In this document: positions 1 through 43,652 of the stretch, piece by piece | How positions within the stretch are numbered: position 1 is the first letter of the stretch | How the letters are laid out: each line of letters starts with the position of its first letter | From: a virus | Length of the DNA: 43,652 nucleotides | Strand: one strand, 5' to 3' | Virus genome (UHGV): UHGV-0201380 | Translations under genes and position numbers: made by a program | Notes under the pieces: generated by a model | Database searches by the model: none | Seen by the model: only the letters and a program-made list of their open reading frames with translations | What the model was told of the DNA's origin: nothing

Positions 1-72
1 ATGCTGCATACCGCGGGTCTATCGGCTCAGGCCCCAGGTCCATCAACTCCACAACACTGCCAGACTTTATAC

Positions 73-2490
73 TCATTCTACCTTCTCCTTACTGTACATA
101 CTCGTACCCATCTCAGCCTCTGCTGGGAACGGGACCTCACCAATGATGCCGTAGTTAGGCCAGAGCTGGTGAATACGCTTAGGTGCATCCTCCATGCACT
201 GCTTAACCAGCAGGCTCGCCTCACGTCCAACCTCCGGGTTGGCGCTGTCCAGATACAACGCATCGTGCACGTTCGTAATCAGGCACACCTGATTGTCGAA
301 CCAGTCACGGGCCAGGAGTGCACGCAGAACCATACCGGCGGCTACCGCCATCAGGAAGAATGCTTCCCCCTGGCACCAGTAGTTAGCCATCTCTGTTTCC
401 TTGTAGTCCATTACCTTCTGCTTACGCTGCCCAGGCACAACCTCTTTCCACTGCTCTTTCTGACGGAAACTGTAGCGGGCACCGGCTGGGCTGGTCCACG
501 TCCCAATGCGGTAGATTCGGTAGCTGCCGTCGTCAGCCTGCTCCCGGTACATGCGCCCCTCCGCACCGGTACGTTCTACCTCTTCCTTGACAACAGCGCG
601 GAAGCCAATTGTTTGCGGGAACAGCGCAGCCTCGTTGTCCAAGAAAGCCTGTGCAAATTCCACCGTACATCCAGTAGCAAACGCAATCCCCTTAGCCGTA
701 GCGCCATACTGGGCTGCAAAGCTAGGAGCCTTAATACCTGTACGCATTGCCTTCCAAAGCGGATGCAGCTCGTGCTTCTTGTTGTGGCAGCGCTCATATA
801 CTTCTTCATACGGTAATCCCTCGCGGAAAGCTAGGCGGTAACAGTGCATATCCGTACCACTCTGCAGCAGTCCCAGCAGTTTCTTGTCACCCGTGTGTAC
901 ACAGGACATAACCACTTCCAGTGCCGAGTAGTCAACCTCAGTGATACGTCCGTTGTCCCCGAATCTACTGGTGAACACCTGCTTCACCTTGGATTTAGCC
1001 ACACCGTCGCCATCCTCATCCGGGCGGGGTAGGTTCTGCAGGTTCGGGTTAGAGCTACTCAAGCGCCCGGTTACGGTGGCGCAAGTATTCAGCCGGTGGT
1101 GAATGATGCCGGAACCATCGGGACGCTCCGGGATTACATACTGCAGCATCCCCTTCCGCTCTTTTACATTACCTCCTGCGTCCAGTACTTCTCGCAAATA
1201 GTAAGTGCCGGTATCCTTCTCCAGCGCCGCCAGTTCGTTCACCAACTTACAGAACTCGAACCCTTGGCGAGCCAGCGCCTCCATTGCATCAGTGCTGGTG
1301 CTATACACAGGGGTGCCATCCTGCAGGGTGCGCGCCTGTCGGAACTCCCCGCGCTCTGCGTACTTCTCCCGGATAACTTCCGGAAGCTCCTGGATGTTCA
1401 CTAGGCCCGGGCAGAAGTAAAGGTCGTCTTCCCATTTAAGTTTCTCTTCCTCGGTATCGAGGCGGAATACTTTAGGGAGCCCCTTGTTCTTACCCGCACG
1501 ATATGTCACTACACGCCACCATCCGCCTTCCGTTTGAAGTTCTTGCATGTGCGTGTCGTGTACAGGTATATAGGTGTGCGCACCATCTTCGTCCTCGTAC
1601 TTATAGTAGTCGGCCTTGACGTACTGCGGAGGGTCATAGGGGACCTTCTTGCGGTACTTTATAGGCCCGCCGTACACCAGTGCAGACATATGAAAGTCCG
1701 ACCCGAAATTGAAGTCCAGCGTCTCCGGCAAGTCCTTCGGGATGTACTGCTGCAGTTCCTGCTTAATCTCACGGATGCGCTGCTCCTGCTCCTCCTGGTT
1801 CTTGCGTGCAATTGGCATATTCACGAACAGGCCGAACCACTCGCAGTACGCCCAAGCTAGCAAGGCATCCATACGTTCCCACACGTACTGCATCTGATTG
1901 CGCTGGGCGAACGTAGCGCACTGGCCGTAGAAGCACAGGGCCGTGTTCGGGATGTCCCCGTTAACCAGGTAGTCATGCAGCAGTATCGGGTCGATCTGGG
2001 AGGTTAACACACCCTGCTCCCATAGAATCTTAACCCCGTCTACTTTGTGCGTACCACCGTACTTAGGAGCCGTCTCGTCCAGAGACGGATACATGCTCTG
2101 AAAGTCCGAGGCGATGTATTCCCCGTGCATTGTGCAGAACACCCTGCCACCGCGCTTGAGGAAGGCCTCAAACTGCTGCCGCTGGTACGTGAGAAACCAA
2201 GAAATCTCATAGGCTGCGTTGTGCGCAACAATAAGCCAGCAATCCTCGGGGATATGAAACCACCGGCAGCCTTCTGCTGCACTGTTTCCCGCCAAGAAAT
2301 CAGCTCTTGAATTGAAGCGCACCGATTGAGTCGCGCCAACAGTGGTAGTACCGTCAGCCTGTGTCGTGTCGATACGCCATGCGGACTCAACAACATAGTT
2401 GTCAGGGCAGTATGGGCTTGCTTTAGAGCCGTAATATTCATGGTTCTCCGTCTCCAGGTCAAGGTGCATTATGCTGGTTGTCATTTCCAC
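73..2490 (-). CDS. Family A DNA polymerase (T7 gp5-like) with N-terminal 3'-5' exonuclease domain
   Basis: 805-aa track ORF. N-terminal MHLDLETEN resembles the exonuclease DxE motif; C-terminal VHDALYLD resembles Pol A motif C. Track start codon is GTG; an ATG two codons in (about 2484) follows a GGAGGG Shine-Dalgarno and is the likelier start. Position after primase and helicase matches phiKMV-like synteny. Confidence 0.9.
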   Translation of the reverse strand: MEMTTSIMHLDLETENHEYYGSKASPYCPDNYVVESAWRIDTTQADGTTTVGATQSVRFNSRADFLAGNSAAEGCRWFHIPEDCWLIVAHNAAYEISWFLTYQRQQFEAFLKRGGRVFCTMHGEYIASDFQSMYPSLDETAPKYGGTHKVDGVKILWEQGVLTSQIDPILLHDYLVNGDIPNTALCFYGQCATFAQRNQMQYVWERMDALLAWAYCEWFGLFVNMPIARKNQEEQEQRIREIKQELQQYIPKDLPETLDFNFGSDFHMSALVYGGPIKYRKKVPYDPPQYVKADYYKYEDEDGAHTYIPVHDTHMQELQTEGGWWRVVTYRAGKNKGLPKVFRLDTEEEKLKWEDDLYFCPGLVNIQELPEVIREKYAERGEFRQARTLQDGTPVYSTSTDAMEALARQGFEFCKLVNELAALEKDTGTYYLREVLDAGGNVKERKGMLQYVIPERPDGSGIIHHRLNTCATVTGRLSSSNPNLQNLPRPDEDGDGVAKSKVKQVFTSRFGDNGRITEVDYSALEVVMSCVHTGDKKLLGLLQSGTDMHCYRLAFREGLPYEEVYERCHNKKHELHPLWKAMRTGIKAPSFAAQYGATAKGIAFATGCTVEFAQAFLDNEAALFPQTIGFRAVVKEEVERTGAEGRMYREQADDGSYRIYRIGTWTSPAGARYSFRQKEQWKEVVPGQRKQKVMDYKETEMANYWCQGEAFFLMAVAAGMVLRALLARDWFDNQVCLITNVHDALYLDSANPEVGREASLLVKQCMEDAPKRIHQLWPNYGIIGEVPFPAEAEMGTSMYSKEKVE

Positions 2491-2688
2491 TTAGCCCTCC
2501 GAGCTTTATTGATAGCTAGATGCACAATCAGCTGGCTGCTGTCCAGCGCGAATCGTTTACGGAAAGTACCTGCAGACGCAGCGTACGCCTTGATTACCTC
2601 TTCGTCGAGGTAGTTAATGTCTGACGGTTTAAGCATAGTAGCCTCCTAGTGTACCTACATAGCGCCCTCATAGAAGGCGCTAGGGAAG

Positions 2689-3969
2689 TCACCGGTTAAT
2701 CTGGCCCTCGTCAAAGCGGCAACGACCCGGCTCGAATCCCACCTCGAATTGCAGTAGCGACTCTTTACCAGACAGTGCCATCTTGTTCTTCGGAGTACTG
2801 ATACCACGGACGTTTTGCATGTGCGGCTGCTCGTTCCTGTCCAAGCATCCCATCATAATCGCCAAGTCCAAGGCACCCTGTACACCAATCTTGCTCTGCT
2901 TCATAGCGGTGAGCGGCGGGAACAACATGTTGTAACCTTCGAGTGAAAGCTGCATAGTCCCTACGATAGCGCAGTCGTTCTCGCACCCAAGGATGCGCAG
3001 CTCCTGCCATTTCGCCTCTAGGTTCTGGTGCTCACTCTCCATAGTACCGCCACGGATATTCGCCACCATATCAATGATGATTACCGCGGGGCGCATCTCC
3101 TCCATGAGCGTGGATATCTGCGCCATCGTCAAGGAGTGCGCAGCCTTAACGCGAATCCGGTCAGCCCTGCCTACTTTCTTGAGGTAGGCTGGCACGAACT
3201 CTTGCTTACTGTGCCGGTCCTTAATCTCCGCCAGAGTCCAGTGCAGCGCCGCTTGATATACCCTCGGCACTGTACGCGTCGCCGGACCCTCGTTAACCAG
3301 CCAGAGAATCGGGCGGTCCCCGTATACTTCCGGCTGCTGCTGCATCTGCTCAGCAAAGTCCACAGCAATAGCAGCAAGCAGGCTAGTTTTACCAGAGTCC
3401 ACAGGAGCAGCCACTGCGATGCAGTCCCCGCCACGTAGACCTCGGATGTTGCTAGCGAGTTGCTCGAACACGCCCAGTTTAAGACCGCCGCTCTCATCAG
3501 TCGCGGCAAGTATCTCGTCAACACTACCGCTCTCCCATTCAAGCAGCGAATCATGCACCGCAGCGCCATCACCGTACTTGCGCTGTAGGTGCTTCATTTC
3601 CAGCAGGTAATCAATCTCCTCGCCGTCTTGATAGCGCTGCGTCAGCGCTGCTACCTCCCCGCTGTAGGCCAGCTCGTTCAGGGTCTGGACAATCCCCACC
3701 ACAGAATCCTGTGGCACGGCTTGTACTCCCCGCATAAGCTCGTCCATGATTACCCGCTCTTCCCGGGACAGGTGCCCCGCCCGGAGGTTTAGCATGCTCT
3801 GCATTGCATCCCACTGAACCTCCTGGTGCTCCGGGTACGTGTTCCAGTACAACCCCACCCAGTCTAGTAGGTTAGCTGTGTCCGGCGCTAGCATGGATTT
3901 GGGTATCTGTTCACGCAGTCGGTTCCATACCTTCTGCGTGCACATTGCCTTAACTACTATTAGGTCCAA
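2689..3969 (-). CDS. DnaB-like replicative DNA helicase (T7 gp4 helicase-domain homolog), encoded separately from primase
   Basis: 426-aa ORF. Walker A AAPVDSGKTSLL and Walker B-like PAVIIIDMV. Start is TTG, preceded by a strong AAGGAGG Shine-Dalgarno 5 nt upstream. Confidence 0.85.
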   Translation of the reverse strand: MDLIVVKAMCTQKVWNRLREQIPKSMLAPDTANLLDWVGLYWNTYPEHQEVQWDAMQSMLNLRAGHLSREERVIMDELMRGVQAVPQDSVVGIVQTLNELAYSGEVAALTQRYQDGEEIDYLLEMKHLQRKYGDGAAVHDSLLEWESGSVDEILAATDESGGLKLGVFEQLASNIRGLRGGDCIAVAAPVDSGKTSLLAAIAVDFAEQMQQQPEVYGDRPILWLVNEGPATRTVPRVYQAALHWTLAEIKDRHSKQEFVPAYLKKVGRADRIRVKAAHSLTMAQISTLMEEMRPAVIIIDMVANIRGGTMESEHQNLEAKWQELRILGCENDCAIVGTMQLSLEGYNMLFPPLTAMKQSKIGVQGALDLAIMMGCLDRNEQPHMQNVRGISTPKNKMALSGKESLLQFEVGFEPGRCRFDEGQINR

Positions 3970-4164
3970 TTAAACCTCCTTAGGAACACAGATTGCTTTA
4001 GCGGTATACACCCTGAATGTGTCAAACTTCTCTTCGAACGCCTTGGCCGCCTTGTTGCAGGCGGCCCCCGTTGTGAACTCTTGAGTGGTTAGCGCAGCGA
4101 AGTCTGTGTCGCTAACCGCACTGCCATTAATCGCCATGATTAAAACCCAGATACCCATACTCAT
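3970..4164 (-). CDS. Hypothetical small protein with hydrophobic N-terminus, translationally coupled between primase and helicase
   Basis: 64-aa ORF. N-terminal MSMGIWVLIMAINGSAVS looks like a signal peptide or TM segment. Its start overlaps the primase stop and its stop abuts the helicase start. Confidence 0.45.
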   Translation of the reverse strand: MSMGIWVLIMAINGSAVSDTDFAALTTQEFTTGAACNKAAKAFEEKFDTFRVYTAKAICVPKEV

Positions 4165-4946
4165 TGTAAAGCCTCCAGAATCTCTTTGATTTCTGCATCC
4201 TTCGGGTCCGCAGCGAAGTAATGCTCACGGCACTGCATGAACGGACGCAGTGCTCGGCGCGCCGCTGCTACCCCAGCATGTCCAGCCGGGTCATTATCCA
4301 GCATCAGAATCACTTCCGGGCGATTCTGAATCAGCCAAGCCCTCAGCGGCGTGGGCAAGCGTGTACCCAGCATAGCTATAGCCTGCACGTTCAATGCACT
4401 GTAACTCGTAACTGCGTGCTGTATCTTCCGGGCTGAGAGTAAGTCCTCGGTGAGCACGACCTTTAGAGGCGCGGCCGCAGCTACAGCCGGTGCTACGGCA
4501 GGTGCCGCGACAGCGAAAGCTATTGGCTGGCCGTACATTACCCACTTCGGTTGCTGCCGAGCATGCACTGCACGGCCCAGAGCAGCGCTTCCGACACGGA
4601 AGATTATCCGCTGTTTCTCTTTGCTCCATTCTGCATCCTCCACCATTTCAGGCATGATTCCCTTTGTGGTCAGGAATCCGTAAATAAAACTCTGCGTTTC
4701 CGCAGGCGCTTGGCTAATGCAAATTGCATCTGCAGGTGCAGCGGGCTGCACCCTCGGCTCTTCCTGTAACTGTATGCGCTGGTACTGCTTGTGCTCCTTG
4801 CCCACCTGTTTGCAGCGGTGGCAATAATATTCCCAGGCATCCGGGTTATTGTAGAGCACCCCGGCGGCGTCCCTGCCGCAGCACCGAAAGCGCGCCCTCT
4901 GCCCAACGGCCAGGCGCTTGCACGCTCTAAGCCAGGGCTGGTCCAT
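4161..4946 (-). CDS. DNA primase (zinc-ribbon plus TOPRIM domain)
   Basis: 261 aa. Cys-rich N-terminus (RFRCCGRD ... YYCHRCKQ) consistent with a zinc ribbon; ILMLDNDPAGHAG matches the TOPRIM DxD motif. ATG overlaps the stop of the upstream ORF by 1 nt. Confidence 0.75.
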   Translation of the reverse strand: MDQPWLRACKRLAVGQRARFRCCGRDAAGVLYNNPDAWEYYCHRCKQVGKEHKQYQRIQLQEEPRVQPAAPADAICISQAPAETQSFIYGFLTTKGIMPEMVEDAEWSKEKQRIIFRVGSAALGRAVHARQQPKWVMYGQPIAFAVAAPAVAPAVAAAAPLKVVLTEDLLSARKIQHAVTSYSALNVQAIAMLGTRLPTPLRAWLIQNRPEVILMLDNDPAGHAGVAAARRALRPFMQCREHYFAADPKDAEIKEILEALQ

Positions 4947-5398
4947 TACTGAATCTCTCGCTTAACTTTCATAGCCATTCGACGAATGTCATGTGCCAAC
5001 TGCAGGGCTGAATCGGGGCTCATATTAATACCAATCTCTCGCTCTGCCCGGGTGCTGCCTTTTCTAGGCACTATTCCGATGTATAGTAGTCCTTCGTTAG
5101 TCTCGCTGTCCTTTTCTAATACCAGCCGCTGGTCGTTTCCTGGGTCTCGTTTAGTGTTTAAATATGCTACACTAGACGGAACCGGTGGCAGCTCGTCCGC
5201 CTCCTCGATTAGCTGCCAGAAGTCGGCAGAGCCGCCATAGATATCCCCGGCATAATGAATCCCTGCGCCTTCGGTTAGCTTGATGTCTATATAGAGGCCA
5301 GGCCCCTTAGTGACTATCTCGCCGCGCACGGTCTTACCTTCAATCTTATTGATGCGCTGAACCTTATCACCTACTTTAAAAAGTTTAGACATAATCAA
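4946..5398 (-). CDS. Hypothetical protein
   Basis: 150-aa ORF tightly packed between the peptidase-like gene and primase, with 4-nt overlaps at both ends. No motif recognised. Confidence 0.5.
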   Translation of the reverse strand: MIMSKLFKVGDKVQRINKIEGKTVRGEIVTKGPGLYIDIKLTEGAGIHYAGDIYGGSADFWQLIEEADELPPVPSSVAYLNTKRDPGNDQRLVLEKDSETNEGLLYIGIVPRKGSTRAEREIGINMSPDSALQLAHDIRRMAMKVKREIQ

Positions 5399-6456
5399 CC
5401 CTCCACAATATTATCGTATCCGCCCCAGTCTTCTACGACTCGGGTGCCTAGTTCAATCAGTTCTTCTTTAAAGCCGTAATCGGAGAACACCATTATGTAC
5501 TCCGCCGCCTTCTCTGGATTCTCCTGTACCCAGCTAACCAGTTGTTGTTTAGAAAGCTGCGATACTTCCCGGAACGCGGCCAGTAACTGCGGGTCCTCGT
5601 CCGGCGGCATATCCCACGGCTGCCGTAAACTGAGCGTCGATGCAGCGAGCCACTGGCATAGGTCTGGCTCTGCTACTGCCGGGTCCCGCTCAATAGGGAG
5701 GTGCGAGAACGTGCCGTCTTGTAGTACCCGCTCAAGCACCTGGCCCAGTATGTTCAGGTCCAGCACCTCATCCGGGGTGTGCTCGTGCATGTACCCTACA
5801 CCGACGTTGGTGCACTCAGGAATGATGCCAACGAACTCAGCCGAGTCAGTATAAACACCCTTCTGCAAGTGCTGCTCCGTGCGTCCCAGGCGCTCTGCTA
5901 GGGTCTTGGCAAAGGTGTCAGAGCAGCAGCGCATATACCTTTGATGCGTAATGATACCGTCGCCGCGGCGGTCGAAGCTAATCATCGCCTTGACCCCAGT
6001 CCAAAATCCAGAGTCATCCTTGACCGATGCAGCGCTACCCTCGCAGCCTACCTCTTCATCCACGAAGAAGCAGTAGCGTCCGTGCACGCCGCGCCGCAGC
6101 ATCTCCAGCATCAGGTAGATACCGGCGCCGCAGTCGGCGCCCAAGCAGTCAGCTTGTTGCGGATTCTTTACGAACAGCACGCCCTTGTTAGTGCAGCCGA
6201 CGTCCGGCGCAGCGCTGGTTGGTCGTGCCACTGTGTCGAGATGAGACGTAAACGCTACGTCACTTTGCTCTGAGTCCCCCACCAGCACGAAGTAGTTCCC
6301 GTGCTTGTCCTTTACGTAGTGCATACCACTACCCAGCGCCTGTAGCGACTGCATAAGCAGCGGCTCGAACCACTTAGTGCTACCCCAGCTAGGCCGGTGC
6401 GTTTGCAGTATCTGCAAGAGCAGCTGCATATCAATCCCGTGCGGATTCAAGAACAT
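5395..6456 (-). CDS. Predicted dinuclear-zinc peptidase-fold protein (M20/M28/M42-like motif pattern)
   Basis: 353 aa. Ordered motifs SHLDTV (HxD), GADCGAG (D), VDEEVGCEG (EE), GYMHEHTPDE (H) match the metal-ligand pattern of M20/M28/M42 peptidases. ATG is preceded by GAGGAGG and overlaps the stop of the upstream acidic protein. Function inferred from motif pattern only. Confidence 0.55.
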   Translation of the reverse strand: MFLNPHGIDMQLLLQILQTHRPSWGSTKWFEPLLMQSLQALGSGMHYVKDKHGNYFVLVGDSEQSDVAFTSHLDTVARPTSAAPDVGCTNKGVLFVKNPQQADCLGADCGAGIYLMLEMLRRGVHGRYCFFVDEEVGCEGSAASVKDDSGFWTGVKAMISFDRRGDGIITHQRYMRCCSDTFAKTLAERLGRTEQHLQKGVYTDSAEFVGIIPECTNVGVGYMHEHTPDEVLDLNILGQVLERVLQDGTFSHLPIERDPAVAEPDLCQWLAASTLSLRQPWDMPPDEDPQLLAAFREVSQLSKQQLVSWVQENPEKAAEYIMVFSDYGFKEELIELGTRVVEDWGGYDNIVEG

Positions 6457-8138
6457 TAAGCTGCCTCCTCTGCTTCTTCTTCATCTTCATCGTTGCCCAG
6501 GTACTTCTCTCCCAAGCAATCAGCTGCATGCTCAGTGAGAATTAACCCGTGCACTGGGTGTTCTTCTGCGTGCTCAATAAGCACTTGCCGGTCCTGTGCA
6601 AACACCAGTTCCTCTTGGTCGTGCACTACACCCTCTACTTCGCAGCGCTCTATGTCCTCGTCGTATACATAGGCGTCGTGGTAATCAGACCAGGTGCAGC
6701 TCCAGCGATTATGCAGACCATCACGCCCAACTACGTACACAAAATCCCCTTCTTCTACGCAGCCGTCGCAGACCATATCACCATCTGCGGTCTCCTGCAT
6801 GTCATCTACAGAGTAGCGACATTCACAGCAGCAGCACCGAGCAGACTCAGTGCCTACGTAGATGTATCCTTCTGAGTCTTGTGCCTCGTACTCATAAGCA
6901 TCACGGATTACAAAGGCATCATCCCCATACTCATCTACGCCGCACTGGCTGCTATCTAGGTATGGCATCAGCACTGCGCCGTTGTATGTTGGGTGCGGTA
7001 TTCGCGCCAGCATTACCCCTTCGAGACATTCAATGTTTTTGGTGTACCCATGCCCCCGCAGGATTGCATCCGCAGCGTTGCCGTAAGCGCGGACGTACTC
7101 GTTAGTTTCTGTGTTAACGATTGCCCGTGCCTGCACTTCGAAATCGTCGCCGAACAGCTCCCCGGTGTACTGGATGAACAGGCGCAGCCCATTATCCGGC
7201 AACCCGTGGCTGGTGGTAGCGTACGTCCGCACAGAGCTATGCTCAAATGAGTACCCGCTCATGCAGCTACCCGGGCCATTCTCGTAGGCGTCGTACCATT
7301 CCTGCTCGGTCTTGCACAGGTACGTTGTAGGGTCTACGTTCATAGCCTTGAGGTCTTCGATAGCATCGCGGAAGTCCACACCATTTCCGTAGTAGTTAGC
7401 GAGCCACTTACCTACGCGCATCTCTACGCAGCGGTACTCAGTAACTGCTGCGAAGTCCTTGTGCATCCGCGGCTGCCCCAGCATCACGATAGGTTCGCCG
7501 TTGCGGAAACCAAAGCCCAAAGGCACGGCGAATCTAGACACTACGAAGCCGTGCAACTTCATGAGCAGCGCAGCTAAGTTGCCATCGCGGGTGTGGCGGC
7601 CGTAATCGTAGCCAGTGTATAAGCGGCGCTGCTGCTCTTCTGGTGCAAGCATGATGCGCTCAAATAACTGCACGGCCTGCTTGTGCACCTTGTAACCTGT
7701 GAATTCTTCGACGCAAGCAACTACGCGCTCAACCACTACATCCTCGCCCTCATAGAAGTCGCGGCGGCGTTCCCAGAACTTGCTGTCTATGGTGATTCGC
7801 ACCGGTTCAAAGAGTTCGCAGAAAGTTCCGGACCGGTACAGGTCCACCTTTTGCAACGGGCCGAGCGTCATCGTTGATTCGCGATACTCTGGGTGCAGTG
7901 CCCCGCCTATAGTCACCTCTAAGCCTGGAGTGTGCGCACTGACAGTGCGGAGACCCATAAGCACCTGCAGCGGACCCTCAGTGTGGGGATGGTCCTCCCC
8001 TTGCATTTGCAAGTCCTGGAACGGGGTCCAGTAATCACCGCTGGAATACATTGATTCTTTAATCGGCAGTGCGTTTGCACCTTCCGGTAACACTACTTTC
8101 CATTCGATAGGTGCTGTGTTAGTTTCTTGCATTTTCAT
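6456..8138 (-). CDS. Large early/middle protein of unknown function with Cys cluster and polyacidic C-terminal tail
   Basis: Track ORF is 6456..8426 (656 aa), but its 5' end overlaps the upstream 114-aa gene. ATG codons at about 8138 and 8132 follow a GGGAG Shine-Dalgarno, giving about 560 aa. Contains CCCCECRYSVDDMQETADGDMVCDGC and ends DEDEEEAEEAA. Confidence 0.6.
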   Translation of the reverse strand: MKMQETNTAPIEWKVVLPEGANALPIKESMYSSGDYWTPFQDLQMQGEDHPHTEGPLQVLMGLRTVSAHTPGLEVTIGGALHPEYRESTMTLGPLQKVDLYRSGTFCELFEPVRITIDSKFWERRRDFYEGEDVVVERVVACVEEFTGYKVHKQAVQLFERIMLAPEEQQRRLYTGYDYGRHTRDGNLAALLMKLHGFVVSRFAVPLGFGFRNGEPIVMLGQPRMHKDFAAVTEYRCVEMRVGKWLANYYGNGVDFRDAIEDLKAMNVDPTTYLCKTEQEWYDAYENGPGSCMSGYSFEHSSVRTYATTSHGLPDNGLRLFIQYTGELFGDDFEVQARAIVNTETNEYVRAYGNAADAILRGHGYTKNIECLEGVMLARIPHPTYNGAVLMPYLDSSQCGVDEYGDDAFVIRDAYEYEAQDSEGYIYVGTESARCCCCECRYSVDDMQETADGDMVCDGCVEEGDFVYVVGRDGLHNRWSCTWSDYHDAYVYDEDIERCEVEGVVHDQEELVFAQDRQVLIEHAEEHPVHGLILTEHAADCLGEKYLGNDEDEEEAEEAA

Positions 8139-8178
8139 TTGCTCCCGAGTTAATAGAACTTCGTCATGCACTAAGAGT

Positions 8179-8523
8179 TCAGCGTGCGTACCACGCGGAG
8201 AGTTGTTGCTGCTTATAATAGGCGCGGACTGCGGCTCTAAATTGCTTAAAAGCTCCGCGGTATCCATTCCGCCGTAGTGCTGCAACCACATCGAATGCAA
8301 TGTGCTCTTGCAGCTTCCGCGCGGCAGACTCAGTGTACTCTCGATAGGTTGTGAGAACAGTGCCAATATCCTCTTTTCTAACTCGGAGTAATCGACGCTC
8401 AACTGGCACGATTTGCTTGAGTTCATTAGGAACCTCTTTGAATGTTTCCCAAGTGCAACCGCACTTGCCCTGCGTTTCCAGCAGACGCCAGCACAGCAGC
8501 GCTGTTTCGTCTACTGTGAGCAT
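8179..8523 (-). CDS. Hypothetical early protein
   Basis: 114-aa ORF; ATG preceded by AAGGA with about 6-nt spacing. No recognisable domain. Confidence 0.55.
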   Translation of the reverse strand: MLTVDETALLCWRLLETQGKCGCTWETFKEVPNELKQIVPVERRLLRVRKEDIGTVLTTYREYTESAARKLQEHIAFDVVAALRRNGYRGAFKQFRAAVRAYYKQQQLSAWYAR

Positions 8524-8729
8524 GCGCTATCCTTGAATACCACGTTGCGGGCCACAAGGGTGCTACAACTTAGCATTACCACCCCGCCAACTGTGTGACT
8601 GGACGGCAACCACAGTCTAGTCTCCTCTGCATAGAATTCTGCGAGGGCGTGCAGTGGACTAAATAGAGGTACCCGGTAAAGAAACCCATTAGGGCGCTTA
8701 TATACGTCATAAATGTCCTGCTTGCTCAT
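8511..8729 (-). CDS. Hypothetical early protein
   Basis: 72-aa track ORF in the early gene string, overlapping the next gene by 13 nt. A further 58-aa ORF (about 8730..8905, below the track cutoff) appears coupled upstream. Confidence 0.4.
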   Translation of the reverse strand: MSKQDIYDVYKRPNGFLYRVPLFSPLHALAEFYAEETRLWLPSSHTVGGVVMLSCSTLVARNVVFKDSACSQ

Positions 8730-8914
8730 ACTACACCCCGCACATTAAACCGGAAGCAGTAGCCGCGCAGGGTCATACCCAGGCGCTTTGCTTGTTTCTC
8801 ATAGTGCTGGCGCAGCGCTGCCTTCGCGTTGTACTCCCGCGCCAGCCCGTCGATTGTTGGTTGCTGCTTACGCATCAGCAGCGTTTCAGGATTCTTTCCG
8901 TGCATGCCCCCACC

Positions 8915-9178
8915 TCAAATTTCGTTATTGCTCTTACCATCCACCGTGAGCGTTACCGCAGCGTCCTGGTACTGCTCCTGCACCGCCGCAAGGATACGTG
9001 CGCCCAGCTCTTTGCAACCACCCTCGGGGTCTTCAAATAGGTCGTACTCAGGGCGCGGCTGCGGCTCCTGCGTTGCCGGTTGCTGCAACTGCACAGTGCA
9101 GTATGGGATTGGGTTGTTTATGTCGTTGCCCAGCACCAGCATAGCGCTGGTCACAATGATGTTGAATACATTAACCAT
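8915..9178 (-). CDS. Hypothetical early protein with hydrophobic N-terminus and acidic C-terminal half
   Basis: Track ORF 8915..9208. An internal ATG (MVNVFNIIVTSAMLVLG...) follows GGAGA and overlaps the upstream stop, so about 87 aa. Confidence 0.5.
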   Translation of the reverse strand: MVNVFNIIVTSAMLVLGNDINNPIPYCTVQLQQPATQEPQPRPEYDLFEDPEGGCKELGARILAAVQEQYQDAAVTLTVDGKSNNEI

Positions 9179-9404
9179 AAAGTTGTCTCCAGTCGTTGAT
9201 AATGCCAAGATTCACGGCGTCCAGCACAGTGCGGGCAGCCATTTCGGTGTAGGTATCCACAAATTCTAAAGGGGATTCCTGATTAGTGTCTTTGTCAGAG
9301 AATATGACCACAGTGTAGTTGTATTCTGCGTATACCCGATTGCACCACACGGGCCAGAGTTCATGGCCCGGATAGACCAGTATTGCTTTCATATGAAACC
9401 CCAT
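9171..9404 (-). CDS. Hypothetical early protein
   Basis: 77-aa track ORF; the likelier start is the ATG about 12 nt in (MKAILVYPGHELW), which follows a G-rich Shine-Dalgarno. The conserved 30-bp hairpin element lies just upstream. Confidence 0.5.
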   Translation of the reverse strand: MGFHMKAILVYPGHELWPVWCNRVYAEYNYTVVIFSDKDTNQESPLEFVDTYTEMAARTVLDAVNLGIINDWRQLYG

Positions 9405-9418
9405 ACGCCAGTTGCATT

Positions 9419-9448
9419 CACATAGCGCCCCGCAGGACGCTATAGGCT
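9419..9448 (-). promoter_or_regulatory. Conserved early-region hairpin element, copy 2
   Basis: 30-bp element, 27 of 30 identical to the copy at 10135..10164. Contains a 6-bp inverted repeat ATAGCG/CGCTAT whose stem positions covary with copy 1 (ATAGCA/TGCTAT). Lies 15-45 nt upstream of an early gene start. Confidence 0.4.
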
Positions 9449-9521
9449 TGCTACTAGAGATATTCGCCCGCCACTACAAATAACAGCACCACCGCCGTTA
9501 TGATAACCATGAATTCTACGC

Positions 9522-10097
9522 TCATGCCGCCGCCTTCAAAGTTGCGTCCAGTACAGCGCGTACATCCACGCCCTGCGATACCAGCATATACACGAGGTCA
9601 GCGTCGCTTACACCAGTCTCTTTTGCCTTCTTGATAGCGTTTTTAACGCGCCCCAGCGCTTGCAAGCGCACTGCATCGGCATCCAGCGCGTCATTCTTTA
9701 CCTGCTCCGCTTCGGCAGCGTACAGGGCCATACAGGAGCTATAGAAGCTGGCTACAATTACTTCGCGCTCCTGCTTGTCAGCTTGTTTATAGTCCAGACG
9801 CATAGTGTCCAGTTCGATGCCCAGCTTCTCAGCAGACGCATAGCACTTCTTCGCGTTGAATTCGTATTTGCCGGACTCCTTGTTGAACTTGATAGGCAGC
9901 AGCGTACGCAGCACCATATCGAAGTCCGCGGCATCGCTGCGCTGCATATCCATAGCCCAGGAAACGTTGCTGCTAATCAGGCCGTGGAAGAGCGCGCTAA
10001 TAGTGATGTTGCGCTTTGCTTCCACTACGTCGCCCAGCGCTTTACGAATGCTGCCCGCAGCGGTGAGCTTGAATACTTTACCAGTTGAATGGGTCAT
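9522..10097 (-). CDS. Hypothetical early protein (first sizeable early gene)
   Basis: 191-aa ORF. ATG is preceded by AAAGAGGTG; it lies downstream of the putative host-promoter region and the conserved hairpin element. No recognisable domain. Confidence 0.6.
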   Translation of the reverse strand: MTHSTGKVFKLTAAGSIRKALGDVVEAKRNITISALFHGLISSNVSWAMDMQRSDAADFDMVLRTLLPIKFNKESGKYEFNAKKCYASAEKLGIELDTMRLDYKQADKQEREVIVASFYSSCMALYAAEAEQVKNDALDADAVRLQALGRVKNAIKKAKETGVSDADLVYMLVSQGVDVRAVLDATLKAAA

Positions 10098-10134
10098 AAT
10101 GCACCTCTTTGATTGGTTGTTTAGGTAATTACTT

Positions 10135-10164
10135 CACATAGCACCCCGTAGGATGCTATAGGCT
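10135..10164 (-). promoter_or_regulatory. Conserved early-region hairpin element, copy 1
   Basis: Same 30-bp element as 9419..9448, here with stem ATAGCA/TGCTAT. Sits about 40 nt upstream of the 191-aa early gene. Confidence 0.4.
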
Positions 10165-10168
10165 GTAA

Positions 10169-10366
10169 TTATCGACCAAATTGGGAGTTAACAGTAGGCC
10201 ATCCAGATGGCTGCCTGCTACTGCCCTTTTGTTTTTGCTTTCCCCTCACCCTGTGCTCACTGCTCAACCCTTGTTTGCTAGGCTTCACAGTAAGCGGCAC
10301 GTCGTCGGTGGGATTCAGTGATAATTGCATATTCCGCCGTAATGCTAAACGCTTTGATTTGCGCAT
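10169..10366 (-). CDS. Hypothetical small highly basic protein
   Basis: 65-aa track ORF rich in Arg/Lys (MRKSKRLALRR ... KQKQKG). ATG is preceded by GAGAGGTAAG. It is the first ORF downstream of the candidate sigma70-like promoters. Confidence 0.35.
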   Translation of the reverse strand: MRKSKRLALRRNMQLSLNPTDDVPLTVKPSKQGLSSEHRVRGKQKQKGSSRQPSGWPTVNSQFGR

Positions 10367-10716
10367 ACTCTTACCTCTCAGAGAACATAATCTAGCGCAA
10401 CCTTGTTACTGCTGCGCTATGTTATATGCTCTTTGCGGGATACACTCCGCGCCTTGTTCCCTCGATTCAGAGGAGCGAGCTGCTCTCGCCTCGACAGTGT
10501 GGTTTGTCTCAGAACCCCGGTGATAACGTCCGGCACGTTTACTCTTTAACTGATTGTCTAGGGGTGGGTCGTCAACGTACCAGTCAAGGTACTGGGCCTC
10601 CCCGCAAACCAGCTTACTACTAAACCTTTAAGAGGTCATTTTTAACGTCTAGCCTAATCCGACGGGACACACATCCTTGCGCCCTAGAGTGGTTATCCTT
10701 GCCTTGTTCGCTATCT

Positions 10717-10745
10717 AAGTTACTCAGTGAATCAGAACTTGTCAA
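10717..10745 (-). promoter_or_regulatory. Candidate host sigma70-type early promoter
   Basis: Minus strand reads TTGACA - 17 nt - TAACTT. The -35 is perfect, the -10 is weak. Located in the lower-GC non-coding region upstream of the early genes. Confidence 0.25.
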
Positions 10746-10785
10746 GCGTTTATTTCTTACTGCCTTACTGCTTACTTCGGGATTC

Positions 10786-10814
10786 AATCTAGCTTATGTT
10801 CTTCGCGGTGTCAA
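10786..10814 (-). promoter_or_regulatory. Candidate host sigma70-type early promoter
   Basis: Minus strand reads TTGACA - 17 nt - TAGATT, in the same non-coding early leader. Confidence 0.3.
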
Positions 10815-10966
10815 CTCTTTTTATTGAGTGTCTAACCCTTCACACTATCTAGCTTTAATCCGGCTGAATCTCCCGACTCTGCCCCGGTTAGCGCCTCAGT
10901 GCCTCCCGGTGATTGAACTATAGCCCTATTGAACCAAAAGAAGCAAGTACTTTTTTAAACTTTTTA

Positions 10967-11383
10967 TCACTGGGAGCAAAAAGAGTAAGCAGACCCCCAA
11001 AGGTCTGCGTGCAGTAAACTATTGTAGTCCCCATAAGTCACGTCGAACTCTCGCCAGTTAGTATCGTACTCAGGACTAGCCAATAACTCATCCTTTGTGA
11101 AGCATCTCCCTTCCTGAATCTGTGCTAAGTGTATGGCCCGGTGAGTGTCAGCGCTAACCAGTATCAGGTTATTGAAGTCACAGTTAAGGCGGTTACTGTC
11201 ACAGTGATGTACGTGATAGCCAGAACCGTAGCTAGTGATTCCCAGAGCATCCATAACCACGGCCCTATGCAGCGCCACAGTCTTATAGTCTCTCTTACCT
11301 CGCTTATTCACATACTCAGGCCCAGCACCATTAATCACTGGATAACCTTCCTTATCAACCACAATCTTAAATGTTCTAGCCAC
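10967..11383 (-). CDS. HNH homing endonuclease
   Basis: 138 aa with HVHHCDSNRLNCDFNNLILVSADTHRAIH (HNH core). Free-standing, between the terminus repeat region and the early promoters. A GC hairpin plus T-run overlaps its last codons (about 10975..11008). Confidence 0.8.
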   Translation of the reverse strand: MARTFKIVVDKEGYPVINGAGPEYVNKRGKRDYKTVALHRAVVMDALGITSYGSGYHVHHCDSNRLNCDFNNLILVSADTHRAIHLAQIQEGRCFTKDELLASPEYDTNWREFDVTYGDYNSLLHADLWGSAYSFCSQ

Positions 11384-12205
11384 AACAATATCTCCTTACA
11401 TAGTGATTAGTAGCGTAACCATAGCGACGATATCCCGGAGGGATAGGAGCGGAGGTTACAAGATTCTAGGTAATGCTTCCCTCCCTACGGTCAGTCATAC
11501 AGGGCATTACTAGGGGATACTAGTGACTACTAGTGAGTAGTAGTAAGTAGTGTGTATATAGTGCCCTAAAACCCTCCTACTCCTGTAACATCATTTCATG
11601 ACAGCTTTCGAATGAAAGTAAGAGCAAGGGGATAGCAAAGAGATAGCGCCGGGATAGTGTTGGGTGAGGATGTGCGCCCTAGTGGGGAGCGCGCAGCGTA
11701 GCATATAATCGGCACAATGTAAAGCACTAGGGATAGCCAGTGGATAGCCTAGTGCATACTAGGGATAGCACCGTGACGCACTACAGCGCACTAGGCAGGC
11801 CCACTATGGCCCCACAATGCAGGCACTAGGCGGGCCCACTATGGACGCGCAAAATAAGCAAGGCAGAGCGCACCCCTACGGCCCACAGGGAGCGCACAGG
11901 GATAGCCCCTAGTGCCCCGTAGAGCGCACAGGAGCCACTCAGTGCCACGCACAGGCCAAGCCGTGGGGCAGCACTAGCGATAGCCCCAGCGCAGCGCAGG
12001 GAGCCACTGAGGCCCTCTGAGGCTTCCGCTATAGCCACGGTCTTAGCTGCCGTGGCGCTCCACACCTCAGAGAGCGCCCTAGGGCCGTCTAGACGTCTAG
12101 GCACCCACCCCACCCCTCCTTTTATGCGCTAGGCACCCCCTATGGGGGCAATTGGCGTCGTTGAGGGTGAGGGAGGCTCAAGGGCGAGTATAATAATTTT
12201 TGGTT
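11384..12205. repeat. Non-coding repeat-rich region, probable physical genome terminus or terminal-repeat neighbourhood
   Basis: About 820 bp with no ORF of 60 aa or more on the coding strand. Dense short direct repeats (GGGATAGC about 8 times, CACTAG/CTAGTG about 9 times), a 21-bp direct repeat CACTAGGC(A/G)GGCCCACTATGG twice about 39 bp apart, and tagt-type microrepeats at 11521-11560. Lies between the last late gene and the early region. Confidence 0.5.
11575..11591 (-). promoter_or_regulatory. Candidate phage-RNAP promoter-like motif, copy A
   Basis: Exact 17-mer TCCTACTCCTGTAACAT (minus strand ATGTTACAGGAGTAGGA), one of three identical copies in the window, here within the terminus region. 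Confidence 0.35.
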
Positions 12206-12667
12206 TCAGATATACACCTGCCCCGGGGTGAAGGCCTTGTGTTGCTCTTGACGTTTCTCTAGTACCCACTTGCAGATAACTTCGTAGGAGCTGTGCTTCT
12301 TCATGTAACGCTTACCGTCCTTCCAGAACTCCCCGCGCCAGCAGGTGCCAGTGTAGTATACACCCCTAGGATGTTCCCGCTTAGACCTGCGTGCGTTACA
12401 GTTGTTTTCGCTAACCGTAGCTAAGCGCAGGTTCTCTAATCTGTTGTCACCGGGGTTTTGGTTGATGTGGTCCACCACATATCCGTCTGGAATAGGCCCG
12501 TTGTGTAGTTCCCAGATGAGGCGGTGTGCCTGTATCTTTCTACCAGATACCTGTACCACCCAGTAGCCACGAGTGTTGCGGGTACCCGCTGGAGCACCGG
12601 CGCGCCTACCCTTGAGCCACACCAAGCAGCTAGGGGATGTTGTGTCATATTTGATGTTCATAGACAT
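12206..12667 (-). CDS. HNH homing endonuclease (HNH plus AP2-like DNA-binding region)
   Basis: 153 aa with HRLIWELHNGPIPDGYVVDHINQNPGDNRLENLRLATVSENNCNA. Last gene before the terminus region. The upstream intergenic region carries GTATCTCTA direct repeats. Confidence 0.85.
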   Translation of the reverse strand: MSMNIKYDTTSPSCLVWLKGRRAGAPAGTRNTRGYWVVQVSGRKIQAHRLIWELHNGPIPDGYVVDHINQNPGDNRLENLRLATVSENNCNARRSKREHPRGVYYTGTCWRGEFWKDGKRYMKKHSSYEVICKWVLEKRQEQHKAFTPGQVYI

Positions 12668-12763
12668 ATCCTCATTTTAAAGTCTAATAAATTTCAGGTC
12701 CAGGTATAGACGTGCACCCCAAGTAGTGCCCCGGGATACCATAGAGATACCCCAGGGAGCTAC

Positions 12764-14719
12764 TTAGAGATACACCTCCCAGGCTACCTGGGATACATCC
12801 GCTGCGTTACTACTCCTAATCACGAAGCTGTTTAGGTCCGGATTAGGTGTAGGTACATCCTGGTTCTGTGCTACGCCAGTAACCGTCAAGGCCCCAGCAC
12901 TAGAAGGAAAGGTTAACCGCGTCAACTTGACCTCAGACACCCACTTGAAGGAGTTAGCTACGCTGCCAAAGTTTCCGCGTACACGAGCGTTGACCGTAGC
13001 CTCACCCGCAACCAGTGTTGCCACTCCGCGAATGCTTGTGTCGTCCAGTAAGTTCCTGGACATGCGCGGAGGCGTAGGCTGCACAGTATAACCACTCAGT
13101 AATGCCCAAGACACACCGTGACCGGTCATGTCATTATTGGACATAGATACCATGGTAGGGTTAATGCCCATAGTCCCGTGGAAGTACACAGCTCTTCCGG
13201 TACCGTCGTAGCGCATGCTCACGTCATCAATCTCCAGGGATGTCTGCGCTGTCTCAGCCACATCCTTAGTGACGAAGATGTGAGAGCTGGAGTTGCGCGT
13301 GTACCGACCGCCTTTAACACGGCCCCCGTTGATTCGCACACCATTCTGGCTACCGTGAGCCTCGCAGTCATAAACGTAGCCACCACCGTACGAACAGTTA
13401 AAGCCAGAGCGTACGTTGTCATAAGCTAGGCACTCCCTATAGATAGGGAAGGCTACACCGGTGTTGGAGGCGAACCCGTCCAGAGCTGCACGGTAAGCTC
13501 GACAGTTCAAGTACTCTACCCCGTTAGTGCGCGCTTGGAACCCATCGTCAGCACTGTCGTACGAAACGCAGCGAACGAACTTCACACGCTTACCAATGTC
13601 GTGAGTATCAAATCCAGCATGGGTTGTGCTGTAGGCTTCGCAGTTAACGCCTAAGAACTCGATAGGCTCTCCCCACTTGTCCCCGTCTGCAGTGCTCTGC
13701 CAGTTCAAAGAGATTGCGTGGCGTACGTCCATAGCGTGGATATCGTGTACTTCCGTGTCCTCTGAGCAGCCGAGCACCTCTACCCCGTACCATCCGATGT
13801 TGTAGAAGTACGTACCCTTAACGGTGCTGTCTACGCAGTTATTGAACTTGATAGCGCTACGCCCTTCTATATCAGAAGCCCCTGGGCGTTTGTTGCCAAT
13901 AATAACCCCGTCCTGGATGTGCAAGTCCGCGGCAAAGTTGGCAGAGATACCGATAGTAAAGAACCGGTTCAAATCGTCGTAGCCGAACTCGTTGATGTAC
14001 GGGGATACTAAGGTTACGTTCTCCACCATTGTCGGGATACCTACTTCCGCAGCATCAGACAGGTAGTAGTTATAGTGCAGCGCTTTATCCAGCCGAATGC
14101 TGGTGACGCCACCGGAGGTGCTAACACCCACCACTTTCCTAATCTGGGAAATCTTTACCCCGTAGGTGTTAGGCCCACCGTCGCATAGCTTGTTAGAGCG
14201 AAGATACAAGTACGTACCTTTTACCACAGACAAAGCACCAGCAGCCACCGTAATGACTTTGCTGCCCGCCGCAGCGTCCGCCGCTAACGGTACGAACGCC
14301 GATGGTGCCGCGCCGATAATATTAAGCACCTGACGCGCAACCGCAGCGTCCGGTAGGATTCTTCCGGTATCGGTAAACTCTAGCGTAGAGTTGCTTTTGA
14401 TGTTGAGCACACTCGTGGCCTGCAGGACTGTGTCCACAACCAGGTGCCTATTAGGCGCGCTCATGAACGTGACTATGCCTGCCCAATTGCTGAACCAGGA
14501 GCTGTATGCCGGGCCCGTGAATTTACGGAGCAGATACCCACCGGGCACAGCAAACACAGTCCCGTTATCTACTACCGACGCAGCAGTAGTAAAGGTGAAA
14601 TCCCCACCACCACTGCCCAGTAGGATAATCTTGTCCTGCACCTGAAAGTTTGGATATGCTACCATGCTCGCCAAGTCGGAGAATACCCGCTCTGGAGCTA
14701 CTAATCTAATTAACGCCAT
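12764..14719 (-). CDS. Tailspike protein, probable polysaccharide depolymerase (beta-helix)
   Basis: 651 aa, Gly/Asn/Thr/Ser/Val-rich composition typical of parallel beta-helix tailspikes. Encoded after the lysis cassette at the genome end, as in KP34-like phages. Substrate unknown. Confidence 0.7.
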   Translation of the reverse strand: MALIRLVAPERVFSDLASMVAYPNFQVQDKIILLGSGGGDFTFTTAASVVDNGTVFAVPGGYLLRKFTGPAYSSWFSNWAGIVTFMSAPNRHLVVDTVLQATSVLNIKSNSTLEFTDTGRILPDAAVARQVLNIIGAAPSAFVPLAADAAAGSKVITVAAGALSVVKGTYLYLRSNKLCDGGPNTYGVKISQIRKVVGVSTSGGVTSIRLDKALHYNYYLSDAAEVGIPTMVENVTLVSPYINEFGYDDLNRFFTIGISANFAADLHIQDGVIIGNKRPGASDIEGRSAIKFNNCVDSTVKGTYFYNIGWYGVEVLGCSEDTEVHDIHAMDVRHAISLNWQSTADGDKWGEPIEFLGVNCEAYSTTHAGFDTHDIGKRVKFVRCVSYDSADDGFQARTNGVEYLNCRAYRAALDGFASNTGVAFPIYRECLAYDNVRSGFNCSYGGGYVYDCEAHGSQNGVRINGGRVKGGRYTRNSSSHIFVTKDVAETAQTSLEIDDVSMRYDGTGRAVYFHGTMGINPTMVSMSNNDMTGHGVSWALLSGYTVQPTPPRMSRNLLDDTSIRGVATLVAGEATVNARVRGNFGSVANSFKWVSEVKLTRLTFPSSAGALTVTGVAQNQDVPTPNPDLNSFVIRSSNAADVSQVAWEVYL

Positions 14720-15328
14720 TTATCCTCCGGTCTTAGTAAGAGCTGCCACCGCAGCATTTACATTCTTATACTGATTCCCAATGGCCTTGCTCTGCCACTG
14801 TCTGCGCCCCCATAGGCCCCAGCACACTTTATTGCGCTGCCCGTTAATATACTGAGAACAGTCGAAGGTCCAGCGGTTGCTACCCTTGTACACCCAACCG
14901 ATGCCCGGGGATTTCTGCTGGTACTTGCTAATATAGCGCCAGTCCAGTACGGCCTTTCCAGCTGCTGCGTAATCCAGGTTCTTGAGATGCCGCTTCACGG
15001 AGCTGCCGTTGAAGCCAGCTACTCCTACGTTATAAATAAAGTCTATAGACCCAACCAGAGCTACATCAGAGAGCTGCATAGGAAGCCCGTCAAGGGCTTT
15101 TGCGTGTTCCCCTGCTGATTGTATCAGTTGCTTCTGACAATCGCTCAGCGTGGCTCTCTGGCCCATCTTGACGCCCTTTGTCTCGCCATAGCAGATGGTA
15201 GGGACACCGGCACTGTCCCTATAGGCGGGGAGGCTTAGACCTTCGTTATGCTTAATCACTCCAGTGATAGCGCCGCCGAGCATGGTGGCCCCCGTAAGGG
15301 CCGCCACAACCTTAGTCCTTAAACTCAT
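14720..15328 (-). CDS. SAR endolysin (T4 lysozyme-like, GH24 muramidase)
   Basis: 202 aa. N-terminal weakly hydrophobic Gly/Ala-rich segment (VVAALTGATMLGGAITGV) is a signal-anchor-release domain. EGLSLPAYRDSAGVPTICYGET matches the T4 lysozyme Glu/Asp/Thr catalytic region, and GVAGF is the conserved later motif. Confidence 0.85.
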   Translation of the reverse strand: MSLRTKVVAALTGATMLGGAITGVIKHNEGLSLPAYRDSAGVPTICYGETKGVKMGQRATLSDCQKQLIQSAGEHAKALDGLPMQLSDVALVGSIDFIYNVGVAGFNGSSVKRHLKNLDYAAAGKAVLDWRYISKYQQKSPGIGWVYKGSNRWTFDCSQYINGQRNKVCWGLWGRRQWQSKAIGNQYKNVNAAVAALTKTGG

Positions 15329-15563
15329 ATTTAATAGTCCCCTTACGTGCCTGCTCCTCTAGGAGCTTGAATGTACGTCGCTTGTAATACGCATTCCACG
15401 CCAGGGTTAACACTGCGCACACCGTCGCAGTGATGAAGCTGATAGTGCTCCAGTTCCAGCTCATTAACTCTGCCAACCAACCTCCTGATACCGTAGCGCC
15501 GGTAACTGCTGCACCTGCCCGGGTAGCGATGTCTGCTCCAACCATGTCTCCCACCTTAATCAT
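15312..15563 (-). CDS. Holin (pinholin-like, two TMDs)
   Basis: 83 aa with two hydrophobic segments (the first Gly/Ala-rich, the second WSTISFITATVCAVLTLAW) and a charged C-terminus. Overlaps the endolysin start. Confidence 0.6.
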   Translation of the reverse strand: MIKVGDMVGADIATRAGAAVTGATVSGGWLAELMSWNWSTISFITATVCAVLTLAWNAYYKRRTFKLLEEQARKGTIKYEFKD

Positions 15564-15960
15564 CCTGCTGCCCCTTCTTCCTGAACAGCTTACGAATCAC
15601 CAGAATGACCACTAGGAAGACCAGAGGAATACTGGCCCCAGCTAATCCGGCGAGGATAAGACTGTAACTATCATTGTTAACCACCTGCAGGCGTTCTGCC
15701 TGGATTGTCCCGGTGCTAATAGTTTGCACCTGCTTCTTACTGGACGTGTCCAAAGTGCCTACGTTAGAATCCTGTACATCAGTTTTGTTGGTGGTGCTGG
15801 AGTCCACCTTGTTATTCAAGCCAACGGTTTGTTTGGTGTTCTCGGCACCAACCTGAGCAGATACATCCGGCTTAGAACCAACTAAGCCGGTGAGTGCAGA
15901 GGTCGCCGAGCAACCAGTCAGAGTAACCGCGAGCAGCAACCCAGCGACCAGTTTACGCAT
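15556..15960 (-). CDS. Spanin, unimolecular-type topology (lipoprotein with C-terminal TMD)
   Basis: 134 aa. N-terminal signal with lipobox LTGC (MRKLVAGLLLAVTLTGCS) and C-terminal TM segment (LILAGLAGASIPLVFLVVILVI) followed by basic residues. No separate i-spanin or embedded o-spanin seen. Confidence 0.5.
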   Translation of the reverse strand: MRKLVAGLLLAVTLTGCSATSALTGLVGSKPDVSAQVGAENTKQTVGLNNKVDSSTTNKTDVQDSNVGTLDTSSKKQVQTISTGTIQAERLQVVNNDSYSLILAGLAGASIPLVFLVVILVIRKLFRKKGQQDD

Positions 15961-16142
15961 TAGCTAGCAGCCTCCACTGCGGCCACCGCGGCTTCAAGCG
16001 CAGCAATCTTGGTATCGAAGGCAGCACCAGTCTGGGCCACGTTCTGCGGCTGCGTAAGGATAGCATACAGGTCCTTACCGAGAATGTTCAGCTGACGCAA
16101 CAGCTCCTGCTGTTGCGCTGAGGTTGCTTTTGCAATTGCCAT
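15960..16142 (-). CDS. Hypothetical small Ala/Gln-rich protein
   Basis: 60-aa ORF between the terminase module and the lysis cassette; translationally coupled to the spanin gene. Confidence 0.4.
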   Translation of the reverse strand: MAIAKATSAQQQELLRQLNILGKDLYAILTQPQNVAQTGAAFDTKIAALEAAVAAVEAAS

Positions 16143-16153
16143 GTGTACTCTCC

Positions 16154-16528
16154 TTATTCTGCCGCATCAGTGGCGGCTACGAATGCACTCTGCAGTGCAG
16201 TGAACGAATCATCAAACGCTGTACCGGAGCCCTCACCGAGCGGCATACCTGTACCTGTAAGGGCAACGTAGCCGGTCTTAGAGAGCTGTGACAGCATGCT
16301 GAACAGGCGCGCCTGCAGCGTACCGTCATCCTTAAAGGCTGTACCGGCACGGGTAGCCGTATAGCCCTGGGACTGCATGTACGTGAAGAACGCGTTCAGC
16401 TTAGTCAGGGCAGTCGTACCTACGAAGCCTACGTTGTAGTCCGGCTGCACCTGCTTCTCCAGGTTCTGGCACGTGCCTACAATGGCGTACTGGACGTCCG
16501 CAGTTTTAGCTGCGATGATTGATGCCAT
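16154..16528 (-). CDS. Hypothetical protein
   Basis: 124-aa ORF immediately downstream of the large terminase. No recognised domain. Confidence 0.5.
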   Translation of the reverse strand: MASIIAAKTADVQYAIVGTCQNLEKQVQPDYNVGFVGTTALTKLNAFFTYMQSQGYTATRAGTAFKDDGTLQARLFSMLSQLSKTGYVALTGTGMPLGEGSGTAFDDSFTALQSAFVAATDAAE

Positions 16529-18384
16529 TATCTTCTTCCTCTATGTTGTTTACCTCTGCCCCGGTTATGTAGCCGAGCAGCTACACCACGAAGGCCCTTA
16601 GACACTTTGCTCTGTGCCCAATCCAGTGGGTTCTCAATGAAGGCCCGAGCCATCTTCTCAGACTCACGCTCAGCCACCACTTTCTCATCTTCCACCAGAT
16701 GCCCATTCAGCGTAGCCACCATCATGGCGATTGCGTCTGCCCGGTCATCCTTCGCAAGGCTACCGCGGTCGTACGTGATACCGGACAACTGCGCGAACGC
16801 AGAGTACAGCCAACGCCTATCGCGGGAATATGCCATACAGGTACTGATATCGTCGTGAATAGCACGCTCATGCACTATCAGGCGATGGCGACGAGTAACT
16901 GGGCTGATTGTGTCGATGATACGACGCTCTTTCTGCGTGGAGTTATTCAGGTCCCTTACACCGATACCGGCGAGACGCCGCTCACGTAATCGGTTCAGGA
17001 TAAGCATAGACACGGTACCGTGCCCCATATTGCTCTCCACCACCATATCCGGGATGTCCAACTCTACACACAGGTCAATCAGTTTATCAATGTTCTCTTC
17101 GCTGATACCTCCTTGGAATCCGCCTACGGAGAATAGGTGAATGTACGAGTTCGCAGCACCTCCAGCAGCGTAGGACACTTCGTCCCCACCACAACCAGCC
17201 GGGTCCACCACCAGTACCTTATGCTGGTACGGCAGGTGCATGTCCCCGTAGAATGCCGGGAAGTACATCTGCTGACCCATAATCCCCTCATGCTCGTGCT
17301 GGTACAGGTACCTGCGGTCCGCAATGTAGGAGAACGTCTCCGGGGAGGAATCCTGGCTGCCAGAGTAAACCAGCATATCCGATAGCTTGATGCGCGTACG
17401 CATTTGGTCGGACAGGGTGGTGTCGAGCATGTACTGCAGCTGGAAGCCTTCCGGACCAAAGTCCAGCTCCTTCTCAATCAGCGCATCCTCGTCATAGCGC
17501 CCGGTGTCCGTGCTCTCGCCTAGCGTTCCGTCGACTCCGAAGCCGGTGCGTTTATAGCCGCGCTCAATAAGCTCCAGGATATAAGGAGCAAGTGTACTTC
17601 CATATCGCTCTTCCATTTCAACAGACGGAATGCGCCCGGGCCACACGCGGACCTCGAAGCCACGTCCCGGCAGGGTTTTATAGATACTGTCCTTGGTCTG
17701 TGGTGTACCCAGGTACAGCGTATCCCCGTGCGTACAGATAGCCGCGAAGTCTTTAGAAATCATCAGCAGCTGCTCACGCTGGGTTTGCGTTAAACCATTC
17801 TTGGTGGTCTCGATATCATCCGGAATCAGCAGGTCCGCGCGCTTACCCTGCAGGGATGCAGTGATACCTACACAGGCTACGCTGGCGGATTTCTCCAGCG
17901 GCTTGAGGTCACAGTGTACGTCATAACCTTCGAATGAAGTACGGTCCCCACGAGTAGGATCAGCCTTCAAATAGCACAGCAGCGGCCATGTCTCAATCAT
18001 ACGAATGATTAAGTTCGCTACGTCGGACGCCTGCTTCTCTGCACCGGACACAATCAGGATACGGCAGGATTGGTCCTGGATGAGCCTCCAGACGGCGTAC
18101 AGTGCAGCTAGTGTAGACTTAGCCTCACCACGCTGCGCGGCCACCATGCGCTTCCGGGGGCCCTTCTGCATGTACTCTGCAATGTCGGCCTGCATGTCCG
18201 TGAGCGTAAAGCCCAGGAACCGCATACCGATGTACGCGAATTCCCGGAAGTCGCTTAGCGCCGCGGCCATCATCATCGCGATATCCTCGCGCTCCTCTTT
18301 GGGAATACTGCGCGGATTCGCACTATAACCAGTAAGTTTCTGGTTGAGCATGCGCAGTCTTCGCGCAGTCTTCACCGATACCAT
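16528..18384 (-). CDS. Terminase large subunit (T7 gp19-like DNA maturase B)
   Basis: 618 aa, Walker A-like QRGEAKS near the N-terminus, size and position after the small terminase as in T7-like phages. Confidence 0.9.
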   Translation of the reverse strand: MVSVKTARRLRMLNQKLTGYSANPRSIPKEEREDIAMMMAAALSDFREFAYIGMRFLGFTLTDMQADIAEYMQKGPRKRMVAAQRGEAKSTLAALYAVWRLIQDQSCRILIVSGAEKQASDVANLIIRMIETWPLLCYLKADPTRGDRTSFEGYDVHCDLKPLEKSASVACVGITASLQGKRADLLIPDDIETTKNGLTQTQREQLLMISKDFAAICTHGDTLYLGTPQTKDSIYKTLPGRGFEVRVWPGRIPSVEMEERYGSTLAPYILELIERGYKRTGFGVDGTLGESTDTGRYDEDALIEKELDFGPEGFQLQYMLDTTLSDQMRTRIKLSDMLVYSGSQDSSPETFSYIADRRYLYQHEHEGIMGQQMYFPAFYGDMHLPYQHKVLVVDPAGCGGDEVSYAAGGAANSYIHLFSVGGFQGGISEENIDKLIDLCVELDIPDMVVESNMGHGTVSMLILNRLRERRLAGIGVRDLNNSTQKERRIIDTISPVTRRHRLIVHERAIHDDISTCMAYSRDRRWLYSAFAQLSGITYDRGSLAKDDRADAIAMMVATLNGHLVEDEKVVAERESEKMARAFIENPLDWAQSKVSKGLRGVAARLHNRGRGKQHRGRR

Positions 18385-18686
18385 TAGACAATTCCTTCTA
18401 GTAAGTCCTCAGAGTCTGAACCACCAACTTTATTTAGAATCTCTTGCTTACGCGCCTCTCTGCGCGCCGCTAGCTCGTCATCGAATTCGTCACGAAGGTC
18501 CTGCATCTCCTCGGAATCTGCGTCCGCGGTGATGTCGTTATCCTTCAAGAACTTAGCAATGACCGATTTATCTGCTGCGGGGAGCGGCACCTCATCTTCC
18601 TTAGACTGCTTGATTTCTTCAATCAAGGCCTCGGTGAACATACGGTGCAGCTCCGAGAGGCGACTGCGTTTAGCTGCCCCTGCCAT
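18384..18686 (-). CDS. Terminase small subunit (T7 gp18-like DNA maturase A)
   Basis: 100 aa, acidic C-terminal half, stop overlaps the large terminase start by 1 nt. Called by position and composition. Confidence 0.6.
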   Translation of the reverse strand: MAGAAKRSRLSELHRMFTEALIEEIKQSKEDEVPLPAADKSVIAKFLKDNDITADADSEEMQDLRDEFDDELAARREARKQEILNKVGGSDSEDLLEGIV

Positions 18687-18698
18687 GCTCTTCTCCTA

Positions 18699-19655
18699 TC
18701 ATGTAGACAGCACCCCACTGGTGCGTAGCGCTGCCAGCAGTGCGTTAAATTTAGCCACTACATCCCCGGTGCCGGTTGCGTTGGATACAGCTGCAGCCTT
18801 GTCCAGATACGCCAAATCTCCCAAAGAGTCGGCTAAGTAATCTAGGGATGCTTGCGTAGCAAAACCGTCCCCCGCAGTTACATCAACCCCCAGCCGAGCG
18901 GCTACAATAGTGCCTGCAGGTAAGGTCTCTGCAAACAGTATGGTATTATCTACAATATCGAAACTGTAGCCACGAATCTGCCCAACCCCGTTAACCTCTA
19001 CTACAGCCTTAGTGAAGGCTAAGCCTGGAGTTACTTCGTCCGTATCAGTGGCCAGGACCGTGCTCCACGGGTAGCTTACCGTCTCTACACCGCTTATAAA
19101 GGTGTTCTCCAAGGCGGAGGTACGGGCACTCAGCGCGTCATCTGCTGCCTTCCGTGTAACGGCTTCGGCCTGTACAGCGGATACCCACCCCGAATGCTCT
19201 GCGTCAATGCGCTGTCCTAGTAAGGCATCGGCGGCATCTACATAAGCCTTAGTGGCGGCATCTTGGGCACTGATTGGGTTGGCTAAGTTGGTTATCCGGT
19301 ACCCGTTCATGCTGATAGCGCCATAGAATCCGGGTATAGCCCGGCCCTCCACTAGTTCCTGCGCAAGGTGCAGGAACTGCGTGTTTTGGGAGTCTACGTT
19401 TACCTCAATGAACGGAGAACCACTGGCGAACTCAATGTACAGATACTCTCGCTCTGTCTTACGGATTAGTAGCACAGTAGTGCTTGCCGCTAAGGCCGAA
19501 TTAAGCCTGATATTAGTAGAGCTGGTCCAGGTGTACCCAGTGGTTTCCACACCGTCTAGGTATACATGAATATAGGACTTGTCCAAATATTCAATATCGC
19601 ACTGGATATCCTGGGTACCAGCTGGCTTGATTTGTTCTTGCCAGCTGTATGCCAT
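18699..19655 (-). CDS. Tail fibre / tailspike adaptor protein (T7 gp17 N-terminal domain-like)
   Basis: 318 aa. The N-terminal region resembles the T7 gp17 tail-attachment domain (motif RITNLANPISAQDAATKAYVDAA versus T7 RIVNLANAVDDRDAVPFGQLK). Short length suggests an adaptor for a separately encoded tailspike. Confidence 0.8.
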   Translation of the reverse strand: MAYSWQEQIKPAGTQDIQCDIEYLDKSYIHVYLDGVETTGYTWTSSTNIRLNSALAASTTVLLIRKTEREYLYIEFASGSPFIEVNVDSQNTQFLHLAQELVEGRAIPGFYGAISMNGYRITNLANPISAQDAATKAYVDAADALLGQRIDAEHSGWVSAVQAEAVTRKAADDALSARTSALENTFISGVETVSYPWSTVLATDTDEVTPGLAFTKAVVEVNGVGQIRGYSFDIVDNTILFAETLPAGTIVAARLGVDVTAGDGFATQASLDYLADSLGDLAYLDKAAAVSNATGTGDVVAKFNALLAALRTSGVLST

Positions 19656-19656
19656 A

Positions 19657-22600
19657 TTAATCGTCTCCGAAGTTATTGATGATAGCTCGCGTAGGTGCGA
19701 ATTCCTGGATTAACGGCACCTGCTTAGTGAAGGTCTTGATATCCATATTACCGGTAGCCAGGTCCTGCACAGCCCCAAGTAGTCCTGTGACGTAACCCAT
19801 AGATGCCAATGAGTGACGGGGAGAATCCCCCAGGAAGATATCCTGTAGTAAGGATACACCGCCAATGGCACTCATACCCATCACGGACTCACCGATGAGT
19901 TTCTGGGTGTCTACGTCCTTCCCATCCATACCGTGCTTAGCCATAGTAGCCAGTAGCATCAGCGGGAATTGATACGCCATAATATGGGCTACGCCAATCC
20001 ACCCAGCGTCGCTCAGCTCCCTACGCAGAATCTTGTTAGTGGCGGCCAGTGCGAAGCTCTGGTACCCTACAATGACTTTGCCGATAGGGTTGAACTGTGC
20101 AAAGTGTGAGGTCTCTCCAGTACGAACCTGCTGTACCAGGTAGTCCATCATACGCGTCCCTACAACCTCAACTTGCATTTGCAGGTCCGGCTGGAACATG
20201 GCGCCCGGGTTGGCTTTGTTGGCAGCGATGGCACGGTCAGCAACGTCGCGGGTAAGCCCGAAACGCTCCAGACGCTTAAACGCCGCAGCATCACCCTTGA
20301 ACATCTGGGTAAGCTCATCCGCCACAATGCCGGAGTTCAGGTTAACCTGCAGCCGGTGCACCATGCTCATACCGTTGACGTGACGCGCAGCCTGCCCAAC
20401 GTTCTGGGTTACATTGAACCAAGAGGCCTGACGGGTCAGGTCCAGGTTATCGTCGGCGTACGTATTCAACCAGCGGAAGCGCATCTCCTTCTGGATATTA
20501 CCTCGCAGTACAGTGTCTAGACGGGTAGCCATATCCGGAGTCTTGATAGCTACGGCACCTTCCTTGAACCAAGGCTGGTCACGCATACTACGCAGCACTC
20601 TAGCCATACCGAACTCCTTCATAGCCAGGGCAGTGTCAGTCAGCTGATACAGGCCGGAGTTCTTAAGCATGGTGGCGTTAGCCATGTTCCCGGCTGCACG
20701 CAGCAAATCCGGAAGCTGTCCGGCGTCAGCAGGCGCCCCACCCAGGATAAAGTCGATGGTGTCATTGACTGTCTTCTCCCACTTAGCGGAATCCGCCAGT
20801 GCGTGCTTAGACTCATCAATCATCTTAGCTAGCTGGCCCAGGTCCTGTACGCCTGCATAGGCCATGCCTACACGCCCAGACATACGGTTAGTGTACCCGT
20901 GCATAACCTTGGCTACATCAGTATCCATCAGGTCCTGCATGCGCATGCTCTTACCGTTCACCAGATACTCTTTGTCCATGTTGAACCGAGTACGCTGACG
21001 CAGGTTCCGCGCAGGGGATGTGCTACCGGATTCGCGTACGTTACCAGCCAGGAAACTCTGGATTGCAGATTCATCTACACCAGCGCTACGCATAGCCATA
21101 ACGACCTCGTCGTTACCCATGCCGTTAATCAGCTGCTTCCACATCGGGCCGGACTGCCCTGCACGGCCGTTGTAGATACCGTCAACCATCTCCTTTGCAA
21201 CACGCTGCACTACCTCTGACTCCATGCTCGGGTACACGTCCCGCAGGGCGGACCTGAACAGGGCGCGGTAGTCGTCCAGAGTGTTACCCTGCGCAATACC
21301 TTGGCGCATCTTGTCGTAGCTGTACTGACGCGGGAAGTAGTAATCGGATTTAACCAACGCACCATCATCCACTAGACCAGCATTGAGCATATGCTCGTGC
21401 CACTTGCCTGCCCAGCCAGAGCGGCGATAGGCGTCAACCAGTGGGGCAATCTCTGCATCCGGTACGGGAACAGCTCGGCCGTTTACATCAGCACTGTAGG
21501 CAGCATCCAGGTACTTGCTCAGGCGGTCTTCCAGTGCAGCCCGCTCAGCGCGGAACTTGCTCCGATGGAAGAAGCGCTCAGAGAAACCTACACCCTTATC
21601 CTTCAACGCGCCCAGGATAGCGTCTTCCACTACGCTAGCGCTGGCGTCCATCTCCAAAGTGAGGTTGCGCTTGAAGTCCACTACAGACGGGCGACGGCCG
21701 CCTACTGCGGACGCATCCGACACTAGCAGTTTAGCCAAGTCTTCATTGCCTTGAGCGATGTTATCGTACAGGGCAAACATAGTAGAGAGCTTCTTCTTAG
21801 CGCCATCCAGCATAGCTTGGGCACCCTTAGCCTCGTTTAGGGTAGTGCTGCCCGCCAGGTCCTGGAAGGCTTCACTACGGAAGCCCTGGGCTTGGTCTGC
21901 ATAATCCTTAGCTGTCCACTTAACGGCGTCCTCGTACGCATCCAAGACATCTTCCAAGGCAGAACCTTTGGCCTTGATGCCCAGGGCATTCATGATGTAC
22001 TCGCCCAGTTGGCGGAGCATGCTCTTACCGGTTGGGGATTTCGTCCGCGCCAGATGCTCAACCCACTCAGGGCTGTCACCTAAGCCTGCCAGCATCTCGT
22101 GCACATTACTAGCGTAATACCGCATACGCGGCGTCAAGGTGGAGTCCGCTGCAATAACAGCGCGCACTTCATCCAGGCGCTTAGCAATCTCTGGGTTACT
22201 GTCAACGGCGCGCGCAGTGGCGGCATGAATCAGTTCGTGCACGGCTACCCTGCTTGTGTCTGCATCCATAGCACGCAGTGCGTCCCCTGCTGTAGTCCAT
22301 GTGCTGCCATTAGCTCGCTTAGGTGCGCGTAGAGACACCTCTCCACGCTTAGCTAAATCTTGCTGTGCGTAAGTGTAGCGGCTGCGGTTTGCGGAGCCTG
22401 CTACCAGTTTAAAATCAATGTCATTTACAGCATCGCCCAGCGTGTCCAGAATAGCCTTCTGGCCTGCTGTTAAGTGTTCGGACTTCTTCAAGAACTGAAC
22501 TACGTGCTGTGCTTTCATGTTCACGGAGGCGGTATTGTTTCTAGATACTTGGATGCTTTCATCCAGTGTCTTAGTAAGGATTTCCTCTCCCTCTCCTACT

Positions 22601-23355
22601 CCTGTAACATTAGCGTCCCTCGCTGTACGAGTTGTAGGCGCTTCTGGGTCGAACATAGGCTCACGCCCAGTACGAGCCTTAGCAGCAGCTTTAGCAGCCC
22701 TAGACATATCCCAGAGCTGGTCCAACCCAGCTACGCCCGCTACCAGTGCAGTTACCGCAGCAGACTGGCCCAGTTGGTCCTGCGCATAGAATGCGGAGCC
22801 TACGTCAGCAGCGCGGATAGCAGTCCGTGCAGCTAAGCCTGCGCGGCCAGCAATACCAGCGGCAGACATCGGGGCCAGGATGAACGGAGAATCACCCACC
22901 AACATACCCGCGAACCCGGCTACCGTGTTGTCAGCCATTAAGCGGTCACGGTTGCGTTGCTCAAGCATCTGCTGCATGCGGTAGTTGTAATCCTCGACCG
23001 ATACAGAGTCGTGCAGGTACTCAATCTCTTCCTGATTCGGAGCATACAGCTTAGCCCTGGTATCGCTGCTCAGAGTCTGCTTGGCGTTAAAGTTCTGGTC
23101 CCGGTCAAATGCCGGGGCAGAGGCCTTACGGATAGCTGCGGCGATGATGCTGTTACCCATACCAGACGCAAAGCTCTCCCCGGCTGTAGTAGCTGGGGTC
23201 TTGGCCTGCGCCAGTAAGGAGGCACGCTCCAGTGCGTTTAAGCCGTTGTCTCCGGCATCGTTCCAATCTACGCGCTCAGGCGCAGGTTTAAGTGTTGCGC
23301 CCTTAGCAGAATCCTTTTCCTGTGGATTCGGTTCTTGGTTCAGAAACTGAGCCAT
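19657..23355 (-). CDS. Internal virion protein (T7 gp16-like ejection/core protein)
   Basis: 1232 aa; largest ORF, last of three consecutive internal virion protein genes between tail tubular B and the tail fibre. Confidence 0.75.
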   Translation of the reverse strand: MAQFLNQEPNPQEKDSAKGATLKPAPERVDWNDAGDNGLNALERASLLAQAKTPATTAGESFASGMGNSIIAAAIRKASAPAFDRDQNFNAKQTLSSDTRAKLYAPNQEEIEYLHDSVSVEDYNYRMQQMLEQRNRDRLMADNTVAGFAGMLVGDSPFILAPMSAAGIAGRAGLAARTAIRAADVGSAFYAQDQLGQSAAVTALVAGVAGLDQLWDMSRAAKAAAKARTGREPMFDPEAPTTRTARDANVTGVGEGEEILTKTLDESIQVSRNNTASVNMKAQHVVQFLKKSEHLTAGQKAILDTLGDAVNDIDFKLVAGSANRSRYTYAQQDLAKRGEVSLRAPKRANGSTWTTAGDALRAMDADTSRVAVHELIHAATARAVDSNPEIAKRLDEVRAVIAADSTLTPRMRYYASNVHEMLAGLGDSPEWVEHLARTKSPTGKSMLRQLGEYIMNALGIKAKGSALEDVLDAYEDAVKWTAKDYADQAQGFRSEAFQDLAGSTTLNEAKGAQAMLDGAKKKLSTMFALYDNIAQGNEDLAKLLVSDASAVGGRRPSVVDFKRNLTLEMDASASVVEDAILGALKDKGVGFSERFFHRSKFRAERAALEDRLSKYLDAAYSADVNGRAVPVPDAEIAPLVDAYRRSGWAGKWHEHMLNAGLVDDGALVKSDYYFPRQYSYDKMRQGIAQGNTLDDYRALFRSALRDVYPSMESEVVQRVAKEMVDGIYNGRAGQSGPMWKQLINGMGNDEVVMAMRSAGVDESAIQSFLAGNVRESGSTSPARNLRQRTRFNMDKEYLVNGKSMRMQDLMDTDVAKVMHGYTNRMSGRVGMAYAGVQDLGQLAKMIDESKHALADSAKWEKTVNDTIDFILGGAPADAGQLPDLLRAAGNMANATMLKNSGLYQLTDTALAMKEFGMARVLRSMRDQPWFKEGAVAIKTPDMATRLDTVLRGNIQKEMRFRWLNTYADDNLDLTRQASWFNVTQNVGQAARHVNGMSMVHRLQVNLNSGIVADELTQMFKGDAAAFKRLERFGLTRDVADRAIAANKANPGAMFQPDLQMQVEVVGTRMMDYLVQQVRTGETSHFAQFNPIGKVIVGYQSFALAATNKILRRELSDAGWIGVAHIMAYQFPLMLLATMAKHGMDGKDVDTQKLIGESVMGMSAIGGVSLLQDIFLGDSPRHSLASMGYVTGLLGAVQDLATGNMDIKTFTKQVPLIQEFAPTRAIINNFGDD
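22594..22610 (-). promoter_or_regulatory. Candidate phage-RNAP promoter-like motif, copy B (intragenic)
   Basis: Exact 17-mer TCCTACTCCTGTAACAT inside the gp16-like gene, about 760 nt from its start. Confidence 0.3.
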
Positions 23356-23405
23356 AATATCTCCTAAAAGAATTTTGATAAGGGGAGGCCCCGGAGGGCC
23401 TCTAG

Positions 23406-26090
23406 TTAGTGTGTTGCCTCAAAGAGCCAATCACGTAGGTTTTGTTCCAGGTACTTCTTACGCTCAGGTTGGGCCTGCTTGTACGCCGGGGTATTCCTCA
23501 GCGCTTGCCAAGCCCTACCCTGGGCCTCAGATACAGGATACTGATACGCCCCCACCGGGGACTTGGCAGCCTTACGTACCTGTGCCATCGCCTCTGCTAC
23601 AGGACCAGAGCTACCGTTACCACCGTGATAGTTCAGGTCCACCATAACCTTTAACGCCTCATCGGAGGCATTCAAACCCTGCCCCTTGAGTTGCTTCTGC
23701 ACGTTCGGAACGTACTGCCTCTCCATAGAGGATTTAAGGATACTGATACCGTCGTCAATGGTTACTTTCTGAGGGACAGGCATGCCCGAGTTAACGTGCA
23801 GACCGAAGCCTACGCTACCCTTGCCCTTGCCTTCTCGGAACCCTTCGAACTTCATAGTGGTGGCGAGGATGTCACTAAACAGCGATGGTTCCAGCCCCAC
23901 CGCGTTACGACCGTTGACCTGTACGCTGACAGCGCGCCCATTGTCGTGGTCGTAGAAGGTGGCAGGACGTACGCCCACTTGCTCGCTGCCAATCTTCATA
24001 TCCCCAGCCAGTGCCGAATCGTACGCAGCCTGCGCAGTAGCCTGAACGTCACGGAGGTTCACAGACATAGTCTGGAATGTGCCCTTCTTGTCGAACACGG
24101 TTACGGTCATGTTCTGACCCGCGTTGCCCGCTGTGGCAGCCTGCACCACTACACGTTCCATGTTGCTGGGGTCGGTGATGGCCTGGACTTGGTTTTGAAT
24201 CTGCTGTTGCAGAGTAGCCTTGAACTGCTCCTGGTCGCCCTTGTAGTCGCCCATGATAGACTGCAGAGAGGTTCCGGCAGGCAGATACACGTGCCTCGGC
24301 GTACCGGCAATTTCCAGCTCTAGCTTACGGGCTTGGATGTTACCCTTTAGCATCGTGTTGATGTCCTCGGCATCTTTACCCACCAGAGATTCTGGGTTGC
24401 GGCTGTACGTATAACGGTACTCCTCCTCCATAGCAGCGCGCGCTTCCTGGCGCTGAGCGTCGGCATCGCCAAAGAAACTGAACCAGTTGCTGGTACCGCT
24501 AGGGTCTACCATCTTGTCCGTGGGGTTACTCTGGATATTGCTGTAGCGCCCACTGGCCTTGTTACGCGCCTGGCGGCGCAGGTCGTCCAAGATAGTATTG
24601 CTGGCATTGCTTGGGTTTTGTGCAATAGCTTTCTGCACCACCCCCTGCCACTCGGACGGGACCTCAGACAGCAGGGCCATCTTACCTAAGTCCGTACTGG
24701 TGCTATAAGCCTGTGCCCACAAGTTGATGCTGTTGACGTTCTCGCGGGAAACCTCGCCATCCTCACCGAGCTGGTCCAGCGTAGTCAGCGTACGTGCCAT
24801 GTCCGAAGACATACGCTTGTGCGCCTCGTTGACTGCCCACGCATCCTTGCTGTTGCTCCCGTATGCCAGCAACTGCAGGTTCCCTTCCGGGGTGTCCGGA
24901 AAGCTCTTGAGCAGCTGAGTACGCGCCTTATCTAAGTCCCCTTTGAACATGCCTGCTAAAGTAGAGCTTGGCATATTCCCAGTGATTGCTGTGCGCAATG
25001 CCTGGGTGTCCGCTGCCTTCTCGCGGATGGTCTGGGCCTTGTTCCAGAACTCCATACTGGTGCCAGCGCTGAGCACATCAGATGCAGACAGCTCAATGAC
25101 ACGACTACGAATATGCGCCATAGTCTGTTCCTGCTGCTCTGGGGTCTGCCCTTCAAGGGACTGGATTGCATCAGAGATTTCGAAACGGGCTTGGGTCTCA
25201 ATCTGAGCACCAGCACGCTTGAACTCCTGATATAGCGCCGCGTTGACATCTACGGAGTTGACACCAAGTTCCTTAGTGGCCATTTCTTGCAGCTGGTTGA
25301 TTACCAGCGGGTCCTGCGTCTGCTGCGCTACGCTGACCAAATACTGCTTGGCCCGGTCAAGCTTTTTGCTCTTATCCAGGTGCTCAGCAGCCAGGATGCT
25401 GTCTAAGCCGGTCTTGATAGACATCTGCGCAGCGGCACCCTGCCCTGCTTGTAGGCGCTGATAGAACTCATCACTGGACGAGCTAAGGCCGCGGTCTAGG
25501 GCACGGTCAGCCTGCGCCAGGGCAAACGCAGCTCGACCTTTCTGGAAGGCTGTATAGTTCGCCATGCTGGTAGCACGGAGCTGCTGCAGTATGGTGGTAG
25601 CGGACTGCTTGGACATATCCGGTAGATACATACCGAGCTTGTCCGACATAGACTGGACGTGCTCTTGCTCCTGCTGCTGGAACTCCTCGTCAGTCAACCC
25701 GGACTCGGCAGCTTTCTTAGCCCGGGCGATACTGTCTGTGCGCCACTTGGCTAGCGAGTCGTATGCAGCAGCGGATACGTAGCCATCCTGGTAGGCTTCA
25801 CGTACGAAGATGTTCTGCTTCTGTACAGCCTCGTCCTTGGAGGCCATCGCGTCCACCGCACCCTGAGCATCCATCGCGCCGCGCACTGTGGCGGCTGCGG
25901 CGTTCTCTTTTACTGCCTCGTCAAAGCCTACGCCGAAGTCCTGCACAAACCCAGACAGGGCGGCTAGACGTTTTGCTTTGGAGGTATCAACAGATACCTC
26001 ACTCACCGTTGACGGCAAGCTAACATCGTTGGCCTGCAATTGTACGCCACCGACATTTAGCCCCTGTCTATTGGGTTGAATCACAGGCAT
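23406..26090 (-). CDS. Internal virion protein (T7 gp15-like)
   Basis: 894 aa, Ala/Gln-rich and probably alpha-helical, middle of the internal virion protein trio. Called by synteny. Confidence 0.7.
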   Translation of the reverse strand: MPVIQPNRQGLNVGGVQLQANDVSLPSTVSEVSVDTSKAKRLAALSGFVQDFGVGFDEAVKENAAAATVRGAMDAQGAVDAMASKDEAVQKQNIFVREAYQDGYVSAAAYDSLAKWRTDSIARAKKAAESGLTDEEFQQQEQEHVQSMSDKLGMYLPDMSKQSATTILQQLRATSMANYTAFQKGRAAFALAQADRALDRGLSSSSDEFYQRLQAGQGAAAQMSIKTGLDSILAAEHLDKSKKLDRAKQYLVSVAQQTQDPLVINQLQEMATKELGVNSVDVNAALYQEFKRAGAQIETQARFEISDAIQSLEGQTPEQQEQTMAHIRSRVIELSASDVLSAGTSMEFWNKAQTIREKAADTQALRTAITGNMPSSTLAGMFKGDLDKARTQLLKSFPDTPEGNLQLLAYGSNSKDAWAVNEAHKRMSSDMARTLTTLDQLGEDGEVSRENVNSINLWAQAYSTSTDLGKMALLSEVPSEWQGVVQKAIAQNPSNASNTILDDLRRQARNKASGRYSNIQSNPTDKMVDPSGTSNWFSFFGDADAQRQEARAAMEEEYRYTYSRNPESLVGKDAEDINTMLKGNIQARKLELEIAGTPRHVYLPAGTSLQSIMGDYKGDQEQFKATLQQQIQNQVQAITDPSNMERVVVQAATAGNAGQNMTVTVFDKKGTFQTMSVNLRDVQATAQAAYDSALAGDMKIGSEQVGVRPATFYDHDNGRAVSVQVNGRNAVGLEPSLFSDILATTMKFEGFREGKGKGSVGFGLHVNSGMPVPQKVTIDDGISILKSSMERQYVPNVQKQLKGQGLNASDEALKVMVDLNYHGGNGSSGPVAEAMAQVRKAAKSPVGAYQYPVSEAQGRAWQALRNTPAYKQAQPERKKYLEQNLRDWLFEATH

Positions 26091-26107
26091 TTAATATTCC
26101 TCTTAAG

Positions 26108-26695
26108 TTACCAGGTATGAACTGAGCTGTTACCCTTACTCCCCCATAAGTCATAGGAGGATGCCGTGTTCTGTGTAGCCGACGCACCGCTACCAGGGGA
26201 TGAGCCGCCAGAGTCAGAAGATGACGCAGCGTTACCGGCGTACTGCCCAACGGCAGATGCCCCAACACTTAGCAACGAGTTAAACATGTTATCGTACGGG
26301 TCCTCCATGTCCATGTTAGCCAGACCACTATCCACAGCCTTGTCCGTCATTAGCCGGAAGCCCTCTTCCTGGGTTGCCTGCTGGTCCCGTACGCTAGCCT
26401 CTTGTCGCCCTGCTACTGTGTTCACGGTGGCTACGGCGTCTTTAACAGAGGCCCCCATAGTGCCAGAGGCTGCTGCCTGCAGTACTACTTGGCTCTGCGC
26501 CTGCAGTTTCTGCTGCTGGATGTTAAACAGGGATACCTCAGTCCTGTCCCTGGACTGTGCACGCTGCAGCGCTATATCGTTTAACTGTTTGGCTGTCTGT
26601 TGAATCACAGCCTTGTTCCTGGCCTTGGACACTTCAATCTGAGCACTCTGCCCCAGAACGGCCTTAGCGGCCATGGCCGCAACCATCCACCACAT
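26108..26695 (-). CDS. Internal virion protein (T7 gp14-like)
   Basis: 195 aa, first ORF after tail tubular B. Called by synteny. Confidence 0.55.
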   Translation of the reverse strand: MWWMVAAMAAKAVLGQSAQIEVSKARNKAVIQQTAKQLNDIALQRAQSRDRTEVSLFNIQQQKLQAQSQVVLQAAASGTMGASVKDAVATVNTVAGRQEASVRDQQATQEEGFRLMTDKAVDSGLANMDMEDPYDNMFNSLLSVGASAVGQYAGNAASSSDSGGSSPGSGASATQNTASSYDLWGSKGNSSVHTW

Positions 26696-26696
26696 A

Positions 26697-29057
26697 TTAA
26701 ATTCTCCGTCTGCGTTGGTTGTAGCGCAGGATATACGAGATATCCAGCACGTTCAGTTCCATAGAACCCTCAGTAAATAACGTCACCTCGGTTGTGTCTG
26801 CGTTAGTACGGCACGGCACGGTAATCGTAGCCAAGTCCATACGCAGGGCCTGCCCAAGCGTTAGCTCCTTTGAGTTCATCAAGATACCGGTTAGTTCCCC
26901 ACCCCAGTTGACGTCCCGTGGGGTGTCTAGTACCTGTACATCGAAGTGCCCAGAGTTACGTACTGCTACGTCCAGGCGCAGCAGGCGCACGTGCCCACTT
27001 CCCACTAGCTTGTCATTCTGGTCCCGTAGAATAGGCGTAGTTAGAGTGAACGTACTGCGGTAGCGTCTCCCAATTACGTAGGTGCCATCAGGTACACCAC
27101 GCACAACCCGCAGGGTGTTCTCCCCGGCAATCTCCTTGATGCCAACCTCAGTAGGCCCCATAGGGTTGCTGGGCAAGTACGTTAGGATAAGCTCTTCCTT
27201 GTAGTTGTCAGCCCACCCGACGGGGCGCAGTACCGCCGGAACAGTAAACACCCCATCCTGCACTTGAACTTGCTTCTGCAAATCCGAGTAGGCTTCGCGG
27301 TACTCCGAACCCAGCTGATAACCTTCACGCGGGTCCATAGACACAATCAAAAGCTTGTTGCTGGGACTGGGCCCTTGCATATACAAGAACACCTCATCCT
27401 CCAGCGCCTGCACGCTCAGGATTGGATATGGGAACGTCCATTTATGCCACGACGCTTGCATCTTAGTACCATCACTCCCACCCCACATAAACTCATAGAC
27501 CAGCAGGTTATTTCGCTCTCCGGACATTCGTGAGAAGGCCATATTGGTGACACTGGAGTTTTGCATCTGCAATACCCTGCCGGGAATGTACCGCGGCAGG
27601 TGCACCGTGGCGTCCTGCGTAGTGTACTGCGCCGCAGTATATGGTGATGGGATTAGCTCCAGTATACCCGCGTAGCTGTTGTTGCGCTTATTCGGGTAGA
27701 TTACCGTCTGCCCCGCCATTACCGGAGTCACACGGCTATCACACTCGTAGGTGCTGGTGATGCTAATACTTGCGTTAGTGGGGGTGAGTACCGCTGAACC
27801 CGGCACAACCGCCTGCATGCTGTTAGCAAACAGGACCAAGTCCCGGTTGAACTGCACAGCGGTACGATACACAGAATCCTGTGCAGACGCAGAGCTAATG
27901 CTGATACGGTCCGTATCCAGCAGAGACGTCACAGTGGAGCGGTAGAAGCGCTGGTACAGACCTGAGGCAGACATATCCACGGAGCTACCACTAAGCAGAA
28001 CCAAGCGGCCCTGGAAAGCTGCAATGCCGGTGATGTATCCATTCTCCACGAATCCGGGGTCGCTGTTATTGTCGTCGTTACCAGCTAAACGCCCCTCCCA
28101 ATCCCGCGCAATAATGTTGTCATCTGCAGCAAGCTCTCGGGGCATGTTCGTAATCTTGGTGATGCTGCCGTACGCTCCCACCTCAGACCAGGTGCGGGTG
28201 CTGTAGCTGAACTGGTACCACGCTGTCTCAGACGAGGCTGTACCTACACGACACATCGCCCCGTCAGCTTGCGCTGGGAGCTGTGCAGGTAGGTCCTGCT
28301 CCTGGTCTACACGAGACTGGTTGGATACCCCAGCATAAGTATCGCCAGCGTCGGAGGATACCACACAGTTGCTCAACCCATAGAAGAACAAGTATGCGCC
28401 GCGTACGCTAACGTTCCCAGCTGGCAATCCATTCGCTACAAGAGAGTCTCGCAGCTGCTGAGCAACGTAGGCACCTGATACCTCCTCAGCGTTACCACTG
28501 GTACTGCCAGCAGCTGGGGCGGTGTAGTCCCCGGAGTAATCTACCCCGGCAGATGTAACAGTGACGTTCCAGCGTTTCTGGAATGCTGCAGATTTAACGT
28601 AGAAGAACCCAGTGGTGCCTGGGTCAATACGCCCCGTATTGTCCACGGTTGTGTTCGGGGCCATCTCCGTATTCAGGATATAAGTCAGTCCAGCAATACT
28701 CGCGGTCTGCAAAGAGGTCTGACCCACGGCGGTAATAAAGTACGGGTCGTTTCCGGAGTTAAGGATGGTCTTTCCATTCTTAGCCAGTAACCACCAGTTA
28801 CCGTTGCTGGTGTTAATCAGCAGGTGCCTACCGTCAGTTCCACGCTCTACGTATTCAGTGAACAGGGAATCAAGCCCTGGATTATCAATCGTGCTTTCCC
28901 AGACAATCTCACCCGGGGGTCTGCGGCGGATACCGGAAACCGGGTCGCTGAGCATGTTCAGCTGCGCCCCCAGTTGTCCTGGTTGGCGCTCTCTCGGAAC
29001 CTGCTGGGAAACGCCCTGCAGCAAGCTCTGAATAGTACCTTCTAATGATTGCGCCAT
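26697..29057 (-). CDS. Tail tubular protein B (T7 gp12-like)
   Basis: 786 aa, directly downstream of tail tubular A; size and position typical. Confidence 0.85.
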   Translation of the reverse strand: MAQSLEGTIQSLLQGVSQQVPRERQPGQLGAQLNMLSDPVSGIRRRPPGEIVWESTIDNPGLDSLFTEYVERGTDGRHLLINTSNGNWWLLAKNGKTILNSGNDPYFITAVGQTSLQTASIAGLTYILNTEMAPNTTVDNTGRIDPGTTGFFYVKSAAFQKRWNVTVTSAGVDYSGDYTAPAAGSTSGNAEEVSGAYVAQQLRDSLVANGLPAGNVSVRGAYLFFYGLSNCVVSSDAGDTYAGVSNQSRVDQEQDLPAQLPAQADGAMCRVGTASSETAWYQFSYSTRTWSEVGAYGSITKITNMPRELAADDNIIARDWEGRLAGNDDNNSDPGFVENGYITGIAAFQGRLVLLSGSSVDMSASGLYQRFYRSTVTSLLDTDRISISSASAQDSVYRTAVQFNRDLVLFANSMQAVVPGSAVLTPTNASISITSTYECDSRVTPVMAGQTVIYPNKRNNSYAGILELIPSPYTAAQYTTQDATVHLPRYIPGRVLQMQNSSVTNMAFSRMSGERNNLLVYEFMWGGSDGTKMQASWHKWTFPYPILSVQALEDEVFLYMQGPSPSNKLLIVSMDPREGYQLGSEYREAYSDLQKQVQVQDGVFTVPAVLRPVGWADNYKEELILTYLPSNPMGPTEVGIKEIAGENTLRVVRGVPDGTYVIGRRYRSTFTLTTPILRDQNDKLVGSGHVRLLRLDVAVRNSGHFDVQVLDTPRDVNWGGELTGILMNSKELTLGQALRMDLATITVPCRTNADTTEVTLFTEGSMELNVLDISYILRYNQRRRRI

Positions 29058-29066
29058 AACCTCTCC

Positions 29067-29627
29067 TTAAACCATAAAACGAGCGCGGCGGATTCTACGA
29101 GCAAAGCGGGTCTTGCTGGTGCTGAATCTCTGGTTGCGCAGATGCTCACGCAGCACCATGCTCTTGTAGCGCTCAGCTTCCTGTGCGTAATTAGCGTAGT
29201 TACTGTCGCCGCCCAGGTCGTTTAGATACACCTGTGCAGTGGTGTAGTTAGCCACCCACATAGCCGCATGCTCCGGCAGGTCCTCAAAGTCCAAGTCCAG
29301 GACTATTTTGAGCTTAACGGAGCTGTCGAAGTACTGGTTCTGCTCCATAAGGTCGTACAGGTTCCCATCACGGACCCCGTATTTGGAGTCAGAGCCAGCA
29401 TCGTACACGGCCAGTTGGTTCCACGGCACTTTAATAAAGCCGTCAGCAGTAGGGGCAACTTCACGCTCGACCACGTTAAACCAGAACCCTGTGCTGAGCA
29501 GCCCGCGCCGATTGCGCGCAAGCGCAGAGCGAGCTAACCCAGCGCTTGGGTTGCTGGTGTTGATGTCCATAACGCGGGACTCCCCCAGGGCTTCCAGCGT
29601 CAGGTTCACAGCGTCTAATTCTCTCAT
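29067..29627 (-). CDS. Tail tubular protein A (T7 gp11-like)
   Basis: Track ORF extends to 29702 through the terminator. The ATG at about 29627 (MRELDAVNLTLEALGE) follows an AGAGGAA Shine-Dalgarno, giving about 186 aa, comparable to T7 gp11 (196 aa). Confidence 0.85.
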   Translation of the reverse strand: MRELDAVNLTLEALGESRVMDINTSNPSAGLARSALARNRRGLLSTGFWFNVVEREVAPTADGFIKVPWNQLAVYDAGSDSKYGVRDGNLYDLMEQNQYFDSSVKLKIVLDLDFEDLPEHAAMWVANYTTAQVYLNDLGGDSNYANYAQEAERYKSMVLREHLRNQRFSTSKTRFARRIRRARFMV

Positions 29628-29672
29628 ATTTGTTCCTCTATTAAAGACCCCTTGGACCCTTAAGACAGGGAC

Positions 29673-29709
29673 AAAAAAAAAGCCCCTGGCACCCGAAGGC
29701 ACCAGGGGC
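29673..29709 (-). terminator. Intrinsic (rho-independent) terminator, T7 Tphi-like, minus-strand specific
   Basis: Minus-strand RNA forms GCCCCUGGUGCC-UUCG-GGUGCCAGGGGC: a 12-bp stem with two G-U wobbles and a UUCG tetraloop, followed by U9. On the plus strand the wobbles are C/A mismatches. Sits 6 nt after the stop of the 115-aa ORF. Confidence 0.8.
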
Positions 29710-29714
29710 GCGTA

Positions 29715-30062
29715 TTACTGTTTGTTAACAGGCTCGAACACGTTACACTCAACAGTTCTAGCTGCTGCGTTAAACGTAAAACCCCGAAGACCCATAACAT
29801 CCACCAGATATCGGCACAAATCAAACACGTGCTTAGGTTCCCGGGTGTGGGTGCCGCTTACTACGTACTGCTCAACCCTAACAGGTACAGCCTGCTTTAA
29901 CATGGCCTCTGAGATGATGCGCAGAGCATTGGCTGTACTGTCCCCAGTGCAGCGTTTGTGCCACACCTCTGTGCCGTACTCTACACCACCTTGGGTTATG
30001 GCCTCCATGCGGGTCATACCGGTTATAATGTTACGGATATCTTTCATAGGTTTCCTCATCAA
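29715..30062 (-). CDS. Hypothetical protein encoded between capsid gene and terminator
   Basis: 115-aa ORF (MMRKPMKDIRNIITG...), no recognised motif. Co-transcribed with the capsid gene upstream of the terminator. Confidence 0.55.
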   Translation of the reverse strand: MMRKPMKDIRNIITGMTRMEAITQGGVEYGTEVWHKRCTGDSTANALRIISEAMLKQAVPVRVEQYVVSGTHTREPKHVFDLCRYLVDVMGLRGFTFNAAARTVECNVFEPVNKQ

Positions 30063-30096
30063 ACGGAACTAGGCAGGTTCAATTGCCGTTAACTGT

Positions 30097-30279
30097 TTAC
30101 TCTTCCGTAGTATCAGCGGCTGCGTCAGCCGCCTTACGGGTTTTCTTGGTAGCCTTGCGGCCAGATTCAACCGAAGCCACCTGGATGTTCTTCGCTACAT
30201 CGGTGGCGGCCTTAACCGCCTCCCGCTGAGCTGCATTGGCCTGGAGAGTCTCCAGACCGAACGTAGCGATTACTGCCAT
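30097..30279 (-). CDS. Hypothetical small Ala/Lys-rich protein downstream of capsid gene
   Basis: 60-aa ORF starting 12 nt after the capsid stop. Confidence 0.45.
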   Translation of the reverse strand: MAVIATFGLETLQANAAQREAVKAATDVAKNIQVASVESGRKATKKTRKAADAAADTTEE

Positions 30280-30290
30280 TGAACCTCCAA

Positions 30291-31310
30291 TTAGGACTTG
30301 GTGGTGAGGGTGAACTTGGTCACTGCAGCGGTGTCTGGACGACGCAGGCCGATGTTGTACATCGCGTAGCAGTCCAGTACGTTGCTGAACTCGCGCGTAT
30401 CGTCCCAGATACGGGAGGTGAACGGCTTGGCCTCAACAGTCACCAGGGTCTTGGACTTGCTGAAAGTCACCATACGGCACAGCGCGTCGTCAGGGGTGAC
30501 GGTGTAAGCAGAGCCCAGCGGGTGCGTACCAGCAGCGGTCGGGAACTCAGTGCACTCTACTACAGGCACTCCGTTCATCTTCACTACACGGCGGTCTTTG
30601 TAACCGTCGTTGTTGGATGCACCAAAGTCCAGGTTCAGGAGCTTCGGATGCTCCAGCAGACGCGAATAGGTATCGACATCCACCAGGGTAATCATGTCCG
30701 CCAGCGGAGTCTTACGCTTGATGAGCTCATCAATACCAGCCTTGTGGGCCAGGTTGATGTTCATGGCGTTCGCTTCCATCTCAGCCTGGGTCAGCTGCGT
30801 GGCGGTAGTGGTGCCCGGAACCAGGATAGAGGCACCCACTTCGATACCGTCGTTGAATGCCGGTTTAAGGTGCTCCGGAGCAACCCAGGAGCGGCCCTTG
30901 ATGAGCTGAATCAGGTGCGCCTGGTCGAAGGTCTCCGCGAACTCCGAGCCGTTGTTCTGGCCCATCTCAGTCAGGAAGTCCGGACCGGTCCAGTCATCCT
31001 GGTAGTCAATCGGGTTACGGATATACAGCACCGTATCCACCACGATAATCATCTTATCGTTACGGACCGGGGTGCTATCCAGCGCCTCGCCAGAGCGACG
31101 ACCCTTCACCGAAGAGGTGTTCAGGCGGTCAATACGGTAGGTATTGGAACCGCTGATAGAGCGCTGGCTGGATAGGCCCAGGAACAGAGCCTGGTACTGG
31201 AAGCGGGTGTCTACTTCATTCTGATACACTTCCAGGTGAATGTCTACATCAGATGCCGCGCCGCCCCAATGGGCTCGGGTCAGGGCGCTTTTATAGATAG
31301 TATCTGCCAT
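30291..31310 (-). CDS. Major capsid protein (T7 gp10-like)
   Basis: 339 aa. C-terminal CYAMYNIGLRRPDTAAV resembles T7 gp10 AKYAMGHGGLRPEAAGAV. Position after the scaffolding gene. Confidence 0.9.
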   Translation of the reverse strand: MADTIYKSALTRAHWGGAASDVDIHLEVYQNEVDTRFQYQALFLGLSSQRSISGSNTYRIDRLNTSSVKGRRSGEALDSTPVRNDKMIIVVDTVLYIRNPIDYQDDWTGPDFLTEMGQNNGSEFAETFDQAHLIQLIKGRSWVAPEHLKPAFNDGIEVGASILVPGTTTATQLTQAEMEANAMNINLAHKAGIDELIKRKTPLADMITLVDVDTYSRLLEHPKLLNLDFGASNNDGYKDRRVVKMNGVPVVECTEFPTAAGTHPLGSAYTVTPDDALCRMVTFSKSKTLVTVEAKPFTSRIWDDTREFSNVLDCYAMYNIGLRRPDTAAVTKFTLTTKS

Positions 31311-31335
31311 ATCTTACTTTTCCTTTTAAATGAGA

Positions 31336-32178
31336 TTAAAGACCTACGCGCTTACCGGCTTCACGGCGTGCGAGCAAATCGTTATAACGTTGACTGAACT
31401 GTGGGGATGCCAAGCTACGGTTGCCCGCTTCCTGACGGAGTTTGGTGTACTCTGCGCGGAATTCCGCAGCAGATAGTGCATTGTTGCTGGCTACACCGCG
31501 TACCATTGGGTTCTGTGTCTTGATAAGACCCATATCCCGGCAGAAGCTTGCTACCAACTCAGCGGCCTGCTTGAGCTCACCCGAGTTAGCGAGTACACGA
31601 GCTGCGTTACGCAGAGGTTCAGGGGCCTTGGAATTAAACAGCTGCGCTGCTACCTCCCAGTTCTCCTTACCACCCACGATATCGTAAGCTTCCTGTACTG
31701 CTTTGGTGGCTTGGCCAACCTGGTCTTCCAGGTACGCCTTGGCCAGCAGCTCTGCATAAGCAGCGTGCTCGCCGAAACGTTCCTTAATGAAGGCCGTATC
31801 GATTAGGTTAGGGTCCTGGTACTCCAGGGCCTTACCAAGTGCCCGCACCATATCAGAGTCAGTTAACCCAGAGACTTTCTGCAACATAGCTACACCGGCG
31901 TCAATCGTCGGGTTGCCAGTCTTAGCCAGCTCCTGGGGCTGCTCTTTAGCGCTATCGCCACCCTTATCCAGGGCCGCTTTTAGGGCTTCGATATCCAGAG
32001 GAATCTTAGCAGGGTCAGGGGAATCTTTGCCCTGTTGCTGCTGGGTAGGTGTCTGTGCATCCTGCACGCCTTGATTGTTCGGGGCGCTAAGGGGAGCACC
32101 TAGGCCCGGAATCTTAGGACCACCTTGGTTCTCTACCTGTGTAGTTTCTACGTTTTGACCGTTTTCTACGTTATCCAT
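31336..32178 (-). CDS. Capsid assembly scaffolding protein (T7 gp9-like)
   Basis: 280 aa, Gln/Ala/Glu-rich, between portal and capsid genes. Confidence 0.75.
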   Translation of the reverse strand: MDNVENGQNVETTQVENQGGPKIPGLGAPLSAPNNQGVQDAQTPTQQQQGKDSPDPAKIPLDIEALKAALDKGGDSAKEQPQELAKTGNPTIDAGVAMLQKVSGLTDSDMVRALGKALEYQDPNLIDTAFIKERFGEHAAYAELLAKAYLEDQVGQATKAVQEAYDIVGGKENWEVAAQLFNSKAPEPLRNAARVLANSGELKQAAELVASFCRDMGLIKTQNPMVRGVASNNALSAAEFRAEYTKLRQEAGNRSLASPQFSQRYNDLLARREAGKRVGL

Positions 32179-32192
32179 CTATGCCTCTGTTG

Positions 32193-33788
32193 TTAACTTG
32201 GTAATAAGCCCAGCTGCTTACCTGCTACTGTCGGGTCCGCTGCTGTCAAGCCCTGGAGTTGGTCCTGTGCTGCACCTGCGGATACATCGGCAGACGCATC
32301 TTGAACCTGTTGCTTCTGCTGCAGCTGCTCTTCGGTGTACATGAACGGCTCGCTGACGATACCATAGGCGTCGAAGTACCAGTCTACACACGCATCCTTG
32401 TTGAAGCGCGGAGTAATCTGCTCAAGCACCGGGATAGCCAGCTGCATGGACTGTGCCGCCTCTAACAGCTTGTCCGCTGCTGCGGCCTTAGCCAGCGCAG
32501 AGGTACCTACTGTAACGTTGATGCTCACCACGCCTTCGCTGAGGTACAACTTAAAGCGAGGGTACACCAGTGCAGTGTACAGGTACGCCAGCTTACGCAG
32601 CCAGGTGTCGCTCAGGATACTGAACCCACCACCCATAGCGGCTTCCGCCTCTTTGGCGTTCTGGCGAATCTCATAAGCCGTGACACGCTCACCCTGCCGG
32701 GAGTTGCCGGTGTACATAAACGCACGAGACAGTTTCTGTTCGAGCATCTGGATGTTGCTGGCAATCCACTGAATCTTCTGGGCAGAGCCGCCCTCGTAAG
32801 CAGTGACAGGAGACTTAGTGTTTCCGTTGGAACCACCGCCGCCCACCTGCACGGCCTCCCCGGTCTCCGCCGTAGAGAACTCGTCCACATCCAGGCCAGA
32901 ACTAGAATCTACTAGTGGAATCAGCCGAGAGGCTTCGACCTCGTAGTTAGTCAGTGCTTCCGACAGTACCGATAATCGGGCAAAGTCCCCAGCGTAGTCC
33001 TCTACCAAGCCGCGCCCGTAGTGCTCGCCACTAACAAGGTTCCACACCAGCACGTTGTAGGGGAGCTCCAGCTCCGGATAGGTGCTGCTGTCCCCGATAC
33101 GGTGTCCATCGGCTTCTTGATACACCTCGTAGCTTACTACCTCTACGCCTTCCTCTGTCCGCTTAACTTTGCGACAAGCGGCAGTGTAGATATCAACGTC
33201 GCCGTATGGGTCTTTGTCACGGTAGAAGGTGTTCTGGAAATCCTCTGGCAGGTCCTGGACGCTTGTGCGCTCTCTGATAATGAGTCGCAGGACGTTCCCG
33301 CTGCCATCCCTTCGAACGGTAAAGTTACGAACTGAGTAGACGATGGATTTACCTGTCCGCTCATCAATATACTCCAACGCGTTACCTGTAACCAGCAGCA
33401 GCTTCACAGCTTGCAACTTCGCAGCATAACCGTCTTTCTCAAATACTTTCTGTGACGCTGTGTTCTCAACCTCAGCCAGCTTAGATTCTGCCGTAGCTGC
33501 ACTGCCCAGCGAACTAATGAACTCGTCCAGGTCCGAACTCTTGGAGAACCGGAAGAAGCTAGTGCCCTGAGGGAACAGTGCCCCTACAATCTTAGTGGCT
33601 GCAGTGTTGACCAGCTGCGCGCCGGTGCTCTGGTAGTCACGCTCTAGCGGTCTGCGTCTACCGTCCAGGGAATCGTCCCGGGTAAAGATAGTGCTGAGCG
33701 TCCACTGCGCGAACTTCTCGGAGGCATCCAATACACCTGCGTCCTGGTCCTTCTTAAAGAGTTCTGCTAATGTTGCTTTTTGTTCCAA
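32193..33788 (-). CDS. Portal (head-tail connector) protein (T7 gp8-like)
   Basis: 531 aa. Motif GERVTAYEIRQNAKEAEAAMGGGFSILS resembles T7 gp8 GERVTAEEIRYVASELEDTLGGVYSILS. Confidence 0.9.
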   Translation of the reverse strand: MEQKATLAELFKKDQDAGVLDASEKFAQWTLSTIFTRDDSLDGRRRPLERDYQSTGAQLVNTAATKIVGALFPQGTSFFRFSKSSDLDEFISSLGSAATAESKLAEVENTASQKVFEKDGYAAKLQAVKLLLVTGNALEYIDERTGKSIVYSVRNFTVRRDGSGNVLRLIIRERTSVQDLPEDFQNTFYRDKDPYGDVDIYTAACRKVKRTEEGVEVVSYEVYQEADGHRIGDSSTYPELELPYNVLVWNLVSGEHYGRGLVEDYAGDFARLSVLSEALTNYEVEASRLIPLVDSSSGLDVDEFSTAETGEAVQVGGGGSNGNTKSPVTAYEGGSAQKIQWIASNIQMLEQKLSRAFMYTGNSRQGERVTAYEIRQNAKEAEAAMGGGFSILSDTWLRKLAYLYTALVYPRFKLYLSEGVVSINVTVGTSALAKAAAADKLLEAAQSMQLAIPVLEQITPRFNKDACVDWYFDAYGIVSEPFMYTEEQLQQKQQVQDASADVSAGAAQDQLQGLTAADPTVAGKQLGLLPS

Positions 33789-33797
33789 GCTACCCCC

Positions 33798-34064
33798 TTA
33801 CAGGCCCAGAGGATTGCTCTGCCCTGCTTGTCGCCGTTTCTTCTGCTCAGACGTAATTGCATCTGCAGATTCAGAGGCAGCCCCTGCGGGGTCAATCTCA
33901 GCAATGTTATCTGCGGCGCTATTAGCCTCTAAGGCAGCCTGTTGTTTAGCTGCACTGGCCTGCTGCTCTGCCAAGCGCTGCTGCGCCTCTAATCCTGCGT
34001 TGTCAGTAAGGCCGAGCATGTCCGTGGCCTTACCTAACAGCTTACCTAAATTACCACCACTCAT
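33798..34064 (-). CDS. Small hypothetical protein upstream of portal (T7 gp6.7/gp7.3-like by position and composition)
   Basis: 88 aa, Ala/Gln-rich with basic C-terminus (KKRRQAGQ). Confidence 0.4.
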   Translation of the reverse strand: MSGGNLGKLLGKATDMLGLTDNAGLEAQQRLAEQQASAAKQQAALEANSAADNIAEIDPAGAASESADAITSEQKKRRQAGQSNPLGL

Positions 34065-34501
34065 TCTGACCTCACTAAATGATAAGTTGTCTTGTACGTG
34101 TTATCCGATGTACTCCGGCTAATGGCTATACGCCCAGCGCGCATGCATTTGGCTATTGCGCGCAGGCCTTGCATAATCACAGACACTGCCGCGCCGTTGT
34201 CCGGTTTCAATACGAAGAAGTCTGTATACAGCACAGGCTCTACGTAATGACAGTCCTCTACAGCCTCTGGGTAGTAGCTGACAGCACCGACTAAGTCGCC
34301 TTGGGAGTCATAGACCCCTAGTATATACTGTTTACCCAGTATACTTCCCAGCACCCTCCAGTAGTGCTGCTCTGGAGCCAGGCCCCGACTAATGCCGTGG
34401 CCCAGTTCATGCAGTTGCTTCACTGCGTCCGTAATGTCGTCAGACTTATACAGAACTCTGAGAGTGTAGTCGGAAGTTTTACTAGTGTGTTTTAACTTCA
34501 T
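34061..34501 (-). CDS. Hypothetical protein, first gene downstream of RNAP
   Basis: 146-aa ORF. Its ATG immediately follows promoter-like motif copy C, whose GGAGTAGGA end doubles as a Shine-Dalgarno-like sequence. Confidence 0.5.
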   Translation of the reverse strand: MKLKHTSKTSDYTLRVLYKSDDITDAVKQLHELGHGISRGLAPEQHYWRVLGSILGKQYILGVYDSQGDLVGAVSYYPEAVEDCHYVEPVLYTDFFVLKPDNGAAVSVIMQGLRAIAKCMRAGRIAISRSTSDNTYKTTYHLVRSE

Positions 34502-34518
34502 TCCTACTCCTGTAACAT
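34502..34518 (-). promoter_or_regulatory. Candidate phage-RNAP promoter-like motif, copy C
   Basis: Exact 17-mer TCCTACTCCTGTAACAT (minus TTAATGTTACAGGAGTAGGA), immediately after the RNAP stop and before the structural module. Loosely reminiscent of T7-group promoters in length and the TAAT-start/purine-rich-end layout. Confidence 0.4.
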
Positions 34519-34526
34519 TAAATTTT

Positions 34527-36995
34527 TTAGCAGAAGAAGAACGGGGATTCTAGCACTTGCCGGATGTCCAAAGTGCCCACTTCCGGCATGTCCAGGTCCG
34601 TCAAGTCTGCCCCGGCTGCTGCTGCTGCGCGAGTAATGTCGCCAAGCAGGTCATTCTCTTCATACAGGCGCACAAACTGCTCACGGATGTGCCTATGCAT
34701 AGCGTCAACGTCAGCTGCGTGAGTAGCCAGCGAGTCGTGAATAGGCACAATATCCAGACCCTCCGCAGCGCAGAGCACCATCATCAAGTGCGTACTGTCC
34801 AGGCTATGCACAAAGTTCGGGGCAATCCCGGAGGCTGCCTTGCGCTTGTTGCAAGTTTTGAAGTCCCGGTTGTGTACCAGTACCGCTGATAGGTTCATGC
34901 AGTCAATACGTACGCGCACTTCTTCACGCTGCGTGTAGCGGTTCATTACGAGCCCACCCAGCGGCGTATACCACTGCAGATGCTGGCTTGCCGGTACACG
35001 CCTAGCGAGGTTCTGCAAGTACCCCATAACTGCGGCTGCGGCTGGGTTTGCCTCCTCGATAGCAGTGCGCATACGCGGAGCCAGGTAGCATGACAAGTTC
35101 CACAGACTGTTAGTCTCAGTACCCTCGTACCCCTCAGCGCAAGCGCCTTCGAAGATGTAGTCGCTGCAGCTGCGCACAGTGGCGCTGTAGAAGTAGGTCA
35201 TACTAGGGCGCTTGGTCATGCTGCGGGTGATTTCGTTCTCTCTCCAGTACGTGCTCTGGATAACGAAATCCTCCTTGTCCAGGTCCAGTATCACCTTCTC
35301 GTCCGTACGGCGCTTCACGTCCATGTACAGGTCCGCTTTCTTATCATTACCCTCCCAGTACAGGTTCGTCAAGCGTCCGCCCACAGGGTCTCTCAGGAGC
35401 GCTGAGAGATGCTGTCCACCTGAGTTTGTAGCGTCCATAGCAACTGGGATTCGGCTAATATGCTCTTCTGGGCATCCAGAACGAACCGCATTAACCAAGT
35501 CGATAGCGGCGGCCAGCAGGCACCAGGGGCTATCCGCAGAGGAAAAAGCAGGGGCATCAAGAGGAGAATCCGCGAGCCTCTCAATCTCTGCATAGTTCGC
35601 ATCAACCCAAGCTGCACGGTCTTCGAATAGGGTTTTGTCATAACCAAAGCAAGTGGCGACGTGCACTTTAAGCCAGAAAAGTCCGCGCTCTCCCAGAGGC
35701 TTGCCACGTCCGAATTCAAGAAGGGCTTTCTGCAAATCAGAACCTTGGGGATGCAGCGAGGACTTGAAGTACAGGCGGTAGCGCCAGTCCACACAAGTCG
35801 GGAAGTACAGGGCTTTCTCATCTTTGAATTCCTCCGCCATTTCCAGCGTGGTCAACAGGCTGCGTAGTTGTGACACACGCTTACGGTCTGCGCTGTACCA
35901 TAGGGACATGCGCGTCTTCCACTCACCGAAGCGGTCCAGTTCTTCTTCGGTGTAGTTCTCTTTTGGTACTCCATCCAAGTACCACTCCGGTTTAGGCTCT
36001 GGTACTGAGCGGGGCATGCCCACCCCAATACCCAGGGCCCGTGCTTCTTGCACCAGTTCCAGTATGCGCTTATTAATACGGTATGGGGTTTCCTGCGCCT
36101 TATTAAGCGCCTTTTTGATGCCGTCCGCGGACTTGAATGCTTCTGCTACTTCACGGAGTCGCGCGCGGTCGATGTGCGAGTTGTGATAGGTCCCGCGATT
36201 GTCGATGGGGGTAAGGTACCCGCCATCCCACATAGTGGTGTGCTGTACCGGTGGCACCAGCATAGGCGGCTTCATGGTTACGGTATCAGCGGACTCTACC
36301 AGTTTCTGGAAGGCCTCCATAACATCGTCAGCCGGGTAGAGCATGCTCAGGTTCCCACTACAGTTCTTCCATTGGAACAGGCCAGTCTCAAACACCGCGG
36401 CACATAGCAGCCGACCTACTGAGATATTCTGGGAGTTGGTCCATGGCTCGTGCCCATAGTGCACGTTCTCAGCACTGGCCCGCAGCGTACGCAGGATGTG
36501 CGTGGGAGACTTGGTCTTACGCTCCGTAAGGTACTCGTACACACGGTCCATGTACGCCGGAGCCACGTTGCGTAACTGCAGGGCCAGCAGTTCCGATTGT
36601 ACGTTCCGGCCCAGCGCGGACATTACCGCCTGTGCAGTCTGGCGGCGGCTAGCGGACTCGCCAGGAGCTACGCTAAATGCCTCAAACATTGTGCATAGGC
36701 TCAGGGTGGTCAGGACATCCAAGGGGACTAAGCGCAGGAACCGGCGGTACTTACCGCCAATGCCCGGGGCTTTTACATTTCGCATCTCATCGATAGCGGC
36801 GGCGGCCACCTCATATGCCGAGGTGAGCATACGCTGCGTCATCGGCAGGTTCATAATCCCACCGTTCTGCAATGCGTCCGTAATCAGCTTACGTGCCCGC
36901 TCGATTCCGCGAATCTTATAGGTCTCTTCAAGCTCCAGCTGGCGTTTCACCAGTGCTTCCTCTGGTACTACAACCGTATTCAGGGCGCTAATCAT
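34527..36995 (-). CDS. Single-subunit DNA-directed RNA polymerase (T7 RNAP family), located next to the structural module
   Basis: 822 aa. Motif A-like PVAMDATNSGGQH, motif B-like RSMTKRPSMTYFYSAT, motif C-like PIHDSLATHAAD. AAGGAGA Shine-Dalgarno. Placement directly upstream of portal is the phiKMV-like hallmark. Confidence 0.95.
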   Translation of the reverse strand: MISALNTVVVPEEALVKRQLELEETYKIRGIERARKLITDALQNGGIMNLPMTQRMLTSAYEVAAAAIDEMRNVKAPGIGGKYRRFLRLVPLDVLTTLSLCTMFEAFSVAPGESASRRQTAQAVMSALGRNVQSELLALQLRNVAPAYMDRVYEYLTERKTKSPTHILRTLRASAENVHYGHEPWTNSQNISVGRLLCAAVFETGLFQWKNCSGNLSMLYPADDVMEAFQKLVESADTVTMKPPMLVPPVQHTTMWDGGYLTPIDNRGTYHNSHIDRARLREVAEAFKSADGIKKALNKAQETPYRINKRILELVQEARALGIGVGMPRSVPEPKPEWYLDGVPKENYTEEELDRFGEWKTRMSLWYSADRKRVSQLRSLLTTLEMAEEFKDEKALYFPTCVDWRYRLYFKSSLHPQGSDLQKALLEFGRGKPLGERGLFWLKVHVATCFGYDKTLFEDRAAWVDANYAEIERLADSPLDAPAFSSADSPWCLLAAAIDLVNAVRSGCPEEHISRIPVAMDATNSGGQHLSALLRDPVGGRLTNLYWEGNDKKADLYMDVKRRTDEKVILDLDKEDFVIQSTYWRENEITRSMTKRPSMTYFYSATVRSCSDYIFEGACAEGYEGTETNSLWNLSCYLAPRMRTAIEEANPAAAAVMGYLQNLARRVPASQHLQWYTPLGGLVMNRYTQREEVRVRIDCMNLSAVLVHNRDFKTCNKRKAASGIAPNFVHSLDSTHLMMVLCAAEGLDIVPIHDSLATHAADVDAMHRHIREQFVRLYEENDLLGDITRAAAAAGADLTDLDMPEVGTLDIRQVLESPFFFC

Positions 36996-37136
36996 AGGCG
37001 CTTAGTCTCCTTGGTTATGTCCGGTACTTCTAACTACTGATTGCGACTTACCCAGAGATTGTACATCTCCAGGTAGTCTTTAGCGGCGCGTTCGTCTCCC
37101 CGCTCTACTGCTTTCTGCCACATCCCGTGGCACCAC

Positions 37137-37592
37137 TCACTTGGCGTCAATGCACTTACCTCTGTGTTGCTCGTATAGTTCTGAGTACTTGTCGGACTTG
37201 GCAATGTCTTGTTCCAGCTTATCCTTGTTCCCGGCGCGCAGTCTGTACTTGAGCCGGTTCCCCAGGCAGTATCCGTAGAACTGCTCTTTCGTCATACTGC
37301 GTGCAATCACCTCAATTGCCTCCAGGTCCGGGAAGAACTGGTAGTGCTTGGGTGAGTTCACTGCGTCGGGCGCTTGTGTGCTGGTTATGGGGACTTCCCC
37401 CACTACATGGAAGTAGTCCGCGCGCCAACCGCCAGCTAGGTCTCCGCTTAGTGTAATTGTGGTGCCACTAACCTCAAGCACCCCCCTGGAGGCGTATGGG
37501 GAGATATGAAGAGACTCGCAGATTCGAGACCAGTCACCCGACACGTGCGTAGCTTTACGAACTACCACATCACCAACTTTAATATTACTCAT
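37137..37592 (-). CDS. Hypothetical protein, DUF3310-like conserved T7-group protein
   Basis: 151 aa; C-terminal region NSPKHYQF ... EAIEVIA ... GNRLKYRLRAGNK resembles the DUF3310 pattern. Start overlaps the endonuclease VII stop (ATGA). Confidence 0.55.
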   Translation of the reverse strand: MSNIKVGDVVVRKATHVSGDWSRICESLHISPYASRGVLEVSGTTITLSGDLAGGWRADYFHVVGEVPITSTQAPDAVNSPKHYQFFPDLEAIEVIARSMTKEQFYGYCLGNRLKYRLRAGNKDKLEQDIAKSDKYSELYEQHRGKCIDAK

Positions 37593-38032
37593 TTAATAGT
37601 CTCCCGTGCTTTACGTCGTGCCCGGGCCTTGCGGGCCTTGAGCTTCTGTGCCTGCGCCAATTCTTCCGGCGTCTTGTGCGTATAGTATAGCATATCCGTA
37701 GGTTCGCGGTCTAAGTAATCGGCGACCCTACGTAGAGATTCAGCAATAGCCCCAGAAGATTGCATGCTACCAACAATCCAGCGCCCAGCGGCAGATGCCA
37801 CTTTGCCTTCCCCTCCATTGCACGAGCGATGAAGAGCACCCCGAATACGCCCAGTAATATGATCGTGGTCAACGACAACAGAATCACCAGTTACCCCCTT
37901 GATTGTGAAGTCCAAAGGTTTGCCACAAAGGAGGCAGATACCTCCCTGGTCTTTGGCAAGCTTAATTGCCACGGAGCGAATCTGTGCCCGTGTAATCTTC
38001 CGCAGACTCATACGTATATGAACCCCCACCAT
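37589..38032 (-). CDS. Endonuclease VII-type Holliday junction resolvase
   Basis: 147 aa with CLLCGKPLD ... VVDHDHITGRIRGALHRSCNGGEGK (zinc-binding and DHDH motifs of the T4 endo VII family); basic C-terminal tail. Confidence 0.85.
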   Translation of the reverse strand: MVGVHIRMSLRKITRAQIRSVAIKLAKDQGGICLLCGKPLDFTIKGVTGDSVVVDHDHITGRIRGALHRSCNGGEGKVASAAGRWIVGSMQSSGAIAESLRRVADYLDREPTDMLYYTHKTPEELAQAQKLKARKARARRKARETIK

Positions 38033-38180
38033 AAATGCGCGGAGCGTATGTGAGCTACGGTCAGTGCCGGAGACATCACCTCTCCGGTGTTAGTGCACCT
38101 AACCTGAACCCCTTGCTGTGGGGCGGGTTCCAATATATACACGTCTTGTGTATCCTCAAAAGTATATTCTCTACCCATTT

Positions 38181-38381
38181 CTAACATAGTTCAATCTCCC
38201 CCACTACATCCAGCAGAGCATTGTCGTGAATGAGAGAATCCAAATGCTCAACCGTTCTTCGATGTGTTTTGGGTGCTCGTTCACGCAGCGCAACCAGAAT
38301 AGTTTCAAGTTCATCATGTTTCCCCTCGTAGTATAACTCAATCGCCCGCAGGCTCATTTCCTTCGCAGACATCTTCGCCAT
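38181..38381 (-). CDS. Hypothetical small protein
   Basis: Track ORF 38181..38450 overlaps the exonuclease 3' end. An internal ATG at about 38381 (MAKMSAKEM...) follows AGGAG, giving about 66 aa. Confidence 0.4.
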   Translation of the reverse strand: MAKMSAKEMSLRAIELYYEGKHDELETILVALRERAPKTHRRTVEHLDSLIHDNALLDVVGEIELC

Positions 38382-39306
38382 TGTCTGGGTGCTCCTGTAT
38401 CCACTGTATATGCTGTTTATGGTACTCGTGCAGCGAATGCACCCAGTCACGCAGACTGGGAGTAGTCAACAGTGACATCAGATACAGGTACGCTGAATCT
38501 GACGGGGAGCGCCGCAGGAACAGGCATTCTGCCTCTGCGAGTACATCTTGGTTGTTTCGAGCGTAAGCCGCTACAACGAATTCTGCGGCGTCCTGCTCTG
38601 AGGTAATAGGGTAGATAGCATCAAAGGCCGTTCGCTTCCCACAGAGCTTCCCATCAAGCAATGTGATGCCTTTGACGTTATCTGCGTCATCTCCTGCTAG
38701 CATCTGCCACCAGAAGAACTTAGTGCCATGCGCTCGTACCGGCATAGCCTGGGTATCATCCCACTTAATCCATCCGAAGGGGTTATCCAAGGCAGGCCAT
38801 ACGGTTCCGGTTGGGATATCGAACCGGGCCATAGGGCTGAGCCAGGAGTCCTTGTCCTGAGACATCAGGATTCCACGGTCCCCGAAGCTGTACGAATCCA
38901 TTATGAACAGGTCATCCGCCTCGAAGTAGTCACTGCTTACCACTTGTATGCCATGCTCAGAATACTGGTCCGGGTTCTCAATCAGGTGCCGCTTCAACGG
39001 TGCCTTGAGTGGCAGCTCCTGACGCTTATTGCGGTTCCCTTGGTACGGCTTAGCCGTAGGCAGGTGCCAGCGCAGGCACTTAGCACACCCCGTAGGCGTC
39101 AGATACGCCACTGCTTCTGAGCAGCCGACCAGGAACATGTCCTCAAGCACCAGCTGATAGAAGCGGCGTATCGCGGTATCCAAACGTTTCACTGTAGCAG
39201 CAGATTTATAAACTGTGAAATCCGCGTCGTACAGCAGAATCTTCCCAGAGTTCTGCGGAGCTAACTGCTCCCCGAGCTGGGACAAGTCAACCCCGTTGAT
39301 AATCAT
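38338..39306 (-). CDS. 5'-3' exonuclease (FEN-like, T7 gp6-like)
   Basis: 322 aa, with LLYDADFTVYKS near the N-terminus and GDDADNVKGI later, a pattern typical of 5'-3' exonuclease/FEN family proteins. Confidence 0.85.
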   Translation of the reverse strand: MIINGVDLSQLGEQLAPQNSGKILLYDADFTVYKSAATVKRLDTAIRRFYQLVLEDMFLVGCSEAVAYLTPTGCAKCLRWHLPTAKPYQGNRNKRQELPLKAPLKRHLIENPDQYSEHGIQVVSSDYFEADDLFIMDSYSFGDRGILMSQDKDSWLSPMARFDIPTGTVWPALDNPFGWIKWDDTQAMPVRAHGTKFFWWQMLAGDDADNVKGITLLDGKLCGKRTAFDAIYPITSEQDAAEFVVAAYARNNQDVLAEAECLFLRRSPSDSAYLYLMSLLTTPSLRDWVHSLHEYHKQHIQWIQEHPDNGEDVCEGNEPAGD

Positions 39307-39467
39307 CAGACCCCCGTAACCTTCTTGGTCAACTTACGCGCCCAGGATTCCCAGGCGGTCGGCGCCTGACTGTTTTCTACCTTCTCAAATGCCCAGCACA
39401 GGATAGCTACAGGCACTAGCGGGGCTACTAACAGGAAGTAAAATGATTTTGCAAAGAAGTTACGCAT
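39306..39467 (-). CDS. Small predicted membrane protein (below track size cutoff)
   Basis: Hand translation gives about 53 aa (MRNFFAKSFYFLLVAPLVPVAILCWAF...) with one hydrophobic segment. Stop overlaps the exonuclease ATG by 1 nt. Coordinates approximate. Confidence 0.4.
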   Translation of the reverse strand: MRNFFAKSFYFLLVAPLVPVAILCWAFEKVENSQAPTAWESWARKLTKKVTGV

Positions 39468-39470
39468 TCT

Positions 39471-39632
39471 CTACACCTTTAAGTGGTCAGTAAAAGCATG
39501 GATTGCACGGCCCAGCATAGCCACGCCCTTAGAGCCTCCGGCTACACTGAGCGCCAGCGCCATTAGCATCAAGCTGATTGCAAGTAGTACCAGTGCTGGG
39601 ACTGAAATTATGTAGGATATAAATTTACGCAT
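39471..39632 (-). CDS. Small predicted membrane protein (below track size cutoff)
   Basis: Hand translation gives about 53 aa (MRKFISYIISVPALVLLAISLMLMALALSVAG...). ATG overlaps the upstream stop (TAATG) and is preceded by GGAGGG. Coordinates approximate. Confidence 0.4.
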   Translation of the reverse strand: MRKFISYIISVPALVLLAISLMLMALALSVAGGSKGVAMLGRAIHAFTDHLKV

Positions 39633-40006
39633 TATATACCCTCCAGTTCAGATAGCACCAACACGGTGCCAAGCATGTCCCCGATTACTTCCGTGGTACG
39701 CAGGCTCTGGTCTACGTCGTAGATGCAGGAACCAATCTCCGCCAGCCCGATGCTTAGGGTACCCACAATGCGGATAAGCACTAGGTCATCACCCCGTAAC
39801 TTATCGGCATGTGCCGCCAGGTCATTGTGCTCCTTGAAGGCGGTAGCAGCCAACTCCAGGTCCATGCCGTACAGGGCCGCCAGCTTGTCCAGAGCATCGT
39901 ACACAGCGCCGAGCTGGTCACCATTGTCGAAACCTTGAACGGCGCTACAGTTCACGTAACCTACAGCCAGAACCAGTTTCTTGTATGCGTCTAGTACTTT
40001 GTCCAT
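39632..40006 (-). CDS. Hypothetical protein
   Basis: 124-aa ORF in a translationally coupled string of middle genes. Confidence 0.5.
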   Translation of the reverse strand: MDKVLDAYKKLVLAVGYVNCSAVQGFDNGDQLGAVYDALDKLAALYGMDLELAATAFKEHNDLAAHADKLRGDDLVLIRIVGTLSIGLAEIGSCIYDVDQSLRTTEVIGDMLGTVLVLSELEGI

Positions 40007-40284
40007 TAGTCAAATCCTTTCAATTTGTGTTTTGAAATGAAATTGTGGGCTTTGGTCTCAGTGGCCGTAGCCTCTGCACCCAGGGCGTATGCACGGCGTC
40101 GGGACTTGGCGCACTGGCGAGTCAAGTGATAGCGGTGTGCGCTAATCTCGGCACCCAGAAGGCTTGCCCTGTGTGCGTGAGAATTAGCTGCCCGGTGCCA
40201 GTCATTTGCTCGCTTCTGCAAACGCTGTGCACGCAGAAGCAGAAACACAGCGTACTGTTCTTTGGCCCATGTGATTATGCGCAT
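40006..40284 (-). CDS. Hypothetical basic protein
   Basis: 92-aa ORF, Arg/His-rich. Confidence 0.5.
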   Translation of the reverse strand: MRIITWAKEQYAVFLLLRAQRLQKRANDWHRAANSHAHRASLLGAEISAHRYHLTRQCAKSRRRAYALGAEATATETKAHNFISKHKLKGFD

Positions 40285-40539
40285 TTATACCTCCAGGAAG
40301 TTAGCTACTTCATCACGCTTAGCGCGCAGGTTATCAGCATGGCAAGCGCACGCCTCGGCTAACTCTTTGCTATGCTTGGATGCCTCTACGCGCGCCTCGG
40401 ATTGAGCGGCCAGACGCACTGCGTCGTCTGCGAATTTAACTGACAACTGCTCGTTAAACTGCGCTTTGGCATCGGCGCGTTTAGCTTCTGCTGTGTAGGC
40501 TGCGCTCAGGAGTTTGATGAGAATCTTGATGATGTTCAT
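40285..40539 (-). CDS. Hypothetical protein
   Basis: 84-aa ORF, Ala/Lys/Glu-rich and probably helical. Preceded by a GC hairpin and a GAGGAAG Shine-Dalgarno. Confidence 0.5.
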   Translation of the reverse strand: MNIIKILIKLLSAAYTAEAKRADAKAQFNEQLSVKFADDAVRLAAQSEARVEASKHSKELAEACACHADNLRAKRDEVANFLEV

Positions 40540-40548
40540 AGGCTTCCT

Positions 40549-40567
40549 CTAAGGCCCCTAGGAGGGG
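40549..40567 (-). promoter_or_regulatory. Intergenic GC-rich hairpin (possible RNA processing or stability element)
   Basis: Minus strand GGCCCCT-CCT-AGGGGCC: 7-bp perfect stem with 3-nt loop, between the 262-aa gene stop and the next Shine-Dalgarno. No U-tract, so not a canonical terminator. Confidence 0.3.
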
Positions 40568-40592
40568 CCGTATTAGTTTAGGTTAGGGTTGA

Positions 40593-41381
40593 TTAGGCTT
40601 GAGGTGCGGCGGGTGCTGCTGGCGCCACAGGGGCTGCAGGGGCCACTGGTGCAGCCGGGGCTGCGGGTGCCTGCATAGCTGCCGGACTAGGAACCGAGCC
40701 AGCGTTCAGCAGAATATCCAGAGCACTGCCAGGGAAGTCTACAGCCTTGTACATATCCTCCTGAATCCAGTTCTTGCTCTTACCATCGTCGAAGGTGCCT
40801 TCGATGTGCAGGCTATCCCAGGTCTCTTTGGTTGGGTTGTTCCACAGGAACAGCTTAATCTCAGAGGCATCCATGGCAGGCATCTTGATAGGCTCGCCAG
40901 TGTTCGGGTCGAATTTCGGAATCGGGCGGATACCGGACAGGTCCACGATGTTGGACTTCTTGCCCGCGGCGCTGGTGTGCTCATCAATCGGGAAGGTGAA
41001 GGCCTGGCCCAGACGCTGTGCTGCATGCTTAATGCTATTGTCGTAGTTGAGCTTGTCGAAGAACTTCTTGAAGCCTGCGCGCTCAAAGTTACTGATAGCC
41101 ATCGGGAACGGGCGGATACGCTTCACTTCGCCGTTAGGACCGAACACTACAATGCCGATGCGTACGTTAGCTACTGCGGGCTTACCGGTCGGCTTGCCAC
41201 CCTTAGTCGGCAGGCGCTTACCGATTTCTACGTACTCGGTGAAGTAGCCGTAGTATTCACCCTTCGGCAGCAGCACGTCCTCATATGCGCCGCCCTGTGC
41301 GGTTTCCCGCATATCTACATCTTGGGTTCCGATTGCTGCGTCTACCAGAGCGTTCAGGGATGCCAATACATTCGTAGTCAT
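40593..41381 (-). CDS. Hypothetical protein with Pro/Ala-repeat C-terminal tail
   Basis: 262 aa; C-terminus PAAMQAPAAPAAPVAPAAPVAPAAPAAPQA is low-complexity. Lys/Gly-rich central region. No catalytic motif recognised. Confidence 0.55.
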   Translation of the reverse strand: MTTNVLASLNALVDAAIGTQDVDMRETAQGGAYEDVLLPKGEYYGYFTEYVEIGKRLPTKGGKPTGKPAVANVRIGIVVFGPNGEVKRIRPFPMAISNFERAGFKKFFDKLNYDNSIKHAAQRLGQAFTFPIDEHTSAAGKKSNIVDLSGIRPIPKFDPNTGEPIKMPAMDASEIKLFLWNNPTKETWDSLHIEGTFDDGKSKNWIQEDMYKAVDFPGSALDILLNAGSVPSPAAMQAPAAPAAPVAPAAPVAPAAPAAPQA

Positions 41382-41402
41382 ATAATTACGTCCTCGTTTA
41401 GT

Positions 41403-41972
41403 TTAAATGATATTTACGTGCAGATGCAGGGCTATGCGTTTGCACAGTCCTACGAAGTCATCGTGGTGCATGTCAGACTTCATATAGTTGCAGGTAGGGC
41501 AGCATGGCACACAGTTGTCTAAATGGTACCCAATGCGTGAATCCTTCCGGTCTATCCCGTTAGTGGGTACTGTGGATTTACGCGCCCATCTCCCACTGCC
41601 GAGTTCCCGGTAGGTACTGGGTGGCGCGCCGCAGTAATAACAATCTGCGCTTACTAAGGCCTTGGCGTCTTCCTTAGTAATACTCCTACCTAACTTAGTG
41701 CTAAAGGCCCATACCTTATTCGCCGATACTGTTAAGTCGTCCAGCTTATTAGGCGGAGTTCGTCCAGTATTCTTCTCACTTTGCCTGAGTTTAGTTTGAC
41801 ATCCGCAGTGACCAAGGCCGCCGCGCTTACTGGTATTGAATAGCTTAGTGCGTATCGCCTCAAACTCCTCGCCACAGTAAGGGCAGTCCCAGGTATAAAC
41901 AACCATACCGCGGAATCTCTTTCCTGTATCAGTCTTTGGTTTTATCTCTTGCACACCACCTTCCGGAATCAT
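41403..41972 (-). CDS. Zinc-finger protein with degenerate HNH-like nuclease motif
   Basis: Track ORF starts at TTG 41975, with an ATG at about 41972; an alternative ATG at about 41906 avoids overlap with the phosphoesterase gene. CPYCGEEF and HCGCQ Cys pairs; C-terminal NGIDRKDSRIGYHLDNCVPCCPTCNYMK resembles an HNH core with His replaced. Confidence 0.45.
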   Translation of the reverse strand: MIPEGGVQEIKPKTDTGKRFRGMVVYTWDCPYCGEEFEAIRTKLFNTSKRGGLGHCGCQTKLRQSEKNTGRTPPNKLDDLTVSANKVWAFSTKLGRSITKEDAKALVSADCYYCGAPPSTYRELGSGRWARKSTVPTNGIDRKDSRIGYHLDNCVPCCPTCNYMKSDMHHDDFVGLCKRIALHLHVNII

Positions 41973-42918
41973 CAAGCAGCATCGGGATTAACTGCGGACA
42001 GCCCTCGGTGATTACCATCACACCCAGGATTGGTTTCTTGCGGGTGAGTCTGCCGTAAGCAAAGGCCATGCTCTTACGGTCAATCAGACACCCAGCATAC
42101 GCACCAAAGTACAAAGCTGTTGAGCTAGCTGCATATTGCACCTCAAAGCGACCATGTTCGTGACCAAGGACAAGGCTGGTTCTTTCGTGGCTAGCGTTGA
42201 GCATGAAGTCACCCGACACTTGATGCTGGAATCTAACCGGGCCAAGTGGGGTATTGAGTACCCATGCGTCAGCCCAAGACCACGCCGGGGCACCATGCTC
42301 AGGGAAAAGTATATCTCGGTACTTCTTGATGAATTGCACTGGTAGCCCGTGAGCTTTCGCCCTGCGGTAAACCAGACTGCCGTGATTGGAATCGCAAACC
42401 AGTAGGTTCGGGAATAGTTCATGCAGCTCCTCCAGTACGAGCTTGGCTTTCTCCAGCTCCACCCCGGCGCTATCTAGGTTCGGGTTACTTTCGTGGAATG
42501 ATATAGCGTGGCCGTCCGTCTCGTCGCCTACCTGTACAACCATGTCCGGACAGTAGGCGTCTCGCACAGATTCTAAGAAGGCCATAGCATCTACGTGCGT
42601 ATAGGGGGCATGCAAATCCCCAACTACGAGAATACGGTGGCACACTTCCGGCACGAAGGTTTTGCCGATGTCATCAGTGGGACTGGGCTGTATGAGCTTT
42701 AGTGCCTCCTTCATGTGGGATATTGCCTTACCCTTGCTCCCAGCGTGGTCTAGGAATATGCTGCGCCAGTACTTCACCATCTGTCGATACACCACTGGCT
42801 CGTCCAGTCCCGCCAGATTATTATAGGCGGCAGCAGCATCCACGTTAGAGCTGTGCTTGCTCAAGATATCTATGTGTTGCTCTTTGGTGAATAGCTTTAT
42901 TGTGTTTAACTTAGGCAT
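41929..42918 (-). CDS. Calcineurin-like metallophosphoesterase (Ser/Thr protein phosphatase / phosphodiesterase superfamily)
   Basis: 329 aa with the ordered motifs VVGDLHAPY (GDxH), VQVGDETDGH (GDxxD), CDSNHGS (GNH[DE]-like) and LGHEHGRF (GH-x-H). Substrate cannot be assigned. Confidence 0.8.
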   Translation of the reverse strand: MPKLNTIKLFTKEQHIDILSKHSSNVDAAAAYNNLAGLDEPVVYRQMVKYWRSIFLDHAGSKGKAISHMKEALKLIQPSPTDDIGKTFVPEVCHRILVVGDLHAPYTHVDAMAFLESVRDAYCPDMVVQVGDETDGHAISFHESNPNLDSAGVELEKAKLVLEELHELFPNLLVCDSNHGSLVYRRAKAHGLPVQFIKKYRDILFPEHGAPAWSWADAWVLNTPLGPVRFQHQVSGDFMLNASHERTSLVLGHEHGRFEVQYAASSTALYFGAYAGCLIDRKSMAFAYGRLTRKKPILGVMVITEGCPQLIPMLLDDSGRWCARDKTKD

Positions 42919-43345
42919 TCCAGCTCCTGTTACTTATTACGTCACTAATTACATGTACACCTACACCGTACTTATTAGCAAAGTGTTGCCGCATACCTTT
43001 CTTGTATGGGATATAGTTATCCCTGATATCCTGCACAGCATCCCAAGTTAACTGCGCTTTTGGGTTCCTATCCCCACGCACATCTGGGTTCCTTCCGCGC
43101 TCTGCACGGTCCCGCATATTATCCATATGCGTTCCCAATACTAAGTGCTTAGGGTTAATGCACCTGGGGTTATCGCAGGTATGTCTAACAGACAGGCCAG
43201 CCAGCGCCCTTATATCCAGCCCGTTATGCTCAGCATACACCACCCGATGCAGCAGCTCCAATCGCCTGGTCGGCTTATACCATGCCCGGCGGTATCCGTT
43301 CTTGTTAAGGCATTTGTTATACCCGTGGTCAATACACATCGACAT
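42911..43345 (-). CDS. HNH homing endonuclease
   Basis: 144 aa with HRVVYAEHNG ... HTCDNPRCINPKHLVLGTHMDNM. Overlaps the phosphoesterase start by 8 nt. Confidence 0.85.
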   Translation of the reverse strand: MSMCIDHGYNKCLNKNGYRRAWYKPTRRLELLHRVVYAEHNGLDIRALAGLSVRHTCDNPRCINPKHLVLGTHMDNMRDRAERGRNPDVRGDRNPKAQLTWDAVQDIRDNYIPYKKGMRQHFANKYGVGVHVISDVISNRSWNA

Positions 43346-43506
43346 TCGGTATCCTCTTGTGTTGTTCCTACTCGTATCACATTAATTCTCTGTGAATCAC
43401 AGAATCAAGCTAGAGTCAACAAATAATTTTATTTAATTATTTAGTTGACCCCAGTGTATTTCCATGCTACCCTAACCCCCTACACCACCCAAGGGTCCAC
43501 CTATCA

Positions 43507-43652
43507 CTATTCCACGATAAGCTTGTACTCCCCCGGGAAGAAGGTAACACCATCCCCCGGTCTACTTACTACTAGTCCAGGATAACTTAGTTCTATCTCC
43601 CCAGTAACCGGGTCGAAGAACATGACCGTGTGCCTCGTACCCGGGGCGAAGT
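43507..43652 (-). CDS. 3' portion of a small ORF truncated at the window edge (continues at 1..43 if the sequence is circular)
   Basis: The minus-strand frame is open from the window end to a TAG at about 43507. The same frame continues through the revcomp of positions 1..72 to an ATG at about 43..41 (GGAG upstream), giving a 65-aa ORF directly downstream of the DNA polymerase stop. Confidence 0.3.
   Translation of the reverse strand, partial: FAPGTRHTVMFFDPVTGEIELSYPGLVVSRPGDGVTFFPGEYKLIVE

Follow-up and report, generated by a model that had tools for sequence, protein, structure and literature searches.

Which protein coats single-stranded DNA (ssDNA) in the replisome of the phiKMV/KP34-like phages? 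Podophages of the phiKMV, KP34 and Fri1 types are much used in therapy against Klebsiella, Pseudomonas and Acinetobacter, and their replisomal ssDNA-binding protein (SSB) is unassigned. A preliminary description of the genome studied here had recognised neither a T7 gp2.5-like SSB nor a DNA ligase, and had pointed instead to a 262-aa protein with a Pro/Ala-repeat tail as a possible divergent SSB-like DNA-binding or recombination protein. Having analysed the gene, its relatives and its predicted product, we consider it likely that this protein is the phage's own SSB, replacing T7 gp2.5 in the phiKMV/KP34-like phages.

The gene and its place in the replication module

The window, that is, the whole stretch of 43,652 nucleotides that was analysed, is the entire genome of a Klebsiella Drulisvirus (KP34/phiKMV-like Autographiviridae) in circularly permuted form. 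All of its genes lie on the minus strand, and its close relatives are Klebsiella phages of ~43-44 kb. The open reading frame reported earlier was confirmed by translation: it runs from an ATG at 41381 to 40593, stop codon included, and encodes 262 aa (Table 1). A GC-rich hairpin lies 24 nt past the stop codon, immediately 5' of the ribosome-binding site of the next gene, and is possibly a transcript end or a processing/stabilising structure. The terminator-like scan of the sequence returned a hairpin count not above that of shuffles, and the hairpin is listed as a descriptive feature only.

Table 1. Features of the 262-aa gene, its flanks and its predicted product (residue numbers refer to the protein)
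Feature	Position in window	Strand	Basis
Complete CDS, predicted phage ssDNA-binding protein	40593..41381	-	phrog_862 / PHA02030; phiKMV and LUZ19 gp21 orthologue
Shine-Dalgarno-like GAGGA, 9 nt 5' of ATG	41391..41395	-	Seen in sequence
N-terminal helix, residues 5-19	41325..41369	-	AlphaFold model, DSSP
Flexible linker, residues 20-40, motif D23...G30-G31 (DxDM..T..GG)	41262..41324	-	Low pLDDT, alignment A1
OB-fold core, residues 41-146, predicted ssDNA-binding domain	40944..41261	-	
Conserved C-terminal subdomain, residues 147-236, compact	40674..40943	-	
Disordered uncharged Pro/Ala(/Val) tail, residues 237-262	40596..40673	-	pLDDT blocks 53-70; composition
GC-rich hairpin GGCCCCT-AGG-AGGGGCC	40553..40569	.	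Terminator-like scan

Read in the direction of transcription, the module begins with the genes for primase, a DnaB-like helicase and DNA polymerase, after which the window wraps. Past the wrap come an HNH endonuclease, a metallophosphoesterase, another HNH/endonuclease-VII-like gene and then the 262-aa gene. Five short ORFs, three of them 84-124 aa long and the other two 53 aa, lie on its 3' side, ahead of a 5'-3' exonuclease, endonuclease VII and a kinase-like protein; RNA polymerase and the structural genes come after these. The gene is situated between DNA polymerase and the 5'-3' exonuclease, in the replication-associated middle region to which it had been attributed.

The order of DNA polymerase, this gene (a member of family phrog_862, see below), 5'-3' exonuclease and endonuclease VII, with RNA polymerase behind them, was found in all annotated phages examined. 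The set comprised the window, AttikonH1, phiKMV, LUZ19, Xp10, Atu_ph03, forsur, Cd1, Palo and a Bradyrhizobium element, so that the synteny spans phages of Agrobacterium, Rhizobium, E. coli and Caulobacter too. The family gene directly adjoins the exonuclease gene in phiKMV, LUZ19, Cd1 and the Bradyrhizobium element (L012), and is separated from it by small ORFs in the window, AttikonH1, Atu_ph03 and Palo. A scan of genome contigs with alignment A1 gave three loci, two of which are Bradyrhizobium T7-like elements with the same synteny. In the LUZ19 and phiKMV records, a phage-specific promoter is located directly 5' of the orthologous gene, gp21.

We observed no other candidate with the signature of a known SSB. 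PHROGs scans of 20 other early/middle ORFs, and Pfam searches with 10 of these, returned neither an SSB nor a ligase; the PHROGs matches among the 20 were to primase, helicase, polymerase, nucleases, the kinase-like protein, RNA polymerase and four HNH/homing-type endonucleases. E. coli SSB, T7 gp2.5, N4 SSB and DUF669 queries found nothing in a six-frame translation of the whole window, and tblastn and phmmer searches of the window with E. coli SSB gave nothing better than E 0.6. These searches agree with the earlier statement that no T7 gp2.5-like SSB or DNA ligase could be recognised in the genome. In a small sample of genomes, T7 has gp2.5 and no phrog_862 member, whereas phiKMV, Xp10 and the window have phrog_862 and none of gp2.5, E. 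coli SSB, N4 SSB or DUF669. Homologues of gp2.5 occur in 1303 records, mostly of Studiervirinae-type phages of 38-41 kb.

Separately, we note a 656-aa early protein with an acidic tail, which is a conceivable alternative replisome SSB.

A large and uncurated phage family

The 262-aa protein matched a single PHROGs family, phrog_862 ('unknown function'), with E 1.1e-80 over residues 6-260. Homologues are present in 878 phage records (a family of roughly 900-1000), nearly all of them annotated as 'hypothetical', from phages of hosts including Klebsiella, Pseudomonas, Acinetobacter, Pectobacterium, Vibrio, Ralstonia, Rhizobium and Caulobacter. An exhaustive profile search yielded 907 clusters (50% identity) at E<=1e-3, 702 of them at E<=1e-10, and a search of 5.8 billion sequences gave 139 homologues at E<=1e-3, the best being 94% identical. 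LUZ19 gp21 is 36% identical to the protein (E 2e-40), and 37L of the Xanthomonas siphophage Xp10 is also a homologue (hhalign probability 98.3%, E 2e-14). With so many relatives, there is no doubt that the gene is genuine.

Pfam and NCBIfam searches with the 262-aa protein returned no match. When 147 diverse relatives were searched against Pfam, no family was matched by any of them, neither the DUF669 nor the SSB models, and searches of the PDB by sequence, with the single protein and with the A1 and A2 profiles, gave noise only. The family is uncurated, with no Pfam model and no solved structure. In GenBank, the orthologue carries the label 'single strand DNA binding protein' in the AttikonH1 record and 'DNA-binding protein' in that of Cronobacter phage Peggy. 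Two other labels were set aside: 'large tegument protein' is uninformative and most likely reflects low-complexity Pro/Ala similarity, and 'Fe-S oxidoreductase' was taken as an artefact of low-complexity similarity or label transfer. Thus the SSB label already exists in at least one GenBank record, and SSBs that combine an OB fold with a disordered tail are known. The family itself is uncurated, with an extra conserved subdomain and no detectable kinship to gp2.5, and in this lineage it has an unusual non-acidic tail.

The predicted structure contains an OB fold

Structure prediction, which the preliminary description had proposed as a check for an OB fold, gave a confident AlphaFold2 model of canonical OB topology (81-sequence alignment; mean pLDDT 87.0, pTM 0.73, core blocks 92-97). 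The core consists of strands b1 (residues 41-56), b2 (70-80), b3 (86-89), b4 (127-136) and b5 (142-146), with helices at 103-111 and 120-123 and a Lys/Gly/Pro loop, GKRLPTKGGKPTGKP, at residues 54-68. The term 'Lys/Gly-rich', which had been applied to the protein, holds for this loop and not for the protein as a whole, whose composition (Lys 7.3%, Gly 8.0%) and pI of 5.97 are those of the entire 262 residues. In the linker that leads into the core, residues 28-30 have a pLDDT of <50, and in alignment A1 D23 is invariant and G30 and G31 are >=90% conserved.

The best-conserved part of the family is not the OB fold; it is the C-terminal subdomain, residues 147-236, with the pattern ..FLWnnPTkEtWDSL.IEG...SKNwiQE....A.dFpGSaL..LL. 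As a guess, this subdomain could serve oligomerisation or the docking of a partner.

Foldseek searches with the model gave best PDB matches that include SSB and PriB, with weak TM-scores of 0.16-0.20 on query length. One BFVD DUF669 protein matched the model with E 3.9e-5, and T7 gp2.5 was absent among the top structural matches listed. The 262-aa protein is predicted to have an OB-fold DNA-binding core, according to a model whose fold-match scores are modest.

The C-terminal tail is uncharged and varies in length

The protein ends in ...MQAPAAPAAPVAPAAPVAPAAPAAPQA, in which the tail string quoted in the preliminary description, PAAPAAPVAPAAPVAPAAPAAP, is found exactly. The last 26 residues, ending in ...APQA, contain no D, E, K or R and no aromatic residue; together with the low pLDDT, this agrees with the earlier view of the tail as flexible and non-acidic. 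Seven overlapping PxxP motifs with a 3-residue periodicity occur in residues 237-262, which form the only PxxP-dense segment among the 24 window proteins checked, and the underlying DNA is an imperfect 18-bp tandem repeat (40615-40661). In the AttikonH1 orthologue, which is 94% identical, a single in-frame gap accounts for a tail that is 15 residues longer. A length change of this size between such similar proteins fits a tail that is spacer-like or weakly interacting rather than a precise motif.

The acidic tails of SSBs compete with DNA for the binding cleft (PMC7145534). Because it is without acidic residues, the tail of the 262-aa protein cannot compete in this way. The idea that the linker of E. 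coli SSB binds the OB folds of partners through its PxxP motifs has been tested and is unsupported (PMC7145534; PMC10164576), and for that reason we do not rely on it here.

Some relatives carry the C-terminal tip of bacterial SSB

To look across the family, we sorted the C-termini of 261 phrog_862 members. About half (122/261) have uncharged PxxP-repeat tails, as in the window phage and phiKMV, and 20 of the 261 end in ...D(A/P)LAxLGL. A further type of ending, found in 13 of the 261, is the C-terminal tip of bacterial SSBs, [DE]x(0-1)[ILVMF]P[FWY]; nine of these 13 conform to the strict form D[DE][ILV]P[FWY]. Examples are P0221 (...GDFDDDIPF), P0169 (...ELDDDIPF) and another member ending in ...DADDDIPY, as well as the protein of the cultured Caulobacter phage Cd1 (...DPLDDIPF). 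The tip of E. coli SSB is MDFDDDIPF (PMC7145534), and P0221 matches it at 8 of the last 9 residues. Given typical residue frequencies, we estimate that such endings would arise by chance in well under one per 261 proteins.

That a conserved core should repeatedly bear the SSB 'hub' peptide, at the end of a disordered linker, is difficult to account for if this core is anything other than an SSB. The tail of the window protein is itself tipless, and the argument would extend to it by homology, through its tipped relatives. The tails are the most informative independent evidence that these proteins are SSBs. Together with the OB-fold model, they support the earlier suggestion of a divergent SSB-like DNA-binding or recombination protein, and our searches produced neither a confident assignment to an unrelated family nor a canonical SSB elsewhere in the genome.

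Data on orthologues and alternative functions

Experimental data within the family are limited to LUZ19/phiKMV gp21 and concern abundance and toxicity. On 2D gels, Lavigne et al. 2013 (PMC3604761) identified LUZ19 Gp21 as one of two early/late-early phage proteins that exceeded all others in amount, and such abundance fits a stoichiometric ssDNA coat. Its expression from a single copy caused immediate growth arrest of P. aeruginosa, with transcription and translation reduced by 20-25% and thymidine incorporation unchanged, and its function was considered unpredictable by the authors (PMC3604761). Toxicity would be no surprise in an overexpressed protein that coats nucleic acid. That DNA synthesis was unchanged is neutral to mildly awkward for an SSB; titration of host replication forks would not obviously leave thymidine incorporation unchanged, and this counts against the assignment. 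Further points may be held against it: sequence comparisons gave no significant link to gp2.5, N4 SSB or any PDB chain, gp2.5 is absent among the top structural matches listed, the window protein itself has no acidic tip, and the highest conservation in the family is in the non-OB C-terminal subdomain. Our literature search on phiKMV/LUZ19/KP34 gp21 found no paper testing SSB function or ssDNA binding.

Because the gene is just upstream of the exonuclease and endonuclease VII genes in all phages examined, and PHROGs scans of the window detected no recognisable recombinase, the protein might instead be a dedicated annealing/recombination partner of the 5'-3' exonuclease, acting in the manner of Red-alpha/beta while host SSB serves the fork. 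T7 gp2.5 itself combines SSB and annealing activities. We think such a dedicated role unlikely: the predicted fold is OB rather than Rad52/Red-beta/Erf-like or RecA-like, the tips found in relatives mark SSBs and not annealing proteins, and the very high abundance of LUZ19 Gp21 fits a stoichiometric coat. By analogy with gp2.5, annealing and SSB roles would be compatible and need not exclude one another.

The effects of LUZ19 Gp21 on growth, transcription and translation, with DNA synthesis unaffected (PMC3604761), would suit a host take-over effector that acts on transcription or translation and has no SSB role. There is a precedent in N4 SSB, a phage SSB which, judging from a reference title in PMC3604761, has a second activity on host RNA polymerase. 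Strict synteny within the replication module across phages of Klebsiella, Pseudomonas, Caulobacter, Agrobacterium and Xanthomonas argues for a core replication role and not a host-specific effector, the OB fold and the SSB tips point the same way, and the toxicity is unsurprising for a coat protein; we regard a pure take-over effector as quite improbable.

The name of NCBIfam model NF046043, 'phage replication initiation protein, NGO0469 family', raises the idea of an initiator of replication, since relatives score against this model (Cd1, E 3.8e-14; Xp10 37L, E 7e-8; phiKMV gp21, E 6.5e-4), although at 19-53 bits they are all below its curated cut-off of 75 bits and the 262-aa protein itself does not match. 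The NGO0469 label derives, without any experiment, from BLAST searches of 2007 in which a nanovirus Rep and a primase were matched at 26-32% identity over 87-109 residues (PMC1931599). None of the features of an initiator (nuclease, HUH, helicase or winged helix) is predicted for the 262-aa protein, and we regard an initiator as very improbable. A structural or internal virion protein, as suggested by the label 'structural protein' in the record of Pectobacterium phage PPWS1 and by LC-MS/MS detection of the orthologue g26 (without an HHpred match in 2019) in purified particles of Klebsiella phage fHe-Kpn01, is scarcely credible, as those particles likewise held metallophosphoesterase, exonuclease and endonuclease VII, so that detection is not discriminating, and the gene lies in the middle and not the late region.

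A proposed model for the 262-aa protein as a phage SSB

Returning to the protein as the phage's own SSB, we infer ssDNA binding, roles at the fork and in recombination, and roles for the subdomain and tail, as follows. The protein would be a functional counterpart of T7 gp2.5, built on a different OB-fold family that has diverged far, and would be made on a large scale alongside the DNA-metabolism (middle) genes. Its OB core (residues ~41-146) would coat the ssDNA opened at the fork by the phage DnaB-like helicase, and also ssDNA that the neighbouring 5'-3' exonuclease exposes as it removes primers or takes part in recombination; given the position upstream of the exonuclease gene, gp2.5-like annealing is conceivable. 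Subdomain 147-236 could provide self-association or docking to phage replication proteins. The disordered tail would be the counterpart of the linker-plus-tip of SSB. In tipped relatives, the SSB-Ct presumably engages host SSB-interacting proteins. In the tipless window phage and phiKMV, its place would be taken by a variable-length, uncharged PxxP (polyproline-II-like) repeat, probably a flexible spacer or an element for weak self- or partner interaction rather than an acidic autoinhibitory hub.

A broader proposal, which we put forward tentatively and hold to be possible though doubtful, is that phrog_862 is an unrecognised major clade of phage SSBs with interchangeable C-terminal 'address tags'. 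The tags may be a mimic of the host SSB-Ct (...DDDIPF), the ...D-x-LAxLGL tip and the uncharged PxxP/polyproline-II repeat. By this proposal the SSBs of phiKMV/KP34-like phages would stand off the host SSB-interactome, their charge-free tail would organise the phage replisome or its condensates, and the same protein would also act as a growth-arrest factor, as seen with LUZ19 Gp21.

If the protein is an SSB, the replication module of these phages is complete, the abundance and toxicity of LUZ19 Gp21 are simply explained, and a family of ~900 clusters at 50% identity is added to the OB-fold SSBs. Three types of tail on one conserved core would amount to a natural experiment on what decides whether a viral SSB works with host or with viral partners. 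The tails also bear on the role of a non-acidic SSB tail, a question of interest because there is dispute over what PxxP motifs do in the linker of E. coli SSB (PMC7145534, PMC10164576).

Comparison with known SSBs

Like bacterial SSB, the family can be divided into three parts: an OB core, a low-complexity disordered PxxP linker and, in 13 of 261 relatives, a tip. Unlike bacterial SSB, the 262-aa protein has no acidic tip and adds an N-terminal helix and a C-terminal subdomain. There is no sequence homology, with no Pfam match to the bacterial SSB family (PF00436) for the protein or the 147 relatives, and the structural scores are weak.

N4 SSB and DUF669 have been joined at 98% HHsearch probability as predicted diverged OB-fold SSBs (Kazlauskas et al. 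2016, PMC4889955). With hhalign, profile A2 and DUF669 (PF05037) gave a probability of 30.7% (P 5.3e-4), which is suggestive at most. The control comparison of N4 SSB with DUF669 scored lower still (probability 11%, P 2.8e-3, versus the published 98%), the profiles being too shallow to give the test much power. The N4 SSB (gp45, phrog_743) was not significant in hhalign as a single sequence, and its 55-sequence profile gave P 0.12 against A2. The three pairwise alignments of phrog_862, N4 SSB and DUF669 were mutually inconsistent, and a search of the PDB with the DUF669 profile found no solved relative. What the three families share is that they are confined to phages and unlinked to classical SSBs by sequence searches, and the DUF669 consensus ends in ...DDDLPF. 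Compared by secondary-structure layout, an AlphaFold model of N4 SSB (pLDDT 85) resembles that of the 262-aa protein in its N-terminal helix, floppy GG linker, beta-barrel with an inserted helix, C-terminal helices and disordered non-acidic tail. It differs in an extra long beta-hairpin and in having no SKN..QE..GS.L subdomain motif.

The orthologues LUZ19 and phiKMV gp21 have the same synteny and the same kind of Pro/Ala/Val-rich uncharged tail; at 349 aa versus 262 aa, they are extended by a b2-b3 insertion and a much longer tail.

As to T7 gp2.5, the 262-aa protein is not a member of that family (PF21265 / PF10991): it has no Pfam or profile match, and hhalign of A1 and A2 against gp2.5 gave a probability of 0.1%, whereas gp2.5 itself, as a control, scored 1e-89 in Pfam. 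The gp2.5 gene precedes primase and helicase, and the 262-aa gene follows polymerase; the T7 tail is strongly acidic with F as its last residue, that of the window protein is uncharged Pro/Ala, and gp2.5 has no equivalent of the conserved C-terminal subdomain. Nevertheless, both are proteins of an Autographiviridae replication module, of similar length (232 versus 262 aa), with an OB core and a flexible C-terminal tail. Gp2.5 is recorded in the database as having SSB and annealing activities, and abundance is expected for both proteins. The slot of gp2.5 is the most plausible function for the 262-aa protein.

Variation in the tail and in the gene

Among near-identical Drulisviruses, the Pro/Ala tail of the predicted ssDNA-binding protein varies in length: the target has 262 aa, versus 273-282 aa in closer full-length relatives (78-94% identity). 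Relative to phage AttikonH1, the tail contains one in-frame 15-codon gap, which lies inside the repeat and is consistent with replication slippage.

The product of the Xp10 homologue, gene 37L, is 201 aa, and the conserved C-terminal subdomain of the phrog_862 family (EMWESIYIPG...SKNVLQELIKSATDW) is encoded beyond it in a different frame. This subdomain sits in the 'intergenic' gap ahead of the exonuclease gene 36L, where a second match to the family HMM was found (E 7.6e-11). A frameshift appears to truncate 37L; the change of frame could be genuine or could stem from an error in sequencing.

Genomic surroundings

Four genes in the window code for endonucleases of the HNH or homing type. One of them lies immediately upstream of the target and has phrog_1035 (endonuclease VII) as its best match; it overlaps the phosphoesterase gene at the end of the latter, takes the place of two small ORFs found in AttikonH1, and looks like a mobile insertion. 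On the other side, a hairpin lies 24 nt past the target stop and immediately ahead of the RBS of the next gene. Rhizobium phage Palo has an annotated terminator in the corresponding position, and the hairpin may mark a transcript end or processing site for the highly expressed target gene.

A T7-like module with DNA polymerase, SSB-like protein, exonuclease, and single-subunit RNA polymerase is present within large bacterial contigs of Bradyrhizobium sp. LTSP885 (503 kb) and B. retamae. This location suggests Autographiviridae-like elements, integrated or carried.

Features discussed, with window positions unless another locus is named
Feature	Position	Strand	Remark
Target Pro/Ala tail	40596-40673		compared with L001 14621-15454 (AttikonH1)
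Xp10 37L region	L004 6610-6890 (NC_004902 about 30609-30889)	minus	family-HMM match
Upstream endonuclease gene	41403-41975	minus	HNH/homing-type
Other endonuclease genes	42911-43345, 12206-12667, 10967-11383	minus	HNH/homing-type
Hairpin GGCCCCT-AGG-AGGGGCC	40553-40569		perfect 7-bp, GC-rich
Member with D(A/P)LAxLGL tail, Atu_ph03	L006 5938-6810		
Member with D(A/P)LAxLGL tail, Palo	L009 1483-2373		
Member with D(A/P)LAxLGL tail, Bradyrhizobium	L012 5902-6837		
D(A/P)LAxLGL tail, family proteins	P0233-P0264		
656-aa early protein	6456-8426	minus	phrog_6980

Other tail types

Target aside, an acidic tail of the replisome style (...GNDEDEEEAEEAA) is present in the genome only at the end of a 656-aa protein, the largest early protein in the window without an assignment; a Pfam search with this protein gave no match.

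Within phrog_862, tails ending in ...D(A/P)LAxLGL form a third class (20 of the 261 members). The named examples, Atu_ph03, Palo, and Bradyrhizobium, have alphaproteobacterial hosts, and the motif was found in none of the other proteins of these three loci.

Tail chemistry also differs sharply between two phage SSB groups: N4-type SSBs carry a non-acidic Gly/Pro/Lys tail with a terminal SLFGKK in which L and F are invariant (alignments A3/A5), whereas the DUF669 consensus ends in ...DDDLPF (alignment A4).

Follow-up and report, generated by a model that had tools for sequence, protein, structure and literature searches.

A Drulisvirus metallophosphoesterase gene, probably of DNA metabolism, bordered at each end by unrelated putative homing-endonuclease genes

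The region at 41403-43345 of the virus genome UHGV-0201380, analysed here as a window of 43,652 nucleotides, probably consists of one conserved DNA-metabolism gene, encoding a metallophosphoesterase (MPE), each end of which has been colonised by an unrelated selfish homing-endonuclease gene (HNH1 and HNH2). Judged from sequence profiles and a structural model, the MPE resembles a DNA nuclease more closely than it does a protein phosphatase or an enzyme that destroys signalling nucleotides. A phosphoesterase flanked by HNH genes is in itself an ordinary arrangement, and its members are of known kinds. The features of the region are as follows.

42911 to 43345, minus strand: HNH1, putative free-standing homing-endonuclease gene of the HNH_3 (His-Me finger) type, 144 aa
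41929 to 42918, minus strand: MPE, metallophosphoesterase, 329 aa; core gene of the replication/recombination block
42637 to 42918, minus strand: MPE residues 1-94, an N-terminal extension
42618 to 42616, 42612 to 42610 and 42525 to 42523, minus strand: MPE codons for D101, H103 and D132
42387 to 42382, 42225 to 42223 and 42162 to 42154, minus strand: MPE codons for N178/H179, H232 and H253/H255
41403 to 41954, minus strand: HNH2, putative homing-endonuclease gene of the PacI-type His-Me finger class, 183 aa from the GTG at 41954
41552 to 41550, 41549 to 41547, 41528 to 41526, 41516 to 41514 and 41489 to 41487, minus strand: HNH2 key codons for D, R, Y, N and N
42793 to 43353, minus strand: HNH1 cassette, 561 nt, from blastn breakpoints against the HNH1-free genome Kp_Pokalde_001
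41434 to 41968, minus strand: HNH2 cassette, 535 nt, from blastn breakpoints against RCIP0044, a per-100-nt identity profile and junction sequences
41286 to 41405, minus strand: SNP-dense flank downstream of HNH2, from the mismatch list and identity profile against RCIP0044
41971 to 42001, minus strand: short SNP cluster upstream of HNH2, within the MPE 3' end, from mismatches against RCIP0044

The window is a circularly permuted genome of a Drulisvirus (KP34-like Klebsiella phage), and all three ORFs lie on its minus strand and overlap, as a sequence-only reading of this DNA had proposed. The HNH1 stop and the MPE start share 8 nt (42911-42918); the MPE begins at an ATG, and its ribosome-binding site AGGAG sits within the last codons of HNH1. 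The maximal HNH2 ORF spans 41403-41975 from a TTG at 41975, and an ATG at 41906 would give 167 aa; the most likely start is the GTG at 41954, and the overlap with the MPE 3' end measures 26 nt from this GTG or 47 nt from the TTG. The placement of the trio after the DNA polymerase, also proposed before, holds because of the circular permutation: window positions 1-2484 and 41969-43652 align to adjacent coordinates of RCIP0044 (18321 and 18322), and the order in KpV71 (DNA polymerase, small ORF, HNH, MPE) agrees. The earlier count of three clear HNH genes plus one more stands, the other two HNH_3 genes being at 12206-12667 (E 3.9e-22) and 10967-11383 (E 1.8e-7), and only the description of the additional one, HNH2, as degenerate fails. 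An Rfam search of 40000-43652 (E up to 1) returned no match, and a promoter/terminator scan found sites no more numerous than in shuffled sequence, which gives no ground for a promoter upstream of HNH1.

The MPE matches phrog_221 'metallo-phosphoesterase' with an E of 7e-106 and Pfam Metallophos barely above threshold (21.6 bits against a cut-off of 21.5). Its superfamily motifs, D101-L-H103, G131-D132-E-T-D135, S-N178-H179-G, H232 and G252-H253-E-H255, represent the calcineurin-like set (DxH, GDxxD, GNH(D/E), H, GHxH). Across a 99-sequence family alignment, D132, E154, N178, H179, H232, H253 and H255 do not vary, and conservation is 90% or more at D101, H103 and D135; therefore all canonical metal-binding motifs are present, in line with the sequence-only reading, and the enzyme keeps a complete two-metal active site. 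The AF2 model (pLDDT 90.4) shows the beta-sandwich MPE fold, preceded by an extension of helices at residues 2-9, 12-21, 25-36, 45-57 and 62-74 and then a low-confidence linker. Pfam gave no match on this extension; the equivalent part of other family members is a DNA-binding Pfam domain, HTH or HNH_repeat, and the comparison with the HTH-bearing relatives is weak (hhalign E 0.004, probability 8%). The extension is probably a DNA-binding or partner-binding module. Inteins were found inside motifs I and II in homologues of the MPE.

On sequence-profile comparisons, the MPE and mycobacteriophage Bxb1 gp47 belong to one lineage of phage MPEs. The family profile aligned with gp47 over 199 columns, the whole catalytic domain, at 97% and an E of 7.9e-11 in hhalign, where shuffled controls gave E values of 0.1-0.3. 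SbcD and CpdA aligned over 43 and 44 columns respectively, covering the first motifs (I-II) only, and YfcE gave no match. The structural model is nearest to nuclease and phosphodiesterase MPEs, with the proofreading exonuclease PolD DP1 as the best match, whereas lambda phosphatase ranks 57th. Bxb1 gp47 is needed for DNA replication, and its exonuclease activity is weak, with contamination not excluded (PMC11795197). One paper describes gp47 as without phosphoesterase activity and its cluster-A homologue A10ZJ24 gp48 as a phosphodiesterase/DNase that degrades host DNA (PMC12287305); a loss of host defence gene expression has been reported for this breakdown.

The gene context likewise belongs to DNA metabolism. 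The MPE occurs in 643 phage records, always inside the replication/recombination block, and is a syntenic core gene of KP34-like, SP6/K1-5-like and phiAS7-like Autographiviridae (several subfamilies), highly conserved at 70% identity or more across genera. In Drulisvirus it follows the DNA polymerase; in Vectrevirus and Aerosvirus it lies between endonuclease VII and a nucleotide kinase and adjoins an exonuclease; in Vectrevirus a ligase gene follows a few genes further downstream. The neighbouring kinase of Vectrevirus mutPK1A2 is annotated as T7 gp1.7-like, and its counterpart in the window carries Pfam DUF3310; T7 gp1.7 is a dNMP kinase. Literature searches for functional studies of this MPE (Drulisvirus, KP34 or Autographiviridae) returned genome-annotation papers only.

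Taken with its relatives, the MPE is probably a Mn2+/Mg2+-dependent DNA phosphodiesterase acting as an exonuclease, an endonuclease or both, which its helical N-terminal domain would steer towards DNA or a partner in the replisome. It could serve phage DNA replication and recombination, the breakdown of the host chromosome, or both. Host-chromosome breakdown would feed the gp1.7-type nucleotide kinase, and expression of host defence genes could fall as a side effect, as for A10ZJ24 gp48. One specific role, that of a proofreader acting in trans, finds no support in the phage DNA polymerase, whose N-terminus by eye contains an ExoI-like DLE (DxE) and an ExoII-like NAAYE; since the polymerase appears to keep its own ExoI motif, such a helper is not obviously needed. 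A broader proposal, possible but rather doubtful, is that the MPE and gp47 families form a widespread, unrecognised, phage-specific lineage of DNA-targeted metallonucleases delivered by interchangeable N-terminal HTH modules. A member of this lineage would be either a trans-acting replisome nuclease, the bacterial-virus counterpart of archaeal PolD DP1, or a host-chromosome shredder, and shredding, if true, would also shut down inducible defences.

Other activities are compatible with the superfamily and were weighed against DNA cleavage. An unlikely one is end healing, in which the MPE would be a 3'-phosphatase or a 2',3'-cyclic phosphodiesterase modelled on the phosphatase module of bacterial Pnkp, working alongside the kinase encoded next to it (and, in certain phages, a ligase) to mend cuts made by anticodon nucleases and the like. 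The gp1.7-like character of that kinase suits nucleotide salvage better, no ligase adjoins the MPE in the window, PnkP falls far below DP1, YfcE, SbcD and Mre11 in the structural ranking, and DNA is the substrate of the closest characterised relatives, gp47 and gp48.

Somewhat more improbable is a phosphodiesterase directed against immune signalling nucleotides (cyclic di- or oligonucleotides, or molecules of the cADPR type). The structural neighbours YfcE, MJ0936, Rv0805 and GpdQ are small-substrate phosphodiesterases, the active site is intact and the sequence excludes no small-molecule substrates; in a strict sense it is true, as was stated earlier, that sequence does not reveal the substrate. 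Against this, known anti-defence genes are usually accessory and variable, and the MPE gene is core, syntenic and highly conserved among replication genes. Moreover, PADLOC and NCBIfam gave no match for the MPE, Metallophos was its only Pfam class, leaving none that would tie it to signal-degrading enzymes, the CpdA alignment stops after the first two motifs, and relatives carry the DNA-binding HTH or HNH_repeat domains. The takeover or anti-defence roles suggested from the sequence, through degradation of signalling nucleotides or dephosphorylation of host proteins, are accordingly less likely for a core replication-block gene that is related to gp47 and has a nuclease/phosphodiesterase-like fold.

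The gene upstream of the MPE, HNH1, is a predicted HNH_3 endonuclease of the T7 gp5.3/7.7 type, and its earlier description as a free-standing HNH endonuclease is borne out. It matches Pfam HNH_3 (E 2.1e-9, 37.3 bits against a cut-off of 24.8), zf-His_Me_endon (1.9e-6), phrog_6254 'HNH endonuclease' (E 1.8e-25) and the PADLOC model 'HEase' (7.5e-7). Its core follows the H...N...N pattern (RHTCDN...NPKHL...HMDN), and it shares 33% identity with T7 gp7.7 and also aligns with T7 gp2.8.

HNH2 gives a different profile, with a match to phrog_1035 at an E of 1.5e-26, only an E of 0.18 for Pfam HNH and no match in NCBIfam or PADLOC. Its N-terminus carries a zinc ribbon (CxxC...CxC), and its core reads CYYCG...GIDRKDSRIGYHLDNCVPCCPTCNYMK, in which Asp-Arg takes the place of Asp-His. 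This replacement is invariant across 60 diverse homologues, as are C89, Y91, G117-I-D-R120, Y127, N131, C135, C136, N140 and K143 (167-aa numbering); all metal- and zinc-binding residues are among the invariant positions, and the candidate catalytic Tyr is conserved. The family profile also matches PacI at an E of 2.2e-8 with the core residues aligned. PacI is an active nuclease without the catalytic His, in which Tyr replaces His as the general base (PMC5714182, PMC4081073). HNH2 is, on these alignments, a PacI-type His-Me finger (group 20) with a conserved variant core rather than the degenerate HNH core for which it had been taken. Genes of the HNH2 type are now labelled 'endonuclease VII', 'HNH endonuclease' or 'hypothetical'.

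The distribution of the two genes among relatives differs from that of the MPE. In 386 records with an MPE at least 60% identical, HNH1 is present in 17 and HNH2 in about 17, while roughly 350 have neither and none has both; every one of the HNH1 orthologues (at least 88% identity) is at the same site. RCIP0044 has HNH1 and lacks HNH2, and Kp_Pokalde_001 has HNH2 and lacks HNH1. The synteny check recommended with the earlier reading thus finds both HNH genes sporadic and never together. The HNH1 insertion, as defined by breakpoints against the more distant Kp_Pokalde_001 genome only, comprises HNH1 plus ~42 codons from the start of the MPE where that genome has 134 nt: window positions 43560-43354 align directly upstream of the Kp_Pokalde_001 MPE ribosome-binding site, and the alignment resumes at 42792.

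The HNH2 cassette is resolved more closely, as identity to RCIP0044 around it is 100% in most 100-nt bins and 96-100% in all, on both sides. Its 535 nt stand in place of 211 nt of RCIP0044, which hold the final ~10 codons of the MPE together with a membrane ORF of 55 aa, and a substitute C-terminus for the MPE comes with the cassette (SGRWCARDKTKD, then stop). The displaced ORF was considered as a decayed remnant of HNH2 and rejected, since its product, a Trp-rich membrane peptide, does not resemble HNH2. The 120 nt downstream of HNH2 (41286-41405) contain 26 differences from RCIP0044, and the 860 nt beyond them are 100% identical; the SNP-dense stretch resembles a co-conversion tract that extends into the beginning of the next gene (40593-41381). 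Upstream, 4 differences in the 31 nt of 41971-42001 are possibly a patch of co-conversion or of target-site immunity. In VLCpiA1m, the primary insertion of HNH2 can be seen within the 3' end of the MPE gene, and the tail displaced from the MPE (GRWVGRSK, then stop) serves there as the C-terminus of HNH2. Judged from these alignments, the swap of HNH2 within a ~99% identical block with SNP-dense flanks is the pattern that a homing event leaves. The whole genome is mosaic relative to RCIP0044 (87-99% identity), and ordinary recombination rather than endonuclease-driven homing could therefore have delivered HNH2.

HNH1 and HNH2, present or absent independently among relatives, appear to behave as selfish homing-endonuclease genes. 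During co-infection, HNH1, with its classical HNH_3 site, and HNH2, with Tyr for His, would cut endonuclease-free alleles near the MPE 5' and 3' ends respectively, and repair from the endonuclease-carrying genome would then copy them in. Damage to the MPE may be limited by HNH1 through the ribosome-binding site that it supplies for the MPE, and by HNH2 through the replacement C-terminal tail. PacI-type, Tyr-dependent His-Me fingers would then be genuine homing endonucleases of tailed phages.

It is very unlikely, in comparison, that the three genes form one functional unit with the HNH proteins as partners or specificity subunits of the MPE, or that HNH2 is a domesticated, non-catalytic DNA-binding protein. 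The tight gene overlaps do suggest translational coupling, and HNH2 does lack the canonical catalytic His. However, taking the overlapping trio for a functional one conflicts with the many records that keep the MPE without either HNH gene and with the independent occurrence of the two HNH genes, and the MPE of Vectrevirus and Aerosvirus sits in a different neighbourhood without HNH genes. The Asp-Arg/Tyr arrangement of HNH2 corresponds to the active PacI configuration, and its invariant metal and zinc ligands also argue against domestication.

KP34-like phages (Drulisvirus) are among the most used candidates against Klebsiella pneumoniae, and the MPE is annotated in hundreds of genomes. The combined profile and fold link to gp47/gp48 yields the hypothesis of a Mn-dependent DNA nuclease in the replication or host-takeover programme, and argues against reporting the MPE as a phosphatase or an anti-signalling enzyme. 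Genes of the HNH2 type would be better annotated as PacI-type His-Me fingers. The region shows, at nucleotide resolution, a probable homing-endonuclease gene entering the 3' end of a host gene with a replacement C-terminus, and both ends of the MPE gene are natural insertion-tolerant sites for phage engineering.

Among known enzymes, the Ser/Thr/Tyr protein phosphatase lambda NinI (lambda PPase) belongs to the same superfamily and aligns with the MPE profile over motifs I-III (hhalign 66% probability, E 5.5e-5), but a protein phosphatase that reprograms host phosphoproteins is highly improbable, because this alignment spans 74 columns where that with gp47 spans 199, the MPE has GDETDGH and SNHG in place of the PPP signatures GDxVDRG and GNHE, and the gene context is DNA metabolism. 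For PolD DP1 and Mre11/SbcD, the sequence relation to the MPE stops at motifs I-II, and unlike these enzymes the MPE has no evident OB fold, bound DP2 catalytic subunit, or Rad50 or SbcC partner. Mre11-type enzymes have the signatures GDLFH and GNHD, from which GDExDxH (motif II) and SNHG (motif III) of the MPE differ. The cluster-A mycobacteriophage MPEs (Bxb1 gp47, L5/D29 gp54, A10ZJ24 gp48) are, like the MPE, calcineurin-like proteins (~230-255 residues) encoded among replication genes. Bxb1 gp47 shares the C-terminal GCLID...AFxY region with the MPE family, and inteins occur at conserved MPE motifs in both, those of the gp47/RDF family being described in PMC5050341. The two proteins are only ~22% identical, motif I reads D-x-H in the window MPE and D-T-Q in gp47, and the 94-residue helical N-terminal domain is absent from gp47. 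Drulisvirus is regarded as a strictly lytic podovirus lineage; a role as recombination directionality factor (RDF), like that of gp47, is therefore unlikely for the MPE.

Of the flanking genes, HNH1 is comparable to the T7 gp5.3/gp7.7/gp2.8-type HNH_3 endonucleases and to I-HmuI-like homing endonucleases, being a small free-standing gene in a T7-like phage, within the class II region, and it differs in its site, directly before and overlapping the MPE. PacI and HNH2 share the core CxYCG...GxDRxDSxxGY...N...CxxCNxxKS, with Asp-Arg, the conserved Tyr (Omega-loop), the Asp/Asn metal site and the Cys4 zinc site. PacI is a restriction enzyme, whereas HNH2 is a phage gene that seems to behave as a free-standing homing endonuclease and has in addition the N-terminal zinc ribbon and a GxxFxxLxV strand. 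His-Me finger group 20, to which PacI belongs (Jablonska et al. 2017), was described mainly from giant viruses, and HNH2 comes from a tailed phage. The free-standing homing endonucleases of T-even phages, with their SegG-, MobE- and I-TevIII-type behaviour, belong to other endonuclease families and use another host gene. Features in common are a patchy occurrence at one fixed locus, within conserved genes or between them, presence/absence polymorphism in near-identical genomes and, for HNH2 as judged from its SNP-dense flanks, co-conversion of flanking markers.

The sequence-only reading described an overlapping trio of HNH endonuclease (HNH1), metallophosphoesterase (MPE) and HNH-like (HNH2) genes, all of which are present among the open reading frame (ORF) calls, and its count of HNH genes is confirmed by two further HNH_3 genes.

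42911-43345, minus strand: HNH1, 144 aa; Pfam HNH_3 passed (E 2.1e-9), phrog_6254 (E 1.8e-25)
41929-42918, minus strand: MPE, 329 aa; phrog_221 (E 7e-106)
41403-41975, minus strand: maximal ORF of HNH2; phrog_1035 (E 1.5e-26)
12206-12667, minus strand: further HNH_3 gene (Pfam E 3.9e-22)
10967-11383, minus strand: further HNH_3 gene (Pfam E 1.8e-7)
73-2490, minus strand: DNA polymerase

T7 gp7.7 shares 33% identity with HNH1. The MPE barely passes Pfam Metallophos (21.6 bits against a cut-off of 21.5) and has no match in NCBIfam or PADLOC, and HNH2 does not pass Pfam HNH (E 0.18). The HNH1 stop and the MPE ATG overlap by 8 nt, with the AGGAG ribosome-binding site of MPE located within the last HNH1 codons. 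With endonuclease VII (37589-38032) added, the His-Me finger proteins of this genome total five.

The window (43.6 kb) is a complete, circularly permuted Drulisvirus genome (KP34-like; Autographiviridae, Slopekvirinae) of a Klebsiella phage, with its genes running on the minus strand. The trio region is matched by 263 phage records, 233 of which are Klebsiella phages. Since window 1-2484 and 41969-43652 align to the related phage RCIP0044 at adjoining coordinates (18321 / 18322), the window ends are contiguous in the real genome. The trio thus lies just after the polymerase, as had been proposed, and KpV71 shows the same order of DNA polymerase, small ORF, endonuclease and metallo-phosphoesterase. 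When window 1-76 is joined to 43445-43652, both ends fall inside the small ORF after the polymerase (the homologue of KpV71 gp20), and ORF 1-816 (plus strand) in the ORF list is spurious. At the polymerase N-terminus (1291-2490, minus strand), Pfam finds the family A polymerase domain only (residues 382-797), and reading by eye picks out HLDLETE (ExoI-like), HNAAYE (ExoII-like) and YLVNGD (possibly ExoIII); the polymerase probably retains a divergent proofreading domain.

HNH1 orthologues (at least 88% identity) stand directly before MPE in 17 records only, and HNH2 (at least 60% identity) follows MPE in about 17. RCIP0044 carries HNH1 and lacks HNH2, and Kp_Pokalde_001 (Pokalde) carries HNH2 and lacks HNH1. 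The two record lists share no member, and the combination in the window is therefore new to the collection. HNH1 and HNH2 being sporadic among relatives, the three genes do not hold together as a functional trio; HNH1 and HNH2 behave as mobile homing-endonuclease genes.

From 43652 to 40424, the window is 96-100% identical to RCIP0044 in all 100-nt bins except around HNH2, where 211 nt are replaced by 535 nt (41968-41434). The downstream flank (41405-41286) carries 26 SNPs in 120 nt, beyond which identity returns to 100%, and the upstream flank (42001-41971) carries 4. The replacement with its SNP flanks resembles the pattern expected from gene conversion begun at a double-strand break. Ordinary recombination could also have delivered HNH2, as the two genomes are mosaic elsewhere (87-96% identity). 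The adjoining SNP-dense tract includes the first ~30 codons of a gene (40593-41381, minus strand) for a 262-aa phrog_862 protein with a low-complexity tail PAAPAAPVAPAAPVAPAAPAAPQA at its end, variously annotated as 'single strand DNA binding protein', 'large tegument protein' or hypothetical.

Phage VLCpiA1m keeps what looks like the primary HNH2 insertion. Its cassette lies inside the MPE 3' end and provides a substitute MPE tail (SGRWCARDKTKG, then stop), and its HNH2 ends through the displaced original tail (GRWVGRSK, then stop), whose nucleotides match the RCIP0044 MPE 3' end. The downstream ORF, which normally follows MPE, is retained.

RCIP0044 20051-20218 and VLCpiA1m 2087-2281: Trp-rich, strongly hydrophobic ORF of 55-64 aa (MKMGICSVLGLIFVTLKL...WSWLWVLLPFWG)

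The old MPE tail and this small ORF are deleted in the window, Pokalde and K24PH164C1, in which HNH2 terminates in former intergenic DNA (...IALHLHVNII, then stop). The Trp-rich ORF is dispensable, because the window lacks it.

The supposed degeneracy of HNH2 does not hold. Its core, CxYCG...NGIDRxDSxxGY...NCVPCCxxCNYMK, is invariant in 60 diverse homologues, with Asp-Arg at the position of Asp-His in classical HNH enzymes; PacI is an active nuclease that uses an Omega-loop tyrosine instead of a catalytic histidine, and defines group 20 of the His-Me finger superfamily, known mostly from giant viruses (PMC5714182, PMC4081073). HNH2 most likely starts at GTG 41954, giving a predicted 183 aa, because the homologue cluster P0270 (89% identical) and the VLCpiA1m orthologue, each 183 aa, start at the equivalent codon and the conserved GKRFxxMxV strand falls upstream of ATG 41906. 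No cluster in a 5.8-billion-sequence protein collection exceeds 89% identity to HNH2, whereas its flanking DNA is ~99% identical to a sequenced phage; the donor of the allele is still unsequenced. Providencia phage vB_PstP_PS3 (MK387869.1, 11157-11273) matches only HNH2 residues 28-66, the zinc-ribbon part (69% identity), and may be what is left of an HNH2-type gene after decay.

The MPE gene was found by tblastn in 643 phage records (386 at least 60% identical). They belong to Drulisvirus, to Vectrevirus (SP6/K1-5-like), to Aerosvirus (phiAS7) and to podoviruses infecting Pectobacterium, Pseudomonas, Vibrio, Proteus and Yersinia. Among 1.84 billion cluster representatives, searched exhaustively, 1,539 clusters matched at E <=1e-3. 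In Vectrevirus and Aerosvirus the MPE gene sits in a run of exonuclease, endonuclease VII, MPE and nucleotide kinase, which in Vectrevirus is followed a few genes later by a ligase; in Drulisvirus it comes after the polymerase. From this distribution and context, MPE belongs to the core genes of the DNA replication/recombination block and not to the variable early genes. In Escherichia phage K1E it appears as two ORFs, A0A2I4Q1Z7 (104 aa, N-terminal domain) and A0A2I4Q1Y4 (237 aa, catalytic domain), which could be truly split or could result from a frameshift or a sequencing error.

An alignment of 99 sequences shows no variation at D132, E154, N178, H179, H232, H253 and H255 and almost none at D101, H103 and D135, and the two-metal site is complete. 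The catalytic core spans residues ~95-323, and many homologues consist of it alone (230-245 aa). In many members the N-terminal extension is either an HTH recognised by Pfam (HTH_23, HTH_3, psq, HTH_24, Sigma70_r4_2) or a 'homing endonuclease associated repeat'. The N-terminal domain of the window MPE, whose putative role is suggested by analogy with these, has five predicted helices and no significant HTH match. Inteins occupy motif II (GDE/C[YF]P...GN/CD.H) in homologues P0124, P0126 and P0176, and motif I (DLH/CVPTY...TGN/CPYHH) in P0178, including a LAGLIDADG_3 domain. With inteins at two active-site positions, the gene thus attracts both inteins and free-standing HNH genes; inteins are also known from the gp47/RDF family, where they sit at a conserved MPE motif (PMC5050341). 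A 637-aa protein of Proteus phage vB_PmiP_RS8pmA was noted among the intein-type homologues.

No solved structure related to MPE was detectable by sequence or by profile. Matches were ranked with its AF2 model, and the family profile was aligned by hhalign to single reference sequences, with shuffled controls.

Placement of MPE by structure (score) and by profile
Structure, PolD DP1 3'-5' proofreading exonuclease: 15.3 (218 residues aligned)
Structure, YfcE phosphodiesterase: 15.0
Structure, MJ0936 phosphodiesterase: 15.0
Structure, DNA polymerase delta B-subunit: 12.7
Structure, LpxH: 12.6
Structure, SbcD: 12.6
Structure, Mre11: 12.3
Structure, lambda phosphatase: 9.9 (rank 57)
Profile, Bxb1 gp47: 97%, E 7.9e-11, 199 columns (whole domain, including the C-terminal GCLID...AFxY block)
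Profile, lambda NinI: 66%, E 5.5e-5, 74 columns
Profile, E. coli SbcD: 16%, E 1.6e-3, 43 columns
Profile, E. coli CpdA: 15%, E 1.8e-3, 44 columns
Profile, E. coli YfcE: no match
Profile, shuffled controls: E 0.1-0.3

The gp47 family is the sole close lineage with experimental study, and our literature search found no functional study of MPE in Autographiviridae. Bxb1 gp47 is the recombination directionality factor of that phage. A10ZJ24 gp48, its homologue from cluster A, is a phosphodiesterase: in vitro it breaks down linear DNA, plasmids and genomic DNA, in vivo it harms the chromosome of the host, and killing of M. tuberculosis depends on it (PMC12287305). Degradation of signalling nucleotides or dephosphorylation of proteins, suggested earlier as takeover or anti-defence roles and compatible with the sequence, is disfavoured by the gene context, the core-gene status, the gp47 relationship, the DNA-binding fusions in homologues and the structural ranking. 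We infer that MPE is most likely a metal-dependent DNA phosphodiesterase acting in replication/recombination and/or host-DNA breakdown.

Each component is of a known kind, and the structural description given by the sequence-only reading holds. HNH1 is an HNH_3 endonuclease, MPE is a calcineurin-like enzyme of the gp47-related phage lineage, and HNH2, judged by its conserved core, is a PacI-type His-Me finger with an added N-terminal zinc ribbon that would serve as a free-standing homing endonuclease. What is new is limited to four things: one MPE gene is seen for the first time with both endonuclease genes beside it, the way in which HNH2 inserts is clearly visible, the Autographiviridae MPE is linked to the gp47 family, which had gone unremarked, and HNH2-type phage genes are recognised as PacI-like.

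Follow-up and report, generated by a model that had tools for sequence, protein, structure and literature searches.

The minus-strand reading frame in the last 146 positions of the 43,652-nt viral DNA analysed here (the window) is still open where the sequence stops, and it raises the question whether the two ends of the window are joined in the real molecule and what gene the coordinates may have cut in two. The original prediction placed the end of this frame at a TAG near 43507 and described it as open to the window end. This is confirmed by the sequence: the stop codon occupies 43509..43507 and is followed directly by a second one (TGA, 43506..43504), and from 43510 to 43652 the frame runs for 143 nt, or 47 codons and two further nt, without a stop. 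When the reverse complement of the window start is joined to this tail the frame remains open with no break, and codon 26 (TAC, Tyr26) straddles the boundary, being composed of position 1 and positions 43652 and 43651. The predicted continuation through the window start was correct, but not the ATG at 43..41 from which it was thought to begin. Upstream, the frame is bounded by a TAA (91..89); its first ATG lies at 76..74. Translation from this codon gives a product of 73 aa, MSIKSGSVVELMDLGPEPIDPRYAAYFAPGTRHTVMFFDPVTGEIELSYPGLVVSRPGDGVTFFPGEYKLIVE. The length of 65 aa given in the prediction does not hold, since even its own ATG, which encodes Met12, yields 62 aa.

The idea that the window coordinates divide a small gene is borne out, with the cut in codon 26 and the gene intact, at 73 aa, in relatives and in other contigs. 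Its 5' part, from the ATG to the first base of codon 26, is found on the minus strand at 1..76, as indicated by the sequence, the PHROG 6862 profile and the conservation of the 11 N-terminal residues. The 3' part, from the second and third bases of codon 26 to Glu73 and the TAG, lies at 43507..43652 on the same strand and is 100% identical to two contigs that join both parts.

The gene belongs to a family that is already known, PHROG 6862, and is the ortholog of KP34 gene 21 and fHe-Kpn01 g23. The profile match (E 4.8e-40) covers the whole protein (residues 1-73) and all 73 profile positions. A search for the joined peptide in related phages, suggested together with the prediction, gave a positive answer in that this full-length match was accompanied by an annotated 222-nt CDS, overlapping the polymerase gene by 4 nt, in RCIP0044, ZX22, KP34 (gene 21) and AttikonH4 (AttikonH4_26). 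The same arrangement of polymerase and small gene was observed in 10 metagenome contigs. Homologs from metagenomes and Drulisvirus phages form 24 clusters, with lengths of 72-73 aa in nearly all of them and phmmer identities of 59-95% at 100% coverage. An alignment of 22 sequences contains 28 invariant columns (I3, K4, G6 and V9 among them), all of which are kept in the joined window protein, and so are the family motifs LGPEP, PGT.H, E.EL and PGDG.TFF.GEY. Residues 1-11 are conserved across all homologs, and M, L, V or I occurs at position 12. The dN/dS values (Nei-Gojobori) are low, 0.09 versus KP34 and 0.19 versus AttikonH4 (dS 1.4 in the latter comparison), which argues for a real gene under purifying selection. 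KP34 gp21 (ACY66752.1; about 93% protein identity) has the same length of 73 aa, the same 4-nt overlap with the polymerase gene and the same 161-nt intergenic region downstream. The window copy differs from KP34 gp21 and fHe-Kpn01 Gp23 in being split by the coordinate origin, and in nothing else of substance.

Outside this family the protein has few relatives. A profile search of 1.8 billion representatives returned only 15 hits, of which the full-length ones were the same small family; hits to long proteins were short, repeat-like matches and were rejected as relatives. The few distant relatives, of 65-78 aa, have the motif GS.H...GEVE...TFFPGEYK in common. One of them, in Salmonella phage KKP 3828 (Koutsourovirus), overlaps the end of a 774-aa ORF that is annotated as a hypothetical protein only and occupies the slot of the Drulisvirus DNA polymerase. 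The joined protein had no match in Pfam (E up to 1), in NCBIfam or among PDB sequences.

Directly upstream of the small gene is a family A DNA polymerase gene at 73..2490 on the minus strand (Pfam DNA_pol_A, E 2.5e-28), and its TGA stop codon, 75..73, shares bases with the ATG at 76..74 (ATGA). A Shine-Dalgarno sequence, TAAGGAG, can be read within the 3'-terminal part of the polymerase gene (85..91, minus strand), 8 nt 5' of this ATG. If the gene instead began at ATG 43..41, with a 62-aa product and with 44..76 untranslated, the start codon would be in frame and preceded by a GGAG, but the spacing between the two would be just 3 nt. Such a start is also at odds with the homologs, in which residue 12 varies while the four residues I3, K4, G6 and V9 ahead of it are invariant, with the extent of the PHROG profile, and with the 222-nt CDS called in every annotated relative. 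We consider it extremely unlikely. On the plus strand the window begins with the ATG of a 271-aa ORF (1..816), antisense to the DNA polymerase gene, which is most likely spurious.

The original prediction took the continuing frame as support for the window ends being contiguous. The inference was right, but the argument is weak by itself. The window contains 323 ORFs of at least 40 aa, and when the 143-nt tail was joined at random to other window positions in simulations, 29.5% of the joins extended the frame equally far (at least 26 codons, with an ATG). Because so many random joins stay open too, an open frame across the boundary is, taken alone, not beyond chance. What is beyond chance is the homology of the joined protein, the purifying selection, and the existence of identical contigs that span the junction.

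Two such contigs were found, namely k127_30252 of ENA ERZ917445 (SRR413609, human gut metagenome, 43,779 nt) and Ga0250154_00308 of JGI 3300055984 (43,772 nt). Each matches the joined ends at 100.000% identity throughout the 6,222 nt fetched, of which 3,076 nt lie to one side of the junction and 3,146 nt to the other side, and neither contig has an end within 10 kb of the junction. Flanking sequence that breaks the frame would have spoken against contiguity; these contigs continue across the junction with the frame intact. The contig k127_30252 is longer than the window by 127 nt (43,779 - 127 = 43,652) and thus corresponds to the window plus the k=127 overlap, the terminal overlap expected for a circularising k=127 contig. 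Between window start and window end no overlap was found for k = 8-399; the end overlap had been trimmed off already.

The junction is also present in catalogued phages. A 713-nt query across it matched 252 phage records, nearly all Klebsiella phages of the genus Drulisvirus (best RCIP0106, 99.7%, and RCIP0044, 99.6%), and in 220 of the 252 a single contiguous match takes in at least 80% of the query. The Klebsiella phage vB_KpP_AttikonH4 runs across the junction, with its record position 13387 corresponding to window 15 and 13402 to window 43652, and the 14 unaligned bases per side of the boundary pair one to one with AttikonH4, none being lost or added. The window ends are therefore contiguous in the real molecule, as shown by the two identical contigs, the 220 GenBank Drulisvirus records and the collinearity with AttikonH4.

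If the ends were not contiguous, the window would be part of some larger or other molecule and the continuation in frame a coincidence. The frequency of open random joins is in keeping with such a coincidence. However, two independent contigs identical over 6.2 kb across the junction refute it, and it is further contradicted by the intact junction in the phage records, by the full-length match to its family of the joined protein, which occurs in exactly this form on 31 contigs, and by the collinearity of the window with the whole genome of a relative, so that it retains next to no probability. Contiguous ends do not, on the other hand, amount to circular virion DNA, as the relatives are linear with fixed direct terminal repeats (DTRs). 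A truly circular or circularly permuted virion DNA, the latter from headful packaging, would have no fixed ends and any start would be valid; the circularising contig agrees with this, as do the many different start points with which records of the genus have been deposited in GenBank. Against it are the fixed terminal repeats of fHe-Kpn01 (blunt ends, 222-bp DTR, determined by ligation and Sanger sequencing, restriction analysis and PhageTerm; PMC7291057), AttikonH4 (297 bp) and VKV295 (181 bp), the homologous start, at window 12172, that several records share, and the T7-like podovirus gene layout, which fits fixed terminal repeats. We therefore regard circular or permuted virion DNA as very unlikely.

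The probable position of the virion ends can be read from AttikonH4, which is annotated with a 297-nt direct terminal repeat at either end and runs collinear with the whole window on the minus strand. Record position 1 corresponds to window 12172 and record 42577 to window 14697, while record 44558-44899, which comprises the right repeat and the 52 nt before it, corresponds to window 12224-11906. Both AttikonH4 repeat copies thus fall on one window region, about 12172-11880, and no direct repeats of at least 40 nt were found within the window, so that it appears to hold one collapsed repeat copy. This single DTR-homologous region, at about 11880..12172 (extending to about 12224) on the minus strand, is where the virion ends probably lie. 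Window 12172 is likewise the homologous start of several other phage records, whereas the starts of VKV295 and KP34 map about 100 nt further in, at about 12070. These starts probably put the true virion ends at around 12.07–12.17 kb in the window, some 12 kb away from the boundary. Both the exact ends and the DTR length are here assigned by homology, with the relatives differing by about 100 nt in the former (12172 versus about 12070) and having repeats of 181-297 bp. On this mapping the window represents a linear genome in reverse complement, with its start shifted by about 12 kb from the virion ends and with one repeat copy. Such a form very probably arose because linear virion DNA with DTRs replicates through concatemers and the assembler merged the two repeat copies, so that the contig circularised; the circularised metagenomic contig was then reverse-complemented and opened at an arbitrary point, which happened to be inside codon 26 of a 73-codon gene.

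Taken together, the window is very probably a complete Drulisvirus genome (Autographiviridae, Slopekvirinae), i.e. that of a KP34-like Klebsiella podovirus, present as a circularising contig with the boundary splitting the ortholog of gene 21/g23. Collinear blocks have about 85-93% nucleotide identity to relatives, with which the window shares the gene order on a single strand, and the annotated AttikonH4 RNA polymerase aligns at 90.9% to window 34534..36965. No record identical to the window was found in the phage collection, the best matches being about 90-92% over 25 kb (several Klebsiella phages), and the window is a new isolate-level genome within a well-known genus. The strong promoter of the KP34 RNA polymerase, T(A/G)ATGTTACAGGAGTA, has been defined experimentally (PMC6834552). 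It occurs in three exact copies in the window, at 11593..11578, 22612..22597 and 34520..34505, all on the minus strand, and these match the reported KP34 sites by position (one in the early region, one directly behind the RNA polymerase gene and one within the gene for the large internal virion protein). Compared with fHe-Kpn01, AttikonH4 and VKV295, the window has the same gene order on one strand but is reverse-complemented, rotated by about 12 kb and in possession of one repeat copy rather than two. A further difference from the relatives with determined ends is the divergent tailspike region at 12764..14719. The 651-aa ORF that fills it (minus strand) occupies the slot of the AttikonH4 'tail fiber protein' and gave no alignment, AttikonH4 record 42577-44558 being unmatched. 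Klebsiella podoviruses typically exchange their capsule-specific receptor-binding proteins, and the divergence agrees with this.

The small gene is followed by an intergenic region of 161 nt (43346..43506, minus strand) that is conserved among relatives. Its identity is 91-100%, also in AttikonH4, though the small gene there has only 73%, and it is kept whatever follows: an HNH gene in the window, a Gp5.5-like gene in KP34 and AttikonH4, and a 327-aa ORF in L011. The HNH homing-type endonuclease gene (42911..43345, minus strand; Pfam HNH_3 and zf-His_Me_endon) is present in only some relatives, and the different gene found at this place in KP34 and AttikonH4 has 279 nt and is annotated as a Gp5.5-like H-NS inhibitor. 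Several more HNH genes, at variable sites, were seen in the relatives. The 161-nt region contains a G-rich tract and a 19-bp AT-rich hairpin at 43410-43454 (fold z-score -3.5). At 43384..43369 the sequence TAATGTGATACGAGTA agrees with the KP34 strong promoter, as defined in PMC6834552, at 13 of 16 positions; since 0.49 matches with at most three mismatches are expected per window, the agreement is only suggestive. Searches for Rfam families in 43200-43652 found none, and in a scan of 42800-43652 matches to sigma-70 and terminator consensus sequences did not exceed what shuffled sequence would give. The 19-mer ATACGAGTAGGAACAACAC and the 40-nt hairpin sequence were considered as repeated phage motifs and discarded, each being single-copy in the window. 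The single-strand nick of fHe-Kpn01 was likewise dismissed as a feature of the intergenic region, as it is reported at nt 7873, elsewhere in the genome. To judge from its sequence features, the region may serve as a phage promoter, of the weak or the middle kind, or as an element resembling an origin.

The site between polymerase and small gene is an insertion hot spot among relatives, and the window is without an insert. RCIP0106 has an extra 159-aa ORF there (L003 1886-2365). In fHe-Kpn01 and SU503 a nucleotidyltransferase-like gene (g22), which is toxic in E. coli, is found between the polymerase gene and g23 (PMC7291057). With such inserts in some relatives, the small gene's adjacency to the polymerase gene is usual but not obligatory, which also argues against a strict need for polymerase-coupled expression.

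Experimental information on the family comes from fHe-Kpn01, where g23 (13431-13652) encodes 73 aa, with cloning primers that encode MHIKPGS... and ...KLIAE (PMC7291057). Gp23 is absent from the detected virion proteome and had no match in HHpred; g23 gave few transformants in a crude ligation screen, yet its induction from pBAD33 caused no toxicity in E. coli (PMC7291057). A literature search for KP34 gp21, at the level of search hits, identified no functional study.

The structure was modelled on a homolog that is 95% identical to the window protein (P0001), using AF2 with the family alignment. The model (mean pLDDT 89, pTM 0.77) has five β-strands and one short helix, and the predicted fold may be an SH3/KOW-like small β-barrel, the resemblance being at the level of the fold only. 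Foldseek comparison of the model with PDB and BFVD gave nothing with E <0.01, the best being no better than 0.02. In relation to known KOW/SH3-like barrels (Spt5 and NusG KOW, L24, OapB, PetP and PsaE) the identity is 11-23%, with no Pfam KOW or SH3 match, and the small protein has an extra helix at residues 21-27. It is also acidic (10 D+E versus 5 K+R, pI 4.58, 8.0 kDa), unlike nucleic-acid-binding KOW domains, which are typically basic, and direct binding of nucleic acid is therefore unlikely.

A protein-binding role of this small acidic protein is most likely. We suggest that it is a non-virion member of the DNA-metabolism gene block, probably translated by termination-reinitiation coupled to the upstream gene at the ATGA overlap, and that rather than being an enzyme it would bind another protein, either of the phage replication machinery or of the host. 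ATGA overlaps are, however, common between unrelated phage genes. A more specific proposal is that the protein is a dedicated accessory subunit of the DNA polymerase, for example in processivity or replisome coupling, that is made in step with it via the ATGA. The position of the gene directly after the polymerase in both Drulisvirus and Koutsourovirus speaks for this, together with the purifying selection and the absence of the protein from the virion, whereas other genes separate the two in some members of the genus, the predicted fold is generic and the interaction is putative only. We judge this proposal unlikely, if with a chance worth keeping in mind. Somewhat less probable still is the pair of readings in which the small protein is a replisome accessory restricted to the Slopekvirinae, such as a partner of the family A polymerase, or the 161-nt region is a replication origin acting in cis or an unrecognised middle promoter for the KP34-type RNA polymerase. 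T7 genes 5.3-5.9 offer a comparison by position only, being small non-structural genes right after polymerase gene 5 in a T7-like podovirus. Several of their products bind proteins of the host, gp5.5 binding H-NS and gp5.9 binding RecBCD. No match in sequence or fold between the small protein and the T7 5.3-5.9 products was found.

The split of the gene is an ordinary assembly artefact of an arbitrary start point, and with the true packaging ends about 12 kb off, the window boundary has no biological meaning. Both the exact 73-aa sequence (P0038; DAV54604.1, 'MAG TPA: hypothetical protein [Caudoviricetes sp.]') and the gene family are already known publicly, so the finding is correct in substance and ordinary in meaning. 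In practice the window is best handled as a complete genome in rotated form, and annotation has to be carried across the origin, as otherwise a conserved gene is lost or bogus fragments are created. The small gene itself, genus-wide and under purifying selection but still a 'hypothetical protein', is a modest functional target for Klebsiella therapeutic phages.

A bogus fragment of this kind appears to be exemplified by DAV54605.1 (P0032, 32 aa, MSIKSGSVVELMDLGPEPIDPRYAALCTVRRR), which consists of residues 1-25 of the small protein followed by LCTVRRR. It is reproduced exactly, and only, by reading on the minus strand from window position 1 into position 100. The accession next to it, DAV54604.1, is the intact protein of 73 aa. 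From this we infer that both come from a publicly deposited MAG contig on which an end overlap of 100 nt, reaching to the window boundary, had been left untrimmed; taking that overlap off would give the window. A 54-aa protein in the JGI data (P0024) is a frameshifted copy of the small gene, consistent with the loss of one G in the GCCCCGGG run, which lies within a few nt of the boundary.
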